From positions 1 to 34,084 of the forward strand of contig CAZEQN010000001.1 in the NCBI GenBank assembly GCA_964514335.1: a DNA stretch of 34,084 bases, read 5' to 3'. A model generated the notes under the pieces. That model was not told where the DNA came from and did no database searches. It saw nothing but the letters and a program-made list of their open reading frames with translations. This document shows, piece after piece, positions 1-34,084 of this stretch (position 1 is the first letter of the stretch; each line of letters begins with the position of its first letter). Source of the stretch: an uncultured Anaerolineaceae bacterium. Its GTDB lineage: Bacteria > Chloroflexota > Anaerolineae > Anaerolineales > UBA11579. A program made the translations under genes and the position numbers.

Positions 1-1
1 G

Positions 2-598
2 CGGCTGGGCGTGGACGTGTGGGAAGTGATTGACGCCGCCGCCACCAAGCCCTTTGGCTTCATGAAGTTCACCCCCGGGCCGGGGCTGGGCGGGCATTGC
101 ATCCCGATTGACCCGCTGTATCTCTCGTGGAAACTGAAATCCCTCAATTACACGGCGCGCTTCATTGAGCTGGCCTCCGAAATCAATACCAATATGCCGC
201 GCCACGTCGTCAGCCGGGTGCAGGATTTGCTAAACACCCAGAGCAAGTCGCTCAAGGGCAGCAAGGTGCTGGTGCTGGGGGCGGCCTACAAGCCGGATAT
301 TGACGATATGCGCGAATCGCCGGCGCTGGATGTCATCGCCCTGCTGCGCGAAAAAGGCTCACAGGTGGACTACCACGACCCGCATGTGCCCCACATCCAC
401 CATGAGTTTGACGGCTGGGAAATGGACAGCGTGCCCGACCTGCTGAAAGCGGTGGCGGCGGCCGATATCGTGGTGGTCGTGACCAACCACAAAGCCTACG
501 ACTACGATGCGATTCTCGCCAAAGCCAACCTGATTTTCGATGCCCGCAACGCCTACGGCAAGCTGGCGCCGGACAACCCGAAGGTCGCACGGCTGTAA
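2..598 (+). CDS. Nucleotide-sugar dehydrogenase, C-terminal part (UDP-glucose/GDP-mannose dehydrogenase family, TviB/WbpO/Cap5O-like). The 5' end lies outside the window.
   Basis: The open frame runs from the window edge. It has the catalytic-Cys motif GGHCIPIDPLYLSWK, and a C-terminal UDP-binding-domain-like sequence follows (KVLVLGAAYKPDIDDMRESPA). Confidence 0.85.
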   Translation, partial: RLGVDVWEVIDAAATKPFGFMKFTPGPGLGGHCIPIDPLYLSWKLKSLNYTARFIELASEINTNMPRHVVSRVQDLLNTQSKSLKGSKVLVLGAAYKPDIDDMRESPALDVIALLREKGSQVDYHDPHVPHIHHEFDGWEMDSVPDLLKAVAAADIVVVVTNHKAYDYDAILAKANLIFDARNAYGKLAPDNPKVARL

Positions 599-1572
599 TG
601 GCGCGTTACCTGCTGGCCGGGGCGGCTGGCTTCATCGCCGCTCGCACGGCCGAACTGCTGCTGGCGGATGGGCATGAAGTGGTGGGGGTGGATAATATCA
701 GCCCCGCCTATGACGTGCGCATGAAGGAATACCGCCTGGAGCGGCTGCGCCAGCAGGCCGGGTTTTCGTTTCTGCAACTGGACATCGCTGAAAAAGAATG
801 CATCCCGGCCCTGGCCGAACACGGGCCGTACGACGCCGTCATCAATCTGGCAGCGCGCGCCGGGGTACGCGCCAGTCTGGAAGACCCGTGGGAATACCTG
901 AACACCAACACCACCGGCACGCTCAACCTGCTGGAACTGTGCCGCCATCACGAGATTAAGAAATTTGTGCTGGCCTCCACCAGCAGCATCTACGGCGCAG
1001 ATGCGCCTCTGCCCACCCCTGAAACCGCCGAGAGCAGCCAACCGTTGCAGGCCTATGCCGCCAGCAAAAAGGGCGCCGAGGCCCTGTGCCACGCCTACCA
1101 TTACCTGTTTGGCATTGATGTGACCGTGGTGCGCTACTTTACGGTCTATGGCCCGGCCGGGCGACCGGATATGAGCATGTTCCGCTTTGCCAAATGGATT
1201 GCCGAGGGCGAACCGGTGCTGGTGAACGGGGATGGCGAGCAGTCGCGCGGCTTTACCTATGTGGATGACATCGCCCGCGGCACGATTCTGGCTTTGAAGC
1301 CAGTGGGCTACGAAATCGTCAATCTGGGCGGGCATGAGCAGATTACGATTAATGGGCTGATTGCCCTGCTGGAACAGGAACTGGGCCAGCGGGCGCAGGT
1401 CGAGTACGGCCCCTTCCACAAGGCCGATATGCTCGCCAACTGGGCGGATGTCAGCAAGGCAGGAAAACTGCTGGGCTGGGAAGCGCAGGTGCCGCTGGCC
1501 GAAGGCGTGCGGCGGCTGGTGACCTGGTATCGCGAGAACCGCGCATGGGCGAAAGACATCCTCACGGATTGA
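598..1572 (+). CDS. NAD-dependent sugar-nucleotide epimerase of the SDR family (UDP-glucuronate/UDP-GlcNAcA 4-epimerase-like)
   Basis: It has an N-terminal Rossmann motif (GAAGFIA), a YAASK catalytic motif (YxxxK), and is 324 aa long. Its ATG overlaps the upstream TAA (TAATG). Confidence 0.85.
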   Translation: MARYLLAGAAGFIAARTAELLLADGHEVVGVDNISPAYDVRMKEYRLERLRQQAGFSFLQLDIAEKECIPALAEHGPYDAVINLAARAGVRASLEDPWEYLNTNTTGTLNLLELCRHHEIKKFVLASTSSIYGADAPLPTPETAESSQPLQAYAASKKGAEALCHAYHYLFGIDVTVVRYFTVYGPAGRPDMSMFRFAKWIAEGEPVLVNGDGEQSRGFTYVDDIARGTILALKPVGYEIVNLGGHEQITINGLIALLEQELGQRAQVEYGPFHKADMLANWADVSKAGKLLGWEAQVPLAEGVRRLVTWYRENRAWAKDILTD

Positions 1573-1602
1573 GCCGCACGTCTCAATGAACAGACTGGAA
1601 TC

Positions 1603-2961
1603 TTGCTGATGCTCGCCCGCCTGCGCGCCCTCTACCACCGTATTTTTGAGACGGAAATCCTGCGCCGGATTGTGCGCAATTCTTCGTATCTGGTGAGCGC
1701 CACGGTATTTGCGGCGGCGCTGGGCATGGTTCAGAACATCTTTCAATTCCGGGTGCTGGGGCCAGCCGGGGTGGGTTTGCTGGGGGCGCTGGCGACCTTT
1801 ACCAATGTCCTCAACCGCCTGACCGCTTTCCGGATTGATGAACTGGTGGTGCGTTATGTGCGGCTGTACCAGGAGCGCGGCGAATCCCAGAAGGCCGCCG
1901 CGGTCTACAAACTGGCGGCCGGGTTGGAGGCCCTTGGTGGGCTGGCGGCCTTTGGGCTGATCCTCGCGCTGGCTCCGCTGGGGGTGGAGTTGTTCTCTGA
2001 CCAGCCCGGCACCGAAATGTGGTTCATCCTGTACGGCTCGCTGGTGCTGATTAACATCGTCTTTGACAGCTCGGATGGCATTTTGCAGGTCTTTGACCGC
2101 TTTAACGCCAAGGCCGTGATTGATGGCGCCCAAAGCGTGGTGCGGCTGGGCGGCACGCTGCTGGTGTTCTTTGGCGGCGGCGGGCTGGTTGAAATCATTC
2201 TGGCTGAACTGGCCGGGCGGCTGGTGCGCTCGGCGGCGATGGTGATGCTGGCCCTGCGTACAGCCCGCGAGAAATGGGGCGCGGGCTGGTGGCGCACGCC
2301 GCTGGGGGTGTTGCAGGAGGACCGCCGCAGTTTGCTGACCTTCGCCTTCAGTACCAATTTAAGCGCCACCGTCAGTCTGGTGGCCAAAGACAGCGAAGAC
2401 CTGTGGGTCAATGGCTTTCTGGGCAACACCGTTGGCGGGTTTTACAACGCCGCCCGCAGCCTGATTGGCCTGCTGCAAATCCCCATCAGCCCGCTGGCGA
2501 GCACCACCTACCCGGAATTGGCGCGTTCGGTGGCCCAAAAAGACTGGGCCAGCGTGCGGCACGTCTTGCGACGCGGCTCGTTCATGGCCTCACTGTATTC
2601 CGTTCCGGTTACGGTGGGTCTGATGTTATTCGGCGAAACGGTCATCACGCTCTACGCCGGGGCCGATTACCTGCCCGCCTATGCCCCGCTGGTCGTACTG
2701 CTGATTGGCTATCTGTTTGTGAATATCTTCTACTGGAATCGGGTTGCCCTGCTGGCCTTTAACCGGCCGGTGTACCCCACGCTGGTCAATGTGGTTGGGA
2801 TGGTCCTGAAAGTCATTGGCGTGTTCGTCATCGGTGAGCGCTATGGGGCGGCCGGCTTTGCCGCCCTGCTCTCCGGCTATTACATCTTTACCATTGGGCT
2901 GGCCGTCCTGCGGGTGCGGGCCGATTTGCGCAATAAACTGGCGGCGGACGAGGCGGCATGA
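1603..2961 (+). CDS. Polysaccharide flippase, MOP/Wzx-like polytopic membrane protein
   Basis: It is 452 aa and hydrophobic throughout, with many predicted TM segments. It sits inside a glycan locus. The start is either TTG at 1603 or ATG at 1609. Confidence 0.65.
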   Translation: MLMLARLRALYHRIFETEILRRIVRNSSYLVSATVFAAALGMVQNIFQFRVLGPAGVGLLGALATFTNVLNRLTAFRIDELVVRYVRLYQERGESQKAAAVYKLAAGLEALGGLAAFGLILALAPLGVELFSDQPGTEMWFILYGSLVLINIVFDSSDGILQVFDRFNAKAVIDGAQSVVRLGGTLLVFFGGGGLVEIILAELAGRLVRSAAMVMLALRTAREKWGAGWWRTPLGVLQEDRRSLLTFAFSTNLSATVSLVAKDSEDLWVNGFLGNTVGGFYNAARSLIGLLQIPISPLASTTYPELARSVAQKDWASVRHVLRRGSFMASLYSVPVTVGLMLFGETVITLYAGADYLPAYAPLVVLLIGYLFVNIFYWNRVALLAFNRPVYPTLVNVVGMVLKVIGVFVIGERYGAAGFAALLSGYYIFTIGLAVLRVRADLRNKLAADEAA

Positions 2962-4067
2962 AAATCTGCCTGATTGCGCCTTCGGCCATCCCGGCCCGTA
3001 CCGCCAACAGCATCCAGACGATGAAAATGGCCCAGGCCTTTACCGGGCTGGGGCACGAGGTACGCCTGCTGGCCCCGGGGGCTGCGCCCGGCCTGAAGTG
3101 GGAAGAACTGGCGCGCCATTATGGCCTGACCACCGCGTTTGAAATCGCCTGGCTGGATGGCCCGCGGCTGCGCGGCTATGGCTACGCCGCTACGGCGGTA
3201 CGGCATGCCCGCCGCTGGGGGGCGCACATGGTCTTCACCCGCCAGCCCCAGGCGGCCGCGCTGGCAGCGCGCCGTCTGCCCACCGTGCTGGAAATGCACG
3301 ACCGGCCGCAGGGCGCGCTGGGGCCGCTGTTATTTGCCCTGTTTATGCGCGGCCGCTATGCCGACCGGCTGGTGTGCATCAGTCAGGCGCTGGCACATGA
3401 TTTGAGTCGCGAATTCAACTTTCCATTGGAGCCGGGCTTCACCCTGATTGCGCCGGACGGCGTGGACCTGGCGCGCTACGCGGATTTGCCCGAACCGGAA
3501 ACAGCGCGCGCCGCGCTGGCCCTGCCGCAGACCTTCACCGCCGGCTACACCGGCCACCTGTACGATGGGCGCGGGGCGGAACTGATACTGGAGGTGGCGC
3601 AGCGCGCCCCGGAAATCAACTTCCTGCTGGTGGGCGGTGAGCCGGGGGATGTGCGCCGGGTGCGGGCGCTGGCCGCCAACCTGCCGAATGTGCGCCTGGC
3701 GGGCTTTGTGCCCAATGCGGACCTGCCGCGCTACCAGGCCGCCTGCGATGTGCTGCTGATGCCCTACCAGCCGCGGGTGGCGGCTTCTTCCGGAGGGGAT
3801 ATCGGCCGCTACTTAAGCCCGATGAAAATGTTTGAGTACCTCGCCTGTGGGCGGCCGGTGCTGGCCTCGGCCTTGCCGGTATTGCAGGAAGTGTTGAACG
3901 AAACGAATGCCATCTTGCTGCCGCCGGAGAACCCGCAGCCGTGGGCGGATACTTTGCGCATGCTGGCGAAAAACCCAGCCCAGCGCATGGCGCTGGGGGC
4001 GGCGGGGCGTGCCACCGCCGAACAGCACACCTGGGAGGCTCGCGCCCGGCAAGTGGTGGAGGGGTAA
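2958..4067 (+). CDS. Glycosyltransferase family 4 (GT-B fold)
   Basis: The N-terminus (MKICLIAPSAIPARTANSIQ...) and the C-terminal E-x7-E-like region (SPMKMFEYLACGRPVLAS) are typical of GT4. An ATGA overlap joins it to the upstream gene. Confidence 0.85.
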   Translation: MKICLIAPSAIPARTANSIQTMKMAQAFTGLGHEVRLLAPGAAPGLKWEELARHYGLTTAFEIAWLDGPRLRGYGYAATAVRHARRWGAHMVFTRQPQAAALAARRLPTVLEMHDRPQGALGPLLFALFMRGRYADRLVCISQALAHDLSREFNFPLEPGFTLIAPDGVDLARYADLPEPETARAALALPQTFTAGYTGHLYDGRGAELILEVAQRAPEINFLLVGGEPGDVRRVRALAANLPNVRLAGFVPNADLPRYQAACDVLLMPYQPRVAASSGGDIGRYLSPMKMFEYLACGRPVLASALPVLQEVLNETNAILLPPENPQPWADTLRMLAKNPAQRMALGAAGRATAEQHTWEARARQVVEG

Positions 4068-4096
4068 TGGCGTGTACAGCCACAGCGGGCTAATCT

Positions 4097-4197
4097 GTCA
4101 TTGCGAGGAGGACGAAGTCCGACGAAGCAATCTTTCCTGCCAGACTACAGATTGCTTCGCTGGCAAATGCCTCTGGCATTTGACCGCTCGCAATGAC
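4097..4197. repeat. REP-like nested palindromic intergenic element
   Basis: The outer arms are GTCATTGCGAG (4097-4107) and CTCGCAATGAC (4187-4197). The inner arms are CGAAGCAATCT (4123-4133) and AGATTGCTTCG (4149-4159). There is also a GGCAAATGCC...GGCATTTG hairpin. Its spurious translation (...TARNDK) is typical of a widespread junk-repeat class. Confidence 0.6.
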
Positions 4198-4268
4198 AAA
4201 CCTATTTTCTTTTAGCAACTTCCACGCGGCCGAGACCACACGCGGGCATTGTATAATCCGGCTGTTAA

Positions 4269-5264
<996 letters not shown>

Positions 5265-5340
5265 GCAGACCGCTTAACCCTCCGCATGGTAGAATCACGC
5301 CGCTTTTGGCGCTGGAATTCTCAACTCTGAAGGACTGCCG

Positions 5341-7416
5341 ATGTACTGGTATCGCGATGAAAATCCGTTAAGTTTGCTGCCCTGGCTGGGCGTGCTGCTG
5401 CTGTGGTGGGGCGGCGGCTGGCTGCTGGCAACCCACCTCTTCCGGCTGAAACCCCGCGAGCGGCTGGTGGTGGGCTTCGGGCTGGGGCTGGTGCTCTACC
5501 TGTGGGCCACCAACCTGCTGGCGCACGGACTGCCGCCGATGCTGGCGTTTTCGCTTTCCGGCCTGCTGGTACTGCTGGCCGGCCTGTTAGCAGCCTGGCG
5601 CAGCGGCGAACGCTGGCTGGACCTGGCCGACCTCAAGGTCTGGCCCTGGCTGGCGGCCGGGCTGGCGCTGACCTATTTCTTCCTGCTGACCGGCAAAGGT
5701 CTGGCGATTTTTGACGAGCACAAAAACCTCTCGCTGATTTCCATTATGGCGGGCGGGGACATCCCGCCGCGTTTCTATCTGGAATACCCGCTGAAACATA
5801 TCTACCATTATGGTTTTCAACTGCTGGGCGCCAGCCTGATGCGCCTGGGCGGGATGATGCCGTGGAGCGCCTTTGACCTTGGCAAGGCCATCGTGTGGGC
5901 GCTGGCCCTGTTGCTGGCCGGGCTGGTAGGGCGGCGCTATATCAAGAGTACCCGCGGGGCCTTGCTGGCGGCGGCCGTGCTGGCCTTTGCCAGCGGCACG
6001 CGCTACCTGTTGCTGCTGTTGCCGCCCGGCCTGCTCTTGCGAGCAGATGCAGTCGTAAAACTCACCGGCACGAGCGCCTTCGTCAACCTGCCGTTTTCGC
6101 AAGCCCTGCTGACCGGCTGGACGATTGACGGCGGCCCACCCTCGGCCTATATTTTCGCGTTCCTGAATGGCATCTATGACCCGCTGGTGATGTCGCATCA
6201 GGGGGCGCAGGCCACTTCGCTTTCGATTTTTCTGTTAATGTGGCTCACCGCCACCCGCATCCGGCATCGATTTGCGCCGCTGCTGCTGGCGGTGGTATAT
6301 GCCATGTGGGCGCTGGTGTGGGAGACCACTTACGGCCTGGTGTGGCTGGCGACCTTTGGGCTGGCGGCGCTTTTATACTGGCGGCAGCGTGAGGCCCTGA
6401 CCCCCGTTTTTCGCCAGCATTTGCTGGCCCTGGCGCTCTCCGTGCCGATTGCGCTGACGCAGGGCGGCACGCTGACCGAACTGGCGCGTAAGGTAATTTT
6501 CGGATTCGAAGACGGCGGAGTGGAAGCCCGGTTGCACTGGCTGCAGGCAGTCGGCAGCGGCGTAGCCGGATGGCTGCTGGCCTGGCTGCCCCCGCTGGCC
6601 CCGGCCGGGGTTGGGCCGAGCATCCTCGGCTTTTCGCTGCAATGGCCGCCGGCGATTCTCTCGGCCCATTTTGAGCCGTTGAGTCTGTTCTCCCCATTTC
6701 AGCTTATGGTCGGCCTGTTTGAACTGGGGCCGGTGATTCTGTTTACGCCCTGGCTCACGGCCTGGGCCTGGCGGCGCACCAGGGCCGGCGATTGGCCGCT
6801 GGGCGTGGTGGCCTTGAGTTCGTGGATTGGCTTTGCCCTGCCGATTTTCCTTCAGTATGAAGCGGGGCGCGACATCTCGCGCCTGACCTGGCAGGCGCTG
6901 GTGGCCTGGGGGCTGATGCTGGCGCTGGGCAGCCGGGATGTACACTGGCCGGCGACCTTGCGGCGGGCGGGGGCGGTAAGCCTGGCGTTGATGATGTTCG
7001 GCGGGCTGATGCTGGCCGGGATTCAACTGACGGCGGTTTCAACCACCCAACTGGCACACCGCTATACTGAACTGGATGCCCAACTGGCCAGCGAAATCTG
7101 GGATACCCTGCCCTACAACGCCCGCATCTTCGGCAACCCGGGCAATGCCACCGTGCTGACCGGGCGGCTGGCCGAGCAACTGCTGGATGAGCCGGTCACG
7201 CGGCGCTGGCAAAGTCTGCTGACCGACTTGAATCTGGATGTGCTGGTGGATTATGGCTTCGAATTTGTGCTGGTGAGCAACCGCTGGCCGAGCGATACCA
7301 TGCTGGATCAGATTGCTGCCCTGGAAGCCCAGCCCTGCGTAGTGCTGATGACCGAAGTGTGGGACACCAGCCGCGTAAACTTCCGCAAACTGTATGACAT
7401 CCGGGGTTGTGATTAA
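5341..7416 (+). CDS. Large polytopic membrane protein with a C-terminal soluble domain. Possibly a GT-C-type glycosyltransferase or polymerase; function unproven.
   Basis: It is 691 aa. The first ~570 aa are hydrophobic with more than 10 TM-like segments, followed by a ~120-aa hydrophilic tail. An acidic loop (FDEHKN) follows the early TM segments. AAGGA lies upstream, and an extended -10 (TGgTAGAAT) is at 5287-5295. Confidence 0.45.
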   Translation: MYWYRDENPLSLLPWLGVLLLWWGGGWLLATHLFRLKPRERLVVGFGLGLVLYLWATNLLAHGLPPMLAFSLSGLLVLLAGLLAAWRSGERWLDLADLKVWPWLAAGLALTYFFLLTGKGLAIFDEHKNLSLISIMAGGDIPPRFYLEYPLKHIYHYGFQLLGASLMRLGGMMPWSAFDLGKAIVWALALLLAGLVGRRYIKSTRGALLAAAVLAFASGTRYLLLLLPPGLLLRADAVVKLTGTSAFVNLPFSQALLTGWTIDGGPPSAYIFAFLNGIYDPLVMSHQGAQATSLSIFLLMWLTATRIRHRFAPLLLAVVYAMWALVWETTYGLVWLATFGLAALLYWRQREALTPVFRQHLLALALSVPIALTQGGTLTELARKVIFGFEDGGVEARLHWLQAVGSGVAGWLLAWLPPLAPAGVGPSILGFSLQWPPAILSAHFEPLSLFSPFQLMVGLFELGPVILFTPWLTAWAWRRTRAGDWPLGVVALSSWIGFALPIFLQYEAGRDISRLTWQALVAWGLMLALGSRDVHWPATLRRAGAVSLALMMFGGLMLAGIQLTAVSTTQLAHRYTELDAQLASEIWDTLPYNARIFGNPGNATVLTGRLAEQLLDEPVTRRWQSLLTDLNLDVLVDYGFEFVLVSNRWPSDTMLDQIAALEAQPCVVLMTEVWDTSRVNFRKLYDIRGCD

Positions 7417-8447
7417 TGGCTACTCAAAAGGACATTATGCGCCCCAACGCAATTCCGACGCCGGCGGTCGATTCACCGGTACAGGTCTCGGTCGTCATCC
7501 CGGTTTATAACGAACTGAAGAGCGTGCCGCTGCTACACAAGGCCTTGCATGAAGCCCTGGATGATTACCCCACCACCTGGGAAGTGGTGTTCGTGGATGA
7601 TGGCAGCCGGGATGGCAGTTTGCAAGCCCTGGAAATCCTGGCCGGGGGCGACCCGCAGCACACCCGCGTGGTGGCGTTGCGGCGCAACTTCGGCCAGACG
7701 GCCGCCATTTCGGCCGGGATTGATTACGCCCGCGGCGACATCATCGTGCTGATGGACAGCGACCTGCAGAATGACCCGGCCGACATCCCGATGCTGTTGG
7801 ACAAGATTAACGAGGGTTATGACCTCGTGAGCGGCTGGCGCAAGGACCGGCAGGATGCGTTTTTCACCCGCACCTTCCCCTCGCGCATCGCCAACTGGAT
7901 TATCTCCAAAGTGACTGGCGTCGGCCTGCATGACTATGGCTGCACCCTCAAGGCCTACCGCCGCGAAGTGCTGACCGGCTTCCGGCTGTATGGCGAGATG
8001 CACCGCTTCATCCCGGCCTATGCCGGCTATGTCGGCGCCAAAATCACCGAAGTGGTGGTGCGCCACCACCCGCGCAAATTTGGCAAAACCAATTACGGCC
8101 TGAACCGCACGGTCAAGGTCGTGCTGGACCTCTTCACGGTCAAGTTTTTAAGCGGCTATGTCAACAAACCGATTTACCTGTTCGGCGGCTTTGGCCTGGG
8201 GCTGATTGGCATCTCCGGCAGCGGCTTCCTGTACCTGCTCTATCGCAAGTTCGTCTTTCTGGCCGAAACCACGACCTCGCCGATTTTCCTGTTGAGCATC
8301 ATGCTCACAGTGCTGGGAGTGCAATCGATTCTGCTGGGGCTGATTGCCGAAATTGTCGTGCGCACTTACCATGAGTCGCAGTCCAAACCAATTTACACCG
8401 TGCGCTTTGTGATTCAGGGCGACGACCCCAGCGAGCCGCATGCCTGA
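7416..8447 (+). CDS. Glycosyltransferase family 2, polyprenyl-phosphate sugar synthase type (GtrB/DPM1/ArnC-like)
   Basis: It has VSVVIPVYNE, DDGSRDGS and a DSD (DxD) motif. Two C-terminal TM helices give the typical GtrB architecture. A TAATG overlap joins it to the upstream gene. Confidence 0.85.
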   Translation: MATQKDIMRPNAIPTPAVDSPVQVSVVIPVYNELKSVPLLHKALHEALDDYPTTWEVVFVDDGSRDGSLQALEILAGGDPQHTRVVALRRNFGQTAAISAGIDYARGDIIVLMDSDLQNDPADIPMLLDKINEGYDLVSGWRKDRQDAFFTRTFPSRIANWIISKVTGVGLHDYGCTLKAYRREVLTGFRLYGEMHRFIPAYAGYVGAKITEVVVRHHPRKFGKTNYGLNRTVKVVLDLFTVKFLSGYVNKPIYLFGGFGLGLIGISGSGFLYLLYRKFVFLAETTTSPIFLLSIMLTVLGVQSILLGLIAEIVVRTYHESQSKPIYTVRFVIQGDDPSEPHA

Positions 8448-9357
8448 AAACCGGACGAAGCCCTCATTCAGCCTCATCCTGCGGGTGGGCGGTACGCTGC
8501 TGGCGCTGGGGCTGATGGGCTGGCTGCTGGTGCGCCAGCAGGCGGACATTCGCCAGGCGGTCAGCGAGATGGATGCGGCCCATTTCTGGGGCGCGTTCGC
8601 GCTCATCATGCTCTCGCGGCTGTTCGTCACCCTGCGCTGGCACGTGCTGGTGCGCGGGGCGGGGGCCGAAATTCCCTTCCCGCATACGCTGCGCCTGACT
8701 TTTGCTGGCTTATTCGCGGCCAATTTTCTGCCCACCACTGTGGGCGGCGACCTGGTGCGGCTGGCGGGCATCATCAGCGCCGGCTATGGCGCGGCGGTTG
8801 GTACGGCCACGCTGGTCATGGACCGGCTGGTGGGCATGGCGGGCATGGCGTTGCTGGCCCCGTTTGGGGCGGCGCACGTGCTGGGTTGGGGGGCCGTGAG
8901 CGCCAGTACGGCGCTGTCCTTCCCGCAGCGGCTGGTCAACCGGGTGCGCAAAGCTCTGCGCCGCCTGCTGGAGATTCTGAAAATGTGGGTTAAACGGCCA
9001 CAGGCCCCGCTGGCCTCGCTGGTGTTTACCTTTGCCCACATGGCCGTGTGGTTCGCCTCGATGGCGATTTTGCTGGATGGCCTGAACGAAGATATGCCCT
9101 ATTTCCTGATTGCCAGCCTGTGGAGTCTGGTGTATTTTGTTTCGCAGATTCCCATCTCCATCAATGGGCTGGGCTTGCAGGAACTTTCGATTACCTATAT
9201 CTTTGCCACCTTTGGCGGCATCAGCCCGCACAGCAGCCTGGTGATGGGACTGGTGTTCCGGGTGCTGGTCACGCTTGCCAGCCTGCCGGGGGCGCTGTTC
9301 GTGGGGCAATTGCTACCACAGGCGCGCGCCCAGGCCGATTCCGAAATTCAATCCTAA
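8440..9357 (+). CDS. UPF0104 / lysyl-PG-synthase-TM-like 'flippase-like' membrane protein
   Basis: It is 305 aa and polytopic, with a conserved GGDLVRL-type motif. It overlaps the GT2 stop by 8 nt. This family is commonly paired with GtrB-like GT2 genes. Confidence 0.65.
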   Translation: MPENRTKPSFSLILRVGGTLLALGLMGWLLVRQQADIRQAVSEMDAAHFWGAFALIMLSRLFVTLRWHVLVRGAGAEIPFPHTLRLTFAGLFAANFLPTTVGGDLVRLAGIISAGYGAAVGTATLVMDRLVGMAGMALLAPFGAAHVLGWGAVSASTALSFPQRLVNRVRKALRRLLEILKMWVKRPQAPLASLVFTFAHMAVWFASMAILLDGLNEDMPYFLIASLWSLVYFVSQIPISINGLGLQELSITYIFATFGGISPHSSLVMGLVFRVLVTLASLPGALFVGQLLPQARAQADSEIQS

Positions 9358-9365
9358 AGGATGTT

Positions 9366-10133
9366 ATGAAGCTGAAACCCACGCGCAGTAAATATCTGGA
9401 TGCGGATGCCGCCCCGGTGCGGGCCGGGGAGTACCAAGAAAAAGGCGATTACCACATCCACCTGAACCCCAACTGGCCCTACCTGCCGGTGTATCTGGCC
9501 AAGATGGCCTATGCCCGCGAATTTCTGGCACGGCACGGCGGCGGCCGCAAAATCATAGACCTGGGGGCGGGCGAAGGCGTGCTGGTGAAACGCGGCCGGG
9601 AAGAGTTGGGCCTGGACATGCTGGGGCTGGACATTAATTATCAGTCTGACACGGTAATGCATGGCGACATTCTGGCGCTGGAAGCGGCAGATGCGAGTTA
9701 TGACATTGTGACCTGCCTGGATGTCATTGAGCACATGCATTTTCACCAGCAGGAAATCGCCCTGGCGCAGATGTACCGGATATTGAAGCCCGGCGGCCAG
9801 TTATTGCTCTCGGTACCGAATCTGGCGCATTTCGCCTCGCGCTTTACTTTCTTGTTTCTGGGCAAATTGCTGCGCACCTCCACCATTGACCGCCACATCG
9901 GCGACCGGCCAGCGGGCGAATTCGCCGCCCTCTTGAAAGCGGCTGGCTTTGAAATCCGGCAGCGCAAGGGGATGTTCCCGACCCTGCCCCTGATTTCAGC
10001 CCTGACCTACCTGATGCCGGCGCGGGTTGTCGGGTTGCACCGTTTGTACAATGCCGCCCTGGGCTGGCTGCCGGGCTGGTGCTTTTTGAATGTATTTGAG
10101 GCGGTTAAACCCGCCCACGGAGTGCAACGCTAG
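9366..10133 (+). CDS. Class I SAM-dependent methyltransferase
   Basis: Motif I is IIDLGAGEGVL; the post-I/II region reads DIVTCLDVIEHM and LKPGGQLLLSVPN. I chose the ATG at 9366 (AAAGGA upstream) rather than the in-frame 9048 start, which would overlap the preceding gene. Confidence 0.8.
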   Translation: MKLKPTRSKYLDADAAPVRAGEYQEKGDYHIHLNPNWPYLPVYLAKMAYAREFLARHGGGRKIIDLGAGEGVLVKRGREELGLDMLGLDINYQSDTVMHGDILALEAADASYDIVTCLDVIEHMHFHQQEIALAQMYRILKPGGQLLLSVPNLAHFASRFTFLFLGKLLRTSTIDRHIGDRPAGEFAALLKAAGFEIRQRKGMFPTLPLISALTYLMPARVVGLHRLYNAALGWLPGWCFLNVFEAVKPAHGVQR

Positions 10134-12146
10134 ATGCAACCCTTTCGCCCTCTTGCTACGTCCTCCCTGTTCAAGGCCGGGTTGGCGCTTACCCTCGGGC
10201 TGGGCTGGCTGGCGTTTAACGGCTTTGAAGCCCAGATGCTGGCGCTGGATTATTTCAGCGTATCGGCCAAACTGCGCGCCCTGCGATTGGCGCTGCTGGG
10301 CGGGCTGGCGGCCAATGCCCTGCTGCTGGGGCTGGCGTTTACGCCCGCCGGAGCATGGGTACTGGCCGTGGCACGGCGGCTGGCAGGCGCGCTACGCCGA
10401 CTGAAAGCCGCCAACCTGGCGCTGTTCGCCATGCTGGTAGTGGCCTTTCCGCTGTTTGTGTTTGGCGAGTATGGCCTGTACATCAGCCTGCCGATGCCGC
10501 GTTTATGGATGTTCTGGCTCTTTGCCCTGGCCGGGGCGGCCCTGCTGTGGGCTGGCCGGCCGGGTTTGCCAGCCTTTTCAGCTTTACTGGCTTCCGCCCT
10601 GCTGCTGGGGCTGGTGTACCGGGCGGCGGTCTTCCTGCCGGAAATCACGACCTACCCGCTTTCGTTGAGCTGGTCAGAGGTCAGTCGCTATTACCAGGCT
10701 TCTCTGTACGCCAGCGAACGCCTGTACGGGCTGGAGCTGCCCCTTTCGATTACCCACCCCAGCCGCTACATGTTGCAGGCGATTCCCTTTGCCATTCCGG
10801 GTTTGCCCCTCTGGGCGCACCGCGCCTGGCAGGTCCTGCTGTGGTGGGGGCTGACTGGCCTGACAGCCGGGTTGCTGGTGCGCCGCCTCAAACTGGCCGA
10901 CCGCGGCCTGAAACTCCTGGTATTTGCATGGGCATTTTTGTTCCTCATGCAGGGGGCCGTGTTTTACAACCTGCTGGTGAGCGTGGCAATTATTTTGTGG
11001 GGCGTACAGACGCAAAACCTGCGCCGCACGCTGGCGGTCGTACTGCTCGCTTCGGTCTGGGCCGGCTTCAGCCGAATTAACTGGACGCCGGTGCCCGGCC
11101 TGCTGGCAGCCGGCCTGCTGTATCTGGAGCAGCCGGTGGGGGCGCAGGCCGGTATCCCGTGGCGTTATTTCTGGCGCAGCGTGGGCCTGTTTGTAGCCGG
11201 CATGCTGACCGGGCTGGCGGCCTATGCGGGTTACATCGCCCTTTCCGGTAATGAAAATGTGGAGCAATTTGGCTCGGCCTTTACTTCGGATTTGTTATTT
11301 AACCGTCTGCTGCCCAGCCCTTCCTACCCGCTGGGCATTCTGACCGGAATCCTGCTGGTTTCGCTGCCGCTGCTGGCGGCCAGCGGTAGCGTCATCCGGC
11401 AGCAGCGCGGGGCGTGGCACTGGCTGCGCCTGCTGGGGCTGGGGGCGGTTTTGGGGGTCTTGTTCATCGCCGGGCTGGTGGTCAGCACCAAGATTGGCGG
11501 CGGCACCAACCTGCACAACATGGATGCCTTCATGGCGCTGTTGATGCTGGCCGGTACGGCCGTTTTGTTTGGGCGCACAACCCCGGAAGCGGACGCGACC
11601 GCGCAACCCGCCCGCCTGCCAGCCGGGCTGCTGGCCCTGATTGTGGCCGTACCGGTCGGGCTGGCAGCCCTGACCGGTGGGCAATGGCCAGAACGTGACC
11701 ACGCCCTCGCCCACCAGACCGTGGCGCAGATCGATGAGTTTGCCGAAGAAGCCGTATCTGCCGAAGGCGAGGTACTCTTCATCTCGCAGCGCCAGTTACT
11801 GACCTTCGACATGCTCGAAACCGAAGTGCAACTGATACCCGAGTACGAGCAGATTTTCCTGATGGAGATGGCGATTTCGCGTAACGAAGCCTACCTGCAC
11901 CAGTTCTACACCGACCTGGCCGACCACCGCTTTGCGGTGATTTTCTCTGACCCGCTTTTCCGCCGCATCAAGAGCGTGGAGGTGGATGCTCTGGCCGAAG
12001 AAAACAACGCCTGGGTGCAGTACATCATTGAGCCGATTCTGTGCGAATACTTTATTGAAAGCACCTTCTCGGATGCCGGTGTGCAGGTGCTCAAACCCCG
12101 CAGCCAGCCGCGCTGTGATGTCTTCGATGCAAGTCCTGATCATTAA
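10134..12146 (+). CDS. Second large polytopic membrane protein with a C-terminal soluble domain (GT-C-like architecture; function unproven)
   Basis: It is 670 aa. About 500 aa are hydrophobic, followed by a ~160-aa hydrophilic C-terminus. The ATG directly follows the upstream TAG. Confidence 0.45.
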   Translation: MQPFRPLATSSLFKAGLALTLGLGWLAFNGFEAQMLALDYFSVSAKLRALRLALLGGLAANALLLGLAFTPAGAWVLAVARRLAGALRRLKAANLALFAMLVVAFPLFVFGEYGLYISLPMPRLWMFWLFALAGAALLWAGRPGLPAFSALLASALLLGLVYRAAVFLPEITTYPLSLSWSEVSRYYQASLYASERLYGLELPLSITHPSRYMLQAIPFAIPGLPLWAHRAWQVLLWWGLTGLTAGLLVRRLKLADRGLKLLVFAWAFLFLMQGAVFYNLLVSVAIILWGVQTQNLRRTLAVVLLASVWAGFSRINWTPVPGLLAAGLLYLEQPVGAQAGIPWRYFWRSVGLFVAGMLTGLAAYAGYIALSGNENVEQFGSAFTSDLLFNRLLPSPSYPLGILTGILLVSLPLLAASGSVIRQQRGAWHWLRLLGLGAVLGVLFIAGLVVSTKIGGGTNLHNMDAFMALLMLAGTAVLFGRTTPEADATAQPARLPAGLLALIVAVPVGLAALTGGQWPERDHALAHQTVAQIDEFAEEAVSAEGEVLFISQRQLLTFDMLETEVQLIPEYEQIFLMEMAISRNEAYLHQFYTDLADHRFAVIFSDPLFRRIKSVEVDALAEENNAWVQYIIEPILCEYFIESTFSDAGVQVLKPRSQPRCDVFDASPDH

Positions 12147-13257
12147 TAGTGAGTACCCGCCGGTGGGCGGGGGCGCCGGGACGGCCAGCGCCCTGCTGGC
12201 GCGGACACTCGCCGGGCAGGGCCACGCCGTTACCGTGCTGACGGCGCACTTCAAGGGCCAGCCGCGCCGGGCAGTGGAGGACGGTGTAACTGTGCTGCGG
12301 CAGGTGCCGCTGCGCCGCCGGAAAGACCGCTCCGGGGCGTTGGAACAGGTCATCTTCATGGGGCTGGCCGGGTTCTATGTGCTGGGGATCGGGCGTCCGG
12401 ATTTCACGATTGCCTATTTTGGCATCCCCAGCGGCCCGGCGGCCTGGCTGTTGCAGGCCGTGCGGGGCGTGCCGTACATTGTTTCGCTGCGGGGTGGAGA
12501 CGTACCCGGCTTCCGCCCGTATGACTTCAAAACTTTTCACCGGTTGGGGGCGCCGGTCATCCGCTTTGTGTGGCGGCGGGCGGCGGCGGTAGCCGCTAAC
12601 AGCCGCGGCCTGCGGGCGCTGGCCCTGCGTTTCGAACCCAGCCAGCCAATTGAGATTATCCCCAATGGGGTCAATGCCAGTGAGTTTCCGGCGGTGGCGC
12701 GCGACTGGGCTCCCACCGAGCTGGTGTTCAGCGGGCGGGTGGTGTACCAGAAAGGCCTCGACCTGCTACTGACCGCGCTGGGAAATTTGCAGCATCTGGA
12801 TTGGCGGCTGACGATTGTGGGAGATGGCCCCAGCCAACCCGCCTTGCAACAGCAGGCTGAAAGTCTGCGGATTGCCGACCGGCTGACTTTTACCGGCTGG
12901 CAATCGCGGCCGCAATTAATGGAGCATTTGAACCGCGCCAACCTGTACGTCTACCCCTCGCGCGATGAAGGCATGCCCAATGCTATGCTGGAAGCGATGG
13001 CCGCCGGCCTGCCGGTGATTGCCACCCGAATTGCCGGTAACGAAGAGTTGGTGCTGGAAGGCGAAACCGGCCGCCTGGTGCCGCCGGAAGATGTGGGTGC
13101 GTTGCAGGCCGCCCTGGCGGAGTTGATACCGGATGCGGCCCTGCGCCAGCGCATGGGCGCGGCAGCGCGGGCGCGGGTAAAGGCCGAGTACACCCTGGAA
13201 CGCGTGGCGGCAGATTATCTGGCTTTGGGGCGCGCCGCGCAGAAAGGCGGGCGTTGA
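12127..13257 (+). CDS. Glycosyltransferase family 4
   Basis: The N-terminus is MQVLIINSEYPPVGGGAGTA. The C-terminal region reads YPSRDEGMPNAMLEAMAAGLPVIATRIAGNEELV (E-x7-E). I chose the start at 12127 over the 11986 extension. Confidence 0.85.
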   Translation: MQVLIINSEYPPVGGGAGTASALLARTLAGQGHAVTVLTAHFKGQPRRAVEDGVTVLRQVPLRRRKDRSGALEQVIFMGLAGFYVLGIGRPDFTIAYFGIPSGPAAWLLQAVRGVPYIVSLRGGDVPGFRPYDFKTFHRLGAPVIRFVWRRAAAVAANSRGLRALALRFEPSQPIEIIPNGVNASEFPAVARDWAPTELVFSGRVVYQKGLDLLLTALGNLQHLDWRLTIVGDGPSQPALQQQAESLRIADRLTFTGWQSRPQLMEHLNRANLYVYPSRDEGMPNAMLEAMAAGLPVIATRIAGNEELVLEGETGRLVPPEDVGALQAALAELIPDAALRQRMGAAARARVKAEYTLERVAADYLALGRAAQKGGR

Positions 13258-15149
13258 TGTGCGGCATCTGTGGCATGGCCGGGCGCGACCGGGCGGCGGT
13301 GGATGAGGCCGCCCTGCGGCGGATGAACGCCGCCATCGCCCACCGCGGGCCGGACGGCGATGGCTTCCTGCTGCGGCCGGGGGTCGGGCTGGCGATGCGC
13401 CGCCTGGCGATTATTGACGTGGCCGGCGGCGACCAGCCCATTGCCAATGAAGATGAAAGCCTGTGGATTGTGTTCAACGGCGAATGCTACAACTTCCCCG
13501 AAATGCACCGCACATTGCAGGGCCGCGGCCACACCTTCCGCACCCGCACCGATACCGAGTGCATCCTGCACCTGTACGAAGACCACGGCGATGACTGCAT
13601 CACCCACCTGCGCGGCATGTTCGCTTTCGCCCTGTGGGATACCAAACGCAACCGCCTGCTGGCGGCCCGCGACCGGCTGGGCAAGAAGCCCTTTTACTAC
13701 ACCGTGCAGGCTGGCACGCTCTACTTCGCCTCCGAGTTGCCCGCCCTGCTGGCCGCCCTGCCATACCGGCCGGAACTGGATTTGCAGGCCCTGGATGATT
13801 ATTTAAGCCTGCAATACATCCCCGAGCCGCGCACGCCCTTTATGGGGATTCACAAACTGCCCGCCGGGCATCGGTTAACCTGGGAAAACGGCGAACTGAC
13901 GCTGGAACGCTATTGGGACCTGGACTACGAACCCAAACACACCGCCCCGCTGCCGGAATTGAAGGCCGAACTGCGCCACTTACTGACCGAAGCGGTGCGC
14001 ATGCGCCTGTTGAGCGAAGTGCCGCTGGGGGCGCACTTATCCGGCGGGATAGACAGCAGCATCCTCGTGGCCTTGATGGCTGAGCTGACGGATGCGCCGG
14101 TCAAGACCTTTTCGGTGGGCTTTGAGGAAACCGCGTTTTCAGAACTGCCGCACGCCCGCCGGGTGGCCGAGCGCTACGCCACCGACCACCACGAATTCAC
14201 CCTGACCTGGGGCGACATCCCGGCCACACTGGCCGACATCACCCGCCACATCGGCGAGCCCTTTGCCGACCCCTCGGCCCTGCCGCTGCTGCACCTGGCA
14301 CGCCTGACGCGCCAGCATGTGACCGTGGCGCTGAATGGGGATGGTGGCGACGAGGCCTTTGGCGGCTACTGGCGTTACTGGCTCGACCCGTGGGCGGATG
14401 CCTACCTGAAGTTACCGCGGGCGCTCACGCACCGCCTGCTACCCGCCGCCCTGCGCCGCCTGCCCGACCGCGGCGATAAACCCGTCGGCGGCAGCCTGGT
14501 GAACGGCCTGAAGCGGCTGGAAACGCTGGCCCGGATTGACCGGCGCGCCAGCCTGCTGCGCTGGGGTTCGTATTTCTCGCCCATGCAGAAAGCCGGGCTG
14601 TGGCGGCCGGAAATTCGGGCCACGCTGGATACCCACCGCGCCGAAAGCCTGCTGGCGGCCGCCTGGCAAAATGCCCCGGCCCGCGGGCGGCTGGACCGCA
14701 CCCTGTACGCCGATAACAGCACCTATCTGCCGGGTGACCTGCTGGTCAAGGCCGACCGCATGACGATGGCCGCCTCGCTGGAGGGGCGCTCGCCGTTTCT
14801 GGACCATGAAGTGGCGGGCTGGGCGGCGCGCCTCCCAGAACGCTATAAGCTCAAGGGGCGCACGGGTAAGTGGATTCTGCGCCAAACCTTCAAAGATTTG
14901 CTGCCGCCTGAAATTCTGGGGCGCGGCAAGCAGGGCTTTGGCATTCCGGTGGGAGCGTGGCTGCGCGGCCCGCTCTATGACTGGAGTCGGGCGCGCCTGC
15001 TCGGTTCGGCCAGCCCACTGGCAGGCTGGTTCGAGACCGCCACGCTGGAAGGCCTGCTGGCCGCGCACCGCGCTGGCCGCGCCGACCACGGCAAACGTTT
15101 ATACGCGCTGGTCATGCTGGCGGAGTGGAAACTACAGTTTTGGGGGTGA
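13257..15149 (+). CDS. asnB: Asparagine synthase (glutamine-hydrolysing) family amidotransferase
   Basis: It begins MCGICG (N-terminal nucleophile Cys2 after Met) and has the PP-loop SGGIDSS. It is 630 aa from the ATG at 13257 (TGATG overlap with the upstream stop). Confidence 0.9.
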   Translation: MCGICGMAGRDRAAVDEAALRRMNAAIAHRGPDGDGFLLRPGVGLAMRRLAIIDVAGGDQPIANEDESLWIVFNGECYNFPEMHRTLQGRGHTFRTRTDTECILHLYEDHGDDCITHLRGMFAFALWDTKRNRLLAARDRLGKKPFYYTVQAGTLYFASELPALLAALPYRPELDLQALDDYLSLQYIPEPRTPFMGIHKLPAGHRLTWENGELTLERYWDLDYEPKHTAPLPELKAELRHLLTEAVRMRLLSEVPLGAHLSGGIDSSILVALMAELTDAPVKTFSVGFEETAFSELPHARRVAERYATDHHEFTLTWGDIPATLADITRHIGEPFADPSALPLLHLARLTRQHVTVALNGDGGDEAFGGYWRYWLDPWADAYLKLPRALTHRLLPAALRRLPDRGDKPVGGSLVNGLKRLETLARIDRRASLLRWGSYFSPMQKAGLWRPEIRATLDTHRAESLLAAAWQNAPARGRLDRTLYADNSTYLPGDLLVKADRMTMAASLEGRSPFLDHEVAGWAARLPERYKLKGRTGKWILRQTFKDLLPPEILGRGKQGFGIPVGAWLRGPLYDWSRARLLGSASPLAGWFETATLEGLLAAHRAGRADHGKRLYALVMLAEWKLQFWG

Positions 15150-15158
15150 GGCGGCAGC

Positions 15159-15524
15159 TTATTTAATCAGGCGGCCCAGCCCGTAGCCCAGCCCCGCGCC
15201 GACCAGCAGCGGAATCGCCCCGAACAGGATCACACCGAGGAAGCCCAGCATGCCGCCGATCGCGCTGCCATACAGGCCGACCGGCAGCGCCAGCAGGTAG
15301 CCGAGCCACACAAAACGCCGCGCTTTCTGGCTGGCGGCCTTGTTCAACAGCCACACCAGCGCCACGCTGCCCAGCGCCACCGGCAGGTAGGTGGTCAGGC
15401 TTTCGGTGATTTGCAGCGTTTCAAGGCGGCCAAAGCGCGCCGCAAAGGTGATGATGTAAAACAGCGGGCCGAGCAGGCCGAGCGTCAGCGCCAGCCAATA
15501 GGGGGTTTTAGCGGGTTGCGGCAT
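15159..15524 (-). CDS. Small hypothetical membrane protein (about 4 TM segments)
   Basis: It is 121 aa, hydrophobic and Gly-rich in its helices. It overlaps the upstream DinB-family gene by 17 nt. Confidence 0.5.
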   Translation of the reverse strand: MPQPAKTPYWLALTLGLLGPLFYIITFAARFGRLETLQITESLTTYLPVALGSVALVWLLNKAASQKARRFVWLGYLLALPVGLYGSAIGGMLGFLGVILFGAIPLLVGAGLGYGLGRLIK

Positions 15525-16002
15525 GCCGTATCTCCTCCAGATGTTCCAGGTAGTGTTCCACGGTTTCGGACAGAATCACTTCGACGACTGGATAGTCGCC
15601 CGGTTCGTCCGGATAGCGGCGTGTTGCGGCCAGCCGGGTTTCGGGGCAGGCTTCGATGGCGGCGAGGGTCTCCTGATGCGAGCGGGCAAAGAGCGCCTGC
15701 ACTTCGGCCAGCGGACGGTCACGCCAGGCGGCCTGAAAGCGGCCATTAATGTCGTCCACGTCAAATTCGGGGATATGGACGCCAGCAATGGTGTAGCCCT
15801 CGTGGCCGCGCTGGCCGGGCAACTGGTAGCGCACCAGCATCTGCTCCCACAGGGCGATGTGGGCCAGCGTGTCCTTGACCGACCAGGCTTGCGGTTCAGG
15901 GCGAGATTCGATTTGGGCGGGGGTCAGGCCCGCCAGAGCGCTTTCCAGTTCAGCACGCGCCGCCCGGATTTGGGTAAGCAGGGAGGATTTGGTGGGGGTC
16001 AT
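15508..16002 (-). CDS. DinB-family four-helix-bundle protein
   Basis: It is 164 aa. The WSVKDTLAHIALWE pattern and the C-terminal H-x-x-x-H-like VEHYLEHLEEI are typical of DinB_2-like proteins. Confidence 0.65.
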   Translation of the reverse strand: MTPTKSSLLTQIRAARAELESALAGLTPAQIESRPEPQAWSVKDTLAHIALWEQMLVRYQLPGQRGHEGYTIAGVHIPEFDVDDINGRFQAAWRDRPLAEVQALFARSHQETLAAIEACPETRLAATRRYPDEPGDYPVVEVILSETVEHYLEHLEEIRHAATR

Positions 16003-16418
16003 GGGGAGGCCTTGTCCTGAATTGGAATTAGTTTTCTCTGAAATTTGGGGCTTCCATTTTTAACTTCGCATTCCCAAATTCTAATAACCTGCCAACCTTT
16101 TTTCTTCAAGGTTTCTTTTACTAGGCGGTCGCGAGCAATGTTGCGATTTCGCTTTGCTTCCCAATATTCTTGATTTTGCTTTGGCCTTGTATTCCTACAA
16201 TCATGTCCATGCCAAAAGCAACCATCTATAAATACTACAGTTCTTCGTTCTCGAAAAACAAAATCGGGTTTTCCAAACAGAGGGTAATTCCTTCTCCACC
16301 CCCTTATTCCTAATTCTCTGAACCAAGAAATCATTTGCAGTTCAGTAGATTGATTCCCTGAAGATTTTACAGCCCTCATAATTTGAGAGCGCTTGTCTTT
16401 CGAGAAGGTATCGGTCAT
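15999..16418 (-). CDS. vsr: Very-short-patch repair endonuclease
   Basis: It has KRSQIMRAVKS, GKPDFVF, VVFIDGCFWHGH and IRIWECE motifs. The ATG at 16418 overlaps the upstream TGA (ATGA). An alternative TTG start is at 16442. Confidence 0.9.
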   Translation of the reverse strand: MTDTFSKDKRSQIMRAVKSSGNQSTELQMISWFRELGIRGWRRNYPLFGKPDFVFRERRTVVFIDGCFWHGHDCRNTRPKQNQEYWEAKRNRNIARDRLVKETLKKKGWQVIRIWECEVKNGSPKFQRKLIPIQDKASP

Positions 16419-17164
16419 ATTCTTTTTATAACTTCTACCCAACTTTCCTCAAACCCTATTGCCGAAAGATATTTGTCTTTGTCCAACTTCTCAGGCAATT
16501 TAATTTTCAGAATCAGTATTTGAGTTGGAACGTTTTCTTTGATAGTGAATTGCGAGCCGTGGGGTTGCCAGGTAAATCGGTGAGTAGCTGTTGCCTTGTC
16601 AAAGCCCTCAAGATTTTCGTGCTTGTTCCATTTCCAAACATACAATTCCGGATCATAGAGGATTGTTTCCATCTCAAAGACTGCGAGTTCGCTTAAGTCA
16701 TTGGACTTCATAAGTACGATAGTTCGCAGAGAAGAATATTTTTGCCGAATACTCGAAACCCTCTCATTCCATATTTGCAAAACTTTTTGACCCAGGGGGT
16801 TTGCATCAATATCTTTAACTCGTGACTCTCCAAATGAAAAGGCAACAGAATTTCGCCCTGATATAAGACGAACGGATTTGGCCTGAGAAGGCTTACTTGC
16901 TTTTACAGTTTTTGCTCCCCATGCAAAACTACCTAAGCGCACATCATCAAGTCCAACATTTGACGGCGTCCATTCCGCCCCAATACTACGAGCAAAAATC
17001 TCTTCCCATTCTTCACCCTGCAAAGAGGGTTGAGATTTTGTGCTTAAGAGATAAATAATTTCCCTTCCGAGCTTAATTCCAAAATTATTTGGAAATTGAT
17101 TTAACGGATAAGGTTCTTCAACCTTATTTACATTTCTAAGACGAGGCCGATTATTGGCGGGCAT
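16415..17164 (-). CDS. Putative Type II restriction endonuclease (called from position only; family unassigned)
   Basis: This 249-aa ORF sits between the C5-methyltransferase and vsr, overlapping them by 14 nt and 4 nt. It shares their AT-rich composition. I recognise no catalytic motif with confidence. Confidence 0.5.
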   Translation of the reverse strand: MPANNRPRLRNVNKVEEPYPLNQFPNNFGIKLGREIIYLLSTKSQPSLQGEEWEEIFARSIGAEWTPSNVGLDDVRLGSFAWGAKTVKASKPSQAKSVRLISGRNSVAFSFGESRVKDIDANPLGQKVLQIWNERVSSIRQKYSSLRTIVLMKSNDLSELAVFEMETILYDPELYVWKWNKHENLEGFDKATATHRFTWQPHGSQFTIKENVPTQILILKIKLPEKLDKDKYLSAIGFEESWVEVIKRI

Positions 17165-18143
17165 AATTCATTTCAACTTCTTGTGAGATTTCGCTTTTTC
17201 TCTTTGATGTGGCCGGATGAGGTTCAAGCAAAGGCAACAGGTTCGTTAGAACTGCATTGACTACGTTTACAGGCACGGCATTTCCCGCCTGCTTACGAAC
17301 CTGCGCATCCGGCACAACAATTTTATAGCTGTCCGGAAAGCCTTGTAGCCTCAACATCTCACGCGGTGTAAGTCTTCGCTCCCCATTAACAAGCAGATAG
17401 TTATAAGAAGCGCCTGCTCGAAGCGCGCATGAGAATGGATGAGAACTCACATTCCCCCCCTTATTTTCATGCCAAATAGAAACGCTATGCTTTGAAGCAT
17501 GTTTTTCTTTTCGCTTTTGGACAATCATTTCAGATGCATAGTGTTTCTTGTCTACAGATTTTTCAAGTATTTCTTCCAGCGGTTTATATGTTTCCAACTT
17601 ATGCGGCCACTTAAATAGAGCCAAAAGACTAGGATCCAGAAAACCGATGATAAATACGCGCTCGCGCTTTTGAGGTAATCCATAATCCAAAGCATTTAAG
17701 ATACGGTAATCGAAGTGATACCCTAAATCCTCTATGGTTTGCAGAATGCGAGTAAAGGTATGGCCCTTTTCATGGCTGACCAGTTGCTTTACGTTTTCAA
17801 GCACAAATGCTTTTGGTTTTTTTGCTTCTAAAATCCGAGCTATTTCAAAGAATAGAGTTCCCCTGGTATCGTCAAAACCCTTACCGCTACCAATAATGCT
17901 AAATGGTTGGCATGGAAAACCAGCAAACAGAACATCATGGTCTGGAATATTTTCAGATGCTATTTGGGTAATGTCGCCTTCAGGATACTCCCCAAAATTC
18001 GCTTCATAGGCTAGCTTTGCATACTCATCTATATCAGAAGATAACAGACAGGAAATATCCAGATTCTTTTTTACGGCTACTTGTTCTGCGGCTACTCTAA
18101 ACCCACCAATTCCGCAAAAGAGATCAATAAATCTAATCGTCAT
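17151..18143 (-). CDS. DNA (cytosine-5)-methyltransferase
   Basis: Motif I is DLFCGIGGF, motif IV is FPCQPFS, motif VI is ENV, motif VIII is QKRERVF, and motif X is GNAVPV. Confidence 0.95.
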   Translation of the reverse strand: MTIRFIDLFCGIGGFRVAAEQVAVKKNLDISCLLSSDIDEYAKLAYEANFGEYPEGDITQIASENIPDHDVLFAGFPCQPFSIIGSGKGFDDTRGTLFFEIARILEAKKPKAFVLENVKQLVSHEKGHTFTRILQTIEDLGYHFDYRILNALDYGLPQKRERVFIIGFLDPSLLALFKWPHKLETYKPLEEILEKSVDKKHYASEMIVQKRKEKHASKHSVSIWHENKGGNVSSHPFSCALRAGASYNYLLVNGERRLTPREMLRLQGFPDSYKIVVPDAQVRKQAGNAVPVNVVNAVLTNLLPLLEPHPATSKRKSEISQEVEMNYARQ

Positions 18144-18176
18144 AGTTACACCTTGTAATATTTCTGAACATTATTG

Positions 18177-18204
18177 ATATTACCATATGCGACTAGTCAT
18201 GCAA
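18177..18204 (-). promoter_or_regulatory. Sigma-70-like promoter of the methyltransferase-led operon
   Basis: On the minus strand there is a TTGCAT -35 box (18204-18199), a 16-nt spacer, and a TAATAT -10 box (18182-18177) preceded by TG. AAGGTG lies 6 nt upstream of the ATG. Confidence 0.55.
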
Positions 18205-18205
18205 A

Positions 18206-20677
18206 TCATCCAACTTCAGCTTCCCCCTCCCCGCCGCCGGTGCCTTCGTCGGGCGGGGTGACATCGCCATAATCGAGGATTTCACGCGCGTTGGAGCCGC
18301 CCGCCGCCGGGCCGATGATACCGGCATCTTCCATGGCGTCAATCAGGCGCGCCGAGCGCGTGTAGCCAATCCGCAGGCCGCGCTGGAGCATGGAGATGGA
18401 GGCCTTGCCGCGCCGCCGCACAAGGTCCACCGCCGCCACATACATCTCGTCCTGGTCGTTGGCGGCTTCCATTTGCTTCATCTCTTCCCAGATCGCCATT
18501 TGCTTGAGCGGTACGCCAGCAGGCGGGCCATCGGTTGGCGTGCTGGTCGCCACCGGGGCGGTGCGGGTGGTGCCGGCAAAGCCGCGCCAGTACTGCACCA
18601 GCCGTTGCAGTTCATCGTCTGACACATACACGCCCTGCAAACGCACCGGGGCCGGCGCATCCGGCGCCTGGAAAAGCATATCGCCGCGGCCCAGCAGGCG
18701 CTCGGCGCCCGGTTGGTCCAGAATCACGCGGCTGTCGGTGCCGGAGGCCACCGCAAAGGCAATGCGGGCCGGGAAGTTGGCTTTGATGAGGCCGGTAACC
18801 ACATCCACCGAGGGACGCTGGGTGGAAATCATCAGGTGGATGCCGGTGGCCCGCGCCAGTTGCGCCATGCGGGTGATGTAGCGTTCGGTCTGGTCGGGGG
18901 CGACCATCATCATATCCGCCAGTTCATCAATAATCAGGACGAGGTGCGGCATAACCGGCTTGCCCTGGGTGGTCTGGCGCTGGTTGTAATCCGCCAGGTT
19001 GCGCGCCCCGACCTCGGCGAATTTCTGGTAGCGGGTGTCCATCTCGCGCGTCACCCATTGCAGCACGCCCACCACCCGGTCAATCTCGGTCACCACCGGC
19101 GCCAGCAAATGCGGGATGCCATTGTAACCGGTCAGTTCCACGCGCTTGGGGTCGACCATAATCAGGCGCAGCGTGGCGGGGGTGTTGTGTAGCAGCAAGG
19201 TGGCGATGATGGCATTCACGCACACGGACTTACCAGAGCCGGTCGCGCCCGCCACCAGCAGGTGCGGCATGGCGGCCAGGTCGGCGGCCACGGCATGCCC
19301 GGCCACATCCTGCCCTAAAGCAAAGCGCAGGTTGGACTTCAGGCGGCCAAAGGCCGGGTTCTCGATGACATCCCGCAGGGCGACCGCGCCGATTTGCTCG
19401 TTGGGCACCTCAATGCCGACATAACCCTTGCCCGGCACGGGGGCCTGCACGCGGATGCGCGAGGCCGCCAGCGCCAGCGAGAGGTCATCGGCCAGCGAGG
19501 CGATTTTGCCCACCCGCACACGCGTGCGGCCATTGCGGGTTTCAATGAAAGCGGGTTCCACGCCGAACTGGGTGATGGTCGGGCCGCGATTGATTTCCAC
19601 CACATTGGCCGGCGCGCCAAACGAAGCGAGGGTGTCTTCAATGACTTTGGCACGCGCTTTATCGGCGTCTTCGTTGTAGGCGATGGCCGCGCCGGCATCC
19701 AGCATGTCTTTCACGCTCGGTAGCACCCACTCACGCGCCGGTTCAGGCGCGCTGGGCTGGGTGGCGGAGGGCTGGGTATAGGCGGTGGCGGCGGCCAGCC
19801 CGGCGGGCAGGCTTTCCGGGGGCGGGGGCGGCTCGGGCATCGGCACGGCCGCGCCGGCCGGGATTTCGGGCGAATGCAGCGGCAGGCCGGCAATCGGCGG
19901 GCCATCCGGGCGGCGGCTGGCCTGCCATTCATCCCAGGCGTCCTGCAGGCGCAGTTTGAACGGCACCACCCAGCGGAAGAGGTCCAGCACGGCCAGGTCG
20001 AGGCTCATGGCGAGCCCAACGAGGAACCAGGCCATCAGGGCAATCAGCAGGCCGAGCGTGCCGAGCCCGTTGTGGAGCAGCACCCACAGGCTGCCGCCCA
20101 CATAGCCACCCGCCTGCCCCGCAGCGGCCAGGGCCAGCGCATCGGCTTCATCCACGGGCACGAAGAAGGCGTGCAGCCACACCAGGCCGTTAACATACAG
20201 CAGGGCCAGGCCAACCAGCCGTTCAATATCCGGGCGCGGCACGCGCTCAAAGTTGCGCAGTACCAGCCAGATGCCCACCGCGATGAGCGCCAGCGGCAGG
20301 AAATAGCCGCCCCAGCCGAAAGCGCGCCGCACCAGGCCCAGCCAGGCGCCGGTCAGGCTGCCCTGACTGGCGGAGAGCAGGCTCAACAGGGTGAGCAGGC
20401 CAACCAGCGCCAGCACGACCCCGGTGATATCCAGTTTGCGGTCCAGCGAGATGCCGGTCTGAATCGGCGGGCCGCTGGGGCGCAGGGGCTTGCGCGGCGC
20501 GGCTTTGGCCGCCGGGGCGGCCGGTTTGCGGCGCAGGCCGCTGAACAGGCGCGGCAGCTTGAGCCCGCCTTTTTTGGCCTGCGGTTTGCGGGTGGTTTTT
20601 TTAGCGGTGGCCTGGCGGCGGGTGGTCGCTTTGCGCCGCGCCGCGGGCTTACGGGAGGAAGTTTTACGGGTTGCCAT
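18206..20677 (-). CDS. ftsK: DNA translocase FtsK/SpoIIIE
   Basis: It has a basic N-terminus, TM segments and a Pro-rich linker. The motor domain carries Walker A (GATGSGKS) and the DELAD motif. A C-terminal winged-helix gamma domain reads SISMLQRGLRIGYTRSARLID. Confidence 0.95.
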   Translation of the reverse strand: MATRKTSSRKPAARRKATTRRQATAKKTTRKPQAKKGGLKLPRLFSGLRRKPAAPAAKAAPRKPLRPSGPPIQTGISLDRKLDITGVVLALVGLLTLLSLLSASQGSLTGAWLGLVRRAFGWGGYFLPLALIAVGIWLVLRNFERVPRPDIERLVGLALLYVNGLVWLHAFFVPVDEADALALAAAGQAGGYVGGSLWVLLHNGLGTLGLLIALMAWFLVGLAMSLDLAVLDLFRWVVPFKLRLQDAWDEWQASRRPDGPPIAGLPLHSPEIPAGAAVPMPEPPPPPESLPAGLAAATAYTQPSATQPSAPEPAREWVLPSVKDMLDAGAAIAYNEDADKARAKVIEDTLASFGAPANVVEINRGPTITQFGVEPAFIETRNGRTRVRVGKIASLADDLSLALAASRIRVQAPVPGKGYVGIEVPNEQIGAVALRDVIENPAFGRLKSNLRFALGQDVAGHAVAADLAAMPHLLVAGATGSGKSVCVNAIIATLLLHNTPATLRLIMVDPKRVELTGYNGIPHLLAPVVTEIDRVVGVLQWVTREMDTRYQKFAEVGARNLADYNQRQTTQGKPVMPHLVLIIDELADMMMVAPDQTERYITRMAQLARATGIHLMISTQRPSVDVVTGLIKANFPARIAFAVASGTDSRVILDQPGAERLLGRGDMLFQAPDAPAPVRLQGVYVSDDELQRLVQYWRGFAGTTRTAPVATSTPTDGPPAGVPLKQMAIWEEMKQMEAANDQDEMYVAAVDLVRRRGKASISMLQRGLRIGYTRSARLIDAMEDAGIIGPAAGGSNAREILDYGDVTPPDEGTGGGEGEAEVG

Positions 20678-20746
20678 ACATGCGCCTCGCGATTAAGTAT
20701 AGCATGTATGTTCTGATAATTCCTGTAATGAGCGGCGCCGATAAGC

Positions 20747-20780
20747 AAAAAAGCAGGGGCGACCTGCAGGTCGCCCCTGC
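20747..20780 (-). terminator. Rho-independent terminator downstream of the yceI-like gene
   Basis: A 12-bp stem pairs GCAGGGGCGACC (20753-20764) with GGTCGCCCCTGC (20769-20780) around a TGCA loop. A T6 run follows on the minus strand (A6 at 20747-20752). Confidence 0.75.
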
Positions 20781-20808
20781 AAAACCAGGTTGGCTTGCAG
20801 GCGCGGCG

Positions 20809-21540
20809 TTACTGCCGCACGGCTACAAACTCAATCGTCAGTTTTACGGCATCGTCCACGCTGGCAACCTGCGGCACGCTGGGGATTTGCAGGCCGTAGG
20901 TGCTGTCGCGCAGCACGGTCGCGGCAAAGCTGCCCTGCAACTCGGTGGCAGAAAGCAATGTAACCGTGCCTTCAAAGGTTTCGCTGGCGGTGACGGCTTT
21001 GATGGTCAGGTCGCCGGTGATAGTGACGGGGTAAGCCACGCCAATTTCAACTACTTCCGGCAGGCCGCTGATGCTGGTGGGCGTGAACGTGATGGTGGGA
21101 AACGAGCCAGTCTCCAGAATGAAGCGCTGGATCATGCCGTTGCGCGAGCCGCTGTCGGTGGCGAGGGAACCAGCCTGCACGCTGACCGGGCCGACAGTGG
21201 TATTGGCCGGGGTGTCAAAATCCACGCTAATGTCACCGCTGACCTGGCTGGTCACGCCAACGGCAGTGAAGGGCGAATTGCGCAGGATTTCATCTACGGC
21301 AAAGCTCACCTGGCTGCGGCTGGGGTCAATGGCAAAGACCGCCTGGCCGGAGAGGCTGTCTGTGCTGGTGGCTGGCTCGGCAGTGGGGTCTGCGGCCGGG
21401 GCGGCGGGTTCAGCGGTGGGGCTGGCGGCCACGGTCTGCACTTCCGGGGCCGGGATGCTGGTGGGCGTGGCGGCCGGGGCGGCTGTGCCACAGGCGGCCA
21501 GCAGCAGGCTGATGATCAGTACCGGTAAGAATTTACGCAT
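20809..21540 (-). CDS. YceI-family polyisoprenoid-binding lipoprotein
   Basis: It has a lipobox signal (MRKFLPVLIISLLLAACG) and an Ala/Pro/Thr-rich linker. The YceI-like body includes IDPSRSQVSF and a C-terminal IEFVAV. I chose the start at 21540 (GGAGAC upstream) over 21633. Confidence 0.75.
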   Translation of the reverse strand: MRKFLPVLIISLLLAACGTAAPAATPTSIPAPEVQTVAASPTAEPAAPAADPTAEPATSTDSLSGQAVFAIDPSRSQVSFAVDEILRNSPFTAVGVTSQVSGDISVDFDTPANTTVGPVSVQAGSLATDSGSRNGMIQRFILETGSFPTITFTPTSISGLPEVVEIGVAYPVTITGDLTIKAVTASETFEGTVTLLSATELQGSFAATVLRDSTYGLQIPSVPQVASVDDAVKLTIEFVAVRQ

Positions 21541-21667
21541 GGGAGTCTCCTTGGATTTTACGAATAAGTGCCTATTGTACCCAGCCGGTGTTAAATCCAT
21601 GTAAAATTTAGGGCTGTGGCAATGGCGGTACAATACGCTAAACGATTCCCTCTTTGAAGGATTTCAT

Positions 21668-22633
21668 TTGTTTGAGATTGTTTTTCTTGGCACGTCGGCT
21701 TCGGCTCCCTCCATCCAGCGCGGGTTGTCGGCGCAGGTCATCAAGCACAACGAGCACCGCTTTCTGGTGGATTGTGGCGAGGGCACGCAACGCCAGATCC
21801 TGACCTCCGGACTGGGCTTTAAAAAGCTGAATAAGATTCTGATTACGCACGGCCACCTCGACCACATCCTGGGGCTGGCGGGGCTGTTCTCGACTTTCTC
21901 GCGCTGGGAGACGATTGAGCAGGTGGAAATCATGGCTGGCAAGTGGGCGCTGGAGCGCATCCATGACCTGCTGTACGGGGTGCGGGTACTGCAACCGGGC
22001 AAGATGGAAATTGAAGTGAAGATGACCGAAATTCAGGCGGGGGAGATTTTCAAAGACGGTGATTTTACGGTAACGGCCATACCGGTCAGCCACCGCGGGC
22101 CGGATTGCTTTGGCTATGTGTTCGAGACCGCCCCGCGCCGCCCGTTTTTGCCGGAGGCGGCCGAGGCGCTGGGCGTGCCGCATGGGCCGCAGCGCGGGGC
22201 GCTGGTACGCGGCGAGGCCGTAACGCTGGTGGATGGCCGCATCGTTCAGCCGGAAGAGGTGCTGGGGCCGGAAGCGCCGGGGGCCAAACTGGTGCACATT
22301 GGCGATACCGGCCGCATTGACAACCTGCTGGAAGCCTGCCGGGAGGCCGACGCGCTGGTGATTGAATCGACCTACCTGAACGAAGAAGCCGACATGGCGC
22401 AACGCTTTGCGCACCTGACGGCCGAGATGGCCGCCACGCTGGCGCGGGATGCGGGCGTGAAACGCCTGCTGCTCACCCACGTTTCGCGGCGCTACCGCGA
22501 GCGCGACATCCGCAAGGAGGCCCGGGCGGTCTTCCCGGCCACCGAAGTGGCCCGCGACTTTGATGTCTACCAGGTGCGGCGCGGCGAGTGCGTAAAGGTG
22601 GAATTGCAGCCCGATTCTGACGAAGATTTATGA
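21668..22633 (+). CDS. rnz: Ribonuclease Z (MBL-fold tRNA 3' endonuclease)
   Basis: The N-terminus reads FLGTSASAPS, followed by LVDCGEGTQ and the HxHxDH motif ITHGHLDHILG. It is 321 aa. The start is TTG, preceded by GAAGGA. Confidence 0.8.
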   Translation: MFEIVFLGTSASAPSIQRGLSAQVIKHNEHRFLVDCGEGTQRQILTSGLGFKKLNKILITHGHLDHILGLAGLFSTFSRWETIEQVEIMAGKWALERIHDLLYGVRVLQPGKMEIEVKMTEIQAGEIFKDGDFTVTAIPVSHRGPDCFGYVFETAPRRPFLPEAAEALGVPHGPQRGALVRGEAVTLVDGRIVQPEEVLGPEAPGAKLVHIGDTGRIDNLLEACREADALVIESTYLNEEADMAQRFAHLTAEMAATLARDAGVKRLLLTHVSRRYRERDIRKEARAVFPATEVARDFDVYQVRRGECVKVELQPDSDEDL

Positions 22634-22665
22634 GTAAACACTCATAATCCAGTTCCCTGCAGGGA

Positions 22666-22694
22666 TTGACTTTCAACGGGTGCGGCATTAGTAT
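22666..22694 (+). promoter_or_regulatory. Strong sigma-70-like promoter of the cold-shock gene
   Basis: It consists of TTGACT (22666-22671), a 17-nt spacer and TAGTAT (22689-22694). This leaves a ~100-nt 5' UTR before the ATG at 22798. Confidence 0.6.
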
Positions 22695-22797
22695 TAGCGC
22701 CGCTTGAAGTTCCACAGTAAGTTCTAAAAAGAAAGTCCCCTTTTGATTTGGAACCCCTGCACGACAAGCAATACACTATGAAAGGAGTTCCAAAATC

Positions 22798-23007
22798 ATG
22801 TCCGAAAAAGAACAAGGCAAGGTCAAGTGGTTCAACGGCGCAAAAGGCTTCGGCTTTATTGAGCGCGAGAACGGCGAAGACGTGTTCGTTCACTTCAGCG
22901 CGATCGTAAGCGACGGCTTCCGCACCCTCGAAGAGGGCCAGCGGGTCGAGTTTACGGTTGAAAAAGGCCAGAAGGGCCTTCAGGCGCAGAACGTAACGAC
23001 TCTGTAG
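22798..23007 (+). CDS. cspA: Cold-shock protein, CspA family
   Basis: [15 protein letters not shown] is the RNP1 motif and DVFVHFSAI is RNP2. It is 69 aa. A GAAAGGAG Shine-Dalgarno lies upstream. Confidence 0.95.
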
Positions 23008-23025
23008 TCCGACCTTCAAAACGAA

Positions 23026-23057
23026 ACAGGGCCATGCGCAAGCATGGCTCTGTTTTT
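23026..23057 (+). terminator. Rho-independent terminator between convergent genes (possibly bidirectional)
   Basis: The stem pairs CAGGGCCATGC (23026-23036) with GCATGGCTCTG (23041-23051) around a GCAA loop. A T6 run follows at 23052-23057, and an A-rich stretch lies upstream. Confidence 0.75.
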
Positions 23058-23077
23058 TATTTAATCCCGGGTGCGGC

Positions 23078-24091
23078 CTAAGCGGCCAGTTTTTTGAAAT
23101 CAGCCTGGAGTTGCCGCCAGAAGGCATCCCGCTCGCCGGGGCGCAGAGGGATGTAGACCGTGATGCGGTCGGCGAGGCCGGCGTAGCGTTCGTGCAGGGC
23201 GGCGGCCAGGTCGGCTTCGGGGGCCACGGTGGCAAAAGTACCCAGCATCTCATCGCTGATGAGGTCGGGCATCTCGGCCCATTCCTGTTTGGCAGCGTGG
23301 CCGCTCAAACGCTCGGCGACTTCGGCCCAGCCGTGGTGGGCCATCACCGCCCGGTAGGAGGGGGTGGAGGCATAGAAGGCGATTTGCATGCGCACCAGGG
23401 CTTCATCGTGCGGGCTGCTGACGGTGAAGGCATTCACGACCATATCCAGCGCAGTGCGCGGCCGGCTGGCGCGGGCGAGGCCCTCCTCAAAGGCGGGCAG
23501 CATCACCGTACGCAGGTAGTCGGGCGAGTGATAGGGGTGGACGTGAAAGCCATCCGCCAGTTCCCCGGCGAGGCGCGCCAGGCCGGTATTGACCCCCGCG
23601 ATGTAAATCGGGATGTCGGGGTGCTCGATTTTGTCAGGCGTGAAGAAGGGTGAGGTCAGGGTGAGTTTGTAGTACTCGCCGCGCTGGTTGAGTTTTTCGC
23701 CGGTTTGCCAGTGCGCCCAGAAGGCACGGATGGCCTGAATCTGTTCGCGCAGTTTGCCGGTCACAGACTCCGGCCAGGGCAGGCCAAAGCGCCGCTCGAT
23801 GTGGGCCTTGACCTGCGTACCGAGGCCGAGCCGGAAGCGCCCGCCGGAGAGTTCGGCGAGGTCCCAACTGCTGTGGGCCATCACGGCCGGGCTGCGGGCA
23901 AAGGACACCGCGATGCCGGTGCCAAACTGAATGCGCTGGGTGTTGGCGGCGATGAGGGCGCAGGCGAGGAAGGGGTTGTGCTGGGTTTCCGCGGCCCAGA
24001 TGCAGTCAAAGCCGAGGGCCTCGGCGTGGCGCGCCAGTTCCGGCACAGCGCTCAAGGGGGTGGAAGGGTCAAGGAAGGTGTCTAATTGCAT
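23078..24091 (-). CDS. Luciferase-like monooxygenase (LLM) class, probably an F420-dependent oxidoreductase
   Basis: It is 337 aa. The N-terminal pattern (AEALGFDCIWAAETQHNPF ... GTGIAVSFARSP ... GRFRLGLG) is typical of the LLM family. Confidence 0.75.
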   Translation of the reverse strand: MQLDTFLDPSTPLSAVPELARHAEALGFDCIWAAETQHNPFLACALIAANTQRIQFGTGIAVSFARSPAVMAHSSWDLAELSGGRFRLGLGTQVKAHIERRFGLPWPESVTGKLREQIQAIRAFWAHWQTGEKLNQRGEYYKLTLTSPFFTPDKIEHPDIPIYIAGVNTGLARLAGELADGFHVHPYHSPDYLRTVMLPAFEEGLARASRPRTALDMVVNAFTVSSPHDEALVRMQIAFYASTPSYRAVMAHHGWAEVAERLSGHAAKQEWAEMPDLISDEMLGTFATVAPEADLAAALHERYAGLADRITVYIPLRPGERDAFWRQLQADFKKLAA

Positions 24092-24103
24092 CGGGTGGAG
24101 TGG

Positions 24104-24310
24104 TTATGGCGTCGGGTTGCGGAGGATGATTTTGCGCTGGCGTTCGGATTCGTCTGTATCGATTTCTTCTCCACATTCACGGCAAGTTACAGTTTCCTCA
24201 TCAGTAAACCTATGGTCAATCACTACAAACTTCGCATTTTCAAATGAAAGAACTTCATATTGATTGGGGGTTGATACGAATTCCTCTGAACCACAAGAAG
24301 GGCAGTTCAT
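24104..24310 (-). CDS. Small zinc-ribbon protein (CPxCG ... CxxCG), function unknown
   Basis: It is 68 aa: MNCPSCGSEEF...VTCRECGEEI. A GGAG lies 8 nt upstream, inside the end of the preceding gene, and only 3 nt separate it from that gene's stop. Confidence 0.6.
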   Translation of the reverse strand: MNCPSCGSEEFVSTPNQYEVLSFENAKFVVIDHRFTDEETVTCRECGEEIDTDESERQRKIILRNPTP

Positions 24311-24313
24311 TGT

Positions 24314-25189
24314 TCACTCCTGTTCAATTTCACGAGTTTCAATACCATATCTTTTTGCTCTCGTTTTCATAAAAGGATGTATCCAATGGGCAACCAGCAT
24401 ACCCCTTGTTTCAGCAAAGGAACGTCCAAAATAAATCGCGGCCATATACTTGTATTTTGTTGCTTGCAGCAATCCTTCGATATCTTTCACGCCGACTTCA
24501 TTTTCAACCTCTACCGCAAGAAATCGGCTTCTGGAGTCTTCAAACAATAAATCAATCTTATCTGTGGTGGGAAAACGATATTCCATTTCGATACAGGTTA
24601 AGTTATTTTCAATAAGGCTTGGCGTGTGGCAAAGGCGATATTTTAAGGCGCGGTGGGTAGCACCCTCTCCCCTTGCACTATAAGCTCTAACTTTTCTCTC
24701 AAAGTCCGATTTTCTATTTCTCGCTACTTCAGTGTAGCTTTCATAATCGAAACCATCTATAGTTTTTAGCCATGCAATGATTGTGCTTGCTCTTCTTGGG
24801 GCAGTTGCACCCTTAAGGTCAGAATTTTCTTCTAGGAATTTCGAAATACTTGATTTGTTTAGCTCTGTTTCGGACAAATTATCAAGAATAAATTTAACGA
24901 TTTGTGTATTACGAACAGCATCAACTAGGATGGTATGTTTATCTTCAACTCTCACGCTCTTTAGAAATCGTTTTCCCAAGTCACTTACAACTGGTTTATC
25001 TCTGCTAGGCTCTAAAAAGCCCAGCACTCTTGCAGCATGTTTGTAGTAATCCACCTGCCGTTGATCAATTCCAAGTTCAGAACCTAATCTTTTGTTCCCA
25101 ACAAACCCTACATCGACCAATGCAATTAGATCACCAACTAATTGAAGACTATTTGCCTGAGGGATATCGACGGTCTTAAATTTTTTCAT
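24314..25189 (-). CDS. Unassigned 291-aa protein, putative nuclease partner of the Dam-type methyltransferase
   Basis: It overlaps the methyltransferase stop by 14 nt. The C-terminal segment KIDLLFEDSRSRFLAVEVENEV...LLQATKYKYM resembles the core strands of NucS/RecB-like PD-(D/E)XK nucleases. The N-terminus has two wHTH-like segments. I recognise no named family. Confidence 0.45.
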   Translation of the reverse strand: MKKFKTVDIPQANSLQLVGDLIALVDVGFVGNKRLGSELGIDQRQVDYYKHAARVLGFLEPSRDKPVVSDLGKRFLKSVRVEDKHTILVDAVRNTQIVKFILDNLSETELNKSSISKFLEENSDLKGATAPRRASTIIAWLKTIDGFDYESYTEVARNRKSDFERKVRAYSARGEGATHRALKYRLCHTPSLIENNLTCIEMEYRFPTTDKIDLLFEDSRSRFLAVEVENEVGVKDIEGLLQATKYKYMAAIYFGRSFAETRGMLVAHWIHPFMKTRAKRYGIETREIEQE

Positions 25190-26069
25190 AATTCGTTACA
25201 ACCAGTTCTGAAACTGGCCCTCTCCCACTTCCCTTTGAATTAATGTTTCTTCTTGCGCGTATCTCGTGTACGGTAAATTCATGATAAGTACTGTATAGCT
25301 TTCTCGTATACTCACTATCGCTATTGCTAATAACTACATATACACCACGGGTCGTTAGTTGCTGGGCAACCTCGGCTAATCGCCTATGCTCTTGTATAGC
25401 AGTACTTGACTTTCCAAACCCCGTATTTGCATAACTTGTAAAGCCATTGCCTTCTGTGTAATAAGGCGGGTCAAAATAGACCAAGTCCTTAGCATTCGCA
25501 TATTCTAGGACAAAATTAAAATCACCCGAATGTAATTTCGCTTCTTCTAAAGCATTAGAAGCGGCGCGCAAACCGCTTTTTTCATAGATTTTTGGATTCT
25601 TGTAGGAACCAATAGGTACATTGAATTCACCCTTTGAGTTGACTCTATACAAACCATTGAAGCATGTTTTATTTAGATAAATCAATCGTGCAGCACGCTG
25701 TATAGTCCCCAATGTTTCTGGGGATTTTGCTCTTATTGCATAATACTGCTTTGTTGAGTGGTTTCTTTTTAGTTGTTCAAGTTCGGGCAAAAGAGAATCT
25801 AGATCGTCACGTATGATGCGATAAGAATTAATTAACTCTTCATTCGCATCATTGAGATGGGCTGTAAATTGTCCATACTGCCGCCTAAGAAAAAAAAACA
25901 CAGCCGCACTCCCAAGAAACGGCTCAAAGTATCCGTTAAAATCTTTTGGGAAAAAATCAAATAGAGTGTTAAGAAGTTGGGTTTTGCCTCCAGCCCATTT
26001 TAAAAAGGGTTGCGCAATTGAATTTGCTAAATATGGATTAATAATCTGTTCTTTAATGCGGTTGGTCAT
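25176..26069 (-). CDS. dam: Dam-type (D12 class, alpha) N6-adenine DNA methyltransferase
   Basis: It has the FLKWAGGK motif, EPFLGSAAVFF (SAM binding) and the DPPY catalytic motif. I prefer the start at 26069, where AT-rich composition begins and which leaves 21 aa before FLKWAGGK. In-frame starts exist up to 26171. Confidence 0.9.
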   Translation of the reverse strand: MTNRIKEQIINPYLANSIAQPFLKWAGGKTQLLNTLFDFFPKDFNGYFEPFLGSAAVFFFLRRQYGQFTAHLNDANEELINSYRIIRDDLDSLLPELEQLKRNHSTKQYYAIRAKSPETLGTIQRAARLIYLNKTCFNGLYRVNSKGEFNVPIGSYKNPKIYEKSGLRAASNALEEAKLHSGDFNFVLEYANAKDLVYFDPPYYTEGNGFTSYANTGFGKSSTAIQEHRRLAEVAQQLTTRGVYVVISNSDSEYTRKLYSTYHEFTVHEIRARRNINSKGSGRGPVSELVVTNYEKI

Positions 26070-26222
26070 TTTGGGGGTAACCATGTGCCAACTAGGGTTC
26101 ATAGATTTCAGCGCCCGCAAGGGTGCGCGCATAGTTGTGGCTGGCATCATTGTACCCTCGCCTACTGGCATTTGCCTGACTTTTGCCCTACAATAGACGC
26201 AGGAAAGCAGTTTGGTGACAGT

Positions 26223-26528
26223 ATGCTAACTGAATCGCTGATTGATAAACCCGCCCTGGCCGCCTTCTGCCGCCGCCACCACATTCGCCGCATGTCGTTG
26301 TTCGGCTCGGTGTTGCGCGCCGATTTTACGCCGGAGAGTGATGTAGATGTGCTGGTGGAGTTTGACCCGCAACATATCCCCGGCTTTATTCGGCTCGTGC
26401 ACATGCAGGAAGAACTTGGTGAGTTGCTCGGCGGTCGGGAAGTGGACCTGGTGACCGAAAAATTCATCAACCGGCACATTCGCGGGCAGGTGCTCGCCTC
26501 GGCGCAGGTAGTGTATGCAGGGGGATGA
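26223..26528 (+). CDS. mntA: Nucleotidyltransferase (MNT) antitoxin of an HEPN/MNT module
   Basis: It has the GS-x10-DxD pattern (FGSVLRADFTPESDVDVLVEF). It is 101 aa from the ATG at 26223. Confidence 0.85.
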   Translation: MLTESLIDKPALAAFCRRHHIRRMSLFGSVLRADFTPESDVDVLVEFDPQHIPGFIRLVHMQEELGELLGGREVDLVTEKFINRHIRGQVLASAQVVYAGG

Positions 26529-26856
26529 CCGACTCTACATCCGACACATGCTGGATTCGGCGCGTAAAGCGCAAGCCATCGCTGGGAAGATGAGCCGGGC
26601 GGAATTTGATGCGGATGAAACCACCCGCCTGGCACTCACTCATTTGCTGCAAGTGATTGGCGAAGCAGCCCGCCGAGTCTCAAGAGACTATCAGGATAGC
26701 CGCCCGCTTATTCCGTGGTCAGGGGTTATCGGCATGCGTCACAAAGTAGTACATGATTATCTCAATGTAGATGACGATGTCGTCTGGCAGACTCTACAGG
26801 AAGACTTGCCAGAATTAATAGCAGCCCTTGAACAACTGGCTGCCGCCGATTTCTGA
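26515..26856 (+). CDS. hepT: HEPN-domain (DUF86) toxin
   Basis: It has the R-x4-H motif (GMRHKVVHDY), is 113 aa, and overlaps the MNT gene by 14 nt. Confidence 0.85.
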   Translation: MQGDDRLYIRHMLDSARKAQAIAGKMSRAEFDADETTRLALTHLLQVIGEAARRVSRDYQDSRPLIPWSGVIGMRHKVVHDYLNVDDDVVWQTLQEDLPELIAALEQLAAADF

Positions 26857-26879
26857 TAACCCTTCTGCTTCCCCCCAAC

Positions 26880-27935
26880 CTACCCCAGCAAATACGCCAC
26901 CAGCCACTCGGTCGTGGCGGTCAGCGCGTCTACATGCGTGCGCTCGTAAGAGTGGCTGGCATCCACGCCCGGGCCAATCAAGGCCACGGCCGCATCGCCA
27001 CCGGCGTGCCACAGGGCTTCGCCGTCTGAAGCGTAGTAGGGGTAGATATCCACCTTGTAAGCGATTTTGTACTGGTCGGCCAGGTCCCGCAGGCGGTTGC
27101 TCAAGCCGTGGTGGTAGGGGCCGCCGCTGTCCTTCACGCACAGGGTGGCGTGAAACTCGGTGCTGGTCTGGCCGTCGCCGAGGGCCGCCATGTCCACCGT
27201 CACCAGTTCGGCCAGCTCGGCGGGGAAGCCAGCCGCCGCGCCATGCCCGACTTCCTCATAGTTACTGATGAGGATATACGTATCCTGCGCCGGTTGCAGT
27301 CCGGCATCCGTGAGGGCCTTGACCGCGGCGAGGATGTTGGCGACGCAGGCCTTGTCGTCCAGATGGCGCGAGCGCACGAAGCCGTTGGTGTGCTCGACCC
27401 GCGGGTCAAAGGCTACGAAATCGCCGACCTCAATCCCCAGTTTGCGGGTGTCTTCGGCCGAATGCACCACGGCATCCAGCCGGACTTCCATGTTGTCATC
27501 CTCGCGCTTGGTGTCATTGACCTTGCTGCCATGCACATGGCTGGAGGCGGTGGTGAGCAACAGGCTGCCGCGCACTTCGCCGCCGGCGCGGGTGAAAACC
27601 GTCAGCCCTTCGCCTTCGACCGTGTTCCAGGCGAACCCGCCGATTTTGGTGAGTTTGAGGCGGCCACTGGGCTTGATTTCCTTGACCATCGCGCCGAGCG
27701 TATCCACATGGGCGGTCAGGCCGCGCGGGGCATCGTTGGCCGCGCCCGGCCAGCGCGCCACCAGGGCGCCCTTGCGGGTGCGGCGCAGTTCAAGGGCCGG
27801 GAAGGCGCGCAGGGTCTCTTCGGTCAGGGCGATGGCGCGCTCGGCGTAGCCGGTGGGGCTGGGGGTGTTGAGAAGAGCGGTCAGCGCCGCCAGCATATAG
27901 GTCGTATCGATTTTGGGGAGCGTTTTGGCGTTCAT
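26880..27935 (-). CDS. M42 family aminopeptidase (FrvX/YsdC/PepA-like)
   Basis: It has the patterns LNTPSPTGYE, AHVDTLG and NYEEVGHGAA. It is 351 aa from the ATG at 27935. Confidence 0.8.
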   Translation of the reverse strand: MNAKTLPKIDTTYMLAALTALLNTPSPTGYAERAIALTEETLRAFPALELRRTRKGALVARWPGAANDAPRGLTAHVDTLGAMVKEIKPSGRLKLTKIGGFAWNTVEGEGLTVFTRAGGEVRGSLLLTTASSHVHGSKVNDTKREDDNMEVRLDAVVHSAEDTRKLGIEVGDFVAFDPRVEHTNGFVRSRHLDDKACVANILAAVKALTDAGLQPAQDTYILISNYEEVGHGAAAGFPAELAELVTVDMAALGDGQTSTEFHATLCVKDSGGPYHHGLSNRLRDLADQYKIAYKVDIYPYYASDGEALWHAGGDAAVALIGPGVDASHSYERTHVDALTATTEWLVAYLLG

Positions 27936-27968
27936 GCGGGGATTATACCTTCCCTCTCCCCGCTCGCT

Positions 27969-28133
27969 GGCATTGCTGCGCAATGCCTTCTCGCGCCCCT
28001 CTCCCAAGTCTGGGAGAGGGGCTGGGTAATAGCGGCACAGCCTTGCTACTCAGGGAGTATCGCCACAGGAGTAAGGATGCAATTTGCCACCGCCTGCAAC
28101 ATTTACTCCCCTCTCCCAGAACTGGGAGAGGGG
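27969..28133. repeat. Cluster of palindromic (REP-like) hairpins, including two near-identical copies
   Basis: One hairpin is GGCATTGC-TGC-GCAATGCC (27969-27987). A second is GCCCCTCTCCCA-AGTC-TGGGAGAGGGGC (27995-28022). A third is CCCCTCTCCCA-GAAC-TGGGAGAGGGG (28108-28133). Confidence 0.65.
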
Positions 28134-28157
28134 TTGGGGGAGAGGGCGAGAGGGCCA

Positions 28158-28514
28158 TTACTCCGCTGCTATTCTGCTTTCCGCTATCCGTTTCACGTCT
28201 TCCAAAACTTGATCGAGATTGTTCAGTATCGCAGCGTTCGGGTAACGGCATACAAGAATCCCGCGCTCCGCCAGCCAGGCATCCCGGGCATGGTCATAGT
28301 CGGCGCGACCGGTATGGCTTTCGCCATCCAGTTCAACTACCTGTTTGGCGGCGGGGCAGTAAAAATCCAGAATGTAAGGGGGCATGACATGCTGCCGCCG
28401 CCATTTCAGACCAGCCATTGTTTTGCGCCGCAGGGCCTGCCACAGGCGCGCCTCGGCCGGGGTGGGTGTTTTGCGGAAGTCCCGCGCCCTGGCAACCCGG
28501 CGTTTCTTATCCAT
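28158..28514 (-). CDS. DUF559 endonuclease-like (Vsr-fold) protein
   Basis: It has TPAEARLWQALR, the ILDFYCP...VVELDG core and a LAERGILVCRY tail. It is 118 aa from the ATG at 28514 and overlaps the upstream gene by 8 nt. Confidence 0.8.
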   Translation of the reverse strand: MDKKRRVARARDFRKTPTPAEARLWQALRRKTMAGLKWRRQHVMPPYILDFYCPAAKQVVELDGESHTGRADYDHARDAWLAERGILVCRYPNAAILNNLDQVLEDVKRIAESRIAAE

Positions 28515-28953
28515 GCTTCTGGGGAACTTCACCCACCTTGCGCGCCGGCACGCCCGCCCAGATTTCGCCCTCCGGCAGGTCCTCCAGCAGCACGGCATTC
28601 GCCCCCAGCACCGCCCCGCGCCCCACCCGCAGCACGCCGCTTTTGCACAGCACTTTGCTGCCCGGTGAAAGTATCGCCCCGTCTTCAATCTGGATGCCTT
28701 CAAAGGCGGATTGCGCAATGGGGATGTGGATATCCGCCCGGCCGAGGGTCACGCCGGGGTAGATTTTGACATTCGCGCCGATGCGGGTGCGAGGGTGGAT
28801 GACCACCCCAAAGCCGCCATGCACGAGGGTGAAGCCGGGGCCAATCTCTACCCCGCGCGGGATTTCACTGCCGAGCAGTTTAAGCAGATAGTAGGCCAGC
28901 CGCCCCACCAGCGGCCAGCGGCGGGCATACACAAGGCGGGTATAGAAATCCAT
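28507..28953 (-). CDS. Hexapeptide-repeat (left-handed beta-helix) acetyltransferase, CysE/WcaB-like
   Basis: It is 148 aa with repeated [LIV]-G-x4 hexapeptides (IGPGFTLVHGGFGVVIHPRTRIGANVKIYPGVTLG...). Confidence 0.8.
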   Translation of the reverse strand: MDFYTRLVYARRWPLVGRLAYYLLKLLGSEIPRGVEIGPGFTLVHGGFGVVIHPRTRIGANVKIYPGVTLGRADIHIPIAQSAFEGIQIEDGAILSPGSKVLCKSGVLRVGRGAVLGANAVLLEDLPEGEIWAGVPARKVGEVPQKHG

Positions 28954-28954
28954 C

Positions 28955-30058
28955 TTATAACCCCAGAGCGCGCTTCAGGCTGGCGGCGGCGCGCTCGGCG
29001 GTGCGGCCATCCCAGCGGTCCGGGCGGCGGCCGTGCGGCCATTCGCCCGCCAGCACGGCGGCCACGCTCGCGCCGAGGTCTTCCGGGCGTACCAGCCGGT
29101 TGGTGCCTTCGGTCAGGGTAATCGGCCGTTCGGTGTTCTCGCGCACCGTCAGGCAGGGGATGTCGAGGTAAGTCGTTTCTTCCTGAATGCCGCCTGAATC
29201 AGTAATGACGAGGCAGGCGCGCTGGACGAGACTCATAAACGGGATATAGGCCAGCGGTTCAGTAAGGTACAGGCCGGGCGTGCCTTCCAGCGTATCCAGC
29301 AGGCCGCTGGCCGCCAGCCGCTGGCGGGTGCGGGGGTGGATGGGGAACACCAGCGGCAGGTCGGCGGAGATGGCCGCGAGGGCGTTGGAAAGGGTACGCA
29401 GGCGGGTTTCGTCATCCACATTCGAGGGGCGGTGCAGGGTGACCACGCCGTAACCGGCGGGCGGCAGGCCGAAGGCATCCGGCCCGGGGGCGGCTTCAAT
29501 GCGGGCGCGCAGCAGTTCATACGAGTCAAGCATGATGTTGCCAATGCGCTCGATTTTGTCTTCCGGCACGCCTTCGCGGCGCAGGTTCTCATCGCCATCC
29601 GGGCTGGGCGTCCAGAGCAGGTCGCTGATGGCATCCGTCAGCAGGCGGTTGATTTCCTCCGGCATGCTGCGGTCGCCGGAGCGCAGGCCGGCCTCCAGAT
29701 GCGCCACCGGTAGCAACAGTTTCTTGGCAGTGATGGCGCAGGCCATCGTGCTGTTCACATCCCCCACCACCACCACATAAGCCGGGGCTTCCTGCAGGCA
29801 CACTTTTTCGTAGGCCACCATCACCGCCGCGGTTTGCTCGGCGTGGCTGCCGCTGCCCACATGCAGGTGGGTGTGCGGCTCCGGCAGGCCGAGGTCGGCC
29901 AGGATGTTGTCAGACATGTTGGCGTCGTAGTGCTGGCCGGTGTGCACCAGGCGCGGCTCGCACCAGCCTTCGGCAACGAGGCGGTGATAGAGCGGCGCGA
30001 CCTTCATAAAGTTGGGCCGGGCAGCGAGGATGAGATGCACCAAGGGGCGGGCGGTCAT
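28955..30058 (-). CDS. wecB: UDP-N-acetylglucosamine 2-epimerase (non-hydrolysing)
   Basis: It has ARPNFMKVAPL, HTGQHYD, GDVNST, HLEAGLRS, PEEINR and DSGGIQEE motifs. I chose the start at 30058 over the 30145 extension. Confidence 0.9.
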   Translation of the reverse strand: MTARPLVHLILAARPNFMKVAPLYHRLVAEGWCEPRLVHTGQHYDANMSDNILADLGLPEPHTHLHVGSGSHAEQTAAVMVAYEKVCLQEAPAYVVVVGDVNSTMACAITAKKLLLPVAHLEAGLRSGDRSMPEEINRLLTDAISDLLWTPSPDGDENLRREGVPEDKIERIGNIMLDSYELLRARIEAAPGPDAFGLPPAGYGVVTLHRPSNVDDETRLRTLSNALAAISADLPLVFPIHPRTRQRLAASGLLDTLEGTPGLYLTEPLAYIPFMSLVQRACLVITDSGGIQEETTYLDIPCLTVRENTERPITLTEGTNRLVRPEDLGASVAAVLAGEWPHGRRPDRWDGRTAERAAASLKRALGL

Positions 30059-30124
30059 ACCGCGATTATGCCACGAAAGGCGGGGAGTGGCAGGGAGTGT
30101 CCAGTTCGGGTGGAGTAGGAGTCG

Positions 30125-30225
30125 CCGCTTTAGCGGAGAATTCACCCGGCGCTCGGCTAAAGCCTCGACTCCGAATTAGGACCCGCGCGGAGGTGGACAG
30201 TCAGACAGCGGGCTTTAGCCCGCTG
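30125..30225. repeat. Intergenic run of short GC-clamped hairpins with TTTA/TAAA loops (REP-like)
   Basis: The three hairpins are CCGC-TTTA-GCGG (30125-30136), GGC-TAAA-GCC (30155-30164) and CAGCGGGC-TTTA-GCCCGCTG (30206-30225). Confidence 0.45.
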
Positions 30226-30323
30226 CCGTTGAAGCAACCATCCAGCGTAACTTGCCGAAAAGGTTTGTGTTATAGCGGATGCTGGATATAATTAACCATG
30301 TTCACCACACCCCGCGGACGCTG

Positions 30324-31955
30324 ATGACTGCTGAAACCAACGCTCTGCCCCTCTCCATCCGTGACCTAAAATTTACCTATCGCATTCGCGAGCAGGCCGC
30401 GATTGAAAATATTAACCTGGACTTGCACCCCGGCGAATTAATGCTGGTGGCCGGGGCCAGCGGCAGCGGCAAAACCACCCTGATGCGCTGCATCAATGGC
30501 CTGATTCCGCGCTCCTACCGCGGCAAGCTGGAAGGCGAAATGCGCCTGTTTGGCAAAAGCCTGGCCGACCTGACCATGGCCGAACTCTCACAGGAGGTTG
30601 GCACGTTGTTGCAAGACCCGGAGCGCCAGATTGTGGCCTCGTTCGTGCTGAACGAAGTCGCCTTCGGGCTGGAGAACCTCGGCCTGCCACGCGAAGAAAT
30701 CCTGCCGCGGGTGGATGAAGCTCTGGATTACCTCAACATCCGCTACCTGCGCGACCGCGAAACCTTCTCGCTTTCCGGCGGCGAAAAGCAAAAAGTGGCC
30801 CTGGCCGGGGTGCTGGCGATGCGGCCGCGCATCCTGATTCTGGATGAACCCCTGGCGAGCCTGGATCCGGCTTCAGCCTTTGAAGCCTTGCAACTCTTCC
30901 GCCGCCTGGCGGACGAAGGCATTTCCATCATGCTGGTCGAGCACCGCGTGGATGACGTGCTGGCGATAAAGCCGGACAGCGTGTTCTACATGGAAAACGG
31001 GCGCGAAATGTACAAAGGCGCGCCGGATGGCCTGATGGCGGTGGCGGATTATCACCGCATCAAACTCCCCGCCGAGTATGTGTTACAGCGCGCCAAAAGC
31101 GAAGCCCCGCCAGTCTTTACGCCCGCCGTGGGCGAAAGCAACGGGGCTGGCCCGCAACTGCTGGCGCAATTCAAGAATGTAACTTTCTGCTACGACAAAG
31201 ACCTGCCGAATGTATTGCAGGATGTTTCGTTTGATATTCACACCGGCGACATCATCGCCATTCTGGGGCCGAACGGGGCGGGCAAGTCCACCCTCGTCAA
31301 GCACGCCCTCGGTTTGCTCAAGCCCACCAGCGGCGAGGTGCTGTTGCAGGGCGAAAGCACCCGCGCCAAAACCGTGGCGCAGGCCGCCCATACCGTGGGC
31401 TATGTCTTCCAGAACCCGGGCCAGATGCTGTTTGCGCCCACCGTGCAGGAAGAGCTGGCCTTTGGGCCGAAGAACCTGCGCATGGAGGCCACCACTGTAA
31501 CGGCCAATGTGGACTGGGCGATTGACACCGTGAATATGGAAGAGTATCGCGAATCGCCGCCGCTGGCCCTCTCTTACGGCCAGCAGAAGCGGGTGAGCAT
31601 TGCGGCCATCCTCGCCATGCGCTCGCGGCTGCTGATGATGGACGAGCCTACCGCCGGGCAGGATTACTGGAATTACCGGGCCTTCATGGACTCGATTTTG
31701 CAGATGCCCGGCTTTGGGGCGGTCATTTTCATCACCCACGATGTGGACCTGGCGCTGGTGTACGCCAACCGCATCCTGTTGCTGGCCGATGGCCAGCTGG
31801 CCGCCGATGGCCCACCCGCCGAAGTCATGGCCGATGAAGCCCTGTTGCGCCGTTGCCGGGTACTGCCGACCTCGCTCTTACACCTCAACCTCAAACATCT
31901 CCCCCAGACCGGCCGCCTGATGCGCGCCGAAGAACTGGCCCATGCGATTGGGTAA
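30324..31955 (+). CDS. ECF transporter ATPase with two fused ABC domains (EcfA-EcfA')
   Basis: It has two Walker A motifs (GASGSGKTT, GPNGAGKST) and two signature motifs (LSGGEKQK, LSYGQQKR). The start is at 30324, or alternatively at 30279. Confidence 0.85.
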   Translation: MTAETNALPLSIRDLKFTYRIREQAAIENINLDLHPGELMLVAGASGSGKTTLMRCINGLIPRSYRGKLEGEMRLFGKSLADLTMAELSQEVGTLLQDPERQIVASFVLNEVAFGLENLGLPREEILPRVDEALDYLNIRYLRDRETFSLSGGEKQKVALAGVLAMRPRILILDEPLASLDPASAFEALQLFRRLADEGISIMLVEHRVDDVLAIKPDSVFYMENGREMYKGAPDGLMAVADYHRIKLPAEYVLQRAKSEAPPVFTPAVGESNGAGPQLLAQFKNVTFCYDKDLPNVLQDVSFDIHTGDIIAILGPNGAGKSTLVKHALGLLKPTSGEVLLQGESTRAKTVAQAAHTVGYVFQNPGQMLFAPTVQEELAFGPKNLRMEATTVTANVDWAIDTVNMEEYRESPPLALSYGQQKRVSIAAILAMRSRLLMMDEPTAGQDYWNYRAFMDSILQMPGFGAVIFITHDVDLALVYANRILLLADGQLAADGPPAEVMADEALLRRCRVLPTSLLHLNLKHLPQTGRLMRAEELAHAIG

Positions 31956-32079
31956 CCCTCGCGGGCTGACCCGACCGGAAAGGAGGCTACAGGCGCCAAG
32001 CATCTGACTGCAAGACCCCAGAGGCACAAGAACATCGTCGTTATCTTCAATCCAAAAATCAGAGATGAGGAGAAATACA

Positions 32080-32628
32080 ATGAAAGACAGCAATATGTGG
32101 TCGTTTGGAACCCGCCAGGTGGTGTATGCCGCCATCGGCGCCGCCCTGTATGGCGTATTCTCATGGGCGACCAATTTCATCCCACTGCCCTCGGTCGGTA
32201 ATGTGACCTTCCGCCCGGCGGTGGTCATCCCGGCCTTTTTCGGCGTGGCCTTCGGCCCGCTGGTCGGCTTCCTGGCCGGCGGCATCGGCAACGTGCTGGG
32301 CGACTTCCTGTCCGGTTGGGGTTTCTTCTGGAACTGGAGCCTTGGCAACGGTCTGATGGGCCTGATTCCGGGCCTGATGGCCGCCAGCGTGGTGTCCTTC
32401 AAGGACCGCGGCACCATCATGAAAGCCATCATGTACGCCATCGGCGGCGTGGTGGTCGGCATGCTGTTCGCTTCGCTGACGGAGATGTTCACCAGCGGCA
32501 TTGATATCAGCACCGCCCTGGTCGGCTACTTCACCCCCGCGGCCATCGGCAATGCGATTGTGATTGCCGTGCTGCTGCCGATTGTGATGGTAGCGTACGA
32601 CGCTGTCGCAGCCCGCAGCGGTCGCTAA
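32080..32628 (+). CDS. ECF transporter S (substrate-capture) component, substrate unknown
   Basis: It is 182 aa with about 6 TM segments and a Gly-rich loop (FGPLVGFLAGGIGNVLGD). GAGGAG lies 8 nt upstream of the ATG at 32080. It sits between the ECF A and T genes. Confidence 0.7.
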   Translation: MKDSNMWSFGTRQVVYAAIGAALYGVFSWATNFIPLPSVGNVTFRPAVVIPAFFGVAFGPLVGFLAGGIGNVLGDFLSGWGFFWNWSLGNGLMGLIPGLMAASVVSFKDRGTIMKAIMYAIGGVVVGMLFASLTEMFTSGIDISTALVGYFTPAAIGNAIVIAVLLPIVMVAYDAVAARSGR

Positions 32629-32641
32629 ACACTAACCGGTT

Positions 32642-32676
32642 GGGGCGGGTGGTCTCGGCCACCCGCCCCTTCTTTC
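32642..32676 (+). terminator. Terminator-like hairpin between the S and T genes (possible intra-operon attenuator)
   Basis: An 11-bp stem pairs GGGGCGGGTGG (32642-32652) with CCACCCGCCCC (32659-32669), followed by TTCTTTC. Confidence 0.4.
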
Positions 32677-32686
32677 AGGCCCGCCG

Positions 32687-33571
32687 ATGCTCGTCACCTG
32701 GAGATACCGCCCACGGGGCACCTTTCTGGACTCGCTGGATCCGCGTTCGCGCTGGATTACCTCGTTCCTGATTCTATTCGCCATGGTGCCCATCTGGCAC
32801 CCGTATGTCATGGTGGGTTATTTCGCCCTCTCCATGACCCAGTTTTTTATGTCGCGCCTCACTTGGCAGGAAACCAAACGGGTGTGGTTTTTTATCATTC
32901 TATTGATTGTGGTTATTATTGGATTGAATGCCATCATCACCGGGCGGGGTGGGCCGGGCGAAATTCAGCGCCTCGAACCACACATACTCTGGGAACGCAG
33001 TTTTAATATTCTGGGGCTGACGTGGACCCCGAATATCACAGTTGAGAAAATCGCCTTCGGCATCACCCAGATGTTCCGCATGATGGGCACCGCGGTGCTG
33101 TTCTTTATTATTCCGTGGACGATAGACCCCAGTAAATACGGCGTTACCTTCAGCGGCATGGGCATCCCCTACCGCTTTGCCTTTTCGATGGACCTGGCCT
33201 TTCGCTTTGTGCCAACTCTGGCGCGCGACTTTGCCACCACCGTCGACTCGCAGCGGGCGCGCGGCTATGAAGTTGAGCGGCTGGAAGGCGGGCTGATTAC
33301 CCAGATCCGGCGCGTGGCGCCACTGCTCATTCCGGTGGTGATGAATGCCATTGTGAACGGCGAGGACATCACCAATGCCATGGACCTGCGCTGCTTCGGG
33401 CAGGACCGGCGCACCTGGATTGGCAAGCTGCAATACCGCCTGCGGGATTATGTCTGGATTGGCATCGGCGTGGCAATTTTTCTCGGGGCACTCTACCTGA
33501 ACTGGGGGCTGAACCTGGAAGGCTTTTTTGTGCCGGCCTGGTTCTACGGCCTGTTTGGGATTGTGCCGTAA
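32687..33571 (+). CDS. ecfT: ECF transporter transmembrane (T) component, EcfT/CbiQ family
   Basis: It is 294 aa and polytopic, with a conserved coupling-helix Ala-Arg-Gly motif (DSQRARGYE). Confidence 0.85.
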   Translation: MLVTWRYRPRGTFLDSLDPRSRWITSFLILFAMVPIWHPYVMVGYFALSMTQFFMSRLTWQETKRVWFFIILLIVVIIGLNAIITGRGGPGEIQRLEPHILWERSFNILGLTWTPNITVEKIAFGITQMFRMMGTAVLFFIIPWTIDPSKYGVTFSGMGIPYRFAFSMDLAFRFVPTLARDFATTVDSQRARGYEVERLEGGLITQIRRVAPLLIPVVMNAIVNGEDITNAMDLRCFGQDRRTWIGKLQYRLRDYVWIGIGVAIFLGALYLNWGLNLEGFFVPAWFYGLFGIVP

Positions 33572-33587
33572 TCTGACGATTAAAAGC

Positions 33588-33618
33588 AAACGGGCGGAGG
33601 CTACCTCCGCCCGTTTTT
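33588..33618. terminator. Bidirectional rho-independent terminator between convergent genes
   Basis: The stem pairs CGGGCGGAGG (33591-33600) with CCTCCGCCCG (33604-33613). A T5 run follows at 33614-33618, and an A-rich run lies upstream at 33582-33590. Confidence 0.75.
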
Positions 33619-33633
33619 GATTCCAGAGTTGCA

Positions 33634-34084
33634 TTAAAAAGTAAGCGTCACCGGGTCGCCCACGGCGGGGTTGAGCAGGGCGATGGCGCTGCTGTTCACC
33701 ACCGAAATCATCAGTTCGTCATTGCTGCCAAACAGGGCAATCAGCTCGCCGGGCTGGTGTTCGCCAACAGTCCGCGAGATGGTCGGGATGGTGGTGCTGC
33801 CGAGTGTGACCCGTACGCCAGCCGGGTCAATGTTTTCCAGATGCACCCGGTCAATGTTAGTGATGATATTGCCAAGGTGCTGGTAGAGCAGAATGACCTC
33901 GCCCTGAATGCTACCGGCGGCGCGCTGGGGTCGCGGCAGCGGCTGGCGCACCGGGTCAGTGATGGGTGTGCCGAGGTCTGCCAGCGGGACGCCGCGCGCC
34001 AGGTGGGCGGCCACGGGTGAGAAGATGTCGCGCCCATGAAAGACCACGCTGACTTTCGGCAGCCAGAATTCGGGCTTATCCGTG
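33634..34084 (-). CDS. SAM hydroxide adenosyltransferase family protein (DUF62, SalL/FlA-like fold). The N-terminus lies outside the window.
   Basis: It has the HGRDIFSPVAAHLARG motif and a C-terminal beta-barrel-like tail (GELIALFGSNDELMISVVNSSA). The frame stays open to the window edge. Confidence 0.8.
   Translation of the reverse strand, partial: TDKPEFWLPKVSVVFHGRDIFSPVAAHLARGVPLADLGTPITDPVRQPLPRPQRAAGSIQGEVILLYQHLGNIITNIDRVHLENIDPAGVRVTLGSTTIPTISRTVGEHQPGELIALFGSNDELMISVVNSSAIALLNPAVGDPVTLTF

Follow-up and report, generated by a model that had tools for sequence, protein, structure and literature searches.

A DpnM-type methylase and a two-domain DUF7226–NucS-type nuclease form a probable restriction-modification module upstream of a small zinc-ribbon gene

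The described systems that lie closest to the locus studied here come from both restriction and repair. DpnII/MboI systems act at GATC and are compact operons in which a Dam-subfamily methylase precedes the nuclease. The nuclease NucS/EndoMS acts in mismatch repair, and the classical GATC-directed repair pair is Dam plus MutH. NucS-like nuclease domains have also been reported in a preprint as defence effectors (PMC12191111). Our literature search found no papers on DUF7226, on DUF6997, on NucS together with Dam and restriction, or on zinc-ribbon controller proteins. The 34,084-nucleotide stretch of DNA that we analysed (the window) holds a Dam/DpnM-type methylase gene, a gene for a predicted nuclease with a NucS-type domain and a small zinc-ribbon gene, one directly after another.

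An ORF check bears out the layout given in a preliminary description of this DNA, with three co-oriented reading frames that all lie on the minus strand: a methylase open frame at 25176–26171 (331 aa), a nuclease ORF at 24314–25189 (291 aa) and a zinc-ribbon ORF at 24104–24310 (68 aa). The spacing is also as had been described. The 291-aa frame opens inside the methylase gene, 14 nt short of its stop, and the 68-aa frame starts 3 nt past the 291-aa stop with a GGAG 6 nt upstream of its ATG. Translation of the ribbon gene appears to be coupled to that of the nuclease gene. The block of low G+C noticed at the outset is likewise present, with a G+C of 0.38–0.42 across 24.5–26.0 kb as against 0.60–0.69 in most of the window, forming an island of about 2 kb (38–42% G+C) in surrounding DNA of about 63%. 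GC3 is 0.32 in the methylase and nuclease genes compared with 0.82–0.83 in the flanking host genes. The ribbon gene has a GC3 of 0.39, and its G+C is 0.54 over the last ~57 nt versus 0.39 over the first 150 nt. The start codon of the next host gene lies at 24091, 12 nt beyond the ribbon stop.

On its upstream side the methylase is separated from an MNT antitoxin-type gene by a divergent intergenic region (26067–26222, not assigned to either strand). The portion from about 26142 to 26222 is host flank shared with the sister genome L011, with blastn homology ending at window position 26142. A TACAAT box at about 26147–26152 on the minus strand sits within this shared flank and faces the island, and L011 reads TAAAAT at the matching position. 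Judging by this box, the host-flank region may supply the operon promoter; a promoter consensus scan of the region returned nothing above chance. A search for an integron/attC, a tRNA or a repeat-bounded insertion found neither tRNA nor Rfam matches, and no direct or inverted repeats of note. The phage collection contained no match to the ribbon or the nuclease.

The first gene encodes a Dam/DpnM-type (D12, alpha-class) N6-adenine DNA methyltransferase, in agreement with the Dam-family call made earlier from its FLKWAGGK and DPPY motifs. It matches Pfam D12 (PF02086; 193 bits, E 9.7e-57), TIGR00571 dam (268.8 bits; cut-off 114.85) and PADLOC MTase_II (1.2e-87), and its closest solved relative is DpnM (2dpm; E 3.5e-60, 44% identity). 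The catalytic and AdoMet motifs are intact (DPPY, EPFLGSAAVFF and FLKWAGGK). Across the nine loci described below, PFLKWAGGK, EPFxGxxA, DPPY and the NGLYRVNxxGxFNVP hairpin are kept without exception. The score against the E. coli Dam equivalog (NF008152) is 158.8 bits, well under the cut-off of 441, and the enzyme is by its sequence a predicted DpnM-like methylase of the restriction-modification (R-M) type, not a housekeeping Dam. The first ATGs of the 331-aa ORF (26171 and 26150–26145) lie inside G+C-rich host-flank DNA, which is conserved up to 26142 with the sister genome that lacks the methylase. Because these ATGs fall in shared host flank and homologous methylases are 290–306 aa long, a true start near 26066 (M36) is more likely. 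The gene would then occupy 25176–26066 on the minus strand and encode a product of 296 aa.

The candidate target of this methylase is GATC, which we moderately favour as the recognition site from the composition of the host DNA, the similarity of the enzyme to DpnM and the residues of the recognition hairpin. GATC is seen 16 times in host DNA where 110 occurrences are expected (0.14 of expectation), making it the second lowest of all 256 tetramers. The sister genome also stands at 0.50 of expectation, so the depletion is partly a lineage trait, and other hosts that carry the module show mild depletion (0.56–0.87). The island itself retains three GATC sites. Counterparts of the E. coli Dam hairpin residues N120, L122, R124, P134 and Y138 are conserved in the window methylase; these residues reportedly contact GATC (Horton et al. 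2006).

The methylase lies directly upstream of the nuclease gene, in identical order, at all nine distinct loci that we identified (the window and eight others; Chloroflexota, Acidobacteriia, Hydrogenedentota and Binatus). A word-indexed homologue search had returned only three relatives, and full HMMER and genome-contig scans took its place. From locus to locus, the identities of the methylase and the nuclease rise and fall together in pairwise comparison (for example 76/72, 61/59 and 57/48), and the G+C of the module is below that of its host in most of them. On the L. plantarum plasmid Lp16C, a DUF7226-fused nuclease adjoins a D12 methylase. The methylase and the 291-aa protein very probably constitute an R-M module, in which the nuclease would cut unmethylated DNA, and the nuclease family partnered with the methylase is an uncharacterised one. 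The linkage and the lack of a match to DpnII/MboI, EcoRV or any PADLOC restriction-enzyme catalytic model uphold the earlier proposal of an atypical R-M system with an undescribed endonuclease family, for which a survey of gene neighbourhoods had been suggested. We found no support for the other option raised with it, some other type of defence system linked to methylation.

The 291-aa protein (24314–25189, minus strand) is a predicted restriction endonuclease with two domains and a low-confidence linker (aa 147–174) between them. Its AF2 model has a mean pLDDT of 80.6, falling below 50 in the linker. The preliminary description had left this protein unassigned, which no longer applies: Pfam, a fold match and a profile alignment identify it as DUF7226 joined to a NucS_C-type PD-(D/E)xK domain. 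It had also been judged unlike DpnII/MboI and EcoRV, and this judgement stands. No Pfam, NCBIfam or PADLOC match to the DpnII/MboI, Sau3AI/MutH or EcoRV families appears at E up to 1, nor does any PADLOC restriction-enzyme catalytic model match. A phmmer search of the 291-aa protein against PDB sequences returned nothing. PADLOC matches neither the nuclease domain nor the ribbon to a defence system, and Shedu, PD-Lambda-5 and similar systems were rejected.

The C-terminal domain (aa 175–291; 24317–24667, minus strand) is assigned to the NucS/EndoMS type by Pfam and by fold. It scores 30.8 bits against NucS_C (PF01939; cut-off 24), and Foldseek aligns the AF2 model with 2vld and 5gke over 109–110 residues (rmsd about 2 Å; E between 4e-6 and 1e-5). 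In a profile-based comparison, the NucS of P. abyssi pairs D213 with D160, E227 with E174, E229 with K176, Q242 with Q187 and Y246 with Y191. The predicted active site, encoded on the minus strand, comprises D213 (24551–24553), E227 (24509–24511), E229 (24503–24505) and the group Q242, K245 and Y246 (24452–24466). All six residues are kept in nine of nine loci, at an overall identity of 39–58%. The canonical D...ExK triad is absent, with E229 aligning to NucS K176. Nuclease activity is not guaranteed, because the canonical lysine is a glutamate here and because E227, Q242 and Y246 are missing from one divergent relative (P0008). Both observations would suit a nuclease that is dead or domesticated, so that the island would in effect hold an orphan methylase of the Dam type and a partner that binds DNA. 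We consider this very unlikely in view of the invariance of the six residues and of the strict methylase linkage, with the toxic partner that it implies. The active site of BamHI is also of the ExE form, and EVK is present in some relatives of the nuclease-domain family; the position therefore tolerates both residues.

With a NucS-like domain encoded next to a Dam-like methylase, and with Dam/MutH as the classical repair pair, the 291-aa protein might instead nick DNA in methyl-directed repair, as a counterpart of MutH that uses a NucS-type nuclease, with the methylase providing strand discrimination. What the protein shares with NucS, however, is the catalytic domain alone. Its N-terminus is DUF7226 and lacks the NucS dimerisation/mismatch-binding domain, the fold matches span only ~110 residues, and scores against the full-length NucS equivalogs fall far short (NF003270, 33.2 versus 216; NF002876, 26.6 versus 252). 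The module sits on a low-G+C island, is distributed patchily over several phyla and has overlapping methylase and nuclease genes, and no linked mutS or mutL was found. The strong avoidance of GATC fits restriction, not repair. A role in methyl-directed repair thus seems highly improbable.

The N-terminal DUF7226 domain (aa 1–146; 24752–25189, minus strand) has a helical, winged-helix-like core. It scores 46.5 bits against PF23871 (cut-off 27) and carries the family hallmarks PQAN(S/T)L, RQxDYYxxAARxLG and TxxRRAxTIxxWL. Its fold matches to IclR/CggR winged helices are weak. A search of the PDB with the DUF7226 profile gave nothing significant, the match to EcoR124 HsdS being weak (E 0.04) and at the level of motifs only. 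The domain presumably functions in DNA binding or target recognition. We inspected about 15 DUF7226 protein contexts, in which the domain is also fused to other nucleases of restriction type, namely DUF6996–DUF6997 (PADLOC REase_II PDLC03513) and a PDLC03534-like domain. DUF7226 proteins also occur without a neighbouring methylase, as DptF and DUF6575 fusions, and the domain is no dedicated reader of Dam sites. The window protein aligns to the PDLC03513 model only at 275–418, the DUF7226 part (E 0.0014), and not over the DUF6996/DUF6997 catalytic region. A direct hhalign comparison found the NucS_C-like domain and DUF6997 to be unrelated (probability 0.1%).

The third gene (24104–24310, minus strand) encodes an acidic four-cysteine zinc-ribbon protein of 68 aa (C3, C6, C43 and C46). 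Its AF2 model has a pLDDT of 92 and shows a beta-ribbon with one short helix. The pI is 4.4, close to the family median of 4.7. The family comprises 81 clusters and is without a Pfam model, and its motifs CGSxEF, PNxYD and CRECG are strongly conserved through all 81. The window ribbon belongs to no Pfam, NCBIfam or PADLOC family at cut-off. It has no match to the HTH models HTH_3 and HTH_31 and does not show the controller-protein fold. Foldseek searches of the PDB and BFVD retrieved weak, generic ribbons, with MqsA-N as the best of them (E 0.07, TM 0.34, itself weak), and the fold match to a Lar-type 'restriction alleviation' protein has an E of 0.78. Membership of the MqsA or Lar families was rejected, all scores being below cut-off (MqsA_antitoxin, 16.3 versus 30; TIGR03830, 16.6 versus 61.8; Lar, 19.2 versus 28.6). 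The plasmid collection held no ribbon match. Ribbon dN is 0.21 as against 0.11–0.16 in flanking genes, with dS saturated.

The first reading of this DNA had joined the ribbon to the R-M system as an accessory subunit or regulator, and this is only partly sustained. There is no conserved three-gene unit: the family HMM, run on six-frame translations, finds the ribbon in none of the eight other loci of the methylase–nuclease family, and because of this absence the ribbon is no subunit of that nuclease family. The accessory idea itself gains from the recurrence of the ribbon family after non-homologous restriction nucleases. We inspected 13 interpretable ribbon contexts out of the 81 clusters. 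A non-homologous restriction nuclease or DNA methylase lies beside the ribbon in 11 of them, and the ribbon is tightly juxtaposed to a nuclease gene in 10, its start codon repeatedly overlapping that gene or falling within 17 nt behind it. Six contexts have a DUF6997-type nuclease gene immediately before the ribbon, and two have an NmeDI_C gene there.

The three genes of the window could still be one obligate system with the ribbon as an essential subunit or controller. The ribbon start 3 nt behind the nuclease stop, with its own GGAG, points that way, as does a ribbon GC3 near that of the island and not that of the host (0.82). Locus L032 has the matching order of D12 methylase, nuclease and ribbon, and in L025 the ribbon takes the usual slot of a controller gene, between an NmeDI_C nuclease and a methylase. 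Against this stands the absence of the ribbon from the eight other loci. In addition, the closest ribbon relative, a 70%-identical orthologue at the syntenic locus of the sister genome L011, follows a DpdB/DndB-like gene and has no R-M pair, the D12 methylases linked to ribbons are just 36–43% identical to the window methylase, and the acidic pI is unlike that of DNA-binding controllers. We therefore regard an obligate three-gene system as unlikely. Separately, a C-protein swap within an orthologous NmeDI_C system (L001 versus L025) was considered and rejected; the systems are 29% identical with unrelated methylases and are not orthologous, so only a positional analogy is left.

The comparison with L011 bears on a different explanation, in which the ribbon is a bystander, a resident or remnant gene that marks where a hotspot of cargo exchange ends and is functionally unconnected with the pair. 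The MNT/HepT flank and the ribbon are kept between the two genomes and the cargo between them differs. Elsewhere, ribbons persist beside decayed R-M genes, namely a truncated DUF6997 in L024 and a 92-aa D12 fragment in L030, or without any R-M neighbour (L034), and the dN of the window ribbon is somewhat above that of its flanking genes. Strong conservation over 81 clusters together with juxtaposition to nucleases in 10 of 13 contexts is nevertheless hard to explain without a function, and we view a bystander role as possible but doubtful.

Taken whole, the explanation that we consider likely is the horizontal acquisition of a two-gene Type II module into a variable defence hotspot adjoining an MNT/HepT toxin–antitoxin pair. 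The module would have inserted directly upstream of a small zinc-ribbon gene that was already tied to the locus. The DpnM-like methylase would mark host adenine, most probably at GATC. The 291-aa enzyme would bind DNA through its winged-helix-type DUF7226 domain, and its NucS-type PD-(D/E)xK domain would cut unmethylated sites using a metal site formed by D213, E227 and E229. The active site may be a BamHI-like ExE variant in which K245 of the QAxKY helix is a candidate source of the missing lysine. Overlap of the methylase and nuclease genes would couple their expression, with the methylase made first. The ribbon would act as a protein-binding modulator of the nuclease, either a buffer or an establishment-safety factor, and not as a DNA-binding controller. 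Modulation of the nuclease by the ribbon is a tentative suggestion. The partner nucleases of the ribbon family are non-homologous, as the hhalign result for the NucS_C-like domain and DUF6997 illustrates, which argues against a specific protein–protein interface.

It is conceivable, if speculative, that the ribbon represents an unrecognised class of accessory factor, acidic and MqsA-N-like, that moves among non-homologous nucleases and modulates them at the protein level. The nuclease types concerned would be DUF6997, NmeDI_C, PLD-DpnI_C and NucS-type. It might serve as an antitoxin-like buffer, or mimic DNA so that establishment in a new host is safe, as an alternative to transcriptional C-proteins. 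The window operon would then be a natural chimera in which the ribbon serves again beside a new nuclease family.

An active nuclease would add an uncharacterised restriction-enzyme family to the partners of Dam/DpnM-type methylases, and the enzyme would probably be a new, non-homologous isoschizomer of MboI/DpnII. DUF7226 can also be given a functional setting, as a module that is shuffled among restriction nucleases. The less expected point concerns the ribbon family, which ends R-M operons whose nucleases are of at least four unrelated types and for which we found no literature. If restriction enzymes do have a protein that acts on them after translation, for safety or as a modulator, this would be a new regulatory principle for toxic gene pairs. 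The locus is also an example of a defence hotspot, with the MNT/HepT pair and the ribbon gene as its borders, in which cargo is swapped.

Compared with the DpnII/MboI systems, the window module shares the Dam subfamily of its methylase (44% identity to DpnM), whose recognition hairpin, NGLYRVNSK.xFNVP, is almost the same as theirs; it also shares the compact methylase-then-nuclease operon, a probable GATC target and a host genome that avoids GATC. It differs in a nuclease that has no detectable similarity to theirs by Pfam or PADLOC and is built of DUF7226 and a NucS-type domain, in the lack of a second (DpnA-type) methylase and in the extra zinc-ribbon gene. With NucS/EndoMS (2vld, 5gke) it shares the C-terminal PD-(D/E)xK fold, superimposing at an rmsd of about 2 Å, and equivalent D, E, Q and Y residues. 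Unlike those enzymes, the window protein lacks the N-terminal dimerisation/mismatch domain, has a glutamate for the catalytic lysine, scores far under the equivalog cut-offs and is encoded on a mobile island where a methylase gene, not replication or repair genes, is linked to it.

The ribbon resembles C proteins, Vsr and Lar-type genes in being a small gene embedded in R-M operons, and in L025 its gene separates nuclease from methylase, at the place where the L001 system has an HTH C-protein. In contrast to C proteins, it has four cysteines, is acidic, lacks an HTH and usually follows the nuclease gene instead of preceding it; no match to Lar or MqsA reaches the cut-off. The DUF6996–DUF6997–DUF7226 enzymes (PDLC03513, Lp16C) share with the window both the DUF7226 module and a D12 methylase partner, and DUF6996/7 nucleases related to PDLC03513 are the usual upstream neighbours of the ribbon family. 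Their catalytic domain is not detectably homologous to that of the window nuclease, and DUF7226 is C-terminal in those enzymes and N-terminal in the window protein.

The island comprises three minus-strand genes in a block of low-G+C DNA, with G+C of 0.38–0.42 at 24.5–26.0 kb compared with 0.60–0.69 across most of the window. The ORF listing places the D12 methylase at 25176–26171 (331 aa as an open frame), the gene for the 291-aa nuclease at 24314–25189, and the 68-aa zinc ribbon at 24104–24310. The methylase and nuclease genes overlap by 14 nt in the sequence, and the nuclease and ribbon genes are separated by 3 nt, with a GGAG 6 nt 5′ of the ribbon ATG. Composition, orientation, and junctions all agree with the preliminary description. 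GC3 is 0.32 for each large island gene versus 0.82–0.83 for the adjoining host genes, and the 3′ quarter of the ribbon gene has a G+C of 0.54 versus 0.39 for its remainder. The true start of the methylase is probably M36 at 26066, giving a protein of 296 aa, since homologous methylases are 290–306 aa long and the earliest ATGs of the 331-aa frame sit in G+C-rich DNA homologous to a methylase-less sister Chloroflexi genome (locus L011; blastn homology extends to 26142). No tRNA, Rfam element, or flanking repeat was found at the island edges. An MNT (nucleotidyltransferase)/HepT (HEPN) toxin-antitoxin pair (26223–26856, plus strand) directly adjoins the island; the pair is also present at L011 5093–5732, and in both genomes it is the conserved border of the variable stretch.

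The 291-aa protein, previously left unassigned, can be assigned to known domains. Pfam identifies DUF7226 over residues 30–144 (46.5 bits, cut-off 27) and NucS_C over residues 186–289 (30.8 bits, cut-off 24). The AlphaFold2 model has a mean pLDDT of 80.6 and a disordered linker (147–174), and its C-terminal domain matches the nuclease domains of P. abyssi NucS and T. kodakarensis EndoMS (E 4e-6 to 1e-5, rmsd of approximately 2 Å over approximately 110 residues), with Card1 next. In a 15-sequence profile of this domain aligned to NucS, D213, E227, Q242, and Y246 are equivalent to NucS D160, E174, Q187, and Y191, and E229 is equivalent to K176. Given these structural matches and residue equivalences, the fold and the predicted acidic, Gln, and Tyr active-site residues are NucS/RecB-like. 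A glutamate (E229) occupies the canonical lysine position, as is also the case in BamHI. The sequence EVK is present in some relatives of the domain; K245 is invariant and could provide positive charge in place of the missing lysine. All nine loci of the methylase-nuclease pair conserve the predicted active-site residues, and several of these are missing from one divergent representative, P0008. The 291-aa protein is no orthologue of NucS, since it lacks the NucS N-terminal domain and its equivalog scores fall far under the cut-off. Family-model and sequence searches matched no DpnII/MboI, Sau3AI/MutH, or EcoRV model, consistent with the earlier remark that the protein does not resemble DpnII/MboI or EcoRV.

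Scanning 1.84 billion representatives in full with HMMER returned 2338 hits, among which the full-length DUF7226-NucS_C architecture is rare (only homologues P0003, P0007, P0008, and fragments). Many other N-termini are joined to the nuclease domain, TmtA-like proteins of approximately 1400 aa among them. DUF7226 is found on its own, C-terminal to DUF6996-DUF6997 (PADLOC REase_II PDLC03513), in front of a PDLC03534-like restriction domain, together with DUF6575, and inside a DptF. The L. plantarum plasmid Lp16C encodes a D12 methylase followed by a 429-aa DUF6996-DUF6997-DUF7226 protein, and this recognition-type module therefore occurs on a different cleavage domain. The DptF example is a phosphorothioation-dependent restriction protein on a Priestia megaterium plasmid, and DUF7226 lies at the C-terminus of DUF6575 proteins in a Pantoea plasmid and a Promineifilaceae MAG, with no adjoining methylase (plasmid hits H1 and H11, and L020 7140–8456, for these DptF- and DUF6575-associated cases).

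Linkage to a methyltransferase, on which the preliminary description had made its reading depend, is borne out by the neighbourhood survey. Context look-ups and the genome scan gave nine distinct loci including the window, with hosts from Anaerolineae, Dehalococcoidia, other Chloroflexota, Acidobacteriia, Hydrogenedentota, and Binatus. In every one a D12 methylase lies directly upstream of the nuclease gene, overlapping it or at most 49 nt away. Methylase and nuclease identities co-vary (76/72, 61/59, 57/48), as expected of a co-inherited pair, and at most loci the DNA around the pair is richer in G+C.

The methylase belongs to the Dam family, as proposed (Pfam D12, E 9.7e-57; TIGR00571 Dam subfamily, 268.8 bits, cut-off 114.85). 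It scores below the E. coli Dam equivalog cut-off (158.8 vs 441), and PADLOC groups it with Type II methylases (1.2e-87). Among solved structures its closest relative is DpnM, which methylates GATC in the DpnII system (E 3.5e-60, 44% identity), with E. coli Dam second, and its recognition hairpin NGLYRVNSKGEFNVP is nearly identical to that of DpnM. Counterparts of E. coli Dam N120, L122, R124, P134, and Y138, which reportedly read GATC, are retained in 9/9 loci. In the host DNA, after removal of both low-G+C islands, GATC is seen 16 times versus 110 expected (0.14 of expectation), making it the second rarest of the 256 tetramers relative to expectation; only CTAG is lower, being nearly missing from the host part of the window (2 seen versus 18 expected). 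GATC stands at 0.50 of expectation in the sister genome, which does not carry the module, and its depletion is only mild (0.56–0.87) in other module-bearing hosts. The likeness to DpnM, the kept hairpin residues, and the host depletion make GATC our best guess for the target, and a fairly probable one.

With its conserved methylase linkage and intact nuclease site, the pair is best read as a Type II restriction-modification module, which is highly probable. Such a mobile module would express its methylase first from coupled genes, protect host DNA by m6A, probably at GATC, and cut unmethylated DNA with a NucS-type nuclease guided by DUF7226.

The preliminary description saw a three-gene unit. 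Adjacency holds in the window, but the ribbon is not a constant partner: a ribbon-family HMM run on six-frame translations found it in none of the eight other methylase-nuclease loci, nor on Lp16C. Because of this distribution we place the ribbon outside the methylase-nuclease family, and the DUF7226-NucS_C nuclease family does not require it. That it is essential to the window's system, where it closely follows the nuclease gene, is very unlikely. The 68-aa ribbon reaches no library family at cut-off, and generic ribbon matches are all sub-threshold. A profile built from four ribbons recovers a family of 81 clusters, 52–85 aa in length and never fused to another domain, with the motifs C(x1-2)CGSxEF, PNxYD, and CRECG. 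The family is acidic (median pI 4.7; window ribbon 4.4). The AF2 model is confident (pLDDT 92), and its top structural neighbour, a weak one, is the toxin-binding zinc domain of MqsA (E 0.07, TM 0.34). No match was found in viral structures, phage DNA, or plasmid DNA.

The closest relative of the window ribbon is P0006 (70% identity), at the syntenic site in L011. The order there is M42 peptidase, HepT, MNT, cargo, and ribbon, with a flank 78% identical as DNA. The cargo is a low-G+C gene for a 657-aa DpdB/DndB-like protein (6011–8222; PADLOC DpdB 2.9e-21), with the orthologous ribbon 16 nt downstream. No other Dpd or Dnd genes lie within view of the locus, and this may be a stand-alone defence gene. 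Since the site carries different cargo with the same flank and a related ribbon, the cargo next to the MNT flank has been swapped and the ribbon on its other side kept. In each genome the composition of the ribbon follows the adjoining cargo, not the host (GC3 0.39 in the window, 0.65 in L011), and despite this difference each of the two ribbons is the closest relative of the other. The ribbon could be a bystander at a cargo-swap junction, which we consider rather unlikely.

Thirteen ribbon contexts are interpretable. The gene directly 5′ encodes a DUF6997-type nuclease in six (L021, L023, L024, L028, L032, L035) and an NmeDI_C protein in two (L025, L029). The others have the DUF7226-NucS_C nuclease (window), the DpdB/DndB-like protein (L011), a 59-aa ORF behind a PLD-DpnI_C nuclease (L030), an HTH_3 gene, with a D12 methylase overlapping the ribbon 3′ end (L031), and no restriction-modification gene (L034). 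The window's order of D12 methylase, nuclease, ribbon recurs in L032. The ribbon gene begins inside the upstream gene or at most 17 nt past its end in 10 of the 13, and the NucS_C-like and DUF6997 domains have no detectable relation. This recurrent tight position behind unrelated nucleases, together with the acidity and lack of a DNA-binding hallmark, tentatively suggests a protein-level modulator of nucleases, a reading we rate at somewhat less than even.

An MNT/HEPN pair is also upstream of the ribbon in L031. An identical ribbon, P0184, lies beside an intact N6_N4 methylase and DUF6996/7 pair in L023; in L024, which has the same downstream flank, its neighbours are a truncated DUF6997 and an NmeDI_C fragment. 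The L030 ribbon is retained beside a 92-aa D12 methylase fragment, and that of L034 stands without any restriction-modification gene; the ribbon seems to outlive its neighbours. NmeDI_C proteins recur with DUF6997 or DUF7226 nucleases and a zinc ribbon (L001 5425–7483, L025 2326–5083, L029 3109–4195). The L025 ribbon occupies the nuclease-to-methylase slot that in L001 holds an HTH C-protein, and GGCC is seen twice versus 43 expected in the L001 host flanks. The ribbon also shares operons with PLD-family nucleases that carry a fused DpnI C-terminal winged-helix domain (L028 186–1040, L030 2964–3758), accompanied in L028 by a DUF6996/7-DUF7226 nuclease. Recognition of Gm6ATC by the DpnI C-terminal domain would make these enzymes methyl-directed.

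A second low-G+C island (0.39–0.43; 15999–18143, minus strand) has the same three-gene layout: a 330-aa C5-cytosine methyltransferase, recognized by eye from FPCQ and ENV motifs, a 249-aa candidate restriction nuclease with no Pfam match, and a 147-aa Vsr mismatch endonuclease (PF03852, E 2e-22). In host DNA, AGCT ranks third among the depleted tetramers (26 occurrences versus 94 expected), and on this basis we guess at an AluI-like AGCT system. By eye, the C-terminal half of an ORF at 28158–28718 (minus strand) resembles a DUF559/Vsr-like endonuclease domain (LDFYCPAAKQVVELDGESH).

One preprint describes a defence endonuclease in which a NucS-like PD-DExK nuclease is joined to a sensor domain (PMC12191111). 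In the searchable library, no literature was found mentioning DUF7226, DUF6997, or a zinc-ribbon restriction-modification accessory, and the 291-aa nuclease family may already stand in REBASE as putative. Type II restriction-modification is a known kind of system; what is unusual here is the uncharacterised nuclease family and the small companion from an undescribed zinc-ribbon family.
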